From an uncultured cyanobacterium (GTDB taxonomy: Bacteria > Cyanobacteriota > Cyanobacteriia > PCC-6307 > Cyanobiaceae), in contig CAVXWZ010000011.1 of assembly GCA_963765575.1 (NCBI GenBank), forward strand, positions 384,001 through 448,000: a stretch of DNA of 64,000 nucleotides. The letters run 5' to 3'. Each line of letters opens with the position of its first letter. Positions within the stretch are counted from its first letter, which is position 1. Of this stretch, positions 1 to 64,000 are shown in pieces. Under the pieces are notes generated by a model. The model worked only from the letters and a program-made list of their open reading frames with translations, did not search any database and was not told the origin of the DNA. A program made the position numbers and the translations under genes.

Positions 1-219
1 GCCTGAGCAAGCGCGAGGGGGCCGAGGGGCTGGACCGATGGCGCCAGCGGCGGCCTCGATGCGGCGGCGGTGATCGGGCTGCTGGCGGCCAGCGCCGGCC
101 TGGTGCCGGTGGGCTCGCGGCTCAGTGCCCGCGAGCTGTTGGAGGAGCTGACAGCCGAGCGTTTCGCCGAGGCCCTGCGGGGCGAAGTCTTCACAAAGGC
201 TTCGGGATCACGGGGCTGA
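1..219 (+). CDS. gluQ: 3' end of glutamyl-Q tRNA(Asp) synthetase-like protein (partial, one frameshift near 51)
   Basis: Manual translation gives LSKREGAEGL (KMSKS-like motif), then after a frame change GLDAAAVIGLLAASAGLVP...LSARELL, stop TGA 217-219. Confidence 0.6.
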
Positions 220-267
220 CGCCGTTCGAGAGTGGTCTGATCCCGGCTGCCGCTGGATCTCCAAACA

Positions 268-525
268 ATGCTCCCCCCTCAGCCCGCCACACATCAGCAG
301 TCCGCCGATCTCGCCGCCTGGCTGCCGGAGGATCAAGCCTGTCCGCGCTGTGGCGGCAGTGGCGTGCAGCGCCTTGATGGCCAGCGCTTGCGCACCTGTC
401 TGCCCTGCCTGGGCCAGGGTCGGATCACGCGCCTGCAGCCGGCCACCACCACGGCGGCCCTGTTCCGGCCAGATGTCCCGGACAGCCCGCCGCTCAGCGC
501 CCCAGCTTCTTCTGCTTCCAGATGA
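268..525 (+). CDS. Small DnaJ-type zinc-finger protein
   Basis: Two CxxCxGxG motifs (CPRCGGSG, CLPCLGQG). Confidence 0.6.
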   Translation: MLPPQPATHQQSADLAAWLPEDQACPRCGGSGVQRLDGQRLRTCLPCLGQGRITRLQPATTTAALFRPDVPDSPPLSAPASSASR

Positions 526-607
526 AGAACGCCGCGGTGCCCACCACGGCCAGCAGCGGCACGGCGGTGAGCAGGAGCAGGATCACGGCGGTCCAGTCGG
601 TGTACAT
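494..607 (-). CDS. 37-aa single-TM small membrane protein
   Basis: MYTDWTAVILLLLTAVPLLAVVGTAAFFIWKQKKLGR: hydrophobic helix plus basic tail, ATG at 607. Confidence 0.6.
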   Translation of the reverse strand: MYTDWTAVILLLLTAVPLLAVVGTAAFFIWKQKKLGR

Positions 608-701
608 CGCGGTGACATCCAGGCAGGCGCCATCATCCCAGCCGATCGGCCCAACCCGCTGACGGGTGGGCTGACACTCCCGTCCGCCGCAAGCGCCTGC
701 C

Positions 702-3581
702 ATGACCGATCCGCAGGGCTGCCGCCAGCGGCCGGACGAGGGATGGGGCAGCGACCCCACCCACGACATCCTGCGCAGCCGGCGGCAACCGCTGCGGGCC
801 CTGTTCCAGCCGGGCTGCGTGGCCGTGATCGGCGCCAGCGAGCGACCCGGCAGCGTGGGCCGCACCCTGCTCTGGAACCTGATCCGCTCGCCCTTCGGCG
901 GCACCGTGTACCCGGTCAACCCCCGGCGCCACAGCGTGCTCGGGGTGCGCTGCTGCGCCACCGTGGCGGCGGTGCCCGAGCCGGTGGACCTGGCCCTGAT
1001 CGCCACCCCGGCGGCCAGCGTGCCGGCGCGGCTGGCGGAGTGCGCGGCGGCCGGGGTGAAGGCCGCGATCGTGATCTCCGCCGGCTTCCGGGAGGTGGGG
1101 CCCGCGGGGCTGGCGCTGGAACAGCAGCTGCGGGCCATCCTGCGCGGCTCCGGCATGCGCCTGCTCGGCCCCAACTGCCTGGGCCTGATGAACCCGCGCC
1201 TGGGCCTCAACGCCAGCTTCGCCTCCACCCTGGCGGCCCCGGGGCACGTGGGCTTCCTCAGCCAGTCGGGGGCGGTGGGCACGGCGGTGCTCGACTGGAG
1301 CCACCAGCAGGGGGTGGGCTTCAGCGCCTTCGTGTCGATCGGCTCGATGCTCGACGTGGGCTGGGGGGATCTGATCACCGTTCTGGGCGACGATCCCGCC
1401 ACCCGCAGCATCGTGCTCTACATGGAGGCGATCGGTGACGCCCGCGCCTTCCTCTCGGCAGCGCGGGAGGTGGCGCTCACCAAGCCGATCGTGCTGATCA
1501 AGGGCGGCCGCAGTGCCGAGGCGGCGCGGGCCGCGGCCTCCCACACCGGTGCCCTGACCGGCAGCGATGCGGTGCTGGAGGCGGCGCTGCGGCGCTGCGG
1601 CGTGCTGCGGGTGGACCGGCTCTCGGATCTGTTCGATCTGGCCGACGTGCTTGCCAAGCAGCCGCGCCGTCCCAGCGGTCCGCGCCTGGCGATCGTGACC
1701 AACGCCGGCGGTCCCGGGGTGCTCGCCACCGATGCCCTGGTGCTCACCGGCGGCCAGCTGGCCGAGCTCAGCCCCGCCAGCCTGGCCGCCCTCGATGCCG
1801 TGCTGCCGCCCCACTGGAGCCATGCCAACCCGATCGACATCCAGGGCGACGCCGATCCGGAGCGCTACGCCCGCAGCATCGAGATCGCCCTGGCCGATCC
1901 CGGCAGCGACGGCCTGCTGGTGATCCTCACCCCCCAGGCGATGACCGATCCCACCACCACCGCCCAGCGGCTGCGCGAGCTGGCGGCGTGCAGCCGCAAG
2001 CCACTGCTGGCCAGCTGGATGGGTGGCGACGAGGTGGCCGGCGGCGTGGCGATCCTCAACGCCGCCGGGATCGCCACCAACCCCTTCCCCGATGCCGCCG
2101 CCCGGCTGTTCAACGCCCTCTGGCGCTTCAGCTACAACCTGCGCGGCATCCACGAGACCCCCACCCTGCTGCCGGACAACGACGACGATGGCGGTGGCGA
2201 CGACGACCGTGGCGATGGTCGCCGGGTGCTGGAGCGGGTCCAGGCCGAGGGCCGGGAACTGCTCAGCGAGCTGGAGGCCAAGCAGGTGCTGGCCAGCTAT
2301 GGCATCCCGGTGGTGGAGACGCGCCTGGCCGCCAGCGCCGCCGCGGCCCGCCAGGCGGCCGCGGCCATGGGCTACCCGGTGGTGCTGAAGCTCAACAGCC
2401 CCACGATCACCCACAAGCGTGAGGTGGGCGGGGTGTGGCTGGATCTGGCCAGCGCCGAGGCGGTGGAGCGGGCTTTCACCACCATGGCCGAGGCGATTCC
2501 GGCGCGCTTCGGGCCCCAGGCCTTCGCCGGGGTGACGGTGCAGCCGATGCTGCGGCGGGAGGGGGGCCTGGAGCTGATCGTGGGCAGCAGCATCGATGCC
2601 CAGTTCGGGCCGGTGATCCTGTTCGGCAGCGGCGGCACCCTGGTGGAGGTCTACCGCGACAGCGCCGTAGGGCTGCCGCCCCTGAACACCACCCTGGCGC
2701 GGCGGCTGATGGAGCAAACCCGCATCTACGGCGCGCTGCAGGGGGTGCGGGGCGGCCCCCCCGCCGACCTGGAGGAGCTGGAGCGGCTGCTGGTGCGGCT
2801 CAGCCAGCTGGTGCTGGAGCAGCCCGCCATCCTCGAGATCGACATCAATCCGCTGCTGGTGCGGCCGGGCGATCGGCGCCGGCCCCTGGTGGCCCTCGAT
2901 GCCCGCATCCTCATCCAGCCGGTGGCCGGGGCCAGCTGCCACCTGCCGCGGCCGGCGATCCGGCCCTACCCCAGCCAGTACGTCCATCCCTGGCGGCTGC
3001 GGGACGGCACGGCGGTGACGATCCGGCCGATCCGTCCCGAGGACGAGCCCCTGCTGGTGGCCTTCCACCGCAGCCTCTCGCAGGAGAGCGTGTACACCCG
3101 CTATCTGCACATGACCTCGCTCGGCCACCGCATCGCCCACGAGCGGTTGGTGCGCATCTGCTTCACCGACTACGAGCGCGAGCTGGCCCTGGTGGTGGAC
3201 CGCCGCGATCCGACCAGCGGCGAGCACCGCATCCTGGCGGTGGGGCGCCTCAGCCGGCTGCACGAGCGCAACGACGCCGAGTTCTCGATGCTGATCAGCG
3301 ACGCCGAGCAGCACCAGGGTCTGGGCAGCGCCCTGCTCGCTCAGCTGCTGCGGGTGGGCCGCGACGAGGGCATTGATCAGGTGCGGGCGGAGATCCTGCG
3401 GGAGAACGGGGCGATGCAGCGGGTGTGCCGCAAGCTCGGTTTCCAGCTGCGTGCCGGCGAGGATGTGATGGAGGCCTGGATCGATCTGGCCACGGCGGTG
3501 CTGCCCGGTGATCAGGCCGCCAGCGATCAGGCCGCCAGCAATGCCTCCACGTGGGCGGCGGCGCCCCCCGCCAGCCCCTGA
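702..3581 (+). CDS. Acetate--CoA ligase (NDP-forming) family / GNAT acetyltransferase fusion (Pat/PatZ-like)
   Basis: CoA-binding domain (VAVIGAS, GPNCLG, SQSG), ASHTG, TNAGGPG, ATP-grasp region ([16 protein letters not shown]), C-terminal GNAT (IRPIRPEDE...QGLGSALL). Confidence 0.9.
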
Positions 3582-4471
3582 AGTCCGTAGCCCCCCTCCA
3601 GCACCGACACCAGCCGGCCGCCGGCGTGGTCGCCGGCGATGGCCAGGCAGAGCTGGGTGAGGGCGGTGTAGTCGGCGTCCTCGAGCAGGAAGGTGCCCAG
3701 GGGATCGTCGCGGTGGCCATCGAAGCCGGCCGACACCAGCACCAGCTGGGGCCGGAAGCGCCGGGCCACGGGCGCCAGGGCGGCCTCCAGGGCGCTGAGC
3801 ACGGCCCGGCCGTCGCTGTAGGTGGGCAGGGGACAGTTGAGGGTGAAGCCCAGCCCCGGCCCCTCACCCCGCTCCCCGGCGCTGCCGCTGCCGGGGTAGC
3901 TGCCCCCCTCGTGCACGCTGGCGTAGAGCACGCTGGGATCACTCCAGAAGATGGCCTGGGTGCCGTTGCCGTGGTGCAGGTCCCAGTCGACGATCAGCAC
4001 CCGCTCCAGGCCGTGCACCGCCTGGGCATGGCGGGCCGCCAGGGCCACGTTGTTGAACAGGCAGAAGCCCATGCCGCGGTCGGCCTCGGCGTGGTGGCCG
4101 GGGGGGCGCACCACGGCGAAGGCGTTCTGCAGCCGGCCCGCCAGCACCGCATCCACCGCCGCCAGGGTGCCGCCGGCGGCCAGCCGGGCCACATCTTCTG
4201 AGTGCTCGCCGATGGGGGTGTCGCCGGTGGAGAGCTGGGCGGCTCCGTAGGCCACCTCGCGGCGCACCGTGTGCAGATAGCGGGCGGTGTGGCAGCGGCG
4301 CAGCTCCCGGTCCACCGCCGGCCGGGCTGCGATCAGCCGGCAGCGTTGCAGCAGGCCGCGGCGTTGCAGCTCCGCCTCGATCGCCTGCAGCCGCCGCGGG
4401 CTCTCGGGATGGCCCAGCCCGGTCTCGTGCAGGCGGAAGGCCGGATCGATCACCAGGCCGGTGGCACCCAT
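3527..4471 (-). CDS. Zn-dependent histone deacetylase-family (AcuC-like) deacylase
   Basis: [44 protein letters not shown] motifs. Confidence 0.92.
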
Positions 4472-4571
4472 CGCTGACGACTCCCAGGCCACACTTCCAC
4501 CACAATCGCTGACACGCCCGCCGGGACTGGCTAGCCAGAAGGTGTGATTGCCGCGCCCAGCGCGTCAGACC

Positions 4572-5198
4572 ATGATCGCGCCAGCCACCGCGCAGCCCCA
4601 GCCACCACCGGCCCCCACGCCCCGGGCCCCCTCGCCACGGGTCCCCTCGCCACCGGCGCGCTCCTCCGGGCTGGCCACCCAGGCCGACCTGCCGCCCCAG
4701 GCGGTGGAGCGCACCACACGGCTGATTCGCCAGCACCGCGGCCGCGCCGATGCCCTGATCGAGGTGCTGCACCAGGTGCAGGAGCTCTACGGCTACCTGC
4801 CGCCGGGGGCCCTGGCCCAGGTGGCGCGGGAGCTGAAGCTGCCCCTGGCCCGGGTGCACGGGGTGGCCAGCTTCTATCACCTGTTTCGGCTGGACGCCCC
4901 CACCGCCCACCGCTGCGCGGTGTGCCTGGGCACGGCCTGCTTCGTGAAGGGGGGCGGGGATCTGGCCGCCCGCATCGAGCAGCGCCTGGGCCTGCGGCTC
5001 GATGATCCCGCCGGCAACGGCACCTGGGCCCTGGAGCACGTGAGCTGCCTGGGGGCCTGCGGCCAGGCGCCGGTGGTGGTGGTGGACGGCCGGCTGGAAC
5101 CGCGGCTGCCGATGGACGATCCAGCCGCCCTGGACATCCGCCTGGCCGCCCTGGGCCTCACCGCCACGGCGGCCCCTGAACCCGGCGGAGTGAGCTGA
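4572..5198 (+). CDS. hoxE: Bidirectional hydrogenase diaphorase subunit HoxE
   Basis: NuoE-like: [23 protein letters not shown]; first gene of the hox run. Start uncertain (4548 or 4572). Confidence 0.9.
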
Positions 5199-6830
5199 TG
5201 GCTTTCCCAGCCCCATTGCAACTGCGCTGCTGCGCCGCCAGCGGCTGCCGCTCCGCCGGCGCCGAGGCCCTGCAGGCGGCGCTGCTGGCCGCCCGCGACG
5301 AGCTCGGCGGCGCCGCCGAGGCGGTGACGATCAAGCCGGTGGGCTGCCTGCGGCTGTGTGGCCGCGGCCCGCTGGTGGCCCTCGACCGCTCCGAGGGGCA
5401 GGCCCCCGAGCTCTATGCCGAGCTCACCCCCGAGCAGGCCCCCGCCCTGCTGGCCGCGGCCACCGGCATGGCCGACAAGCTGGCCGCGCAGCGCCTCGAT
5501 CCCGGCCATCCCTTCTTCGCCCTGCAGAAGGCGGTGGTGCTGGAGGGCTGCGGGGTGGTGAATCCCGAGTCGATCGACGACGCCCTGGCCCACGGCAGCT
5601 ACGCCCAGCTGCGGCGGGTGCTGCTGGAGTGCAGCCCCGAGCAGGTGCGCGAGCAGGTGAAGCGCAGCGGCCTGCGCGGCCGCGGCGGTGCCGGCTATCC
5701 CACGGGCCTGAAGTGGGACACGGTGGCCCTGCAGCCGCCCGGGCCCCGCACCCTGGTGTGCAACGCCGACGAGGGCGACCCCGGCGCCTTCATGGACCGC
5801 AGCGTGCTGGAGAGCGACCCCCACCGGCTGATCGAGGGCATGGCGATCGCCGCCTACGCCGTCGGCGCCGAACAGGGCTACGTGTATGTGCGGGCCGAAT
5901 ATCCGCTGGCGATCGAGCGCCTGCGCCTGGCCCTGCGGCAGGCCCGCACCAAGGGGCTGCTGGGGGCCCGCATCGCCGGCAGCAGCTTCAACCTGCGCCT
6001 GGAGGTGCGGGTGGGGGCCGGCGCCTATGTGTGTGGTGAGGAAACGGCGCTGCTGGCCTCGATCCAGGGGGGGCGCGGCACGCCCCGGCCGCGGCCGCCG
6101 TTCCCCGCCCAGGTGGGCCTGTGGGGCGCCCCCACCCTGATCAACAACGTGGAGACGCTGGCCTCGATCCCGGTGATCCTGCGCGAGGGCGGCGACTGGT
6201 ATGCCGCCATCGGCACCGAGGGCAGCAAGGGCACCAAGGTGTTCGCCCTTTCCGGGGCGGTGGCCCACACCGGCCTGGTGGAGGTGCCGATGGGCACCAG
6301 CCTGCGCACGGTGGTGCAGACCATCGGCGGCGGCGTGCCCGGCGCCGATGGGCCCGATGGCGGCGTCAAGGCGGTGCAGACCGGCGGCCCCTCCGGGCGG
6401 CTGCATCCCCGCCCATCTGCTCGACACGCCGGTGGACTACGAGAGCCTGCAGGCCCTGGGCTCGATGATGGGTTCGGGCGGTCTGGTGGTGATGGGCGAG
6501 ACCACCTCGATGCCGGAGGTGGCCCGCCACTTCATGCGCTTCAGCGTCAACGAGAGCTGCGGCAAGTGCGTGCCCTGCCGCGCCGGCACCGTGCAGCTGG
6601 CCCTGCTGCTCGACCGCTTCGTGGAGCGGCGGGCAACGCTGGCCGACCTCGGGCGGCTGGAGGAGCTCTGCCGCATGGTGGGCGCCACCAGCCTCTGCGG
6701 CCTGGGCCAGGCGGCCCCCAACCCGGTGCTCAGCACCCTGCGCTACTTCCGGCAGGAGTACCAGGCGGCCTGCCGGGAGCCCGGCGACTGCGAACCCCTC
6801 GATGCCTGCCTGCTGCAGGAGGTGACCTGA
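5198..6830 (+). CDS. hoxF: HoxF diaphorase large subunit (one extra G at ~6395-6397)
   Basis: [31 protein letters not shown]-terminal part ([20 protein letters not shown]) continues in the 6201..6830 frame. Confidence 0.92.
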
Positions 6831-7549
6831 TGAGCGTGCTCACCCTCACGGTGGATGGTGTGGAGGTGGCCGTGCCCGCAGGCGCCTCGCTGCTCGATGC
6901 GGTGCGGGCCGCCGGCGTCGAGCTGCCCACCCTCTGCCATCTCGATGGCCTCAGCCCGGTGGGCGCCTGCCGGCTCTGCCTGGTGGAGCTGGAGGGCAGC
7001 GGCAAGCTGCAGGCCGCCTGCGCCACCGCCGCCGGTGAGGGCGTGGCCGTGCTCACCCAGACGCCCCAGCTGCAGAGCTACCGGCGCATGGCGGTGGAGC
7101 TGTTCTTCGCCGAGGGCAACCACGTGTGCGCCTTCTGCGTGGCCAACGGCAACTGCGAACTGCAGGACGTGGCGGTGGCGGTGGGCATGGATCACTCCCG
7201 CTTCCCTTACCAGTACCCGCAGCGCCGGGTGGACGCCTCCCACGAACGCTTCGCGATCGACCACAACCGCTGCATCCTCTGCACCCGTTGCGTGCGCGTG
7301 TGCGATGAGATTGAGGGCGCCCACGTGTGGGATGTGGCCAGCCGCGGCGCTGACTGCGCGATCATCGCCGGCCTCGACCAGCCCTGGGGCGAGGTGCAGG
7401 CCTGCACCTCCTGCGGCAAGTGCGTGGACGTGTGCCCCACCGGCGCCATCTTCAGCAAGGACGACACCACCGCCGAGAAGGAGGCGCAGCGGGAGCGGCC
7501 CCAGCTGCTGCGCAGCGCCCGCGAACAGAAGCAATGGCTGAACCAATGA
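6830..7549 (+). CDS. hoxU: HoxU Fe-S subunit
   Basis: ATG overlaps the hoxF stop; [37 protein letters not shown]. Confidence 0.93.
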
Positions 7550-7562
7550 TCTGGAGCCCACG

Positions 7563-8138
7563 ATGAGCACCTCCTCCCCCAAATTGCGCTTCGCCACCGT
7601 GTGGCTGGCCGGCTGCAGCGGCTGCCACATGTCGTTTCTGGATCTCGACGAATGGCTGTTCGAGCTCGCCGAGCACGTGGACATCGTGTTCTCGCCGGTG
7701 GCCAGCGACATCAAGACCTACCCCGAGCAGGTGGACGTGTGCCTGGTGGAGGGGGCGGTGGCCAATGCCGACAACCTCGAGCTGGCCCTGCAGCTGCGCC
7801 AGCGCACCAAGCTGGTGGTGTCCTTCGGTGACTGCGCCGTGACCGGCAACGTGCCGGCCCTGCGCAACCTCTGGAGCGACGGCGACCAGGCCAGCCGCCA
7901 GGCGGTGCTGGAGCGCAGCTACGTGGAGCTGGCCGACACCGGCGCCCAGCACCCCCATGCGCCGGGCATTGTGCCGGAGCTGCTGGAGCGGGTGCGGCCG
8001 TTGCATGAGGTGATCCCGGTGGATCTCTATCTGCCCGGCTGCCCGCCGTCGGCGGAGCGCATCCGCGCCGCCATCGAACCCCTGCTCAGGGGCGAGACCC
8101 CGGTGCTGGAAGGCACGGCGATGTTGAAATTCGGCTGA
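7563..8138 (+). CDS. hoxY: HoxY [NiFe]-hydrogenase small subunit
   Basis: [22 protein letters not shown]. Confidence 0.95.
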
Positions 8139-8145
8139 GGCCCCC

Positions 8146-9606
8146 ATGACCCGCACGATCACGATCGATCCCGTCACCCGCATCGAGGGTCACGCCAAGA
8201 TCACGCTCCACCTCGACGAGGCGGGGCGCCTGGCCGATGCCCGTTTCCACGTGGTGGAGTATCGCGGCTTCGAAACCTTCTGCGAGGGGCGGCCGTTCAC
8301 GGAGATGGCCGGCATCACCGCCCGCATCTGCGGCATCTGTCCGGTGAGCCACCTGTTGGCGGCGGCGAAGACGGGCGACAAGTTGCTGGCGGTGCAGCCG
8401 CCGGCGGCGGCGGTGAAGCTGCGGCGGCTGCTCAACCTGGCCCAGCTCTGCCAGAGCCATGCGCTGTCGTTCTTTCACCTCAGCAGCCCCGATTTCCTGC
8501 TGGGCTGGGAGAGCGATCCGGCTCGCCGCAATGTATTCGGCCTGATGGCCGCCGATCCCGATCTGGCCCGCGCCGGCATCCGCCTGCGCCAGTTTGGCCA
8601 GCAGGTGCTGGAGCTGCTGGGGGGTCGCAAGATTCACTCGGCCTGGGCGGTGCCCGGCGGCGTGCGCACGCCCCTGAGCGCCGAGGCCAGGGAGTGGATC
8701 CTGGAACGCCTGCCCGAGGCCAAGGCCACGGTGGCCACGGCGCTGAAGCTCTACAAAACCCTGCTGGATGGGCCGCTGCAGCGGGAGCAGAGCACCTTCG
8801 GTGACTTCCCCTCGCTGTTCATGGGCCTGGTGGGGCCGGGCGGGCGCTGGGAGTGCATCGACGGCCTGATCCGCTTCACCGACAGCGCCGGCACGGTGGT
8901 GGCCGATGGCCTCTCGGAAGACGACTACGCCAGCTACCTGGGCGAGGCGGTGGAGAGCTGGAGCTACCTGAAGTTTCCGTACTACAAGCCGCTGGGCTAT
9001 CCCGAGGGGATCTACCGGGTGGGGCCCCTGGCGCGGCTGAACGTGTGTGACGCGATCGGCACGCCCTGGGCCGATGCCGAGCTGGCTGAGTTTCGCCAGC
9101 GCAGCGGCACTGCTGAAAGCGGCGGCCGCATCGTGACCTCCTCGTTTGCCTTCCACCACGCCCGGCTGGTGGAGATCGTGGCCTGCCTGGAGGGCATCGA
9201 GCAGCTGGTGGTGGATGACAGCCTGATGAGCGGCCGCATCCGCGCCCGCGCCGACCTCAACGCCAACGAGGCGGTGGGCGTGAGCGAGGCGCCGCGCGGC
9301 ACCCTCTTTCACCACTACTGCGTGGATGACGACGGCCTGATCACCCGCGTGAACCTGATCATCGCCACCGGCCAGAACAACCTGGCCATGAACCGCACGG
9401 TGGCCCAGATCGCCCGCGAATTCATCACCGAGCCAGTAGCCGCTGGCGCCGAGATCCCCGAGCCCCTGCTCAACCGGGTGGAGGCGGGCATCCGCTGCTT
9501 TGATCCCTGCCTGAGCTGCAGCACCCACGCGGCGGGGCAGATGCCGCTGCACATCGAGCTGCGGGATGCTGGTGGGGAGTTGGTGGCGGAGAGGGTGAGG
9601 GATTGA
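8146..9606 (+). CDS. hoxH: HoxH [NiFe]-hydrogenase large subunit (group 3d)
   Basis: [16 protein letters not shown] and DPCLSCSTH Ni-binding motifs with C-terminal extension. Confidence 0.97.
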
Positions 9607-9632
9607 GCGGTGGGGCTGAGGTGTTGATGTGG

Positions 9633-9802
9633 CCTGAACGGTCTTATAAGGGTCCGCCTAAACTGCCAAGGGTTTGATGCGCTTCTCTGAGACCCACTGC
9701 CATGACGGGTTTCCCTGGCGATAGATTCAAGAGTGAGGGGTTTTATGATGCTGGATCCAGGGGATCCGGATTTTATGCGGATCCGCCTAAGCAGCGTTAG
9801 CC
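9633..9802 (+). mobile_element. Long atypical attC-like site (170 bp)
   Basis: CCTGAAC...GTTAGCC ends; inner arms GGGTCCGCCTAAA (9650-9662) and TTTATGCGGATCC (9772-9784) pair with one mismatch and one G-T. Confidence 0.55.
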
Positions 9803-10039
9803 TTACGCAAAGTCCATGCGTCCGGCTGCCCTGAGTTCCGAGCCAGGAGATCAAATAGCCGCTGGAGATCATGTTCGTTTGATTTATTTTGCTTCATTCT
9901 ATTCTGCAAGATTCTGACATTATTAAATATTGTTGTTAGCTCAAAAGTCCCCGAAGATGCCGTATGTGAACCTAAACAAAGCAAGCGGTCGGCTTTGCTC
10001 TAAAGTTCTACTACCCGACGTAGTGCTTTACGCGATGAT

Positions 10040-10240
10040 ATGAAAGTGTCCGAGGTTCTCAAAGCGATCAAGGATGATGGCTGGTTTCAAGTGGCCCAGA
10101 GAGGCAGTCATCGTCAATTTAAGCATCCAAGCAAGCCAGGAAGGGTAACCATTGCTGGCAAGCCGTCCGATGAACTTGCAAGGGGCACTCAGATGAGTAT
10201 CCTGAAGCAAGCAGGTCTCCGAGGTTCAGAACAGCCATGA
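10040..10240 (+). CDS. hicA: HicA mRNA interferase toxin (cassette 1)
   Basis: DGW...RGSHRQFKHP...GRVTI...ILKQAGL. Confidence 0.92.
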   Translation: MKVSEVLKAIKDDGWFQVAQRGSHRQFKHPSKPGRVTIAGKPSDELARGTQMSILKQAGLRGSEQP

Positions 10241-10449
10241 AGTACGCAGTAGTCATTGAGAAGGCTGGAGATAACTTTTCGGCCTACGTGCCAGACCTCC
10301 CAGGCTGTATCGTAACTGGCGATACTGCCTCTGAAGCCGAACAGCAGATACGCGAGGCAATTTCATTTCACTTGGACGGGTTACGGGAGGATGGCATGGA
10401 GATACCCGAGCCGTCTTGTGCCGTTGGTTATGTCGAACTTGCTGCATAA
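10237..10449 (+). CDS. hicB: HicB antitoxin, short form (cassette 1)
   Basis: YAVVIEK...SAYVPDLPGC...EAISFHL; ATGA overlap with hicA. Confidence 0.92.
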   Translation: MKYAVVIEKAGDNFSAYVPDLPGCIVTGDTASEAEQQIREAISFHLDGLREDGMEIPEPSCAVGYVELAA

Positions 10450-10464
10450 CCGAAATGAGGCGAA

Positions 10465-10549
10465 GGCTAACATCCAGATGCAGAAGACGGGAGCAAAATG
10501 CATTGATTATGCCCACACCTCTGCCCGCTTCTGATCTGGAGCGTTAGCC
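10465..10549 (+). mobile_element. Integron attC site (85 bp)
   Basis: R'' GGCTAAC, R' GTTAGCC; left arm TCCAGAT(G)CAGAAG(A)CGGG pairs with CCCGCTTCTGATCTGGA leaving two extrahelical bases. Confidence 0.9.
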
Positions 10550-10595
10550 GAATCTGTGAATGGCGGCGGGCTGAGCGGAGGAACAGGATGCGCTC

Positions 10596-10619
10596 TAGCA
10601 TGTGGGATATTGCTACAGT
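10596..10619 (+). promoter_or_regulatory. Putative cassette-internal promoter/operator
   Basis: Inverted repeat TAGCA-N10-TGCTA overlapping an extended -10-like TGCTACAGT, upstream of the GGAG RBS of hicB. Confidence 0.4.
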
Positions 10620-10640
10620 GTCTTCAAGTCGGAGCTAAAC

Positions 10641-10853
10641 ATGAATTTCACTTTGGAGTGCGAACAAGAAGTAGACGGTCGTTGGATTGCCGAGGTGCCG
10701 GAGCTACCTGGAGTCCTTGCATACGGGAGCTCTTCAACTGATGCAATGTCAAAGGCTGAAGTACTAGCCCTTCGTATTATCGCTGATCGGCTTGAAAATG
10801 GCGAGTCCGAGCCACTCAGCATCCGGTTTTCGCTCCACTCTCTGCATGAGTAA
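10641..10853 (+). CDS. hicB: HicB-family antitoxin (cassette 2)
   Basis: EQEVDGRWIAEVPELPGVLAYG; GGAG RBS before ATG 10641. Confidence 0.88.
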   Translation: MNFTLECEQEVDGRWIAEVPELPGVLAYGSSSTDAMSKAEVLALRIIADRLENGESEPLSIRFSLHSLHE

Positions 10854-11057
10854 CTGGCCTTCAGCCAAAGCCAAGAAATATTAGCAGCCTTGCAGTCCAT
10901 TGGATGGAGAGTTAAGCGTCAGTCAGGATCTCACAAGACGCTTGAACATGCAGACTATCCGGACTATGTCTTTGCATTTCATGATGGCGAGGAGATTGGC
11001 CCCAGGATGTTGTCGCGAATCGCCAAGCACACCGGCCTCGAACCAGGTGATCTGTGA
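10846..11057 (+). pseudogene. hicA: HicA toxin (cassette 2), frameshifted at ~10877 (one A short)
   Basis: Manual translation MSNWPSAKAKK / ILAALQSIGWRVKRQSGSHKTL...FAFHDGEEIGPRMLSRIAKHTGL; absent from the ORF track. Confidence 0.8.
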
Positions 11058-11072
11058 TGCAGGCGGGAAATC

Positions 11073-11162
11073 GGCTAACAATGCCATACACCTGAGCCGC
11101 CCCCTGATGATCTTTGTTGAGCTTCCTGGCTCTTGGCGGCCAGGTGATGGCGAGCGTTAGGC
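11073..11162 (+). mobile_element. Integron attC site (90 bp)
   Basis: R'' GGCTAAC, R' GTTAGGC; GCCAT(A)CACCTG(A)GCCGCC pairs with GGCGGCCAGGTGATGGC leaving two extrahelical bases. Confidence 0.9.
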
Positions 11163-11184
11163 CTCCAAAAAGAGTTCGCCAGCA

Positions 11185-11601
11185 ATGCACCTTCCTTCTG
11201 TGGCCTTGGTCAAAACTATCCACGCCGGCCTCGCTTACTGCGCCATGGTGCTGGGGGCGGGATTTGTTCTCGGCATGGTCAGGGTTCCGTTCCTGGTGCC
11301 ACGCATCGGTGAGCGCTGGGCGGAACTGGCAGAGATGCCCATCATGGCCATGGTGATCTACGTCGCTGCGGGGGTCATCCTTCGCCGCTTTCCAGAGGTT
11401 GGCTCACCGCCGCGAGCTTTGATCGCTGGTCTGCTGGCCTTGGCGCTACTGGTTGTGGCGGAGCTGGCCCTGGCCACGGTGCTGCAGGGCATGGGCCCTG
11501 CAGAGTTGATCGCCAGCCGCGACAAACTGTCGGGTTCGGTCTATCTCGTTCTCCTGATTGTTTTTGCCGTGATGCCAAGGTTGCGATCACCAGCGCCATG
11601 A
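11185..11601 (+). CDS. Uncharacterised 4-TM membrane protein (cassette 3)
   Basis: Starts just after the attC R' site; four hydrophobic segments. Confidence 0.75.
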   Translation: MHLPSVALVKTIHAGLAYCAMVLGAGFVLGMVRVPFLVPRIGERWAELAEMPIMAMVIYVAAGVILRRFPEVGSPPRALIAGLLALALLVVAELALATVLQGMGPAELIASRDKLSGSVYLVLLIVFAVMPRLRSPAP

Positions 11602-11804
11602 CATCAGCTCTCCCCTGCCAGCATGGAGCTGTTCATTGTCCTCTCTTGATCCGCTTTTGGCGAGGAGAGCAATCTGCCAGGGATCTTGAACATTGATCGC
11701 ATCATCGTCTGGCCTGCGTTTCCAGTCGTAGCGTTAGCTCCCTACCAATCAGCTGTCTACCCCCTACACTATCTGGATGCCAAGAGCGAATCCTGTTGCA
11801 TTCC

Positions 11805-13510
11805 ATGCCGTCTCCCTCCACTGTATCGACTGAGCCCCGCGTCACCACATTTGACGACTTTGTGGGATCGGCTGACTATTCATTGATGGATTCCTTGAAT
11901 CCTGATCCTGAGGCCACCGACGATGGCAACGATCACCGCGTGCGCCAGGTGTTCTCCGGTCATTACGTGCCTGTCACGCCCACACCGCTCGCAGACCCCG
12001 AGTACGTGGCCCACAGCAGCACGTTGTTCCGTGAACTCGGCCTGAGCGACGCGCTGGCACAGAACAATGATTTTCTCAGGATCTTTTCGGGCGATCTCTC
12101 GGCCGCCCATGAGCCCATGCGCCCGTTATGGCTGGGCCACGGGTTATGCCCTCTCGATTTACGGCAGTGAATACAACCAGCAGTGCCCTTTCGGCACGGG
12201 CAATGGCTATGGCGATGGCCGGGCGATCTCTGTGTTTGAAGGCGTCTTCGAGGGCCGGCGCTGGGAGATGCAGCTCAAGGGTGCTGGTCCGACCCCCTAT
12301 TGCCGTGGCGGTGATGGCCGTGCCGTGCTGCGCTCCAGCGTGCGCGAGTTTCTGGCGCAGGAGCACATGCACGCCTTGGGGATTCCCACCTCGCGCTCGT
12401 TGACCCTGGTGGTCTCGTCCTCGGAGACCGTGCAGCGACCATGGTATTCGGCCGATTCCCGCTCCCACGACCCCGATGTTCTGGTGCGTGATCCTGTGGC
12501 GATATCCACCCGCGTGGCGCCATCCTTTCTGCGGGTTGGCCAGCTGGAGTTGTTTGCTCGCCGCGTTCGCCGCAATGCGCATCCAGGGGCCTTGGCTGAG
12601 CTACGCATGATCGTGATGCATCTGATGCAGCGAGAGTATGCATCCGATATCGATCCAGGCCTCGCCTTCAGCGATCAATTGGTGGAGCTGGCCGTGGCCT
12701 TTCGTGGGCCGTCTCACTTCCCTGGTGGCCAACTGGCTGCGCGTGGGCTACTGCCAGGGAAATTTCAACAGTGACAACTGCGCCGCCGGTGGCTTCACGC
12801 TCGATTACGGCCCCTTCGGCTTCTGTGAACTCTTCGATCCCGCCTTCCAGCCCTGGACGGGTGGCGGCGATCACTTCGCCTTCTTCAATCAGCCCGTGGC
12901 GGCGGAAGCCAACTTCCACATGTTCTGGACGGCCGTGCGGCCCCTGCTCGTCGATGACGCCGCAGCCCTTGCCCAGTTCGACGCGGTGCGCCAGGGTTTT
13001 GCCGCTGCGATGGAGAGCCAGATCCAGGCGATGTGGGCCACCAAGCTGGGCCTGGCCACCTACGACCCAACCCTCGTCCAGGAGCTGCTGCGGTTGATGG
13101 TGGCGACCAAGCTGGATCTCACCATCTTCTTCCGCGAGCTCTCCCAGCTGCCAAACGACCTTTCAGCTCTGAGCAACAGCTTCTATGCCGCTCCATCAGA
13201 GCCGCTCGCGGCGGCATGGCACGCCTGGTTGCAACGCTGGCGCGACCGCATCGGCAGCCAGGGCGATCTGGCAGACGTTTCCACACAGATGAAACAGGTG
13301 AACCCGAAATACACCTGGCGCGAGTGGCTGGTGGTTCCCGCCTATCAGCAGGCGGCGCAGGGCGACTACGCCCTGGTGAAGGAGCTGCAGCAGGTGCTCA
13401 CCCACCCCTACGACGAGCAATCGCCAGAGATTGAAGCCAAGTTCTACCGGCTCAAGCCTGAGCACGCCTTCAACGCCGGTGGCGTGTCGCACTACAGCTG
13501 CTCATCCTGA
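11805..13510 (+). CDS. selO: SelO/YdiU protein adenylyltransferase (frameshifts at ~12126 and ~12706)
   Basis: [47 protein letters not shown]-terminal SCSS; split across three ORFs. Confidence 0.9.
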
Positions 13511-13545
13511 GCATCGATTCACCCACTGGCCAGGAGCGATCGCTC

Positions 13546-13974
13546 GTGATCGGCATCGGCAACCCCCTGCGCGGCGACGATGGCGTCGGCGCCCTGCTGG
13601 CCGAGTCCGCCGGTGGCCGCTGCGTGCATCAGCTCACGCCCGAGCTGGCTGCCGACCTGGCGCCGTTGCAGCGGCTGTTGTTCATCGATGCCTGGTTGGC
13701 GCCGGGGCAGGCCGGCGAGGCCCCTTCTCCCAGGCTCGACCCCCTGCCCGCCGAGGTCCAGCCCAGCAGCACCTGCAGCAACCACCGCCTCGAACCGGCC
13801 GAGCTGCTGGCGATCACCGCCGCCCTCTACGGCCGCGCCCCCAGCGCCGCCTGGCTGCGGGTGCCCGCCTACGCCTTCGATCACGGCAGCGAACTCTCGG
13901 CGCCGCTGCGCTCATCGCTGCCCGTGGCCCGCCGTCTGCTGCAGCAGTGGCTGGAGGATGGCGCCCATGCATGA
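13546..13974 (+). CDS. hoxW: Hydrogenase maturation protease HoxW
   Basis: IGIGNPLRGDDGVG, HQLTPE, FIDA. Confidence 0.88.
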   Translation: MIGIGNPLRGDDGVGALLAESAGGRCVHQLTPELAADLAPLQRLLFIDAWLAPGQAGEAPSPRLDPLPAEVQPSSTCSNHRLEPAELLAITAALYGRAPSAAWLRVPAYAFDHGSELSAPLRSSLPVARRLLQQWLEDGAHA

Positions 13975-14323
13975 GCTCAGCATCATGGAAGCCGTGCGCG
14001 ACCAGGCGCTGGCCCAGGCCGAGCTCCATGGCGGCGGCCTGATCACCGCCATCACCCTGCGCATCGGCAGCCTCGCCGGAGTGGAGCCCGATGCCCTGTC
14101 TCTGGCCTTCACCGTGGTGATGGCGGACACCCCCGCCGCCGCGGCCCGGCTGGTGATCGAGGCGGTGGCGGCGGAATGTTTCTGCGCCGGTTGCCAGCGG
14201 CCGTTTCCTGCCCAGGATGGGGTGTGCGAGTGCCCCCGCTGCGGCGCCATCAGCCGCCAGCTCTTGCGCGGTCGCGAACTGCAACTGGCCTCCCTTGAGT
14301 TGGCCGATCCGGAGCCCTGCTGA
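13967..14323 (+). CDS. hypA: Nickel metallochaperone HypA
   Basis: MHELS start and two CxxC motifs. Confidence 0.93.
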   Translation: MHELSIMEAVRDQALAQAELHGGGLITAITLRIGSLAGVEPDALSLAFTVVMADTPAAAARLVIEAVAAECFCAGCQRPFPAQDGVCECPRCGAISRQLLRGRELQLASLELADPEPC

Positions 14324-14324
14324 G

Positions 14325-15068
14325 ATGTGCACCACCTGCAACTGCGGCCAGATCGAGCCGGCGGTGATCGCCGCCGCCGCTCCCAGCGTCCGGCGCCTGG
14401 AGCTGGGTGAGGCCCTGCTCTCCCACAACGACGCCCACGCCGCCGCCCTGCGCCAGCGCTTCGCGGCGGCGACCCTGCCGGTGATCAACCTGCTCTCCTC
14501 CCCCGGTTCGGGCAAAACCGCCCTGCTGGAGCGCCTGGGCCACGACTGGAGCGGCAGCGGCCGGCTGGGGGCGATCGTGGGTGATCTGGCCACCGACAAC
14601 GACGCCCGCCGCCTGCGCGCCGCCGGCATCGACGCGGTGCAGATCACCACCGGCCAGGCCTGCCACCTGGAGGCCTCGATGCTGGAGCGGGCCCTCGATC
14701 ACTTCGATCTGGCCACGCTGGAGCTGCTGGTGATCGAGAACGTGGGCAACCTCGTGTGTCCGGCCGCCTACGACCTGGGCGAGAGCCTGCGGCTGGTGCT
14801 GCTGGCCGTCACCGAAGGCGAGGACAAGCCCCTCAAGTACCCCGCCATGTTCCACAGCGCCGATGTGGTGGTGATCAACAAGATCGACCTGGCCGCGGCG
14901 GTGGAGTTCGACCGCGAGCACGCCCATCGCCACATCGCCCGGGTGGCGCCCGCCGCCCGGATCGTGGAGGTGTCGGCCCGCACCGGTGCGGGCATGGACG
15001 GGTTGCGCCAGGCCATCGCCGCTGGCCTGGCGGCGCCTGCCGGGGTTCCGGCGCCAGCGCTGGCCTGA
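14325..15068 (+). CDS. hypB: Nickel-insertion GTPase HypB
   Basis: MCTTCNC, SPGSGKT, CHL, ENVGNLVCP, EGEDKPLKYP, NKID. Confidence 0.95.
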   Translation: MCTTCNCGQIEPAVIAAAAPSVRRLELGEALLSHNDAHAAALRQRFAAATLPVINLLSSPGSGKTALLERLGHDWSGSGRLGAIVGDLATDNDARRLRAAGIDAVQITTGQACHLEASMLERALDHFDLATLELLVIENVGNLVCPAAYDLGESLRLVLLAVTEGEDKPLKYPAMFHSADVVVINKIDLAAAVEFDREHAHRHIARVAPAARIVEVSARTGAGMDGLRQAIAAGLAAPAGVPAPALA

Positions 15069-15077
15069 GCCCGTTCC

Positions 15078-17624
15078 ATGGCCGAGCCGGCCCGGCTGTT
15101 GCTGCACTGCCGCGGCACCGTGCAGGGGGTGGGCTTCCGGCCGTTTGTGCATCGCCTTGCCGGTGAGCTGGCGCTGGTGGGGGAGGTGGAAAACGTGGCC
15201 GGAGCGGTGCGGGTGGATCTGCAGGGGGAACGCCCGGCCCTGGAGACGTTTCTGGGCCGCCTCCGCAGCGAGCTGCCCATGCCGGCGCGGCTGCAGCCGC
15301 TGCAGCCCCGTTGGCTGCCGCCCCGGGCCCAGCCCCCCAGCGGCCTGCGCATCGCCGCGGCGGCGCCTCGCCCCCTGGGCGCCGGCCTGATCGCCCCGGC
15401 CCTGGTGGCCGACCTGGCGCCCTGTGCGGCCTGCCGCGCCGAGCTGGCCGACCCCGCCAACCGCCGCCACCGCTACCCGTTCATCAGCTGCAGCGCCTGC
15501 GGGCCGCGCTATGCGATCGCCACCGCCGAGCCCTTTGCCCGCGCCCACACCACCCTGGCCGCCTTCCCGCTCTGTGCCGCCTGCCGCCGGGAGTTCGCCG
15601 ATCCCGCCGACCGTCGCTTCCACGCCGAAACCATCGGCTGCCCCGCCTGCGGGCCGCGGCTGGAGCTGCTCGCCACCCGCGCCACTGCCACCAGCGCGGC
15701 TCCGGATCCGTCCAGGGAGCCTGACCAGGCCCTCGATCCAATCGCCGCGGCGGCCCAGCTGTTGCTCGGTGGCGGCATCCTGGCGTTGCAGGGGGTGGGC
15801 GGCTTCCAGCTGCTGGTGGATGCCACCCAGCCGGCGGCCGTGGAGCGGCTGCGGCGGCGCAAGCGGCGCCCCGCCAAACCCTTCGCCCTGCTGGTGGCCG
15901 AGCCGGATTGGCTGGCGACTGCAGTGGAGATCGGGGCGGCGGAGCGGCGTCTGCTGGCCTCAGCCGCGGCCCCGATCGTGCTGCTGCGCCGCCGCCACGA
16001 CCCGGCCGCGGCCCCTGTGGTGGCCCCCCAGGTGGCCCCGGGCAGTCCGGCCCTGGGCGTGATGCTGCCTGCTTCGCCCCTGCATCTGCTGCTGGCGCGG
16101 GCGGTGGGCCGCCCGCTGGTGGCCACCAGCGGCAACCCCAGCGGCGAGCCGCTGGCCATCGATCCGCTGGAGGCGCGGCAGCGGCTGGGCGCCATCGCCG
16201 CTGGCTTCCTGGTGCACAACCGCCCCATCGCCCGCCCCCTCGACGACTCCCTCGTGCAGCTGATCGACGGCCAGCCGGCCCTGCTGCGCCGGGCCCGTGG
16301 CTACGCCCCCGCTGCCCTGGAGCTGCCGGCGCCACCGCCCGCGGATCGCACCGTGCTGGCCCTGGGCGGTGATCTCAAGGCGGCGCCGGCCCTGGCCCGC
16401 GCTGGAGGCATCTGGCTGGCGCCCTTCCAGGGCGATCTCGCCGGCGCCCGCCAGCAGCAGACCGTGGAGTCGGGGCTGGAGCAGCTGCTGCAACGCCTGG
16501 CCACCGACAACCAAAACAACAACGGCACCGGCACTGGACCGGCCTTGGAGGCCCTGGTCGCCGACGCCCATCCCGGCTATGTGGGCCGGGCCCTGGCGGA
16601 GCGGCTGGCGCGCCGTCACGGGCTGCCCCTGCACTTGGTGCAGCACCACGGCGCCCACGGCCTGGCGGTGGCGGCCGAGCACGGCCTCGAGGGCCCCCTG
16701 CTGGTGTGGGCCGCCGATGGACTCGGCTACGGCCCCGGTCCCGGCCACCAGCTCTGGGGTGGCGAGTTGTTGCTGCTCAACGCTGGCGCAGCGGCGCAGC
16801 GGTTGGCCTGTCTGCGGCCCTTCCCGCTGCCGGGGGGAGAGCGGGCGATGCGCGAATCGCGCCGGGCCGCCCTGGGGCTGCTGCTGGCGGTGGGGCCGGA
16901 GCTGGTCGAGCACCCCGGTGCCGCCGCCAGCCGGCACGCCTTTGACGCCGCCGAGCTCCGGCTGCTGAGCGCGGCGGTGCGCAGCGGCTGCAACGCGCCG
17001 CTCAGCTCGGGCCTGGGGCGCCTGTTCGACGCCGTCGCCTCGCTGCTGGGGGTGGTGCAGGAGCAGAGCTTCGAGGGGGAGTCGGGGCTGCTGCTGCAGG
17101 GCCTGGCGCAGCGCTGGGGCGAGCCGCAGCAGCTGGCCCCTCCGCTGCCAGCCGTGCCCCCGCTGCCGGTGCCCTCAAATGCTCTGCCCCTGATCCCGGC
17201 GCCGGAGCTGCCCCTGGGCTGGCTCGACTGGGAGCCGCTGCTGCGCCAGCTGCTGGCCGCTCGGGCGGCCGGGGTGGAGGCGGGCCCCCTGGCGGCCCGG
17301 TTCCATGCCGCGCTGGTGCAAGGGCTGGTGGCCGCCGCCGGGCGGGCGGCCGACCTCACCGGCTGCCGGCGGGTGGCCCTGGCCGGCGGCTGCTTCCAGA
17401 ACGCCCTGCTGCTGGAGGGCTGCATCGCCGCTCTGCGGGCCGCCGGCCTGGAGCCCTGGTGGTCGTGGCAACTGCCCTGTAACGACGGCGGCCTGGCCCT
17501 GGGCCAGCTGTGGGCAGTCCTGAAGCACCGGCCTATAACGAAATCGGATCCCCCCGATCCCCCCACCTCCGCTTTCCGCACCCATGTGCCTGGCCACGCC
17601 CGGGGTGATCCTGGCGATCAGTGA
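15078..17624 (+). CDS. hypF: Carbamoyltransferase HypF
   Basis: GTVQGVGFRP, Zn fingers, RRARGY, QHH, GRLFDAV, NDGGLALGQ. Confidence 0.95.
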   Translation: MAEPARLLLHCRGTVQGVGFRPFVHRLAGELALVGEVENVAGAVRVDLQGERPALETFLGRLRSELPMPARLQPLQPRWLPPRAQPPSGLRIAAAAPRPLGAGLIAPALVADLAPCAACRAELADPANRRHRYPFISCSACGPRYAIATAEPFARAHTTLAAFPLCAACRREFADPADRRFHAETIGCPACGPRLELLATRATATSAAPDPSREPDQALDPIAAAAQLLLGGGILALQGVGGFQLLVDATQPAAVERLRRRKRRPAKPFALLVAEPDWLATAVEIGAAERRLLASAAAPIVLLRRRHDPAAAPVVAPQVAPGSPALGVMLPASPLHLLLARAVGRPLVATSGNPSGEPLAIDPLEARQRLGAIAAGFLVHNRPIARPLDDSLVQLIDGQPALLRRARGYAPAALELPAPPPADRTVLALGGDLKAAPALARAGGIWLAPFQGDLAGARQQQTVESGLEQLLQRLATDNQNNNGTGTGPALEALVADAHPGYVGRALAERLARRHGLPLHLVQHHGAHGLAVAAEHGLEGPLLVWAADGLGYGPGPGHQLWGGELLLLNAGAAAQRLACLRPFPLPGGERAMRESRRAALGLLLAVGPELVEHPGAAASRHAFDAAELRLLSAAVRSGCNAPLSSGLGRLFDAVASLLGVVQEQSFEGESGLLLQGLAQRWGEPQQLAPPLPAVPPLPVPSNALPLIPAPELPLGWLDWEPLLRQLLAARAAGVEAGPLAARFHAALVQGLVAAAGRAADLTGCRRVALAGGCFQNALLLEGCIAALRAAGLEPWWSWQLPCNDGGLALGQLWAVLKHRPITKSDPPDPPTSAFRTHVPGHARGDPGDQ

Positions 17625-17837
17625 CGGCCACCCCGAGGTCGCCGCCAACCCTCTCGCCACCAGCCCTCTCGCTGCCGATCCGCTCTGGCGCTGCGCCGAG
17701 GTGGATTTCGGCGGCGTGCGCCAGCAGGTGAGCCTGGCCTGTCTGCCCGAGGCCACGGTGGGCGACCGGGTGCTGGTGCATGTGGGCGTGGCCCTGAGCC
17801 TGGTGCAGGACGACGACTTACCCAGCCTCCCGACCCG

Positions 17838-17841
<4 letters not shown>
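17584..17841 (+). CDS. hypC: HypC chaperone
   Basis: MCLATPG, VDFGG, VLVHVG. Confidence 0.92.
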
Positions 17842-21679
<3,838 letters not shown>

Positions 21680-21683
<4 letters not shown>

Positions 21684-22693
21684 GCGTGCAGACCGCCGTG
21701 GACCTCAGCACCACCTATCTCGGCCTGCCCCTGCGCACGCCCCTGGTGGTGGGCGCCGCCGGGCCCCTCAGCGAGCACGTGCAGCAGCTGCAGGAGCTGG
21801 AGCGGCACGGTGCCGCGGCGATCGTGCTGCACTCGCTGTTCGAGGAGCAGATCCGGCAGGAACAGCTCGATCTGCAGTGGCACGCCAACCAGGGCGCCGA
21901 GAGCTACGGCGAGGCCCTCAGCTACCTGCCCGAGACCGCCGTGCTGCACGAGGGTCAGGACCTCTACCTGGGCCTGATCGAGCAGGCCCGGCGCCGGCTG
22001 CAGGTGCCGGTGATCGCCAGCCTCAACGGCACCCACCCCGGCCGCTGGGTGGAGAGCGCGCGGCGCATCGAGGCCGCCGGTGCCCACGCCCTCGAGCTCA
22101 ACATCTACGACCTGCCCACCGACCCGGAGCTGAGCAGCCTCGCGATCGAAAACCAGATGGAGGAGATCGTGCGGGAGGTGCGCGCCGAGGTGCGCCTGCC
22201 CCTGGCGGTGAAGCTCAGCCCCTTCTTCACCAACCTGCCGGCGATGGCGCGGCGGCTGGGGCGGGCCGGCGCCGATGGTCTGGTGCTGTTCAACCGCTTC
22301 TACCAGCCCGACATCGACATCGAGGAGCTGGAGGTGCGCCCCAACCTGCTGCTCTCCAACCCCCACGACCTGCGCCTGCCGCTGCGCTGGATCGCCCTGC
22401 TGCATGGCCGCGAGCCCGTCGATCTGATCGCCAGCGGCGGCGTTTCGCGCGGCACCGACGTGGTGCGGCTGCTGATGGCCGGTGCCTGCGCCACCCAGCT
22501 GGTGGCGGCGCTGCTGCGCCACGGGCCCGAGCGCCTGCGGGGCATCGAGGACGAACTCGCCACCTGGTTGATGGAGCACGACTACAGCTCCCTGGCCGAC
22601 CTCCGCGGCTGCATGAGCCAGCTGCGCTGCGCCGAGCCGGGTGAATACGAGCGGGCGCAGTACATGCGCGTGCTGCAGAGCTACCGCCCATGA
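21680..22693 (+). CDS. Dihydroorotate dehydrogenase-like flavoprotein
   Basis: DLSTTYLGL, SLFEEQ, IASLN, VKLSP, FNRFYQPD, SGGV; ATGA-coupled to nifJ. Confidence 0.88.
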
Positions 22694-23829
22694 CGCCGCC
22701 CATCACCACGCCCGTGAGCGCTCCCGCCCGTCGCGTCGCCGAGCTGGCCGCCGAGCTGGCCGCCATCACCACCCGGCCCTGGACCCTGATGGAGGTGTGT
22801 GGCGGCCAGACCCACGCGATCGTGCGCTGGGGGCTCGACCAGCTGCTGCCGCCGGGGGTGGAGTTGATCCACGGCCCCGGCTGTCCGGTGTGCGTGACGC
22901 CGGCCGCCACCATCGACGCCGCCCTGGCCCTGGCCCGGCGGCCGGAGGTGATCCTCTGCTCCTACGGCGACATGCTGCGGGTGCCGGGCAGCGATCCCGG
23001 CGACGATCTGCTCGGGGTGCGCGCCGCCGGTGGCGACGTGCGGCTGCTCACCTCGCCGCTGCAGGCCCTGGAACTGGCCCGCAACCACCCCGACCGCCAG
23101 GTGGTGTTCCTGGCCGTGGGCTTCGAAACCACTGCCCCCGCCACGGCGCTGCTGGCCCGCCAGGCCCTGGCGCTGGGGTTCACCAACCTCTCGCTGCTGG
23201 TGGCCCATGTGCGCGTGGTGCCGGCCATGGCCACGATCCTGCAGGACCCCGGCAACCGCGTGCAGGGCTTCCTGGCGGCCGGCCACGTGGGCACGGTGAT
23301 GGGCCTGGCGGAGCTGGAGGACTTGGTGCAGTGCCACCAGCTGCCGGTGGCGATGACGGGCTTCGAGCCCGCCGATGTGATGGCCGGCCTGCTGGCCTGC
23401 GTGCGCCTGCTGGAGGCGGGCACGGCGCAGGTGGTGAACGCCTACGGCCGGGTGGTGCGCCCGGCGGGCAACGCCGCCGCCCAGCGGCAGATCGAGGCGG
23501 TGTTCGCGGTGGTGGATCAGACCTGGCGCGGCCTCGGGGTGCTGGCCGGCGGCGGCCTGGCCCTGCGCGGTGACTACCGCCGCCTGGATGCCCGCGAGCG
23601 CTTCGCCCTCTCCGGCCCCGCTGACGACGAATCTCGCTGCGGCAATTCGGTGTGCATCAGCGCGGCCATCCTGCGCGGCCAGGCGACGCCGCCCGAGTGC
23701 CCGGCCTTCGGCAGCAGCTGCACGCCCCACCACCCCCTGGGGGCGCCGATGGTGTCGAGCGAGGGGGCCTGCGCCGCCTACCACCGCTACAGGCCGGTGT
23801 CGGTGAGGTCGGCGTCGATCGGGCCCTGA
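22690..23829 (+). CDS. hypD: HypD
   Basis: MEVCGGQTH, GPGCPVC, GFETT, MVSSEGACAAY. Confidence 0.96.
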   Translation: MTPPITTPVSAPARRVAELAAELAAITTRPWTLMEVCGGQTHAIVRWGLDQLLPPGVELIHGPGCPVCVTPAATIDAALALARRPEVILCSYGDMLRVPGSDPGDDLLGVRAAGGDVRLLTSPLQALELARNHPDRQVVFLAVGFETTAPATALLARQALALGFTNLSLLVAHVRVVPAMATILQDPGNRVQGFLAAGHVGTVMGLAELEDLVQCHQLPVAMTGFEPADVMAGLLACVRLLEAGTAQVVNAYGRVVRPAGNAAAQRQIEAVFAVVDQTWRGLGVLAGGGLALRGDYRRLDARERFALSGPADDESRCGNSVCISAAILRGQATPPECPAFGSSCTPHHPLGAPMVSSEGACAAYHRYRPVSVRSASIGP

Positions 23830-24872
23830 CCGGCGGGCTTCCAGGGCATCTTCGCCAGACCCAGGGGCTGCAGCCGCTCCAGCGCCGCCAGCTGCAGGCT
23901 GCCGATGCGGTCGCGCACCCAGGGCAGGGCCAGGGGATCGAGGCCGTTCCAGGGCAGGAAGGGGTTGCGGCGCAGGGCGGCGTAGATCTCCACCCGGCAG
24001 GTGGGGTGGTCGCTGGGGGTGCGGCCGTGGAAGCCGCGGGTGTCGGCGATCACCAGGGTGTTGGCCTTCACCGCGAAGCGGCGCGGCGGGCCCAGGCCCA
24101 TGGCCGCCAGGTCGGCGGGCTCCACCCGGAAGGAGCCGCGGCCGTGATACACGATCGGGTGCTGGGCCGCCTCCAGGCTCTGGCGCCGCTCCCAGGCCAG
24201 CCGCGTCGGGGTCATGCGATGGGAGCCGCCCACGTAGGCGAAGGGACCCTCGTCCTCCCCCACGTCGTGCAGGAAAAACCAGGCCTTGGCGAGCGAATGG
24301 AAGGTGTCGGCGTGGAGGCTGGCCTGGGGATCGGGCCGCTGGCTCGGCAGGCCGGCCAGGATCGCCTGCAGGGAAAAGATCGGCTCGGCCCCGGTGCCGG
24401 CCACATAGCGGATCAGGTTGCGGATCTCGCGGCTGGCCACCAGCTGCTCCAGCTGCGGATGGCGGCCGCGCAGGCGGGCGCGGTCGAGGGCCACCCGGCG
24501 GGTGATGGCGTTGCCCTGGCGCATCTCCCGCCGCGGCCAGTCGCTGCCATGGATCTCCCGCAGCAGGGCCGCAAACTGCTCGGCGGGCAGCAGGTTCTCG
24601 CGGATCACGTAGCCCTGCTCGGCGTACTGGCGGCGGTCGGCGGCCTCGATGCCGTGGCCCAGCCGCCAGCGACGCTGGGCGGTGATGGCATCGGCCAGGC
24701 GGATGCGGCCCACGTGCAGGCCGAGGCGGTTCAGGCGCCGGCTGCCGATCACCGGGTTGTCGCGGAACGACTTGGCGCCGCTGAGCAGGGCCAGTGGCGC
24801 CAGGGCGGTGCGTAGCGCGCGGGAGGGTTGGGGCTGCGCCATCGGCGGCGGATCGCTGGGCGGATCTGCCAT
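23787..24872 (-). CDS. PhyH-family Fe(II)/2-oxoglutarate dioxygenase
   Basis: EQGYV, LHADTFH (HxD), GPFAYVGGSH, distal FHGR; start uncertain (24842 or 24872). Confidence 0.8.
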   Translation of the reverse strand: MADPPSDPPPMAQPQPSRALRTALAPLALLSGAKSFRDNPVIGSRRLNRLGLHVGRIRLADAITAQRRWRLGHGIEAADRRQYAEQGYVIRENLLPAEQFAALLREIHGSDWPRREMRQGNAITRRVALDRARLRGRHPQLEQLVASREIRNLIRYVAGTGAEPIFSLQAILAGLPSQRPDPQASLHADTFHSLAKAWFFLHDVGEDEGPFAYVGGSHRMTPTRLAWERRQSLEAAQHPIVYHGRGSFRVEPADLAAMGLGPPRRFAVKANTLVIADTRGFHGRTPSDHPTCRVEIYAALRRNPFLPWNGLDPLALPWVRDRIGSLQLAALERLQPLGLAKMPWKPAGQGPIDADLTDTGL

Positions 24873-24906
24873 TCTCCGACCAGGCCCAGCCCAGCGCCCG
24901 AGCCCC

Positions 24907-25908
24907 ATGACCGAGCGGATCCAGCTGGCCCACGGCGGCGGCGGCAGCCTGATGCAGGAGCTGATCCGCCGCGACCTGCTGCCGCTCTATGGCGAGCCGG
25001 CGCCGGTGCTGCACGATGCCGCCAGCCTGGAGCTGCCCTCCGGCCGCCTGGCCTTCACCAGCGACTCCTACGTGGTGCAGCCGCTGGAGTTCCCCGGTGG
25101 CGACATCGGCCGCCTGGCGGTGGTGGGCACCGCCAACGACCTGGCCATGGCCGGTGCCCGACCCCGCCACCTGAGCGTGGCCCTGATCCTCGAAGAGGGC
25201 CTGCCGATGGCGTTGCTGCGCCGCATGGTGGCCTCGATGGTGGCGGCGGCGAGCGCCTGTGGGGTGAGCATCGTCACCGGCGACACCAAGGTGGTGGAGC
25301 GGGGCAAGGCCGACCGTCTGTTCATCAGCACCAGCGGCATCGGTGTGATCGAGGCCGTCGAGCCGATCAGCCCGGTGGCGATCCGCCCCGGCGATGCCCT
25401 GCTGGTGAGCGGCGATCTGGGCCGCCATGGCGTGGCGATCCTGGCGGCCCGCCACGGGCTCGACCTGCAGCCGCCGGTGCTGAGCGACTGTGCGCCGCTC
25501 TGGCCCCAGGTGGCCGCCCTGCTGGAGGCCGGGGTCAAGCCCCACTGCCTGCGCGATCTCACCCGCGGTGGACTGGCCAGTGCCCTGGTGGAGCTGGCCG
25601 AGGCGGCCGATCTGGAATTTGCTGTGCAGGAGGAGCGGTTGCCGGTGATCGAGCCGGTGGCGCGCACCTGTGAGCTGCTGGGTTTCGAGCCACTGCACCT
25701 GGCCAATGAGGGCCGCTTCCTGGCGGTGCTGCCCGCCGAGCAGCTGGAGCGGGCCCTGGCGCTGCTGGGCCCGGGCGGCGCGGCCTGCATCGGCAGCGTG
25801 CGCGCCCGGCCCGCCGGCGCCTCGGCCCGGGTGCTGCTGGCCACGGCCCTGGGCACCGAGCGGTTGCTGTTACCCCTGAGCGGCGAGCTGCTCCCCCGCA
25901 TCTGCTGA
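24907..25908 (+). CDS. hypE: HypE
   Basis: LAHGGGG, FPGGDIG, GDTKVV, DLTRGG, ANEG, C-terminal PRIC. Confidence 0.96.
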   Translation: MTERIQLAHGGGGSLMQELIRRDLLPLYGEPAPVLHDAASLELPSGRLAFTSDSYVVQPLEFPGGDIGRLAVVGTANDLAMAGARPRHLSVALILEEGLPMALLRRMVASMVAAASACGVSIVTGDTKVVERGKADRLFISTSGIGVIEAVEPISPVAIRPGDALLVSGDLGRHGVAILAARHGLDLQPPVLSDCAPLWPQVAALLEAGVKPHCLRDLTRGGLASALVELAEAADLEFAVQEERLPVIEPVARTCELLGFEPLHLANEGRFLAVLPAEQLERALALLGPGGAACIGSVRARPAGASARVLLATALGTERLLLPLSGELLPRIC

Positions 25909-26484
25909 GCCACAGCGCCAGCAGGCCAGGCCGCCGCCGCGCCCCCGGGCCAGCAGCCAGCGCCCCTGCCCATCGCTGCCCGTGGCGATCAGGGCGAAGA
26001 ACGGTTGCTTGCGGGGATCTGACGGTGGCAGGGGGCGCTGCAGCAAGCGCCGGGAACCGAGCCAGAGTTCCAGCTGCTCGAAGCCGAACTGCAGCAGCGG
26101 CCGCCGGCCCAGCAGACGTCCCGAGCCCTGGAAGCGCAGCTCCAGCGCGCCGAGCCGCACGCTGTTGCAGAGCTGCAGCGGTGCTCCCGGGGTGACCGTG
26201 AGGCTTGCCCCCAGCAGGCGCAGCAGGGCGGCCTGGGAATCCTGGGGCGCCGCCGGCCCCTTGCTCCAGAGGTGTCGCAGCTCCCAGGCGCCCACCACCT
26301 GGTCGACGCCGATCCCCGATCCGGCCCGGCGCGCCTGCCGTTCCAATGCCAGCACGCGCTCGCCATCGGGCCGGCCGCCGGCTGCGAAGGGGCTGTCTGG
26401 GGCGGGGGGAGAGGGAATCGGAGAGGAGATCAACGGCGGGCCTGCTTCACATTGCTTGACGCGACCCTGAGTATCCCTGCTCAA
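25870..26484 (-). CDS. Hypothetical protein (possible fibrillin/lipocalin-like barrel)
   Basis: Protein-like ORF (GAWEL, NSVRLG, PFFALI, ARGRGGGLA); start uncertain. Confidence 0.6.
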   Translation of the reverse strand: MSRDTQGRVKQCEAGPPLISSPIPSPPAPDSPFAAGGRPDGERVLALERQARRAGSGIGVDQVVGAWELRHLWSKGPAAPQDSQAALLRLLGASLTVTPGAPLQLCNSVRLGALELRFQGSGRLLGRRPLLQFGFEQLELWLGSRRLLQRPLPPSDPRKQPFFALIATGSDGQGRWLLARGRGGGLACWRCGSADAGEQLAAQG

Positions 26485-26548
26485 CCTGCTTGTGTCGCAG
26501 GAGGTCTGGCCATACGGTGAAAATCACCACTTCAACCCCGAGGGAGCC

Positions 26549-26761
26549 ATGACCATCGAGCATGCCGATTTCCAGCTTGAGAATCGGGCTAATCAGGGCG
26601 TTGACGGGATGGCTCGGGTGCTGGTTGCCGACCTTCAGGTCAGCCAGGTCGAGGTTGCCGCTGATCCGGTGGAGGCCTACTTCGAGTGCATCACCACCTG
26701 CTCCCTTGACGATGGTGAATGCGTCACCACCTGCACCGATTTGCTGCGGGAACAGATGTGA
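26549..26761 (+). CDS. Small acidic Cys-rich protein
   Basis: GGAG RBS before ATG 26549; C-terminal YFECITTCSLDDGECVTTC. Confidence 0.7.
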   Translation: MTIEHADFQLENRANQGVDGMARVLVADLQVSQVEVAADPVEAYFECITTCSLDDGECVTTCTDLLREQM

Positions 26762-26767
26762 TCACGA

Positions 26768-27472
26768 TCAGATGATCTCCACGTTGCCGTTGTTTCTCAC
26801 CACCAGCGTGCCGTTCTGCTGATCGATGTCGATACGGTCGCGGCGCCGTCCACCGATGGCGCCCACCGTGTCGAAGTCGAACAATCGCAGCCTGTCGTCA
26901 CGCCGCTCGATGCGTACTTCCCGGCCTCGGCGTCCACCCCCGCGGCGCCGCAGGTCGTAGCGGCCAGTGGGTAGCTCAAGGCTGTCGCGCTCCTCCTCGC
27001 TGCCGAACACGGTGTGCTCGCCGAAGCCGATGAAGGTGTTGCGGCCCTGACCCAGGTCGATGAAGCCGCGGCCGCGGATGCCGCCGTCGCTCACATCGAC
27101 CAGATCGTCGCCACCCTGCATGAACACGAAGCGGCGGTTGCGCATGGCCCGATCGCCGCCGGAAGCCTCAAGGCTGTCGTCGCCGGGGCCCATGTAGATG
27201 AAGCCCTCATTGCGGATGCCGATGCCGTTGCGGCTGCTGCCGATCAGCTGGTCATCGCCGCGGCCGAACTGCAGGTTGCCACGATCGCTGAAGTAGCCGG
27301 GCTTGCTGTTGCGGCGCCGGCCGATGATCACATCGTCGCCCCTGAGCGCATTGATCAGGTCGCGGCCATCGGTGCGCACGCCCCCGCGCTCATCGATCAC
27401 CCGATTGACCCGGCGGCTCCAGCGGCCGCTCGTGGCGCCGGACCACCCTTCGGGGTTGAGAATGGTTGCCAA
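26768..27472 (-). CDS. Protein with RTX-like (hemolysin-type Ca-binding) repeats
   Basis: LRGDDVIIG, GRGDDQLIG, GPGDDSLEA, QGGDDLVDV repeats. Confidence 0.65.
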   Translation of the reverse strand: MATILNPEGWSGATSGRWSRRVNRVIDERGGVRTDGRDLINALRGDDVIIGRRRNSKPGYFSDRGNLQFGRGDDQLIGSSRNGIGIRNEGFIYMGPGDDSLEASGGDRAMRNRRFVFMQGGDDLVDVSDGGIRGRGFIDLGQGRNTFIGFGEHTVFGSEEERDSLELPTGRYDLRRRGGGRRGREVRIERRDDRLRLFDFDTVGAIGGRRRDRIDIDQQNGTLVVRNNGNVEII

Positions 27473-27598
27473 GGGTGCCGTGCGCAGGAGCGCCCCGATC
27501 CTCCCACCGCGTTCCTGGCAGGGTCAAGGCGCGCTGCTCAAGGGCGGGCGCCAGGCTGGCGGCCCTGTGTCGCTGGCTCCGCAGGGGCCGAGGAACCG

Positions 27599-28984
27599 AT
27601 GACGGCCGGCTCACCCAGCCCCCCACCCAGCTCCTCAGCGAGCCCCCCGCCCCGGTCCCTGCCCGGCACCGGCGCCGCCAGCGGCATCCTCGAAACCTTC
27701 GCCTTCTTCCGCGATCCCCACTTCGCCCGGCGGCGTTTCGCCCGCCACGGCAACGTGTTCGCCACGCGCCTGCTGGGCCAGCCGCTGGTGTTCATCCGCG
27801 GCCAGCGGGCGATCGCCGATCTGCTCGCCGATGGCGGCAGCGTGCAGGGCTGGTGGCCCGCCAGCGTGCGTGAGCTGCTCGGCAGCCGCTCGCTGGCCAA
27901 CCGCAACGGGGCCGACCACCGGGCCCGGCGCCGGGTCGTGGGGCAGCTGTTCGCCCCCGCCGCCCTGCGCCGCTACAGCCCGGCGATTGTGGATCTGGTG
28001 GACGAGCTGGTTGCCGAGCTGGCCGCCAGCCGCGAGCCGCTGGCCCTGGCCGCCCGCCTGCGGCGCTTCGCCTTCACGGTGATCGCCACCGTGGTCCTGG
28101 GCCTGGAGGGGGCCGACCGGGAGGCCCTGTTCAGCGATTTCGAGATCTGGACCCGGGGCCTGTTCTCCTTCCCCCTGGCGCTCCCCGGCAGCCCTTTCGC
28201 CCGCGCCCTGGCGGCCCGCGGCCGGCTGCTGGAGCGGCTGGGGGTGGTGCTGGAGCGTGCCCAGACCCAGGCGGCAGCTGGCGAGGGCCTGGCCGCCGGG
28301 GGGCTGGATCTGCTGGCGGGCGGGCTCGATGAGGCCGGTCTGCCCCTCGCCGATGACGACGTGGTGGAGCAACTGCTGTTGCTGCTGTTCGCCGGCTACG
28401 AAACCACGGCCTCCTCTCTCAGCTGTCTGCTGCTGGCCCTGCTGCAGCACCCCGAGGTGGGGTCCTGGCTGGGCCAGGAGCTCGCCGGTCTGCCCTGGCC
28501 GCCGGCGGCGGAGCAGGCCTCCAGTGCCTACGACCCCACCCGGGCGCCGCGCCTCGATGCGGTGGTGCAGGAGGTGATGCGCCTCACGCCCCCGGTGGGT
28601 GGCTTCTTCCGCCGCACCACCGCACCGCTGCTGCTCGATGGGGTGCCGGTGCCCGCCGGCTCGGTGGTGCAGGTGGCCCTGGCGGCCCACAACCGCCATG
28701 CCGAAGCGGCCGCGGATGATCTGGAAATCTTCCGGCCCCGGCGCCACCTCGACGGCGGCTGCCCGCTCGCCCTGCTGCCCTTCGGCGGTGGCGAGCGGGT
28801 GTGTCTGGGCAAGGCCCTGGCGGAGCTGGAGATCCGGCTGCTGGCGGTGGGGCTGCTGCAGCGGCTGCAGCTGGAGCTGGTGCCCGGTCAGAACCTGGAG
28901 CTGCAGGTGATCCCCAGCCCCACCCCCCGCGATGGCCTGCTGGTGCGCACCAGGATGGGTTCTCTTGATCCCGACGGGCGATGA
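27599..28984 (+). CDS. Cytochrome P450
   Basis: AGYETT I-helix, EVMR (ExxR), FGGGERVCLG heme motif. Confidence 0.95.
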   Translation: MTAGSPSPPPSSSASPPPRSLPGTGAASGILETFAFFRDPHFARRRFARHGNVFATRLLGQPLVFIRGQRAIADLLADGGSVQGWWPASVRELLGSRSLANRNGADHRARRRVVGQLFAPAALRRYSPAIVDLVDELVAELAASREPLALAARLRRFAFTVIATVVLGLEGADREALFSDFEIWTRGLFSFPLALPGSPFARALAARGRLLERLGVVLERAQTQAAAGEGLAAGGLDLLAGGLDEAGLPLADDDVVEQLLLLLFAGYETTASSLSCLLLALLQHPEVGSWLGQELAGLPWPPAAEQASSAYDPTRAPRLDAVVQEVMRLTPPVGGFFRRTTAPLLLDGVPVPAGSVVQVALAAHNRHAEAAADDLEIFRPRRHLDGGCPLALLPFGGGERVCLGKALAELEIRLLAVGLLQRLQLELVPGQNLELQVIPSPTPRDGLLVRTRMGSLDPDGR

Positions 28985-29664
28985 CGCAGACGGTGGTGCC
29001 GCGGCAGGACGTGCTCAGTGCGGCCGAGCGCTTCAAGCTCGACGGCGACGACGACGCCCTCTTCTATGCCGAGCCGCGCTTCGTGCAGCACCTTGATGCC
29101 GCCTTCCGGGCCCGGCTCCAGGCGCTCTACCGCGAGCGCATCCCGCCCTGCGCGGTGGTGCTGGATCTGATGAGCAGCTGGGTGAGCCACCTGCCCGAGG
29201 ACGTGAGCTACGAGGAGGTGATCGGCCATGGCCTCAATGAACAGGAGCTGCGGGCGAATCCGCGCCTCGATCGCCACTGGCGGCAAAACCTCAACACCGA
29301 CCAACGCCTGCCTCTGGACGATGCCAGCGTCGATGCGGTGCTGATCGTGGCCGGCTGGCAGTACCTGCAGTATCCCGAGGCGGTGGCGGAAGAGCTGCTG
29401 CGGGTTGTGCGGCCCAAAGGGCAGGTGATCGTGGCCTTCTCCAACCGCATGTTTTTCCAGAAGGCGCCACAGATCTGGACCGACGGCGGCGATCGCGATC
29501 ACCTGGCCACGGTGGCGCGGGTGCTGATGGCCCAGGGCTGGCCGCGGCCGGAGCTGATTGCCGAGGACACCCCCGCGGCTGGTCCGCTGGGCTGGATCGG
29601 CGCCAAGGGCGATCCCTTCTTCGCCGTCATCGCCGCCCGTGGGGCGGTGGCCGCGGCGGGCTGA
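28981..29664 (+). CDS. SAM-dependent methyltransferase
   Basis: FYAEPRFVQHLD, LDLMSSWVSH, FSNRMF. Confidence 0.88.
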   Translation: MTQTVVPRQDVLSAAERFKLDGDDDALFYAEPRFVQHLDAAFRARLQALYRERIPPCAVVLDLMSSWVSHLPEDVSYEEVIGHGLNEQELRANPRLDRHWRQNLNTDQRLPLDDASVDAVLIVAGWQYLQYPEAVAEELLRVVRPKGQVIVAFSNRMFFQKAPQIWTDGGDRDHLATVARVLMAQGWPRPELIAEDTPAAGPLGWIGAKGDPFFAVIAARGAVAAAG

Positions 29665-29708
29665 ATCCGCTGCTCTCGCTAGCGTCAGCGAACAAACTGT
29701 CCTCCGGC

Positions 29709-31232
29709 ATGCGCATCCCTGGCCCTTCCCTGAGCCTGCTCGCGATGGGCTTGCTCGGCGGCAGCCTGCTCACGGCGGGGCCGGCCAGGGCGATCGAGGA
29801 GGTGGTGATCGAGTTTCCCCAGCTCGAGCTCGAGGTGATCGTGCGCGTGCCGGAGCTGGAGAATCCCGCCCTGCTGCGGCAAGGCACCAGCGATCTCGCC
29901 GAACTCGACCGCGCCAGTGGCGGTGCCCTGGGCCCGAAGCTGAGCGAGTTGTTCAACCAACCGGTGCCGGTGGGGCTGGTGAACATCGCCGAGGGGTCGG
30001 TGGGCTCGCCGCTGCTGGACCAGGCGTTGCTGGTGCTCTCCAGCCTGGGCACGGTGGAGGGATCGGATCAGGTGTTCACCGGGGACGACCTGCAGGCGGC
30101 GCTGAAGGCTGGCACCGCCGGTGCTGACCCCACGTTGTTGTCGTTGATCAAGGCCATTCCCGGCGAGCGGGTGCGGCTGAATCTGGGGCGGATCCGCGAG
30201 GTGACCGAGAGCATGCTGCGCCAGCGCCGCATGAGCGAGGCGCTGATCGCGGCGGTGCCCCCGGCGCCGGTGGCTGCGGTGCCTCCGGCGCCGGCGGCTG
30301 TGAACCGCATCGAGCTGCAGCTTCCCGTGGCGCATCGCCCCGAGCCCCTCGATGTGGTGGTGCTGCGACCGGCCGAGGGCGGCAACGGCCGGCTGGTGTT
30401 GATCTCCCATGGCCTCTGGGACTCGCCGCTCTCCTTCGAGGGCTGGGGTCGGCGCCTGGCGGCCGCTGGCTACACGGTGGCGCTGCCCCGGCACCCCGGC
30501 AGTGACCAGCAGCAGCAGCGGGAGGTGCTCAGTGGAAAGCTGCCGCCGCCCACGCCCGAGGAACTGGTGTTGCGGCCCAAGGACCTCAGCGCGGTGATCG
30601 ATGGGGCCGGCGCCGGTGGGCTGGGTGCCGGCCGACTCGACAGCGAGCAGGTGGTGGTGATCGGCCATTCCTGGGGTGCCACCACGGCGCTGCAGATGGC
30701 CGGTACGCCCACCACCGACACCAACCTGCGGGAACGCTGCTTCGACCTCAGGGATCCCGACCGCAACCTCAGCTGGACGCTGCAGTGCAGCTGGCTGGAT
30801 GCGGCCGATGCGGGGGCTCTGGGCGATCGCCGTGTGATCGCCGCGGTGGCGGTGAGCCCACCCCTGGCGCTGGTGTTCCCAAGCGGCTCGGGCGAAAAGC
30901 TGCATGCCCGCATGCTGGTGGTGAGCGGCAGCCGCGACTGGGTGGTGCCGCCCGATCCGGAGGCCTTGACGCCGATTTCACGGGGTGGTGCCACCCGCGT
31001 GGGCCATCGCCTGGTGCTGGCCCAGGGCGGCGACCACTTCAACCTGCGGCCCGGTGAGAGCGCCGATGGCGGCGTGCTCGGCGGCGTCATGCTCTCCTGG
31101 ACCGAGGGGGCCTTCGCCGCCGGCGAGCGGGCCAGGCCCGCAGCCGGAGCCGCCTCCCTGTTCAGCACCGCGGACTGGGGCCATGCCCTGATTCCGCTGG
31201 TCGATGTGAGCGAGAGCCTGCAGGCTGAGTGA
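29709..31232 (+). CDS. Secreted alpha/beta hydrolase (DUF1400-type N-terminus)
   Basis: Signal peptide, ISHGL, HPGSD, GHSWG nucleophile elbow, DHF. Confidence 0.85.
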   Translation: MRIPGPSLSLLAMGLLGGSLLTAGPARAIEEVVIEFPQLELEVIVRVPELENPALLRQGTSDLAELDRASGGALGPKLSELFNQPVPVGLVNIAEGSVGSPLLDQALLVLSSLGTVEGSDQVFTGDDLQAALKAGTAGADPTLLSLIKAIPGERVRLNLGRIREVTESMLRQRRMSEALIAAVPPAPVAAVPPAPAAVNRIELQLPVAHRPEPLDVVVLRPAEGGNGRLVLISHGLWDSPLSFEGWGRRLAAAGYTVALPRHPGSDQQQQREVLSGKLPPPTPEELVLRPKDLSAVIDGAGAGGLGAGRLDSEQVVVIGHSWGATTALQMAGTPTTDTNLRERCFDLRDPDRNLSWTLQCSWLDAADAGALGDRRVIAAVAVSPPLALVFPSGSGEKLHARMLVVSGSRDWVVPPDPEALTPISRGGATRVGHRLVLAQGGDHFNLRPGESADGGVLGGVMLSWTEGAFAAGERARPAAGAASLFSTADWGHALIPLVDVSESLQAE

Positions 31233-31239
31233 GCGGCAG

Positions 31240-31740
31240 TCAGGTTTCGCGCAGCCGCGGCAGCAGCTGGGCCAGGTTGCAGGGCCTGGTGGTGGGATCA
31301 AGCTGTGGAGCGATGATCCGCTCCCAGGCTGTGGTCACCGCGTCCAGGGAACCGGGCAGCACGTAGATCACCGTGCCATTGGCCACCCCCGCCAGGGCGC
31401 GGCTCTGCAGAGCACTGGTGCCGACTGTCTCGTAGGAGAGCATGCGGAAGAGCTCACCGAACCCCTCGATCGTCTTGTCGAGCAGGGGTGCCACCGCCTC
31501 CGGTGTGCCGTCCCGGCCCGTCAGGCCCGTGCCGCCGGTGGTGAGCACCACGGCGAAGCGGTCGTCGGCGATCCAGTGGCTCAGCCGGGCGCGGATGGCG
31601 TAGCGGTTGTCGGGGACATGGGCACGCTCCAGCAGCTGGTGGCCCGCCCCCTCCAGGCAGCGCTGCAGGGCATCACCGGAGGGATCGTCATCCTGTCCGC
31701 GGCTGTCGGACACGGTGAGCAGCGCAAGCGGCAGACCCAT
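31240..31740 (-). CDS. moaB: Molybdenum cofactor biosynthesis protein B
   Basis: LTVSDSR, TTGGTGLTGRDGTPEA, LPGS. Confidence 0.92.
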   Translation of the reverse strand: MGLPLALLTVSDSRGQDDDPSGDALQRCLEGAGHQLLERAHVPDNRYAIRARLSHWIADDRFAVVLTTGGTGLTGRDGTPEAVAPLLDKTIEGFGELFRMLSYETVGTSALQSRALAGVANGTVIYVLPGSLDAVTTAWERIIAPQLDPTTRPCNLAQLLPRLRET

Positions 31741-31872
31741 GGAATGGCCCCGGCGGATGCCACCGAAGTTAGGCAGGCCCGCTCCTGGCGTACGGCAGTG
31801 CCGCTGCGGAATCACCGGTCGATCTGGGTAGGGTTCGTCGATCAACCCATGGCTTGTCCGCGGGTGCGATCG

Positions 31873-32271
31873 ATGCCCTCGCCACGTTCTGTGACCGCTC
31901 CCCTAGGCGCTGAAGCTGACCCGGCAGCGGTGATCACGGTCCTGCTGTTCGGGCCGTTGCGCGAGGCCGCCGGCTGGGACTGCCGCCACCTGGCCCCCGG
32001 TCTTGCCACCGGGCCAGCGCTGACACCGGCGGGGCTCTGGCGGCAGCTGGGCCTGGAGCCCCTGGGCGCCCTCGCGGGAACGGCGCAACCATTGACCGCG
32101 AAGCCACCAGCCTCGGAGTCCCCGCCCCTGGAGTCACCGGCCACGTTCCCCCAGCCGCCAGTCTCCCCGCCGCCGATCCGCGTGGCGGTGAACCAGGTGT
32201 TTGCTTCGGCCCACACCATTCTCCAGGCGGGCGACGATGTGGCCTTCCTGCCTCCCATCAGCGGTGGCTGA
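31873..32271 (+). CDS. moaD: Molybdopterin synthase sulfur carrier
   Basis: VLLFGPLRE, VAVNQ, AFLPPISGG C-terminus; start uncertain. Confidence 0.85.
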   Translation: MPSPRSVTAPLGAEADPAAVITVLLFGPLREAAGWDCRHLAPGLATGPALTPAGLWRQLGLEPLGALAGTAQPLTAKPPASESPPLESPATFPQPPVSPPPIRVAVNQVFASAHTILQAGDDVAFLPPISGG

Positions 32272-32275
32272 GGCG

Positions 32276-32872
32276 ATGGCTGAGGCGATGGCGGCCACGG
32301 TGGTGCGGCTCTGGAGCGAGCGCTTCGATCCGTTCGTCACCCTGGCGTCGTGGCAGGCCGAGCTGGCCGCCAGCGGTCCCCTCGCCGCAGCGGAAGCGCA
32401 CTTCATCGGCCGGGTGAGGGCCGTGACAACCAGCGGTGCCGCCCTGGAGGCCCTCGAACTGGAGCATTACCCCGGCATGACGGAGGCCCAGATCGGCCGT
32501 CTGGCCGCCGCCTGTGCTCGCCGCCACGGACTGGCCGCGGTGCGGGTCGATCACCGGGTGGGGCGGATCAGCCCCGGTGAGCCGATCGTGCTCGTGGCGG
32601 TCTGCGCCGAGCGGCGCGGTCCCGCCCAGCGGGGTCTGATGGAGCTGCTCGAAGCGATCAAGCACGAGGCACCCTTCTGGAAGCGCGAATGGAGCGCCAA
32701 CCGCGGCCGCTGGGTCGCCAACACGCCCCTGCGTGACTCAGAGGCTGGGCAGCCTTCAGAGGATCGGCAGCCGCAGCAGCTGGGCCCAGAGCTCCTCACC
32801 GGGCTCCAGCAGGGTGGCCGCGGCCGGAATCTCCACCAGCAGATCGGCCCCCTGCAGCGATCCGATCCGTGA
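32276..32872 (+). CDS. moaE: Molybdopterin synthase catalytic subunit
   Basis: FIGRVR, LELEHYPGM, HRVG, KHEAPFWKRE; 3' end overlaps moeA. Confidence 0.9.
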   Translation: MAEAMAATVVRLWSERFDPFVTLASWQAELAASGPLAAAEAHFIGRVRAVTTSGAALEALELEHYPGMTEAQIGRLAAACARRHGLAAVRVDHRVGRISPGEPIVLVAVCAERRGPAQRGLMELLEAIKHEAPFWKREWSANRGRWVANTPLRDSEAGQPSEDRQPQQLGPELLTGLQQGGRGRNLHQQIGPLQRSDP

Positions 32873-34012
32873 GGAGGCCTGGCTGCCCTCCAGCCGCGCC
32901 AGCGGCCGGCCGTCATCGCTGATCTCCAGACGCGCCCGGGCCAGCTCGGGGCGGCCACTGCGCCGCTCCAGCCGGTTGGCCAGTTGCACCCGTAGCCGCG
33001 GCAGCCCCCGCGGTGCGGCGATGCCCTCCAGCCGTTCCAGGGCCGGCCAGAGCAGCTGCAGAGCGGTGATCGCCGCCGCCACGGGGTTGCCCGGCAGGCC
33101 AAAAAATGGACGCCCGGCGAGCCGGCCAAAGGCGAAGGGCCGACCGGGGCGCAGAAACAGCTTCCAGAACTCCACCTCGCCGAGCTCGGCCAGCAGGGGG
33201 CGAATCCAGTCGCCATCCCCCACCGAAACGCCCCCGGTGCTCACGACCACATCGGCGCCGGCGGCGAGCTCCGCCAGGGCGGCCCGCAGGGCGGCGGGAT
33301 CGTCCGGCGCCACGCGCACGGTCACCACCTCCTGCCCCAACCGGCGCAGCAGGCTCACCAGCAGGGTGCTGTTGCTCTCCCAGATCTGGCCTGGCTGGCG
33401 CCGGACCCCGATGGGCACGAGTTCGTCGCCGGTGATCAGCAGCCCCAGCCGCGGCCGCGGCCGCACCGCGAGGGATTCCACCCCGCAACCGGCCAGCCGG
33501 GCCAGATCGGCCGGGCCCAGCCGGACGCCGGCCGGCAGCAGCTCCAGACCGGCGGCGGCCTCTTCATCGGCGGCCCGGATCCAGCGGTTGGTGGCGGGGT
33601 CAGCCTTGAGCCGAATCGTCTCGGGGCCAGCTGCGGCCAGCCGTTGGCAGTCCACCAACTCCTGGGGAAGCACCCGCTGGGCCTGATCGGGCACCGCGGC
33701 GCCGGTGAGGATGCGGATTGCCTGGCCGGCAGCGAGAAGCCCCTCGAATGGCCGACCGGCCGCTGAGCGCCCGACCAGGGTCCAGCTGCTGCCCACCACG
33801 GGGGGCTCGGCGTCGCCCACCGCATAGCCATCCATGATCGAGGCGCGGAACCCGGGCACCGCGGCGGCGGCGTGCAGGGGCTCGGCGTTCACCCGGCCCA
33901 GCGCTGCGCCCAGGGGAATGGCGGCGCTGCCGGCAAGGGGCTGCACGGCCGCCAGCACCAGCCGACGGGCTTCAGCCAGCTCCAGTCCTTCGCGGGGAAA
34001 GGGTTCAGCCAC
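32756..34012 (-). CDS. moeA: Molybdopterin molybdotransferase
   Basis: [27 protein letters not shown]. Confidence 0.93.
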
Positions 34013-34499
34013 CGGCAGGGCGGCTCCAGGCGCCGTGGCGTCCGCCCTGCTTGCTCAGCAGGCGCACCGGCCCGATCGTCATCGCCGGATCGACGGCCTT
34101 GAGCATGTCGTAGAGGGTGAGCAGACCCACCTGCACCGCCGTCAGCGCCTCCATCTCCACACCGGTGGGGCCCAGGCAACGGGCCGACACCTGCAGCCGC
34201 AGGCCACTGCCCTGCGGCAGGGGTTCGATCTCCACCTCCAGGCCCGACAGGCTGATCGGGTGGCAGAGGGGGATCAGCTCCCAGGTGCGCTTGGCACCCT
34301 GGATGGCGGCCACCCTCGCTACGGCGAGCACATCGCCCTTGGCAGCGGTGCCGGCCATCACCAGCTGCAGGGTGGCCGGCGCCATGCTGATGATGCCCTC
34401 GGCCACGGCGCTGCGTCGGGTGGGCTGGCGGTCTCCCACCTCCACCATGTGCACCTGACCCTCCGGGGTGAGGTGGGACAGCTGGCGCTCAACGCTCAC
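34005..34499 (-). CDS. moaC: cPMP synthase
   Basis: [36 protein letters not shown]. Confidence 0.94.
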
Positions 34500-34686
34500 C
34501 CAGGGCCTGCCAGAGGGTGGAGGGGTGGGCCACCACGGGCTCGACGGAGCGCCCGGGAACCGCCGCCTGGCGAGAACTCGCCACCAGCTGGACCGCCAGG
34601 GAACCCACGACGAACATGCCGCAGAAGGCCAGAGCGATGCCCAGGGAGCTGGGGCGCGAGGCAACGGAAGCAAGCCGTTGGGCCAT
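34489..34686 (-). CDS. Small single-TM hypothetical protein
   Basis: 65 aa with hydrophobic helix, co-oriented with and overlapping the moaC start. Confidence 0.5.
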
Positions 34687-34710
34687 GGCCGGATGGAAGG
34701 GAGAACCCCC

Positions 34711-34920
34711 TCAGTATGGAGATGCTGACCAAGGCGACGCCAGCGGCGGCGGAGCGGCCAGCGAGCTGAAGACGGGTTGGGCGCCGTGCAGGCCGACGTG
34801 GGCGATCCCGTGGAGAATGCCGAGACAGAGGCCCAGGCCGGCGGCCAGATTCACGCTGCTGCAAGCCCCGATCGAGGAATCTTGTGTTGGCTGGGGCCGT
34901 GGCGCTGCAGCCACCGACAC
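34711..34920 (-). CDS. Small hypothetical membrane protein
   Basis: Hydrophobic segment [21 protein letters not shown]; start uncertain. Confidence 0.4.
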
Positions 34921-35016
34921 CGAAGCCCAACAGAATCAGGTCCCCGGGATGCTCCCGTTCAGGCCCCTCCGTTGCAGGGGTTGGAGTCAGATTTCTTCAC
35001 CGCCTCAGCGCTTCCC

Positions 35017-35478
35017 ATGGATCAGCACTGCCACTGCTTCGCCTTTGAGTCGGATTTCGTCGCAGACCTGCGCTGCCTGCCGATGGCGGTGCGGCGCAAG
35101 CTCGACCTGGCCGGGGTGAAACTGCGCCTGCAGCAGTGGAATGCCCTCTCGGCGGAGGAGCGCGGCCGCGTGCTCGCCTGGGCTGATGCCCCTGCCGCCA
35201 TCGATGACCTGCGCGGCTGGCTGCTGGCGCGGAGCGCGGAGCTGCCCGGGGGTGCGGCCCGCACCATGGCACCGGCTTCAGACACGGCCTGGCAGCAGGG
35301 TGAGGCCCCCCCGGAGGTGCTGCTGCGCTCCTGCGCGGAGCTGGCCCTGCCCTGGCGGGCGGAGCGCTGGCCGGCGCTGAGCGAACTGCAGCGCTTTGCC
35401 CTGGTGAAGCTGAGCCATCCGGGCCACGAACACCGCAACCTGCCTCGCGCCCTGGCGGAGTTCGACCTCCTGGCCTGA
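35017..35478 (+). CDS. narM: Nitrate reductase associated protein
   Basis: FESDF...LRCLPMAVRRKLDLAGVKL...LQRFALVKL...HEHRNLP; next to narB. Confidence 0.9.
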   Translation: MDQHCHCFAFESDFVADLRCLPMAVRRKLDLAGVKLRLQQWNALSAEERGRVLAWADAPAAIDDLRGWLLARSAELPGGAARTMAPASDTAWQQGEAPPEVLLRSCAELALPWRAERWPALSELQRFALVKLSHPGHEHRNLPRALAEFDLLA

Positions 35479-35608
35479 ACCAGCAGTGCCGACCGCTCTG
35501 GACAAACGGTGTCAACCGCTACGTTTGATGTGCAGATCCCTTGCTGACACTCCCCCGCCGGCAGGGATCTCCTAGGACGTGAGCGAAGGCACCCACGGGA
35601 GATGCGCC

Positions 35609-36013
35609 ATGGCCGGGGCCAGCACCGCGACGCCCAGCGTCTATCCCCTCCACTTCGACGGCAGCTTCGCTGACTTCAAGGAGCGGCAACTGGTGTTCGA
35701 GCTGGTGCGCCAGCTGGCCGATGCCCAGTTCCGCCGCGCTGACCGGCGACGCAGTGAGCGGCTGTGGCGGGAAGTGGCGGTGGCAGGCATGGATCCCGAG
35801 CGCATCACCGCCCTGCTCTACGGGGGGCACGACCCCAGCGACAGCGTGGAGCTGGAAGCGCTCGACCGTCCCTATCGCCAGCGGGCGCAGCAGGCGGCCC
35901 GCCTGGCCCGCTCGCCCTTCGCCCGCCTGGTCAACCTCGGCCGCCGACGCCCAGCGGCCGGTCACCCTGGTGCTCCGCGAGCTGCCGTTCCAGCCGGGCG
36001 GGGAGCTCGCTGA
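35609..36013 (+). CDS. Hypothetical protein
   Basis: Protein-like ORF with host codon usage, convergent on narB. Confidence 0.6.
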   Translation: MAGASTATPSVYPLHFDGSFADFKERQLVFELVRQLADAQFRRADRRRSERLWREVAVAGMDPERITALLYGGHDPSDSVELEALDRPYRQRAQQAARLARSPFARLVNLGRRRPAAGHPGAPRAAVPAGRGAR

Positions 36014-38177
36014 GGGGTTCCACCGCCACGGCGGCGGCCTTGAGTTCGGGCTGGCCGGAGAGGGGGCAGGCGAGCTCGTGAAGCAAGCGGTTGGCCTCAC
36101 AGGCCGTGTCCTGGCCAGCGCCCCAGTGCATCGGTAGGAACACCGTGCCCGTTCGGATGTCCTCGCTGCAGCGCACGCGGGCCGTGACGCGGCCGCGGCG
36201 GGAGCTGATCGCAGCGATCTCGCCATCGACCACCCCCGCTGCACCGGCATCGCTGGGGTGAATCTCGAGCAGCGGCTCGCTGTGCATGGTCTGCAGCCGT
36301 TTCACCTTGCCCGTGCGGGTCATGGTGTGCCACTGGCCCAGGTAGCGCCCCACGGTGAGCACCAAAGGAAAGCTGTGGCAGGGAGCCTCAGCGAGGCCCA
36401 GGGGCTGGTCAGCCTGGAAGCGGGCAGCCCCTCCCGGAGCGGGGAAGTGCTGGTCGGTGTAGAGCCGCGCCGCGCCTCCGCCCGGGGCGGTGCCGCTGGC
36501 GAAGGGCCACTGCTGGGGCCCGTGCTGGCGCAACAGCCCATGGCTCAGCCCAGAGCTGTCACACACCCGGCCGGCGGTGAGGCCAGCGAACTCGGCGTAG
36601 ACAGACGCGGCGGAGGGAAAGGCGAACGGCCCCTGGTGGCCCAGGCGCCGACCCACCTCCGCAAACACCTCCCAGTCGGGGCGGGCCTGGCCCGGTGGCG
36701 TGCGAAAAGCGGGACAGAAGGTGACCCGGCGCTCCGAGTTCACCATCACGCCATCCTTCTCGCTCCACTGGGCGGCGGGCAGCAGCAGATGGGCCATGGC
36801 GGCGGTCTCGGTGCCGGCGTAGGCCTCGCTCACCACAATGAATGGGCAGTTGGCCATGGCGGCCCGCACCCGATCCAGGTTGGGCATGCTCACCAGGGGG
36901 TTGGTCGCCGCGACCCACCAGATGTCGAGTTGACCTGCCTCCATGGCCTCCACCTGTTGCCAGGCTGTGAGGCCGGGTTCGGCGGCAATCGAGCCTGGCG
37001 CGAATCCCCAGGCCTGCTCCACCACGGCGCGATGCTCGGCAACCTTGACGTTGCGGTATCCCGGCAGCAGATGGGCCAGCCCGCCCGCCTCGCGGCCGCC
37101 CATGGCGTTGGGCTGGCCGGTGAGGGAAAAGGGTCCGGCGCCGGGCTTGCCGATCTGGCCGGTGAGCAGGTGCAGGTTGATCAGCCCCCCCACCGTGGCG
37201 GTGCCTTCGCGGGACTGGTTCACCCCCATCGACCAGAGGCTCAGCAGGGCCCGGCTGCGTGCCCACACCGCTGCGGCCGCGCCCAGATCGTCCTCCGTGA
37301 TGCCGCAGAGCCGGGCCACCCGTTCCGGGGTCCAGTCGCGCAGGATCTCCGCGTAGGCGGAGAAGCCCACGGTGGCGTCCTCGATGAAGGCCTCGTGCAG
37401 GGCCCTGTGATGACGCCGCAGCAGCAGGTGGCCGATGCCGTGGAGGAGCACCAGGTCGGTGCCGGGCCGGATCGCCAGATGCAGATCGGCGATGGCGCTG
37501 GTGGCGGTGCGGCGTGGGTCCACCACCACCACCTGCAGGTCTTCGGCGCGGCGCCGCTTGCGGTGGCGCTTGGCGAGCCGCTGGAACAGCACCGGATGGC
37601 ACTCGGCCAGGTTGGTGCCGATCAGGAAGGCGCCGTCGCAGAGATCCAGGTCGTCGTAGCAGCAGGGGGGGCCATCGGAGCCCAGGCTGCGGGCATAGCC
37701 CGCCACCGCAGAACTCATGCACAGCCGTGAATTGGCATCGAAGTTGTTGCTGCCGATCGCCCCCTTGATCAGTTTCTGGGCAACGTAATAGTCCTCCGTG
37801 TGGAACTGGCCGGAGCCATACATGGCGATGGCGCCCGGGCCGCGGCGAGCCAGGGCGGAGCGGATCTGGGCGACGATGCGCGCCAACGCCGAATCCCAGC
37901 CGATCGGGGTGAAGGGCTCCGCCAGCGAGGGGCGCCAGAGGGGCTGGGTGAGCCGGCCTCGCTGGAGGGTTTCGGTGACGGTGGCCCCTTTGATGCACAC
38001 CTGCCCCAGGCTGGAGGGGTGCTGGCGGTCCCCCCGGGCGCCCCAGATCGGCACGCCGTCCCCATCCCTGCGGGTGGCTGCCCCCTTGGCCGCTGGAGGG
38101 AGCAGCTCCAGACCGCAGCCCACACCGCAATAGGGGCATTGGGACCGGGCAGTGCCGTTGTCGAGGGGGGAGGCCAT
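35931..38177 (-). CDS. narB: Ferredoxin-dependent assimilatory nitrate reductase
   Basis: CPYCGVGC, CIKG, NSRLCMSS, SLTGQPNAMGGRE, QWHTMTRTG, QPELK. Confidence 0.96.
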   Translation of the reverse strand: MASPLDNGTARSQCPYCGVGCGLELLPPAAKGAATRRDGDGVPIWGARGDRQHPSSLGQVCIKGATVTETLQRGRLTQPLWRPSLAEPFTPIGWDSALARIVAQIRSALARRGPGAIAMYGSGQFHTEDYYVAQKLIKGAIGSNNFDANSRLCMSSAVAGYARSLGSDGPPCCYDDLDLCDGAFLIGTNLAECHPVLFQRLAKRHRKRRRAEDLQVVVVDPRRTATSAIADLHLAIRPGTDLVLLHGIGHLLLRRHHRALHEAFIEDATVGFSAYAEILRDWTPERVARLCGITEDDLGAAAAVWARSRALLSLWSMGVNQSREGTATVGGLINLHLLTGQIGKPGAGPFSLTGQPNAMGGREAGGLAHLLPGYRNVKVAEHRAVVEQAWGFAPGSIAAEPGLTAWQQVEAMEAGQLDIWWVAATNPLVSMPNLDRVRAAMANCPFIVVSEAYAGTETAAMAHLLLPAAQWSEKDGVMVNSERRVTFCPAFRTPPGQARPDWEVFAEVGRRLGHQGPFAFPSAASVYAEFAGLTAGRVCDSSGLSHGLLRQHGPQQWPFASGTAPGGGAARLYTDQHFPAPGGAARFQADQPLGLAEAPCHSFPLVLTVGRYLGQWHTMTRTGKVKRLQTMHSEPLLEIHPSDAGAAGVVDGEIAAISSRRGRVTARVRCSEDIRTGTVFLPMHWGAGQDTACEANRLLHELACPLSGQPELKAAAVAVEPLSELPARLERQLAEHQGDRPLGVGGRG

Positions 38178-38196
38178 GGCAACCAGGGCTGGGGTC

Positions 38197-39753
38197 TCAG
38201 CTGAATGCCACGGCTGGCTCGTCTTCTCCCTCGTGGAAGTCGTCGAAGGATCCCTTGGGCTCCTTGAGGAAGACGTAGCAGAGAATGCCCACAATCAGTC
38301 CGGCGATACCAAGCATCTGGAAGTAGGCACTGTTGGCGGCGGCAATCACCTCCGGGGAGGGGTCGCTGCCGCCGCCCAGCCACATCGGCAGCAGGCTGTA
38401 GATCGTCAGGTAGGCCACCGCACCCACGTTGCCGTAGGCGCCCACCAGGCCGGCGATCTGCCCGGTGACCCGGCGCTTCACCAGGGGCACCATGGCGAAG
38501 CTGGAGCCCTCTCCGGCCTGCACGAAGAAGGAGCAGGTCATGGTGATCAGCAAGGCCACCACAATGCCGATGGTGCCCGTGAAGGAGCCAGGTCTGATCA
38601 GGCTCATCAGCAGATAGCCGATGCCCAGCCCGATGGTGAGGAATCCCATGGTCTTCTTGCGGGAACCAAGCTTGTCGGAGAGCAAGCCACCGCCCGGCCG
38701 TGCCACGAGGTTCACGAAGGCGAAGGCTGCGGCCAGCACCCCAGCCAGGGCCTTGGGCAGTGAGAAGGTGGTTTCAAAGAATTCAGGCAGCATCGAAACC
38801 ACGGCAATCTCAGAGCCGAAATTAACGATGTAGGTGAGCTCAAGGATAGCCACCTGTTTGAATTCATAGCGATCTTTTTTCGGATAGCTCTTGCGGCCGG
38901 CGAGCAGATCCTTGTTGGTGCGGATGATGCCAAGGGTCTGGGATATGAAGAAAGCCAGCACCAGCAGAAGCGCGATGGTGTAGCCGCTGGAGTTGAGGAA
39001 GCCCACCTTCTGCAGGCGCCAGGCCAGCACGGCGAGGATCGCTGCGAAGGGCACATTCATGCCCAGCAGGCCCCAGAAATCCCGGATGCTGGTGACTTCA
39101 AGCCCAGCGGTCTTGGCGGGCCGCTGGTAGGCCTTGCCCGGTGGGGTATCGGAAACGTTGAAAAAGTAAAACACGCCATAAATTGCCGAGATGATGCCCG
39201 TCAGCGCGATCGCCAGACGCCAGTTGAGCACCACATCGCCAATTTGCACGCCGCCGGAGAAGGACAGCCAGCCCGCCAGCGTTACCAGGGTGAGGGCGGA
39301 GAAGGCGGATCCGAAGTTGCCCCAGCCTCCATAGATCCCTTCGGCGAGGCCGATCTCCTTGGGGGGGAACCATTCCGCCACCATGCGGATGCCGATCACA
39401 AAGCCGGCGCCAACGATCGAGAGCAGCAGCCTGGCGATCACCAGCTGGTTGAAGTTTTGGGCAGAGGCAAACATCAGGCAGGGAATCGCCGCATACACCA
39501 GCAGAGTGGAGTATGTGAAGCGGGGTCCATACTTATCGAGAAGCATGCCGATGATGATGCGCGCCGGCACCGTGAGGGCCACGTTGCAGATGGCCACCGT
39601 GCGGATCTGGGCGACGCTCAGCCCCAGGTCGGCCTTGACCGTGGTGGCGAGGGGCGCGAGGTTGAACCAGACAACGAAGGTAAGAAAAAATGCAAACCAG
39701 GTGAGATGCAGAGTCTTGTATCTCCCCTGGAAGGACCAGAGTTCGCCAAGCAT
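38197..39753 (-). CDS. nrtP: NarK/NRT2-family nitrate/nitrite permease
   Basis: Multi-TM MFS protein; GAGFVIGIRMVAEWF, GGWGNFG, ARPGGG, GLVGAYGNVG. Confidence 0.95.
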   Translation of the reverse strand: MLGELWSFQGRYKTLHLTWFAFFLTFVVWFNLAPLATTVKADLGLSVAQIRTVAICNVALTVPARIIIGMLLDKYGPRFTYSTLLVYAAIPCLMFASAQNFNQLVIARLLLSIVGAGFVIGIRMVAEWFPPKEIGLAEGIYGGWGNFGSAFSALTLVTLAGWLSFSGGVQIGDVVLNWRLAIALTGIISAIYGVFYFFNVSDTPPGKAYQRPAKTAGLEVTSIRDFWGLLGMNVPFAAILAVLAWRLQKVGFLNSSGYTIALLLVLAFFISQTLGIIRTNKDLLAGRKSYPKKDRYEFKQVAILELTYIVNFGSEIAVVSMLPEFFETTFSLPKALAGVLAAAFAFVNLVARPGGGLLSDKLGSRKKTMGFLTIGLGIGYLLMSLIRPGSFTGTIGIVVALLITMTCSFFVQAGEGSSFAMVPLVKRRVTGQIAGLVGAYGNVGAVAYLTIYSLLPMWLGGGSDPSPEVIAAANSAYFQMLGIAGLIVGILCYVFLKEPKGSFDDFHEGEDEPAVAFS

Positions 39754-39868
39754 GAAGACAGAATTCCTTGTTTAGGACTCTGGCTTCAAGAAGGGGAGAG
39801 CCGCGGTCTGGTTGCGGCGCCACATGCAGACCGCTCTTAAATCACATCATGAAGTGATTGTTGGCACT

Positions 39869-39882
39869 GTTCATTTCGCTAC
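39869..39882 (-). promoter_or_regulatory. Putative NtcA box upstream of nrtP
   Basis: Minus strand GTAGCGAAATGAAC (GTA-N8-AAC, one mismatch to GTA-N8-TAC). Confidence 0.55.
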
Positions 39883-39892
39883 GGATCCGACC

Positions 39893-40537
39893 ATGGCCAG
39901 CCTTTGTCGGCTCCCCACCACCGTGCGCTGCTGCCTGCTGAGTGGTGGCCAAAGCCGGCGCATGGGCGTGGACAAGGCCCTGCTGCGGCATGCCGGCGGT
40001 GGCACCTGGCTGGAGGCCACGCTGCTGCTGCTGGCGGAGCTGGGGGTTCCGCTCACCCTGCTCAGTGGCCATGCCGCCCACATGGACATCGCCGCAGGCC
40101 TGGCTCCCCGGCTGCCGGTGCCGCTGGCGGCCATCAACGAACCGCTGCCCCATGGGGGGCCGCTGCTCGCCCTGGGGCGGCTGATGGAGCGCTACCCGGA
40201 TGCCTTGCTGCTGCTCTGCCCGGTGGACATGCCTGCCCTGGATCAGAACTGTCTGCTGCGCTTGCTGGAGGTGGCCCTGGCCGAGCCCGCCAGCATCCAT
40301 GTGGCCCACGACGGTCGGCGCCGCCAACCGCTGCTGGGCGTCTACCCCGCCAGCCCCGAGCATCGCTGCAGCCTGGCGGCCAGCCTGGGCGCCGGCAATC
40401 GGGCCCTGCAGGGCTGGCTGGAGCAGGAGGGCTGCATCCCGGTGCCGCTGCCGGCGGCGGCGCTGCGCAACGTCAACCACCCGGGCGAACTGGGCGGGCC
40501 GGAACCCCCCGGATCCTCCCCGGCCGCGCAAGCATGA
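39893..40537 (+). CDS. mobA: Molybdenum cofactor guanylyltransferase
   Basis: LSGGQSRRMGVDKA, GPL, PVDMP, QPL, NVN. Confidence 0.9.
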   Translation: MASLCRLPTTVRCCLLSGGQSRRMGVDKALLRHAGGGTWLEATLLLLAELGVPLTLLSGHAAHMDIAAGLAPRLPVPLAAINEPLPHGGPLLALGRLMERYPDALLLLCPVDMPALDQNCLLRLLEVALAEPASIHVAHDGRRRQPLLGVYPASPEHRCSLAASLGAGNRALQGWLEQEGCIPVPLPAAALRNVNHPGELGGPEPPGSSPAAQA

Positions 40538-40541
40538 GCGG

Positions 40542-41630
40542 ATGGCGACGATCCCGGTGCCCCCCACGCTCCCGCCGCTCGACCGCCACGGCCGTCCGCT
40601 GGGCGTGCTGCGGCTCTCGCTCACGGCGCGCTGCAACCTCGCCTGCCCCTACTGCTGTCCCGACAGCCACGACCCACCGGGGCTGCTGAACCTGGCCGAA
40701 CGCCGCCTGGTGGTGGACACCGCCGTGGGTCTCGGGGCCCACACGCTGCGGCTCACGGGCGGCGAACCCCTGCTCTCCAGCCAGCTCGAAGCGCTGGTCG
40801 CCGCTGTGCGCCCGCTGCCGGGGCTGCGCCAGATCGCCCTCACCACCAATGGTGTGTTGCTCGACGCCGCCCGGGCCCGCAGCCTCAAGGCGGCCGGTGT
40901 GGATCGCATCACCGTGAGCCTCGATGCGGCGGAGGGTTCCGTGGCCGCGCGCATGGCAGGCCTCAAGGGTGGCGCCGCCCAGGGGGAGGCCCTGCTCCAA
41001 CAGGTGCTCGCCGCCCTGGAGCATGGCCGGGCCGCGGGTTTCGACCCGGCGGCCGGCGCGCTCAAGCTGAATGCGGTGATCTGCCGGGGCCAGAACGACG
41101 ACCAGTTGCCCGGGTTGGCCCAGCTGGCCCGCGAGCTGGGCGTTGAACTGCGCCTGATCGAGTTCATGGACGTGGGCCACCGCAACGGCTGGCAGCCCGA
41201 ACGGGTGCTGCCCGCGGCCGCCATGGTGGAACGGATCGGGGCCCACTGGCCCCTGGAGCCCCTGGGCCGCAGCCCGCACGGCACCGCCGCCCGCTGGCGC
41301 TACCGCGACGGCCAGGGCCACCTGGCGGTGGTGGCCTCGATCAGCCAACCGTTCTGCGGCGATTGCAATCGCCTCAGGATCAGCGCCGATGGCATGGCCT
41401 ACACCTGCCTCTTCGCCACGGAGGGCACCGACCTTCGCCCCTGGCTGCGGCCCGCAGCGGCGAGTGGCCCGGATCGCCACGGCCTGGTGGCGGCCATGGC
41501 CGGGCTGTGGGGGCAGCGCCGGGACCGCTGGAGCGAGGAGCGGCAGCTGGCCGCAGAGCCGGAACGGCCCCAGGACAGCGAAGCGCCTTCGCTGGGCCGG
41601 CGCCGCGAAATGGCCTATCTCGGCGGCTGA
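40542..41630 (+). CDS. moaA: GTP 3',8-cyclase
   Basis: LRLSLTARCNLACPYC, LTGGEP, FCGDCNRLR, C-terminal LGG. Confidence 0.95.
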   Translation: MATIPVPPTLPPLDRHGRPLGVLRLSLTARCNLACPYCCPDSHDPPGLLNLAERRLVVDTAVGLGAHTLRLTGGEPLLSSQLEALVAAVRPLPGLRQIALTTNGVLLDAARARSLKAAGVDRITVSLDAAEGSVAARMAGLKGGAAQGEALLQQVLAALEHGRAAGFDPAAGALKLNAVICRGQNDDQLPGLAQLARELGVELRLIEFMDVGHRNGWQPERVLPAAAMVERIGAHWPLEPLGRSPHGTAARWRYRDGQGHLAVVASISQPFCGDCNRLRISADGMAYTCLFATEGTDLRPWLRPAAASGPDRHGLVAAMAGLWGQRRDRWSEERQLAAEPERPQDSEAPSLGRRREMAYLGG

Positions 41631-41642
41631 GACCGGGCTGCG

Positions 41643-42136
41643 TCAGAGCATCGAGCCCAGCAGCTTGCTGCTGGCGATCAGCAGCACCACGGCCAGCAGG
41701 CGGCGGATCCAGGGGGGTGGGATGGCACGGCTGCCGCACCAGGCACCGACCGCCCCGCTGGCCATCACCACCGCCGCCATCGGTGTGATCCATGCCGCTG
41801 GCGGCAGGACCGCTGGACCTGCCGCAGCACCAGGCCCAGCAGGGGCTGCAGTGCAACGGCGGGCAGGGTGATGGCGCCGCCGATGGCGGCCGCGGGCAGC
41901 GAGCCCATCAGCAGCGGCGGCAAGACACCGGCACGGAGATGGCCGGCACGGCGGAATTGCAGGGTGGCGAGGCTGGCAACGAGAACGTTGAGCACCAGCG
42001 CGATCGGTCGAATCGCATTGGCCTGGAAGCCGGCCAGCGCCAGCACGGCGATGTAGCCGGAGGCCCCGGCATGGCCCACGGTGGCGTAGAGACCGGCCAC
42101 CAGGGCCAGCCCCGGCAGCACCAAGGCCAGATTCAT
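41643..42136 (-). pseudogene. TauE/SafE (TSUP) family exporter with internal deletion and frame change
   Basis: N-terminus YATVGHAGASGY...LNVLV; C-terminus (GAWCGSR...IRRLLAVVLLIAS) in another frame after ~41825; central part missing. Confidence 0.7.
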
Positions 42137-42217
42137 GCCGTGAGCTGTGTCGAGGTCATTGTCAAGCGCTTTTGGCAACGCTCACTGGGGCATCGGTAGT
42201 TCGATGGCCAACGCCAT

Positions 42218-42253
42218 GGCAGTGGTATCGGCAGTGGTATCGGCAGTGGTATC
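42218..42253. repeat. 12-bp tandem repeat, 3 copies (GGCAGTGGTATC)
   Basis: Read directly in the intergenic region. Confidence 0.9.
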
Positions 42254-42421
42254 GCCGTAGCGATGGCCTTAGGGATGGCAATGGAGATGGGGAGGCCTGC
42301 GCAAGCCTGGCTCTCGAAGGCCACCATGGCCGGCACTTGGTGTGTTGGCTTGCCATCAGCAGCTGCGTGCCATTGTGCCGGGCCAGCTATGCGATAGGGT
42401 GCGGTGAGTTATTGAACTGCC

Positions 42422-42790
42422 ATGCTCACCGGTCCCGAACTGCTCGCAAAGGTCAAGGAACTCGGCGATGCCAGTAAATCCGAACTGGTGCGCGAGTGCG
42501 GTTACGTCAGCACCAAGAAGGACGGCACGGAACGCCTGAACTTCACCGCCTTCTATGAAGCGCTGCTGGAGGCCAAGGGTGTGAGCCTGGGCGACGGCGG
42601 TGGCCAGGGGCGTGGTAAGGGCGGCCGCAAGCTCAGCTACGTCACCAAGGTGCAGTTCAACGGCAACCTGCTGGTGGGCAAGGCCTACACCGCCCAGCTG
42701 GGCCTTGAGCCCGGCGATGAGTTTGAGATCAAGCTCGGCCGCAAGCAGATCCAGCTCCTCCCCATCGGCGGTGCCGTCGAAGACGAGTGA
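42422..42790 (+). CDS. Cyanobacterial AbrB-family transcription regulator
   Basis: LTGPELL, CGY, FYEALLEAKG, NGNLLVGKAYT, PGDEFEIKLGRKQI. Confidence 0.95.
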   Translation: MLTGPELLAKVKELGDASKSELVRECGYVSTKKDGTERLNFTAFYEALLEAKGVSLGDGGGQGRGKGGRKLSYVTKVQFNGNLLVGKAYTAQLGLEPGDEFEIKLGRKQIQLLPIGGAVEDE

Positions 42791-42861
42791 GGAGTCGGCG
42801 GCACCAGCCGCGATCGCTTGACCGCCCTGACGCCCCCCCAACTGTCCCTAGCTGCTCCCTC

Positions 42862-42887
42862 AGGCGCCCGAATCCGGGCGCCTTTTT
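42862..42887 (+). terminator. Rho-independent terminator of the AbrB gene
   Basis: AGGCGCCCG-AATC-CGGGCGCCT followed by a T run. Confidence 0.8.
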
Positions 42888-42940
42888 CATGGCCAGCGCT
42901 GTCCAGCTCCACCATGACCCCACTGCGCCGGGCCACCACC

Positions 42941-43306
42941 ATGCTGCTCACCACCACGCCCAGCCTTGAGGGCCGCCCCATCCGCCAGGTTCTCGGCCTG
43001 GTGCATGGCGAGACGATCCTGGGGGCCAACCTGTTCCGGGATCTGCTGGCCAGCCTGCGTGACATCGTGGGCGGACGGGCGCGTGCCTACGAATCAGCGC
43101 TGATCCGGGCCCGGGAGATGGCCCTGGACGAACTGCAGCATCGGGCCCGATTGCTGGGTGCCGATGCCGTGGTGGGCGTGCATCTCGACTATGAGGTGCT
43201 CGGCCGAGCTGGCGGCATGATGATGGTCTGCGCCACAGGCACGGCGGTGGACCTGATGCCGCAGCAGGCACCGCTCCTGCCGCCGCCACCGCTGCCGCCG
43301 TTTTGA
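42941..43306 (+). CDS. YbjQ (UPF0145) family protein
   Basis: LTTTP, GANLFRD, DIVGGR, GADAVVG, ATGTAV. Confidence 0.92.
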
Positions 43307-43373
43307 TGGGCAGCCAGGGTCTGCGGCTGACGCTTGGATTGGCGCTGGGGCTGAGCGGCGCCCTTGGACAGAA

Positions 43374-43403
43374 CAAAGCCCGAGGCACGGGCCCCGGGCT
43401 TTG
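43374..43403 (-). terminator. Putative terminator hairpin
   Basis: CAAAGCCCG...CGGGCTTTG stem; T-rich tail on the minus strand. Confidence 0.5.
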
Positions 43404-43906
43404 CCACGCTCGACAGTCAGGATCGGGGTGAATCCCCGGATGGCTGTCTTGGCGATCGATCGGATCGTCAGATCTGGATGGCCAGATCTGTGGGTTCTTC
43501 AGTTGTGGGCGGAGCTGCGTGGCGATGGCCCTGGGGCCATGGCTCTAGCGGGGCTTCCCGTTTGGTCCGGGGCACCTGGGCCGGGGCCGTGAACGGTGCA
43601 ATGGACGGCGACTGTCTGACACGCCGGGGAAGCCAGGAATCCTTTGAGATTGTTGGAGCAGGGTCCGAACGTCAGTTCGCTCCTGGGTGCCGCTGGGGTG
43701 GGGTGTCGTCCATCACTGGTCCCTCCGAATCCCGATGACCACAGCATCCACCCGCCGGCCCTGAAGCGCAATCGGTGTTTATGCCTGCTGTGTCCACTGA
43801 TGCTGCCCGGATTCCCGCTGGGCTCGGTGCGATCCGTGCTGCGGTGCGATCCGTGCGGCGCGTGGTGCCACCATGGCGGCAGCAGGGCTGAGCTGGTGCT
43901 GAGCAC

Positions 43907-44842
43907 GTGAGGCGCCCCCCGGTAGAGCGGCGCCAGCAGATCCGCTCGGTGCGGCTGCGCAAGCAGGGAGGGGTCTTTCAGGCCGAAGAACTGCAGCGCT
44001 GGCATCGCCACTGGCGCGAGCCCTATCGCTTCATGCTGGCGATCCCCTGGCCGGGCTTTCTGCTGGCGATCGCGGCCAGTTACCTGCTCCTCAATCTCGC
44101 CTTCACGCTGCTCTATGCCCTCGACCTCGGCGGCATCGGCGGGATGCCCCAGGGCCAGCAGGCCACGCTGCTGGAAGCCTTTTTCTTCAGTGTTCAGACC
44201 CTGGGCTCAATCGGCTACGGGGTGCTGCACCCCACCAGCCTCTGGGTGAACCTGGTGGTCACGGTGGAGGCGTTGTTCGGGCTGCTGTTCATCGCCGTCA
44301 CCACCGGCCTGGCCTTTGCCCGCTTCTCCCGCAGCCGGGCCCGCCTGCGCTTCAGCCGTGTGGCCACGATCGAACCCTGGCAGGGCCACCCCACCCTCAC
44401 CTTCCGGGTGGCCAACGTGCGCCAGAACAGCCTGGTGGATGGCCGCATCCGCGCCTCCCTGGCCATCGATCAGGAGAGCGGTGAGGGGCGGTCGCTGCGC
44501 AGTGTGGTGCCCTTGACCCTGGTGCGCGACCAGTCGATCTCCTTCCAGCTGATGTGGACCGTGATGCACCGCATCGATCGCCACAGCCCCCTCTTCGCGC
44601 TGACTAGTGACGATCTGGAGCGGCGCCATGCCGAGATCCTGGTGGCCTTCCAGGGAATCGACGAGATCCTGCTGGCCCCGGTGCACTTCCGCTGCAGCTA
44701 CGGCAGCGGCGACCTGCGCTTCCAGGAGCAGTTCCGCGACATGGTGCGGATGGACGGGCCGGACAGCATCTGCCTCGATTTCAGCCGCTTCGATGAGACC
44801 GAATCCCTGGAGCGGCCAGCCGCTCCCGACCATGGGGGGTGA
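43907..44842 (+). CDS. Inward-rectifier potassium channel (KirBac)
   Basis: FFFSVQTLGSIGYG filter, FARFS, PTLTFR, WTVMH. Confidence 0.92.
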   Translation: MRRPPVERRQQIRSVRLRKQGGVFQAEELQRWHRHWREPYRFMLAIPWPGFLLAIAASYLLLNLAFTLLYALDLGGIGGMPQGQQATLLEAFFFSVQTLGSIGYGVLHPTSLWVNLVVTVEALFGLLFIAVTTGLAFARFSRSRARLRFSRVATIEPWQGHPTLTFRVANVRQNSLVDGRIRASLAIDQESGEGRSLRSVVPLTLVRDQSISFQLMWTVMHRIDRHSPLFALTSDDLERRHAEILVAFQGIDEILLAPVHFRCSYGSGDLRFQEQFRDMVRMDGPDSICLDFSRFDETESLERPAAPDHGG

Positions 44843-45791
44843 GGTAGTTGATCTGCGGACCCACCGGTACCACGCCTGTTGGGTTGATCATGGCGTGGCT
44901 CTGGTAGTAGTGACCTTTGATGTGCTGGAGATTCACCGTCTCCGCAACCCCGGGCTGCTGGTAGAGGTCGCAGGTGTAGGCGAAGAGATTGGGGTAGTCG
45001 ATCAGTCGCCTGAGGTTGCACTTGAAGTGCCCCACATACACCGGATCAAAGCGCACCAGCGTGGTGAACAGGCGCCAGTCGGCCTCGCTGAGCACGGAGC
45101 CCATCAGATAGCGCCGGGAGGCCAGGTGCTCATCGAGCCCATCGAGGCTGGTGAACAGGGGGTCGAGGGCCTCTTCGTAGGCCTGCTGGGTGGTGGCGAA
45201 GCCACAGCGGTAGACGCCATTGTTCACCGTGCGGTAGATGCGATCGTTGAGCGCATCGATCTCGCCGCGCAATTCCAGTGGGTAGAAGTCTCCCTGCCGG
45301 GCGCCGAGGTGATCGAAGGCGCTGTTGAACATGCGGATGATGTCTGACGACTCATTGCTCACGACCGTGCGCTGGGTTTTGTCCCACAGCACCGGCACGG
45401 TCACCCGGCCGCTGTAGTGGGGATCGGCCCGGGTGTAGAGCTGGTGCAGCATGTCCGCCCCCTCATTGGGATCCGGCACCACCCCCTCGCCGGGGTTGAA
45501 GGTCCAGCCCTGGTCGCCCATGTACCAATGCACCACGGACACCGGGATCAGCTCCTCCAGCCCCTTGAGGGCGCGCACGATCAGGGTGCGGTGGGCCCAG
45601 GGACAGGCCAGGGACACATAGAGGTGGTAGCGGTCGGCTTCGGCCGCAAAGCCGCCGGAGCCGCTGGGCCCCGCCGCCCCAGCGGCGGTGATCCAGTTGC
45701 GGAAGGCCGCGCTCGAGCGTTCAAAGCGGCCGCCGGTGCTGCTGGTGTCGTACCACTGATCCGTCCAGACCCCATCCACCAGCAGGCCCAT
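44781..45791 (-). CDS. Xi-class glutathionyl-hydroquinone reductase (YqjG/ECM4)
   Basis: MGLLVDG, SLACPWAHR, TVPVLWD, NNGVY, RFDPVY. Confidence 0.93.
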   Translation of the reverse strand: MGLLVDGVWTDQWYDTSSTGGRFERSSAAFRNWITAAGAAGPSGSGGFAAEADRYHLYVSLACPWAHRTLIVRALKGLEELIPVSVVHWYMGDQGWTFNPGEGVVPDPNEGADMLHQLYTRADPHYSGRVTVPVLWDKTQRTVVSNESSDIIRMFNSAFDHLGARQGDFYPLELRGEIDALNDRIYRTVNNGVYRCGFATTQQAYEEALDPLFTSLDGLDEHLASRRYLMGSVLSEADWRLFTTLVRFDPVYVGHFKCNLRRLIDYPNLFAYTCDLYQQPGVAETVNLQHIKGHYYQSHAMINPTGVVPVGPQINYLTPHGRERLAAPGIRSHRSG

Positions 45792-45913
45792 GACCGTCGT
45801 TTGCGCGCTGGCGGACCCTAACGGCCCACCACGGCCCGCCGGCCCCGATCGGTGGGTGCTGGAGCTGATCGGAACGGATGTGGGAAGGTAAGGGCCTCGG
45901 CAGGGCTGCACGG

Positions 45914-46354
45914 GTGGATCAGAGCTCCTCGGTGGCCGGTCTGGCCCGCGCCATTCAGCTGTCCGTGGCGCCGGTGTTCCTGCTCACCGGCATCGCCGGC
46001 CTGCTCAACATCTTCACCGGACGGCTCGCCCGCATCGTCGATCGAGCCCGCGTGGTGCAAGTGGCCCAGGAGGACGCCGACCCGTTCCACGCCGAAGGAC
46101 TGGAGCGGATCCTGCAGGTGCAGCGGCGGCGCACCTTTCTGATCAACCGCGCCATTCTCTGCACGGGCATCACCGCGCTGCTGGTGGCTTCCGTGGTGGC
46201 GGTGCTGTTCATCAGTGCGGTGGCGGCCCTGGATCTGGCAGTGATTGTGGTGCCGATTTTTGTGTTGGCGATGCTGTCACTGATCGCGGGCCTGGTGTTC
46301 TTCCTGGTGGAAGTGCAGCTGGCGATTCGTCAGAATCCAAAGCGCTATTACTGA
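45914..46354 (+). CDS. DUF2721-type membrane protein
   Basis: IQLSVAPVFLL...RLARIVDRAR, FLVEV. Confidence 0.85.
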   Translation: MDQSSSVAGLARAIQLSVAPVFLLTGIAGLLNIFTGRLARIVDRARVVQVAQEDADPFHAEGLERILQVQRRRTFLINRAILCTGITALLVASVVAVLFISAVAALDLAVIVVPIFVLAMLSLIAGLVFFLVEVQLAIRQNPKRYY

Positions 46355-46497
46355 GCCATTTCACCCCAAGGGCCTTCACCCCAAGCTGCTTGATTCAGCG
46401 GTGGTTCATCCACGGTTCTGGGCGCTTGGTGCTGGGCGCTGGGCGCTGCACCCAGGGCACGACACCCAGGGCACGACACCCAGACGGTTCTTCTGAA

Positions 46498-46571
46498 CGC
46501 CCCCTGTTGGACTCGAACCAACGACCGGCCGCTTAGAAGGCGGCTGCTCTATCCAGCTGAGCTAAGGGAGC
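46498..46571 (-). tRNA. tRNA-Arg(UCU)
   Basis: Cloverleaf: GCTCCCT/AGGGGGC acceptor, GCCGC-CTTCTAA-GCGGC anticodon arm, GTTCGAGTC T-loop; CCA not encoded. Confidence 0.96.
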
Positions 46572-46669
46572 CCAAGCACGGCCATTCTGGCAACTGAGGC
46601 GCCGCCTGCTCCCTTTGCTGGGCCATCGACGGGGCCTCTAGAGTTGCTGGCTGCTCAAACGCACCGCCG

Positions 46670-47517
<848 letters not shown>

Positions 47518-47539
<22 letters not shown>

Positions 47540-47760
47540 TCCGGCCGGCCCGCCAGCAGGGCCACGCTGCAGCCGCCGCTCACCACGCCCACCGCCAGGG
47601 CCACGCCCACCAGAAAGCCACTGGGCAGGGCTGTGCTGCTGCCCACTCCCAGCCAGAGGCGGGGGCGATCCTCAAGGTTCTGGGCGCCAAGGCAGAGGAT
47701 CAGCAGGAGCAGAATCCCGCCGCCGAGGCTGGCCAGCAGCAGTCGCGCGCGCAGCAGCAT
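47518..47760 (-). CDS. Small 2-TM membrane protein (LapA-like)
   Basis: LCLGAQNL...LPSGFLVG. Confidence 0.65.
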
Positions 47761-47801
47761 GGCGCCGGTGGCAATGGGTCGTGCTGGCTGAGTCTGCCTG
47801 C

Positions 47802-48698
47802 TCAACCGGCCTCCGGCCCGTGCAACAGGGCGTAGAGGGCCCGGCGGCTGTGGCCGCTGCTCTCGGCCAGCTGGCGGGCGGCATCGCGGCCGCTGAGGCC
47901 GCCCGCCACCAGCTGGCGCAGATCGGCCTGCAGGGCCTGAGGGTCCCAGGCGGGGGGCTCGGCCGGGGCGGCACCGCCCAGCACCAGGGTGCATTCGCCC
48001 AGCGGCGGCACCCGGCGGAAGTGCTCCAGGGCGGCGCCCACGCTGGGCCCCACCTGCTGTTCGTGGCGTTTGGTGAGCTCCCGGGCCACCCGCAGCGGCC
48101 GATCGCCCAGCACGGCCAGGAGGTCTTCCAGCAGCTCCAGCAGCCGGTGCGGCGCCTCGAACAGCACCAGCGTGCGCTCCTCGCCGGCCAGCTGCTGCAG
48201 CCGTTGGCGCCGCTGGCTGGCCTTGGCGGGCAGGAAGCCCTCGAAGCAGAACCGGCCGCAGGGCAGGCCGCTGCTCACCAGGGCGGTGGTCACGGCGCTG
48301 GGGCCGGGCACGCAGATCACCGGCAGCCCGGCGGCGCGGGCGGCGGCCACCAGGTCCTCGCCGGGATCGGAGATGCCCGGCAGGCCGGCGTCGCTGATCA
48401 CCGCCACCGCCTCACCGCCGGCGAGGGCCGCGAGCAGCTCGGGAATGCGGCGGCTCTGGTTGTGCTGGTGGAAGCTCACCAGGCGGGGGCCGCGGCCCTG
48501 CCCGCGCTCGCGCAGGCCCAGCTGGTGCAGCAGCAGGCCGCTGCGGCGGGTGTCTTCGCAGGCCAGGCGATCCACCCCGGCCAGCACGTGGCGGGCGCGG
48601 GGGCTGAGGTCACCCAGGTTGCCGATCGGTGTGCCCACCAGGTAGAGCACCCCGGCGGCGGGTTCGGTCCCTGGCGGTGGTGGTGGGGGGCTGGGCAC
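47802..48698 (-). CDS. rsmI: 16S rRNA C1402 2'-O-methyltransferase
   Basis: [34 protein letters not shown]. Confidence 0.95.
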
Positions 48699-48735
48699 CG
48701 GGCTCCTGCACAATGCAGGCCCCAGTCTGTTGCCG

Positions 48736-49680
48736 ATGGCCGCCCCTTCCTCCGCGTCGCTGGCGCTTCCCTCCGGCATCGGCCTGGAGGCCCTGCTGGC
48801 GGAAGTGCGCCGCCTGTGCTGGGGCGCTGCCGACATCCTCGGCGCCTACGGCCGGGGCGAGCAGCCCCCCTACGGCTTCCCCCGGGCCCTGAGTGTGGAC
48901 GAGGGCGGCGAGGGTCCGGTGAGCGCGGCGGATCTGGCGGTGAACCGCTGGCTGCTCGATGGCCTCGGCCAGGCCTTCCCCACGGCCGACTGGACCCTGC
49001 TGAGCGAGGAAACCGCCAAGGAGCAGCTCACCCACGGCGTGCCGCTGGCGGCCGAGTGGCTGTGGATCCTCGATCCCCTCGATGGCACCAAAGACTTCCT
49101 GCAGGGCACCGGCGAGTACGCCGTGCATCTGGCCCTCGCCCATCGCGGCGAGCCGGTGCTGGGGGTGGTGCTGCTGCCGGAGCTGGAGCAGCTGTGGCTG
49201 GGGGTGACCGAGCCGCTGGCGGGCGAGCCCGGCCAGGCCTGGTGCGAAGACCGCGCCGGCGGCCGCACGCCGGTGCGTTTCAGCGCGCGGCGGCAACTGG
49301 GCGAGCTGGTGCTGGTGGCCAGCCGCAACCACCGCGATGCCCGCCTGGAGCAGCTGCTGGCGGCGCTGCAGCTGGGCGACACCAAGGCGATCGGCAGCGT
49401 GGGCGGCAAGGTGGCCACGATCCTGCGCGGCGAAACCGATCTGTATGTGTCGCTGTCGGGCAAGAGCGCCCCGAAGGACTGGGACATGGCCGCCCCCCAC
49501 GCCGTGCTGCAGGCCGCCGGCGGTGCCTTCAGCCACGCCGATGGCCGGCCCCTCAGCTACAACACCGGCGATGTGCGCCAGGCCGGCTGCCTGATCGCCA
49601 GCCATGGCCGGGCCCACGGCGAGCTTTGCGAGCGGGCCGCGGCGGCGCTGGCGGTGATCGATCCGGGCTTTGCGGTGTGA
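48736..49680 (+). CDS. cysQ: 3'(2'),5'-bisphosphate nucleotidase
   Basis: [22 protein letters not shown]. Confidence 0.9.
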
Positions 49681-49709
49681 CGGGCCTGGCGGAATCAGAG
49701 GACCAGGCC

Positions 49710-51864
49710 TCAGAAGCCGGGCAGCCGGGGTGGCTGCGCGGCTGAAAGAGCCGGCTTCGGGCTGGGGAACGCCACGCAGGGTGAGGTTGATGCGGCCGCG
49801 GTTGTCGATCTCGCGCACGCGCACGGTGACCTGATCGCCCACGTTGACCACGTCTTCCACCTTCTCCACGCGCGATTCGGAGAGCTGGGAGATGTGGATC
49901 ATCCCCTCCTTGCCGGGCAGGATCTCCACGAAGGCGCCGATCGGGATCACGCGGGTGACGCCACCGGTGAACACCTCGCCCTCGCTGACGCGACGGGTGA
50001 GGCCCTCGATGATGCGCTGGGCCTCCTCGGCGGCGGCACCGTCGTGGCTGGCGATGGTGACCACGCCGCCATCTTCGATGTCGATCTTGGTGTTGGTGCG
50101 CTCGGTGATGCCCTTGATCGTGCGGCCGCCGGGGCCGATCACGGTGCCGATCAGCTCCGGATCAATGCGGAAGCTGAGCAGGCGCGGGGCGTGGGGGCTG
50201 AGGGTGTCGCGGGGCTTCTCGATCGCCTCCAGCATCTTCTCGAGGATGTGCAGCCGGGCCGGACGGGCCTGGTTGACGGCCTCGGCGATGGTCTTCACCG
50301 CCAGTCCGCTGATCTTCATGTCCATCTGCAGGGCGGTGATGCCCTTCTCGGTGCCGGCCACCTTGAAGTCCATGTCGCCGAGGAAATCCTCGATGCCCTG
50401 GATGTCGGTGAGGATGCGCACCTCATCGCCCTCCTTGATCAGGCCCATGGCGGCGCCGCTCACGGGGGCCTTGAGGGGCACGCCGGCATCCATCAGCGCC
50501 AGGGTGCTGCCGCACACCGAACCCATCGAGGTGGAGCCGTTGGAGCTGAGGCATTCCGACACCACGCGCAGCACGTAGGGGAAGCTCTCCTTGGGGGGCA
50601 GCACGGGCACGATCGCCCGCTCGGCCAGGGCGCCGTGACCGACTTCGCGGCGGCCGGGGGAGCGCATCGGCCGGGTTTCGCCGACCGAATAGGGCGGGAA
50701 GTTGTAGTGGTGCAGGTAGGTCTTCTCACCCATGGGGTTGAGGTCGTCCATCTCCTGGGCATCGCTGGGGGTGCCGAGGGTGGCGGTGGAGAGCACCTGG
50801 GTGAGCCCACGCTGGAACAGCCCCGAGCCATGCACCCGCTTGGGCAGCACACCCACGGCGGCACTGATCGGACGCACTTCATCGAGGTTGCGGCCATCGA
50901 CCCGCTTGCCCTCGCCCACGATCTGGGCGCGCATCAGCTTCTTGGTGATGCCCTTGTAGGTGTTGCCGAGGGCCTTGCCGGCGGCGGCCAGGCGGATCGG
51001 ATCGTCGTCGGAGAGGGCGGCGATCTTCTGGGCCACACCAGCCTTGATCCCATCGAGCTGGGCGTCGCGCTCCGCCTTGGTGAGGCTGAACTGCTTGAGC
51101 ACCTCACCGATGCCAGCGCCGCATTCCTGCTCCAGGAAGGTGGGCAGGGCGGGATCCAGCACCTGTGCTTCCGGGAACACCTGCTCGATGCCCAGCTCGG
51201 AGAGAAGGGTCTGCTGGGCCTTGATCAGTTCGCCCACGGCTTCGTAGCCGAAGTCGATCGCTTCGATCACGTCCTGTTCGGGCAGCTGGTTGGCGCCCGC
51301 TTCCACCATCACCACACCGGAGGGGGTGCCGGCCACCACCAGATCGAGCTCGGAGCGCTCGATTTCGCGGTAGCTGGGGTTGAGGATGAAGTCGTCGCCG
51401 AGCAGGCCGACGCGCACGGCCGCCATCGGGCCGTTGAAGGGGATCTTGGCCAGCAGGGTGGCAATCGAGGCGCCGGTGACCGCCAGCACATCGGGCGGTA
51501 CCCGCTCATCCAGCGACAGGCAGGTGGCCACCACCTGGAGGTCGTCGCGCAGCCAGGAGGGGAACAGGGGCCGCAGCGGGCGGTCGATCAGGCGGGTGGT
51601 GAGGATGGCGCGCTCGGGGGGGCGGCCTTCGCGGCGAAAGAAGCTGCCCGGGATGCGACCGGCGGCGTAGAGGCGCTCTTCGTAGTCGCAGGTGAGCGGC
51701 AGAAAGTCGATGCCTTCGCGGCCTTTGGAGCGGGTGGCCGTGACCAGCACGGCGGTGTCCCCGCATTCAACCAATACAGAACCCCCGGCCTGGGGGGCAT
51801 ACACGCCTGTGGTCAGCCGGATCTCCCGACCATCGAAGGAGACCGACTGAGTTTGTCCTTGCAC
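49710..51864 (-). CDS. pnp: Polyribonucleotide nucleotidyltransferase (true stop probably ~49710)
   Basis: [39 protein letters not shown] and S1 domains; ORF runs on through cysQ, probably via a 3' indel. Confidence 0.95.
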
Positions 51865-51937
51865 GTGGGCTTATCTCTTTTTGTCAGATTTGATTCTCGC
51901 ATCCGGCCCCCCGCAGGGGGGGCGCTGGCAGCTGCAG

Positions 51938-52240
51938 CTACCAGGACGACTTGACCACGCCGGGCAGCTCGCCCTTGTGGGCGCGCTCGCGCAGCTGGTT
52001 GCGGCAGAGGCCGAAATCGCGGTACACACCGCGGGGTTTGCCGGTGGCCCAGCAGCGGTTGCGCACGCGGTTGGGGGCGCTGTTGCGGGGCAGATTCTGG
52101 ATCTTGCGGTGGATCTCCAGCCGCGACATCGGATCACTGGCGGCCTCGAAGGCGGCCTTGAGGGCAGCGCGCTTGGCGGCGAAGCGCTCCACGGTTTTCT
52201 TGCGCTTCACATCGCGCGCAATCATCGACTTCTTCGCCAT
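51938..52240 (-). CDS. rpsN: 30S ribosomal protein S14
   Basis: MAKKSMIAR...LPGVVKSSW. Confidence 0.97.
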
Positions 52241-52290
52241 GCGGGCAGCGGATCCAGGGTGAACGCAGGTGACCACCATACCGCCAGGGC

Positions 52291-52959
52291 TTACGCCGCG
52301 CCGCTGGCGGCAGCCATGGAGGCGCCCGTGGGGCAGAGGGCGGCGATCGGGCAGCTGGCGCAGAGCGGTTTGCGGGCGCCGCAGACGGCGCGGCCGTGGA
52401 AGATCAGGCGGATCGAGAGGTTCTGCCACTCGGCGCGGGGCAGCAGCTTCATCAGATCCGGCTCGATGCGGCGCGGCTCGCTGTGGCGGCTGAGGCGCAG
52501 GCGCTGGGCCAGCCGGCCCACGTGGGTGTCCACGGTGACGCCGGCATTGATGCCGTAGGCCCAGGCCAGCACCACCGAGGCGGTTTTGCGCGCCACGCCG
52601 GGCAGCAGCAGCAGCTCCTCCATCGTGCGCGGCACGGCGCCGCCATGGCGCTCGATCAGCAGCTGCGAGGCGCCCACGATGGCCTTGGCCTTGTTGCGGA
52701 AGAAGCCGGCGGAGTGCACGTAGGGCTCCAGCTCGGCCGGCGTGGCGGCGGCGGCGGCGGCGGCATCGGGGAAGCGGGCGAACAGGGCCGGGGTGATGCG
52801 GTTGACCCGCTCGTCGGTGCACTGGGCCGAGAGCATGGTGGCCACCAGCAGCTCATAGGGGGTGGCCCAGGTGAGCGAGCAGGTGGCGTGGGGGTAGAGC
52901 TCGCCGAGGCGCGCCAGGATCAGCGGCGCCCTGCTGCGGGCACTGGCGAAGCGCGGCAT
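52291..52959 (-). CDS. nth: Endonuclease III
   Basis: [21 protein letters not shown]-terminal 4Fe-4S Cys cluster. Confidence 0.95.
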
Positions 52960-52972
52960 GGGTTGGGCTGGA

Positions 52973-54061
52973 TCAGCGGGCGAGCAGTTGCTGCACCGCC
53001 GGCAGCTGGGAGGTGTCCTTGACGATCAGCACCAGGCTGAGGCCCACCAGGAACACGAAGCCCGACTGCATGAAGGCCATCTGGAAGCGCTCGGGCAGGG
53101 GCCGGCCGCGCACGCCCTCGAGCAGCAGCAGCATGAACTGACCGCCGTCGAGCAGGGGCAGGGGCAGGGCGTTGAGCACCGCCAGGTTGATCGAGATCAG
53201 GGCGGTGAACAGGAACAGGCTGCTGCCTCCCTGCTGGGCGAAGGAGGCGCCAATCTCGACGATCTTCACCGGGCCACTCACCTGGCCGGCGGTTTCGCCG
53301 AAGTGGGTGACCAGGGTGAGGAAGCCGCCGGCGGTGCGGCTGAGCAGGGTGGAGAAGTCGCGGTTGGCCTGGCGGATCGGTTCGAGGGGGCCGCGGGCGG
53401 GGCGGTAGGCCTCCTCGCCGAAGGGTTGCAGCTGGGCGCCGACGCGGCCGGTGCCATCGCGATCGGCGGGGGTGAGCTGGAGCTGCACCTGGCTGCCGCC
53501 GCGCTCGGCCACCAGCTCCAGCGACCGGCTGGGGGACGACTGGATGCGCTCCACCAGCTCGACCACGGCCTGCTGGCCCCCGGCCAGGGTCTCGCCGCCC
53601 AGGCTGAGGATGCGATCACCGGCTTGCAGGCCGGCGGCGGCGGCGGGCTGGCCGCTCTGCACGCCGCTCACGAGCACGCCCGGGGTGGCACTGAAGCCGG
53701 CGGGGATGCCCACCACAACGCCCTGGCCCACCAGCACCAGCCAGGCCAGCAGCAGGTTGGCGAGCACGCCGGCGGCGATCACCAGGGCGCGCTGGGGCAG
53801 GGGGCGGTTGGAGAGCAGGTTGGGGTCGTCCTTGGGGATCGAGCTGCCGGCCTCGTCGTCGGGGAAAGCCACGAAGCCGCCCAGGGGAATGGCCCGCAGG
53901 GCGAACTGCACGCCGCGGCGCTGGCGCTGCAGCAGCACCGGCCCGAAGCCGATCGAGAAGCTGCTGACGCGGATGCCCTGCCAGGTGGCGGCGAGGAAGT
54001 GGCCGGCCTCATGCACCACGATCAGTCCGGCCAGGATCGCCAGTGCCGCCAGAACGCCCAT
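52973..54061 (-). CDS. rseP: RIP metalloprotease RseP
   Basis: HEAGH, IPLGGFV, PDZ domain, NALPLPLLDGG. Confidence 0.95.
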   Translation of the reverse strand: MGVLAALAILAGLIVVHEAGHFLAATWQGIRVSSFSIGFGPVLLQRQRRGVQFALRAIPLGGFVAFPDDEAGSSIPKDDPNLLSNRPLPQRALVIAAGVLANLLLAWLVLVGQGVVVGIPAGFSATPGVLVSGVQSGQPAAAAGLQAGDRILSLGGETLAGGQQAVVELVERIQSSPSRSLELVAERGGSQVQLQLTPADRDGTGRVGAQLQPFGEEAYRPARGPLEPIRQANRDFSTLLSRTAGGFLTLVTHFGETAGQVSGPVKIVEIGASFAQQGGSSLFLFTALISINLAVLNALPLPLLDGGQFMLLLLEGVRGRPLPERFQMAFMQSGFVFLVGLSLVLIVKDTSQLPAVQQLLAR

Positions 54062-54186
54062 CAGGCTCCGCTGTCTACGACCTCCATTGTGGGGGGAACC
54101 GTGCTGCACCGCTGCCTGGCAGCGCTGTGCTGGCTCAGCCCGCCCAGATCTCGGCCAGCTGCGGCTGCAGCCGCCGGGGCCGCCCG

Positions 54187-55464
54187 TCAGCTGATCGTGT
54201 CGCCGCCGAAGTAGGGCACCAGGGCGGCCGGGAGGGTCACCGAGCCATCGGCCTGCTGGCCGTTTTCGAGCAGGGCGGCCATGGTGCGGCCCACGGCGAG
54301 GCCGGAGCCGTTGAGGGTGTGCACGAGCTGGGTGCCCTTGGTGTCGGGGTCTTTGAAGCGGATCGAGGCGCGGCGGGCCTGGAAGTCGCCGCACACCGAG
54401 CAGCTGGAGATCTCGCGGTAGGTGCCGGCGCCGGGCAGCCACACCTCCAGATCGAAGGTGCGGGCGGCGGAGAAGCCCAGATCAGCGCCGCAGAGCTCGA
54501 TGCGGCGGTAGGGGAGGTTGAGGGTTTCGAGGATGGACTCGGCGTGGCGGGTGAGCTGCTCGTGGGCGGCGTCGGAGTCTTCGGGGCGGGTGAACCAGTA
54601 GAGCTCCACCTTGTTGAACTGGTGCAGGCGGATCAGGCCGCGGGTGTCGCGGCCGTAGGAGCCGGCCTCGCGGCGGAAGCAGGGGGTGTAGGCGCAGTAG
54701 CGCAGGGGCAGCTGCTCGGCCGGGATCACCTCGTCGCGGTGCAGGGAGGTGAGCGGCACCTCGGCGGTGGGGGTGAGCCAGAGGTCGTCGCCGGCGCACT
54801 GGAAGCTCTCCTCGGCGAACTTGGGCAGCTGGCCCGAACCGGTGAGGCTGGCGGAGTTCACCAGGATCGGCGGCAGCACCTCGGTGTAGCCGCGGGCGGT
54901 GTGCTGATCGAGCATGAAGCTGATCAGGGCGCGTTCGAGGCGGGCGCCGGCGCCGAGCAGGGTGATGAAGCGGCTCTGGGCGATGCGCACCGAACGCTCG
55001 CTGTCCCACAGCCCCAGGCGCTCGCCGATCTGCCAGTGCTCCTGCAGGCCGGCGGCCGGGCGCGGGTTGCCCCAGCGCTTGCACTCCACGTTGTCGGCCT
55101 CGCTGAGGCCGGCGGGAACTTCGGGGGCGGGCAGGTTGGGGAGGCTGAGCAGCTGCTCGCGCAGGCGGGCTTCGAGGCCCTTCTCCTCGTCTTCCAGCAC
55201 CGCCACCTGCTGCTTGACGCGGTTGCCGCTCTGGCGCAGCTCGGCCACGTCGGGGCCATCGGCAGCGGCGCCGGCGCGGATCAGCTGGCCCACCTGCTTG
55301 CCGATGCGGTTGCCTTCGGCCTGGAGCTCGCTGCGGCGCTGCTCGAGGTCGCGTTCCTGCTCAGCCACCAGCTGCAGGCCGGTGAGATCGACCGCCAGGC
55401 CGCGGCGGGCGAGCTGCTCCACGATCTGCTCGGGGTGTTGGCGCAGCAGGCGCTGATCGAGCAC
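54187..55464 (-). CDS. serS: Serine--tRNA ligase
   Basis: GQLPKF, TAEV, FRREAG, EISSCS, LNGSGLA. Confidence 0.97.
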   Translation of the reverse strand: MLDQRLLRQHPEQIVEQLARRGLAVDLTGLQLVAEQERDLEQRRSELQAEGNRIGKQVGQLIRAGAAADGPDVAELRQSGNRVKQQVAVLEDEEKGLEARLREQLLSLPNLPAPEVPAGLSEADNVECKRWGNPRPAAGLQEHWQIGERLGLWDSERSVRIAQSRFITLLGAGARLERALISFMLDQHTARGYTEVLPPILVNSASLTGSGQLPKFAEESFQCAGDDLWLTPTAEVPLTSLHRDEVIPAEQLPLRYCAYTPCFRREAGSYGRDTRGLIRLHQFNKVELYWFTRPEDSDAAHEQLTRHAESILETLNLPYRRIELCGADLGFSAARTFDLEVWLPGAGTYREISSCSVCGDFQARRASIRFKDPDTKGTQLVHTLNGSGLAVGRTMAALLENGQQADGSVTLPAALVPYFGGDTIS

Positions 55465-55521
55465 GGCGGGCTGTGGTGGCGGCCGGAAGACTAGGGGGCC
55501 GCCAAGGGCGGGATCAGCGGC

Positions 55522-55803
55522 TCAGAGCACCTGCACCACTTCGGCGATCTCGGGGATGGCCTCACGCAGCTTGCGCTCGATGCCCATCTTGAGGGTCATG
55601 GTGCTGCTGGGGCAGCTGCCGCAGGCGCCCTGCAGCCGCACCTTCACGATCGGCCCCTCGATTTCCACCACCTCGACGTTGCCGCCGTCGGCCATGAGGT
55701 AGGGACGCAGTTCATCGAGGTTGCGCTCCACGTTCTCGACCGTGAGGGCGCGGGGATCGCTGCTGGCGGTGTCGCTGGTGGTGTCGGTGGCGGAGCTGGT
55801 CAT
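55522..55803 (-). CDS. nfuA: NifU/NfuA-type Fe-S scaffold
   Basis: [19 protein letters not shown]. Confidence 0.92.
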
Positions 55804-55829
55804 GGCGGCTCGGGAGCTGGACTGTGATC

Positions 55830-56486
55830 TTAGGAATCGCTCGCCACGCCTGGCTGGGATGGGGCGCCGGGCTTGGCTGCGGCGCTGGGCGGTGAGATGA
55901 GGCTGAGCAGCAGGGTGTCGTTGGGTTCGGGCATCCCGGCGGCCCGCCACTGCTTCGTGAGCTGCTCGAGCTCCTTCTGGTAGCGCCGCTGACGCTTCGC
56001 CAGCAGGGCGATGTAGACGAGCCCGGGAATCAGCAGGCAGAGCAGCAGCAGCACGGTGATCAGCACCTGCCGCCGGCCGATGGCGGGCTGGGGGTAGGGC
56101 CGGCCGGTGCTGATCGCCCAGATCAGGGCCATCACGGAGCGCGGCTGCTTCTTGATCGCCTGGTTGAGCTGCTGGAGGTCGTACCAGGCGGCCCGTGAGG
56201 GCGTCCAGGTGATGCCGGCGCTGCGCAGCAGGCGCAGCAGGGCCCGGCGGCGTTGGCGCAGGCCCTGCTCCAGCTCCCGGATGGGGATGCGCATGATCAG
56301 CTGGCCGTCGCTGTCATTGAGGGCGTAGCTCAGCCGGCAGGGGTGGGAGTGCTCGGCGCTGGCGCGGTCGCCCGGGGGCAGGTTGTGGTGCCGCCAGGCG
56401 AATTCCTGGGCCACCCCGAAGAGCAGCTGGGCATCGGTGTTGGCGATGGAGAGCGCGGGCGCATCCGGGCCGGCAGTGGAGACCAT
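55830..56486 (-). CDS. Hypothetical membrane protein
   Basis: ATG 56486 just after the pilin stop; TM segment [13 protein letters not shown]. Confidence 0.6.
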
Positions 56487-56494
56487 GGGCGGGA

Positions 56495-57144
56495 TCAGTC
56501 GACGAAGGGCCGCGAGCCGGTGCGCAGCGCCGAGGGTGCGGGTGACGGCGTTGCCGAAGCCCTGGGTGGCCGTGAAGGTGTTGGGGGCCACGGGCTCCAC
56601 GCTGATCTCAACCGTGGCGGTGTTGCAGTCGTCGTTGGGTGTTCGAAAGCTCGTGACACCGCGCATCACCAGCTGGTCGTTGTTGTTGTTGTTTGGATCT
56701 AGCTGGCCGTTGGCGAGAATGGCGGGGCCATTTCGCACGAGGTTGGTTCACCTGCGCCGGGCCGAAATAGCGAACAACGCGTGTGCCCGCCGGGGCGTTG
56801 TTGGCATCCAGCAGGGTCACCCGCATGCGCAGTTGGTTGCGCTGAGCGGTGTCGCAGGTGGGGTCTGCTGCGGTCGCAGTCGCGGGCAGAGAGGCGGCAT
56901 TGGTGCCGAGCTGGCAGGCGTCGTTGGCTTCGCTGCTGATCAGGGTGGTGAGGCGATCGAGATCGCGCTCCAGCTGGGTTTGCCAGATGGTGGCCTCCAA
57001 AAACTGGATGGAGCCCCGGATCGTGGTCCAGATCAGGGGCACGAACAGGCCGCTGATCACCAGCGCTACCAGCAGCTCCACCAGGGTGACGCCGGCTGCC
57101 GGGGCGGGCGGGGCTGGGGACAGGAGGGGGGAATAGCGCTTCAT
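56495..57144 (-). CDS. Type IV minor pilin (PilW-like), frameshifted
   Basis: G/VTLVELLVAL prepilin motif; C-terminus pieced across frames to ...RTGSRPFVD stop. Confidence 0.75.
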
Positions 57145-57148
57145 GGCG

Positions 57149-57684
57149 TCAGACGCGGCTCCATTCGTTGCAGGTGCCGCTGGATGCCTGGTTGTTGCGG
57201 CCCACCTCGAGCACGCCGATCAGGCCGACAAGGCGGATGCAGCGCAGGGGCGGCACGTTGTTCACAGCCACATTGAGGGTGATGCCGGTGGCGGTGGCCA
57301 CGGTGCCCCGGGGGTGAACACGAAGTGGGCCGGGTTGGCGGCGATCTGGCGGTGGGGGCGTTGAAGGAGAGATCCGGCACCGTGAGGGTGTTCTGGGGGG
57401 CGCAGGCGGCTGGGGCGATGGTGGCCATCACGGCGCCGGGGGCGAGGTTGCCGTTGTTGATGGTGACAGTGCACTGGGCATCGCCGGCGTGGGCGTTGAA
57501 GCGGGTGGCGTCGCGGTTCACCTGATCCAGCCAGCCGGCAGTTCCGAGACCACGGTGTTGGCGCGTTCGCGGCGGGCGATGTTGAGCAGTGAGCCGCCGC
57601 CCACGGCGGCGATCACGCCCAGGATCACGATCACCACCAGGAGTTCAATGAGCGTGTAGCCGCTGGCGGGGAGGAGCGTTTCAT
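57149..57684 (-). CDS. Type IV minor pilin (FimT/FimU-like), frameshifted
   Basis: G/YTLIELLVVIVILG motif; several frame changes. Confidence 0.75.
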
Positions 57685-58328
57685 GGGCAGAAACGGGCCA
57701 TCGGCGGCACCACGCGGGCCACGCGCACCGGGGCGTTTGGATCTGCCGCGTTGCTGTCGGTGTAGGTGACCTGGAGGATGTTCTGGTTGCCGGGCTGATT
57801 CTGCACTGTGTTGAGCCGCACGATGGGCTGGCGCACCCCGCCGGCCGCCGTGATGCCGGCGTCCACGGGCAGAGCGTTGAACTGAGCCAGCACGCCGGCG
57901 CTGATGATGCCGGCATTGGGTTCTGGCAGAGGGCATCGACTAACTGCGGCTTCGCTCCCGGCGGCAGCGGGGTCGGTGTCGAGCTGCGGATAGAAGTAGC
58001 GATCGTCGCGGCGATTGGTGGTGGCGCAAGGTGAGGTGGGGCCTGTGGCGTGATGCCTGCGGGGATCCAGGTGCAGGCGCCGCTGCAGCAGGTGAGCCGG
58101 GTGGCGAGGTCTTGAATCTCGGCGAGATCGGCATCGATGGCTGTGCTGAGCTGGTTGCGCTGGCCGGCCCGCTGGCGCTGCTGGGTGGCGATGTTGATCA
58201 CGCCGATGGTGCCCAGCAGGGCGACAGTGACGACCACGCTCACCACCAGCGCCTCGATCAACAGGGCGCCCTGCTCAGCGTGCGGGCACCCGGAAGGAGA
58301 CGGCAGCGGGCGGCGGGGGGCGTCTCAC
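57681..58328 (-). CDS. Type IV minor pilin (PilV-like), frameshifted
   Basis: EQG/ALLIEALVV motif; ends VVPPMARFCP; start inferred from GTGA overlap. Confidence 0.7.
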
Positions 58329-59409
58329 CACAGGCGCGTGTTGGTGGTGGAGCGGGCGACCCAGTCGATGCCGTTCCAGGGCACGAACTGGGCGGGGTTG
58401 GCCTCACCCAATGCGCCCCCGGTGACCCGGGAATCGGGCACGCGCAGGTGGAAGGCACCATAGGGCTTGAAATTCTTCACCCAGATTCGGCCGAAGAAGC
58501 TCCAGTTGTCTTCATTGTCGTCGTAGAAGCCATCAGGAATGGCACTGGCGCCATCGCCGGTGATGGTGAGTTCTACCCAGCCTTGGGGCAGGTAGAACCA
58601 GACGCCGCCGATTCTGGCATTGGAGCCGAAGGTGGTGGTGATCAGCACGTTCTGTTCCTGACCGGCAGTGCCGGTGTCGCGGCCGAAGAAATTCAGACGA
58701 TCGGGTTCTCCGACGGGGGAGAAGTCATAGTTTTCATCGTCGATCAACTCGTCGCAATCATTCTCGATCGCGGGAGCAGGCAACGTGGGCCAGATTGGCG
58801 GGATCACGCGAGAGGTAGATGAAGTTTTCAGGATTGCTGCTCACGGTGTTGGGGCCGAAGCGAAGATCGGTGGTGGCCGGTTCGGTGTAGAACAGGCTCA
58901 GCGGTCCGCCGCTGGTGTCGATGAACAAATCGCCGCCGTCAAACTGGTTGATGGTGGGGCCGACACAGTGGAAGCCGGCATCGAGCGTGATCGGGGAACT
59001 GCTGGTGAATTCGCACCAGGCTCCACGGAAAGCTGTATCGACCGGTCGGCCATTGGTGTTGTTTGAGCCTGCATCGCGGGCGAGGGTGGGGCGCCCTGAT
59101 TCGATCAGGACATCGTCAATGTCAATGCGTTCGCTAGCATTCAAGGGATCCTGCATTGAATCTGATCGCGAAGGTGGTGCTTGTGAAGGGAAGCGCCAGA
59201 TTGATGAATTGATTGGCAGTTCCGAAATATCGTCGCGGAAAATTCTCTTGAAGAGCCTGCAAGTGGATGGTGTCGGTGGCATCAGTGCAGGCCTCAACGT
59301 CCAAGTAATCTCCTGAGGCGAAGCTCCAGTCGTTCCGATCAGCCCGGAATGAGAGATAGGGAGTGCTCAAGCCTGATGTATCAGCTTCGCGTAGGGCTGT
59401 GGCGCCTGA

Positions 59410-60658
59410 AGGGCACCTCGAAATATGAGTGTTTCCGGCCGTTCTAGCCAGCCAAAAAGCCGCATTACTGCGGCTTGTCGGCTGATTTTGTGTACACCAT
59501 TAAGGGCAGTAAATCTTAAGGTCGAATCAGCTAGACCGATGCTCACGCCATCACTACACTATTGCTTGAACGCTGAAGATAGCGAAGGAAGTTGAATGTC
59601 AGATTTTTCAGGCCCCACCAAGCTTCGTTTCTTCCAAGGCCAATCTTTCTTGTTAGCTTGCCGCCCATTGAGGTCGTCATGCAGCCGAATACGTGTTCAA
59701 CACAAGCTCTAATCGCCGACTTGATCCGATTACGGTCTTTAGCTGCGTCACTAAGCGGGTGATTGCGTGCACCCTTTTCGTGGATCCGACTCTCAAAGCC
59801 ACCGAGACTCAGCAGATCTTCAAAGCACTCACCCGAATAAGCGGAGTCTGCCCAGACATAGTCATGTTGATTTTCTGGATCTAGGAGCTTTGGAAGCATC
59901 TGACTGTCATGGATATTGGCAGGAGTAATGGCATATCGGCGGATAAATCCATGTTCAGCATCGATGCAGATGCTGTTTTTGTAACCGTAGTGGTTGATGC
60001 CATTCTTTTTAACCCAGCGAGCATCTAAGTCCTTCTGCTGCAGGCGATGTGGGTTCTCATCCCAACCATGCGGCAAGCGACCGGCCTTAATTTCCATGTT
60101 CTCTTCTCGGCTATTGCGTTGCTTGGGAACAGGGACCAAAGTCGCATCAATGATCTGACCACCACGGGCTTCGAGGCCCTGTTCTCGGAGGAATCCCTCA
60201 AACTTCTCGAAGAGCTCTTCGATGACGCCTGCTTTGCGAAGACGTTCCCTGAAGAAAGCCACAGTTGTGGCGTCTGGAATATCGTTCATCACCCCAAGAC
60301 CTACGAACTCCTCAAAAGATCGCCTGTCATTGACCTGGAATTCAAGTTCTTCATCGCTCAGGTTGAAAAGTTGCTGGAGCACCAGCATCTTGAACAGGAT
60401 CAGCGGATCAATCCTCTTGCGACCAGCATTGCTCTTGCGCTCCTGCATGTAACCCATCTCAAGCAATGGACGGAATGATTCCCAGCGAATAGAATCCGAC
60501 AACCGCTTGAGGACCGGCTTCTTCTCCTTGAGTTTTGCGACTCTTTGCTGTTCGTCCGAAAAGCCACGCTGCCCCATTGCTGAGATGAGATCTTATGGCT
60601 TCATTCTAATCCAGAATTTTGCTCAATCAAGTGATTTGGCGATTTTTCGAGGTGCCCT
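59410..60658 (-). mobile_element. IS5-family insertion sequence
   Basis: 14-bp terminal inverted repeats AGGGCACCTCGAAA / TTTCGAGGTGCCCT; (C)TGA at both junctions as probable target duplication; lower GC. Confidence 0.93.
59543..60577 (-). CDS. IS5-family DDE transposase
   Basis: LSDEELE, PDATT, IIDATL, YGYK, ADSAY, VEHVFG. Confidence 0.95.
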   Translation of the reverse strand: MGQRGFSDEQQRVAKLKEKKPVLKRLSDSIRWESFRPLLEMGYMQERKSNAGRKRIDPLILFKMLVLQQLFNLSDEELEFQVNDRRSFEEFVGLGVMNDIPDATTVAFFRERLRKAGVIEELFEKFEGFLREQGLEARGGQIIDATLVPVPKQRNSREENMEIKAGRLPHGWDENPHRLQQKDLDARWVKKNGINHYGYKNSICIDAEHGFIRRYAITPANIHDSQMLPKLLDPENQHDYVWADSAYSGECFEDLLSLGGFESRIHEKGARNHPLSDAAKDRNRIKSAIRACVEHVFGCMTTSMGGKLTRKIGLGRNEAWWGLKNLTFNFLRYLQRSSNSVVMA

Positions 60659-62519
60659 GATTAGGCGGACACGCTGATTACCGGTGAAAGTGCTAATTTC
60701 AGTATCACCTGTGAAGATCCAGGAGTCTTCAAAATCTTCTGATCCGACATTGCCGTCATCAGTTAAAGGGCAAAAATTATCCGCGTATGAGGTGGTGAGA
60801 TCCGGTGCGGCACGGCTGGTCACATTCAGCCAGGTGTCATCGTCACAGTCGTCAGCTGTGGTGTCGTCATCGAGATCAATGATGCAGATCTCCACCCGCT
60901 CGGCACCAGCTTGGTCATTAGTGCGCAGGCGGATTGTCGTCTCGCTGTTGGCTCCGCTGGAGCTATCGCCGTTGTCGGTGCTCAACAGCGGCCAGATGGC
61001 CACGTTGTCAGTTTTGTTGTTCTCAGCTGCGGCGGCCACGATGATCAGATTCGGACCCCAGCCATTGGTCCAGGTGTAGACGAAATCATCGATATCAGGG
61101 AAGGCTGTGGCCTCCAGGGCAATGATCGGCGAGCAGGACGCCGAGGTGCCGCGGATGTCGGTGTCGGGACCGGAGAAGTAGCCAGAAGAGTTCTGCGGCT
61201 GGCGGCAAATCTGCTCGGCGGCTGTCGGTGTGCCCGCACCCGTGATGTCCGCGTTGCGGCCATTGTCGCTGCCGCGTGGATCGCCTGGCTCAAAGGTATT
61301 GGGACAGTTGCCAGAGGCTTCCTTCCCCCTGCCCGGTCGAACCCGACAGTTGGACCGCTCAAAGATGTCGTCAGAGTTGGCTACCACGCCAAGGATGGGT
61401 CCATAGCGCTCGACCGTGCCGCTGCCCTGGGCCCTCTGGGTGAACTGATCGTTCGCAAAATACGACCAGTGCCAGCCATCATTGAAGCCGGTGACCACGC
61501 CGTACTGCAGGTTGCAGAGGCGGCCGTCTGAGCCCAGCGAACCCGTGGTGCCCTGGTAATTCTCCCCACCCGATTCGTTGCTCCCCAGCGAGGCGCCGCA
61601 GCATTTCGGCAGCACCTCGAATTCCTGGGTGAGCCGTGAGTTGGCCACCACCCGGCCGCCCTGCACCACCCGGCCCTCCACCACCAGCCCGATGAAGCCG
61701 CTGTTGCGACCGGGTTGGAGCGCGCCCGTGCCGTCGGGATCGTTGAGGTTCACCAATTGATCCCAGCTGGCGAAGCCGGTGGGCAGGGCCGCGCCGGTGA
61801 CGCCACCGCCGGGCGCCGCGCTGCGGCGGAGGGCCCGGGGGTTGGGGTTGGCCCGGCCATCGGAGGCGGTGTAGTCCACCCGCACCAGACGGAACTGGCG
61901 GCCATTGGTCGTTTCGTCGGCTTCGGCCCCGGTGACCACATCGCGCCACTCGCCGTCGCCGAGGTTGATGGCCGCCTGGTCGGGCTGGCCATCGTTGGGG
62001 CCGGGACGGCTGCCGTCGGAGGTGTTGAAGCAGTCGCTGCGGAGGCTGGCGGCGGTCCAGTTGGCCGGATCGTCTCCTGACACCAGCAGGGCCCGGTTCT
62101 GGGGCTGGTTCCAGGTGTCGATCATCAGGTCGGCGCCCTCGGCGGCTGCGCCGCGGGCCTGGCGCGAATCGGAGGAGGCGAAGACGCCGCGCAGGTTGCC
62201 ACTGGTGAGCTGCACCACGGCGGCGCCACTGAGGATCAGCACCAAGGAGGCCACGATGCCGGCGGCCGCAGAGATGGCGCCCCTCTCGGCGCCGCGCCGC
62301 TGGCTGCTGGGGCGGCGGGAGGCCAGCAACCGCAGCAGAAGCTGGTTGCCCATGGAGGTATCACGGTCTGGTTCCTGTTCCACGGTAGGCCAGTTGCCGC
62401 TCTGGACACCCAAGGAGCGGCAACGTTTGGTAATGGGGGCGACTGCCTAGGATCGACCGGCGAGGCTCTGGTGAGCTTGACCAGCCCGAGTTGACCCGCA
62501 TGAGCCTGAGCAGAGCTGC

Positions 62520-64000
<1,481 letters not shown>

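Follow-up and report, generated by a model that had tools for sequence, protein, structure and literature searches.

A hydrogenase-operon cassette array in a Cyanobium-like picocyanobacterium opens at an attI-type site that lacks an adjacent intI and is probably still loaded in trans

Arrays of attC sites without a nearby integrase gene, known as CALINs, have been discussed as sources of cassettes or as an intermediate on the way to fixation, and their origin and continued activity were left open by the paper that defined them (PMC4889954). IntegronFinder limits its attI search to classes 1 to 3 and to exact matches (PMC4889954). attI sites comprise L and R boxes, sometimes with accessory sites, and are generally recognized by the cognate integrase (PMC4792948). 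In integrons of the Treponema type, intI is co-oriented towards attI, and this type clusters with a Synechococcus intI (PMC3607928). CALINs, the action of integrases in trans, co-oriented integrons, and insertion at attG sites are already in print (PMC4889954, 10.1101/2022.09.11.507474, and 10.1101/2025.06.18.660453). Searches of an open-access library turned up no account of an orphan attI conserved at hox or of multidock integrons in picocyanobacteria, and the accessible portions of PMC2426708, PMC8876359, PMC3108266, and PMC9668308 do not mention orphan attI in cyanobacteria. These arrays may figure as CALINs in integron survey tables.

The array described here lies in the window, i.e., the whole 64-kb stretch of DNA that was analyzed, which belongs to a 2.7-Mb genome (G000; other G numbers denote the genomes compared). 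Because the closest named relatives of its HoxH (84 to 92% identity) are Cyanobium, Synechococcus, and Prochlorococcaceae records, the host is considered a Cyanobium-like picocyanobacterium; identities of hoxH to the full-length congener matches listed range from 90% to 96%. The gene order is hoxE-F-U-Y-H, 3.9 kb of lower-GC DNA, and then hoxW-hypA-hypB-hypF with pyruvate:ferredoxin oxidoreductase, and Pfam and NCBIfam profiles gave HypA, HypB-type, and HypF matches 3' of hoxW. The GC content falls from 0.68 to 0.71 within hoxH to 0.46 to 0.53 over 9600-11100, which agrees with the drop that the original prediction had placed just past the hoxH stop. An Rfam scan of the window returned one tRNA and nothing else. 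One extra base at 6395 shifts the frame of hoxF, the first part of which is fused with hoxU as a single ORF (5198-7549), and this base is absent from three of four metagenome runs and from three related loci. Similar one-base frameshifts occur in selO near 12125 and 12709. Since these single extra bases, mostly in short one-letter runs, are absent from metagenome contigs and congeners, the hoxF and selO frameshifts are likely assembly errors. No sequencing run covers half of the window (best, 0.26), and the four runs compared are DNA contigs of relatives. The features of the locus are as follows.

8146..9606, + strand: hoxH, large subunit of the bidirectional [NiFe] hydrogenase, left border of the platform (Pfam NiFeSe_Hases)
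9636..9802, + strand: orphan attI platform (alignment to the post-intI region on contig C2; HMM match)
9636-9661, 9743-9753, and 9773-9790, + strand: boxes 1, 2, and 3 of this three-box attI element
9796-9802, + strand: R box GTTAGCC, preceded by a 5-bp spacer and by the likely L box, the 3' half of box 3
9797..10543, + strand: cassette 1, a toxin-antitoxin pair of hicA (10040-10240) and hicB (10237-10449) (Pfam HicA_toxin and HicB_lk_antitox over cut-off)
10465..10549, + strand: attC1, 85 bp (geometric scan and folding)
10544..11156, + strand: cassette 2, a hicB-like gene (10641-10853) and a second hicA (10846-11057) (HicA over Pfam cut-off; UPF0150 weak, E 0.004)
11073..11162, + strand: attC2, 90 bp (geometric scan and folding)
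11157..11733, + strand: cassette 3, a 138-aa hydrophobic protein (11185-11601), without an intact attC (homologues 78 to 79% identical)
11734..13510, + strand: selO (protein adenylyltransferase), an old terminal cassette whose attC is lost (Pfam SelO in two pieces)
13546..13974, + strand: hoxW, hydrogenase maturation protease, right border, followed by hypA, hypB, and hypF (TIGR00072 over cut-off)

The array spans 9797 to about 13510, with two cassettes of HicAB type followed by one for a membrane protein and by selO. Both attC sites fold on the bottom strand with paired AAC/GTT triplets and two single extrahelical bases each, with fold z scores of -5.0 (attC1) and -3.6 (attC2) against 150 dinucleotide shuffles. 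The coordinates, paired arms, and extrahelical bases originally proposed for them were reproduced, whereas the proposed RYYYAAC/GTTRRRY core is slightly overstated, since GGCTAAC and GTTAGCC misfit it at some positions and only the AAC and GTT triplets are invariant. A strict attC scan of the whole 2.7-Mb genome gave six calls, and the four listed include attC1, attC2, and two on contig C2; a loose fold-based scan with 851 calls was uninformative and was dropped. attC2 is about 75% identical to attC sites of the intI-linked and C11 orphan platforms of G000. Cassette 1 closes on its own R'', as does cassette 2 (GTTAGCC against GGCTAAC), the latter as first proposed. A 514-nt part of cassette 1 is 82% identical to a cassette within the intI-linked array of G027, and cassette 2, whose second hicA has a one-base frameshift near 10878, is 92% identical to a cassette of the G010 hox array. 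One metagenome contig matches the window only from 9796 onwards, after 34 foreign letters, and the match of another ends at 11159, and these breaks provide independent support for two cassette borders. A second GTTAG at 9935 has a one-base mismatch to the R'' of cassette 1 and coincides with no metagenome contig break, and it was set aside as chance or a remnant.

The protein of cassette 3 matched no Pfam or NCBIfam family; its gene is also the last before hoxW in G007, G012, and G016. A third attC was sought after it, but the tail does not fold (z 0.4). The original prediction of an integrase-less array between hoxH and hoxW was correct, but its end at 11601 was placed too early: because selO starts with a GTTAG junction of its own at 11733, the point from which homology to the selO locus of congener G016 extends, the array reaches about 13510. 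selO is last before hoxW in G019 too. In G016 and G012 (loci L046 and L047), selO lies 2.6 kb past hoxW and is preceded by a decayed attI-like core, so a second dock may exist inside the hox-hyp cluster.

The array had been described as having no visible attI, whereas an attI-type element is present at 9636-9802. This segment aligns with the 170 bp behind the intI of contig C2, and an HMM trained on 24 post-intI regions alone found it at an E value of 2e-4 genome-wide. In G000, the same model found the element at four places, including two further intI-less copies (C2:555694 and C11:664048), and across genomes it detected the element behind hoxH at 18 of 20 loci (E<=0.01); the hox elements of G028 and G009 were missed by it and found by a hox-trained model. 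Across 12 hox attIs, identity is 83% in the 36 columns that 20 intI-linked sites conserve and 48% in 88 variable columns, a result that exceeds each of 2,000 randomly drawn column sets; the comparison is based on a joint alignment and thus not fully independent. The crossover is predicted to fall between 9796 and 9797, so that an attI with a GTT crossover precedes the first cassette, as in a complete integron, and the three boxes are predicted to bind IntI. By eye, the three boxes resemble each other and appear to vary with the clade of the adjacent IntI. At locus L170, the hox attI is shortened, with box 1 joined almost directly to the core, and a methyltransferase-like gene comes next. As for a Pc promoter that would drive the cassettes, no sigma-70 match was found on the + strand over 9500-13700 by a scan that covers not all cyanobacterial promoter types and performs at chance level.

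To place the element in its lineage, 31 congeners were searched, 24 of which gave a HoxH match at E<=1e-100; with two matches at contig edges, 23 loci including that of G000 were readable. attI follows hoxH in 21 of these 23 genomes, and in the other 2 (G017 and G030) hoxW adjoins hoxH without attI. At every occurrence the element is co-oriented with hoxH and lies 1 to 100 bp past its stop. The comparison of the hoxH-hoxW interval suggested by the original prediction thus revealed a shared attI followed by first cassettes that differ nearly always. Likewise, the chimeric join that was looked for at the insert border left no sign, and the hoxH-attI junction recurs in independent genomes. The separation of hoxH from hoxW by the array is real, but it is ordinary rather than notable, as hoxW lies elsewhere than hoxH in 26 genomes versus 20 in which they are clustered (PMC5186783). 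In the 12 complete intervals, the gap between the two genes is 2.1 to 17 kb. That of G002 measures 14,087 bp without an attC call, and a degenerate second hoxH 3' end (residues 443-477, 66%) lies inside it about 10 kb past hoxH (L053).

In a wider set of 153 loci with a readable hoxH 3' end (3 more lacked the hoxH end, and some duplicate records were counted), attI follows hoxH at 26 of 36 loci with at least 88% HoxH identity, at 2 of 27 with 76 to 88%, and at 0 of 89 below, the more distant cyanobacteria lacking it. None of the 153 loci was found to contain an intact intI, and when the hoxH-attI spacers of 20 genomes were searched for remnants of the intI 3' end, the matches listed were to the boxes only. 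In a hoxH DNA tree of 58 rows, which leaves out short rows, the most distant rows, and two duplicates, 25 attI rows fall within one 35-row clade (100/99), the basal empty rows having hoxH and hoxW adjacent. Empty sites are also present inside this clade. The simplest reading is a gain of attI with several losses, but a single origin is not established, because the attI state takes six changes on the tree, three of them forced. Recombination at the locus is indicated by G026 and G007, whose near-identical hoxH genes carry quite different attI spacers.

The original prediction that the window contains no intI was borne out, and the search for an integrase elsewhere that it called for was successful. 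An intact IntI is encoded at C2:324905-325840 of G000 (464 bits versus a cut-off of 265), stop-free and with the catalytic-region motifs. Apart from a short intI fragment on C1, TIGR02249 and tblastn searches found no other full intI in G000 and nothing significant on C11. The C2 intI points towards its own cassettes, of which mazEF is the first. In the genus, thirty intI loci form nine upstream-context clusters. A short motif containing GGCAAC, which may be a promoter, an operator, or an element end, precedes nearly every intI start by 20 to 40 bp (L001 and L061-L090), whatever gene lies upstream.

attI-like sites are more numerous than integrases. A model based on sequence alone and trained on 34 elements gave 142 matches (E<=1e-5; 0 to 18 per genome) in 22 genomes of at least 95% completeness, compared with 36 intI matches, partial ones counted; orphan attIs outnumber intI by about 4:1, and some attIs sit as close pairs. 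Ten genomes of other genera yielded one weak match (E 0.008). Of 22 sites retrieved at a distance from hox and from any intact intI, 4 have a broken intI just upstream, and most show a GC drop and downstream attC. The further docks of G000 lie behind an NYN-domain gene (C2:555694-557900, L091; also in G002 and G019) and behind a nitroreductase gene (C11:664048-665760, L092), and the first cassette of the latter (DUF4160/DUF2442) resembles the first hox cassette of G007. Other docks follow amylase and oxidoreductase genes. The hox site is hence one of several orphan attIs per genome and is kept across the lineage, which contradicts the earlier view of an attI-less cluster or one-off insertion. 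At L183, a locus from a metagenome, hoxH occurs with an intI that carries an internal deletion, with a decayed attI, and with a downstream gene; this attI is of another subtype and may represent a separate insertion.

Several patterns point to cassette turnover at these sites. First cassettes are unrelated in 105 of 105 pairs of 15 hox platforms (maximum 52% identity), even where the attIs are 86 to 91% identical; G008, outside this set, has its first cassette in common with G012. By established integron logic, insertion at attI should leave, behind the crossover, bases complementary to the R'' of the cassette's own attC. This closure was scored at 59 platforms, 43 of which had an attC call (a further 5 were excluded because matches were partial or absent), and a 6/6 match was observed at 32 of the 43, whereas shuffled pairings averaged 3.4 and never exceeded 11 in 20,000 trials. 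By class, closure was found at 8 of 11 hox, 11 of 14 intI-linked, 3 of 4 intI-remnant, and 10 of 14 orphan platforms. Of five further hox loci, G026 showed a closure match and G002, G005, G008, and G027 had no attC call, which brings exact first-cassette closure to 9 of 12 hox sites with an attC call. In the complete genome of G012, the hox attI shares an identical 135-nt gene-less cassette (135/135) with another intI-less attI, the neighbours being different, and in G008 the copies of this cassette at the hox and intI-linked sites agree over 74/74 letters, as far as the contig reaches. At six docks of three genomes (L019, L020, L062, L067, L128, and L130), the first cassette is a gene-less one of about 135 nt, which may be a promoter cassette. 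Identical cassettes within one genome could also arise via gene conversion. The attI beside the sole detected intI of G012 (L073) is interrupted by an apparent transposase gene, and the orphan docks of G012 hold identical cassettes. An attC call is missing from 5 of the 12 complete hoxH-hoxW intervals (scan background, 8 calls in 60 kb on both strands), so that many arrays are decayed or filled with other mobile DNA.

Taken together, the array probably opens at an attI fixed behind hoxH, likely left by loss of intI and likely still loaded in trans by an IntI encoded elsewhere. An intI-attI unit, likely of the co-oriented type, would have inserted between hoxH and hoxW in an ancestor of the Cyanobium-like lineage, after which intI would have been deleted while the three IntI-type boxes were retained. 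An IntI made elsewhere would then bind the orphan attI and insert circular cassettes at G|TT, displacing older cassettes (the membrane gene and selO) towards hoxW, where attC would be lost, and the HicAB cassettes would stabilize the array. Loading activity at the hox attI is thus deduced from comparative sequence evidence. The scattered docks suggest that one enzyme loads several of them in these genomes. By extension, though with less confidence, we favor a distributed integron, in which one to three integrases would serve a network of intI-less attIs (up to 18 attI-like sites per genome) behind ordinary genes, the hoxH dock being lineage-wide. Cross-talk could be limited, because attI recognition is generally cognate and the hox boxes, which differ from the attI beside the G000 intI, cross-score only 23 bits against it. 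No intI was found in G022, though its hox attI is kept.

A static relic of intI loss, at which no docking occurs now and where species differences predate the loss or reflect homologous recombination, appears rather improbable. intI-less remnants are treated as static in PMC3607928, the distal cassettes lack attC and five complete intervals lack an attC call, and recombination is evident from the unlike attI spacers beside near-identical hoxH genes; such a relic, however, would not be expected to show boxes conserved without intI, exact closure of the first cassette at most hox sites with an attC call, or, as in G012, one and the same cassette flanked by different neighbours at two docks that lack intI. 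It is unlikely, too, that the dock is kept since read-through from hox expresses its cassettes under dark or anoxic conditions, a proposal that goes back to the co-transcription suggested in the original prediction and is compatible with the trans-loaded orphan attI. The constant orientation and proximity of attI to hoxH fit it, as does a co-oriented Pfam-named gene within 200 bp at 8 of 18 other orphan sites (10 upstream ORFs scanned), but the cargo has no common theme, docks also follow NYN, nitroreductase, amylase, and oxidoreductase genes, the clade includes empty sites, and a terminator-like hairpin lies at 9751-9769, although terminator counts are at chance level.

The orphan attI preferred here might instead have arrived without intI, as a module mobile by itself like a cassette. 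The excess of orphan attIs over intI and their close pairs would suit such mobility, and attI-bounded cassettes recombine in class 1 integrons (PMC12901181). We consider it very unlikely, since the element has no attC-like fold when examined as a hairpin (z -0.1), a GTT heptamer matching its left AAC heptamer is present upstream in 0 of 16 hox loci, and several orphans are preceded by intI remnants. Least credible, and very nearly dismissible, is a chance genomic (attG) site behind hoxH that was seeded by cassettes and then grew by attC x attC recombination. IntI does insert cassettes at many genomic sites, a proposed source of small CALINs (10.1101/2022.09.11.507474), but the junction here is preceded by a three-box element of 165 bp, which is homologous to the attI regions behind intI and is missing from empty sites. 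The insertion point is therefore not unrelated to attI, as it would be in an attG-seeded SALIN or CALIN.

If the distributed-integron reading is true, many CALINs would be live landing pads whose attI went unrecognized. Complete integrons, sites with a broken intI, and orphan attIs form a series in this genus, which bears footprints of ongoing loading and supplies a defined site of 165 bp that is amenable to direct test. In these picocyanobacteria, the hoxH-hoxW junction forms a variable island of 2 to 17 kb, which might serve as a natural docking site for engineering them. No new link to hydrogen metabolism is demonstrated, and the link to the hydrogenase is most likely positional, not functional.

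By definition, the array is a CALIN and not a complete integron, having at least two clustered attC sites (from our geometric scan and folding), no intI or intI pseudogene nearby, and an integrase elsewhere in the genome, but it differs from CALINs in keeping an attI and in appearing to gain new cassettes at position one. The layout of Treponema-type integrons recurs in the complete C2 integron of G000, to whose attI region the hox attI is homologous; the hox locus, in contrast, has no intI, and the genus combines nine upstream contexts of intI with many intI-less attIs. Like the CALINs of Xanthomonas away from the ilvD integron (10.1101/2025.06.18.660453), the hox dock occupies a fixed position across species with intI elsewhere, whereas the accessible text on Xanthomonas reports no attI and reads those arrays as ancestral activity, and the hox dock has both attI and cassette turnover. 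As in attG insertion and SALINs (10.1101/2022.09.11.507474), IntI would act in trans outside its own platform, but attG is unlike attI in sequence and structure, and the hox site is an attI homologue.
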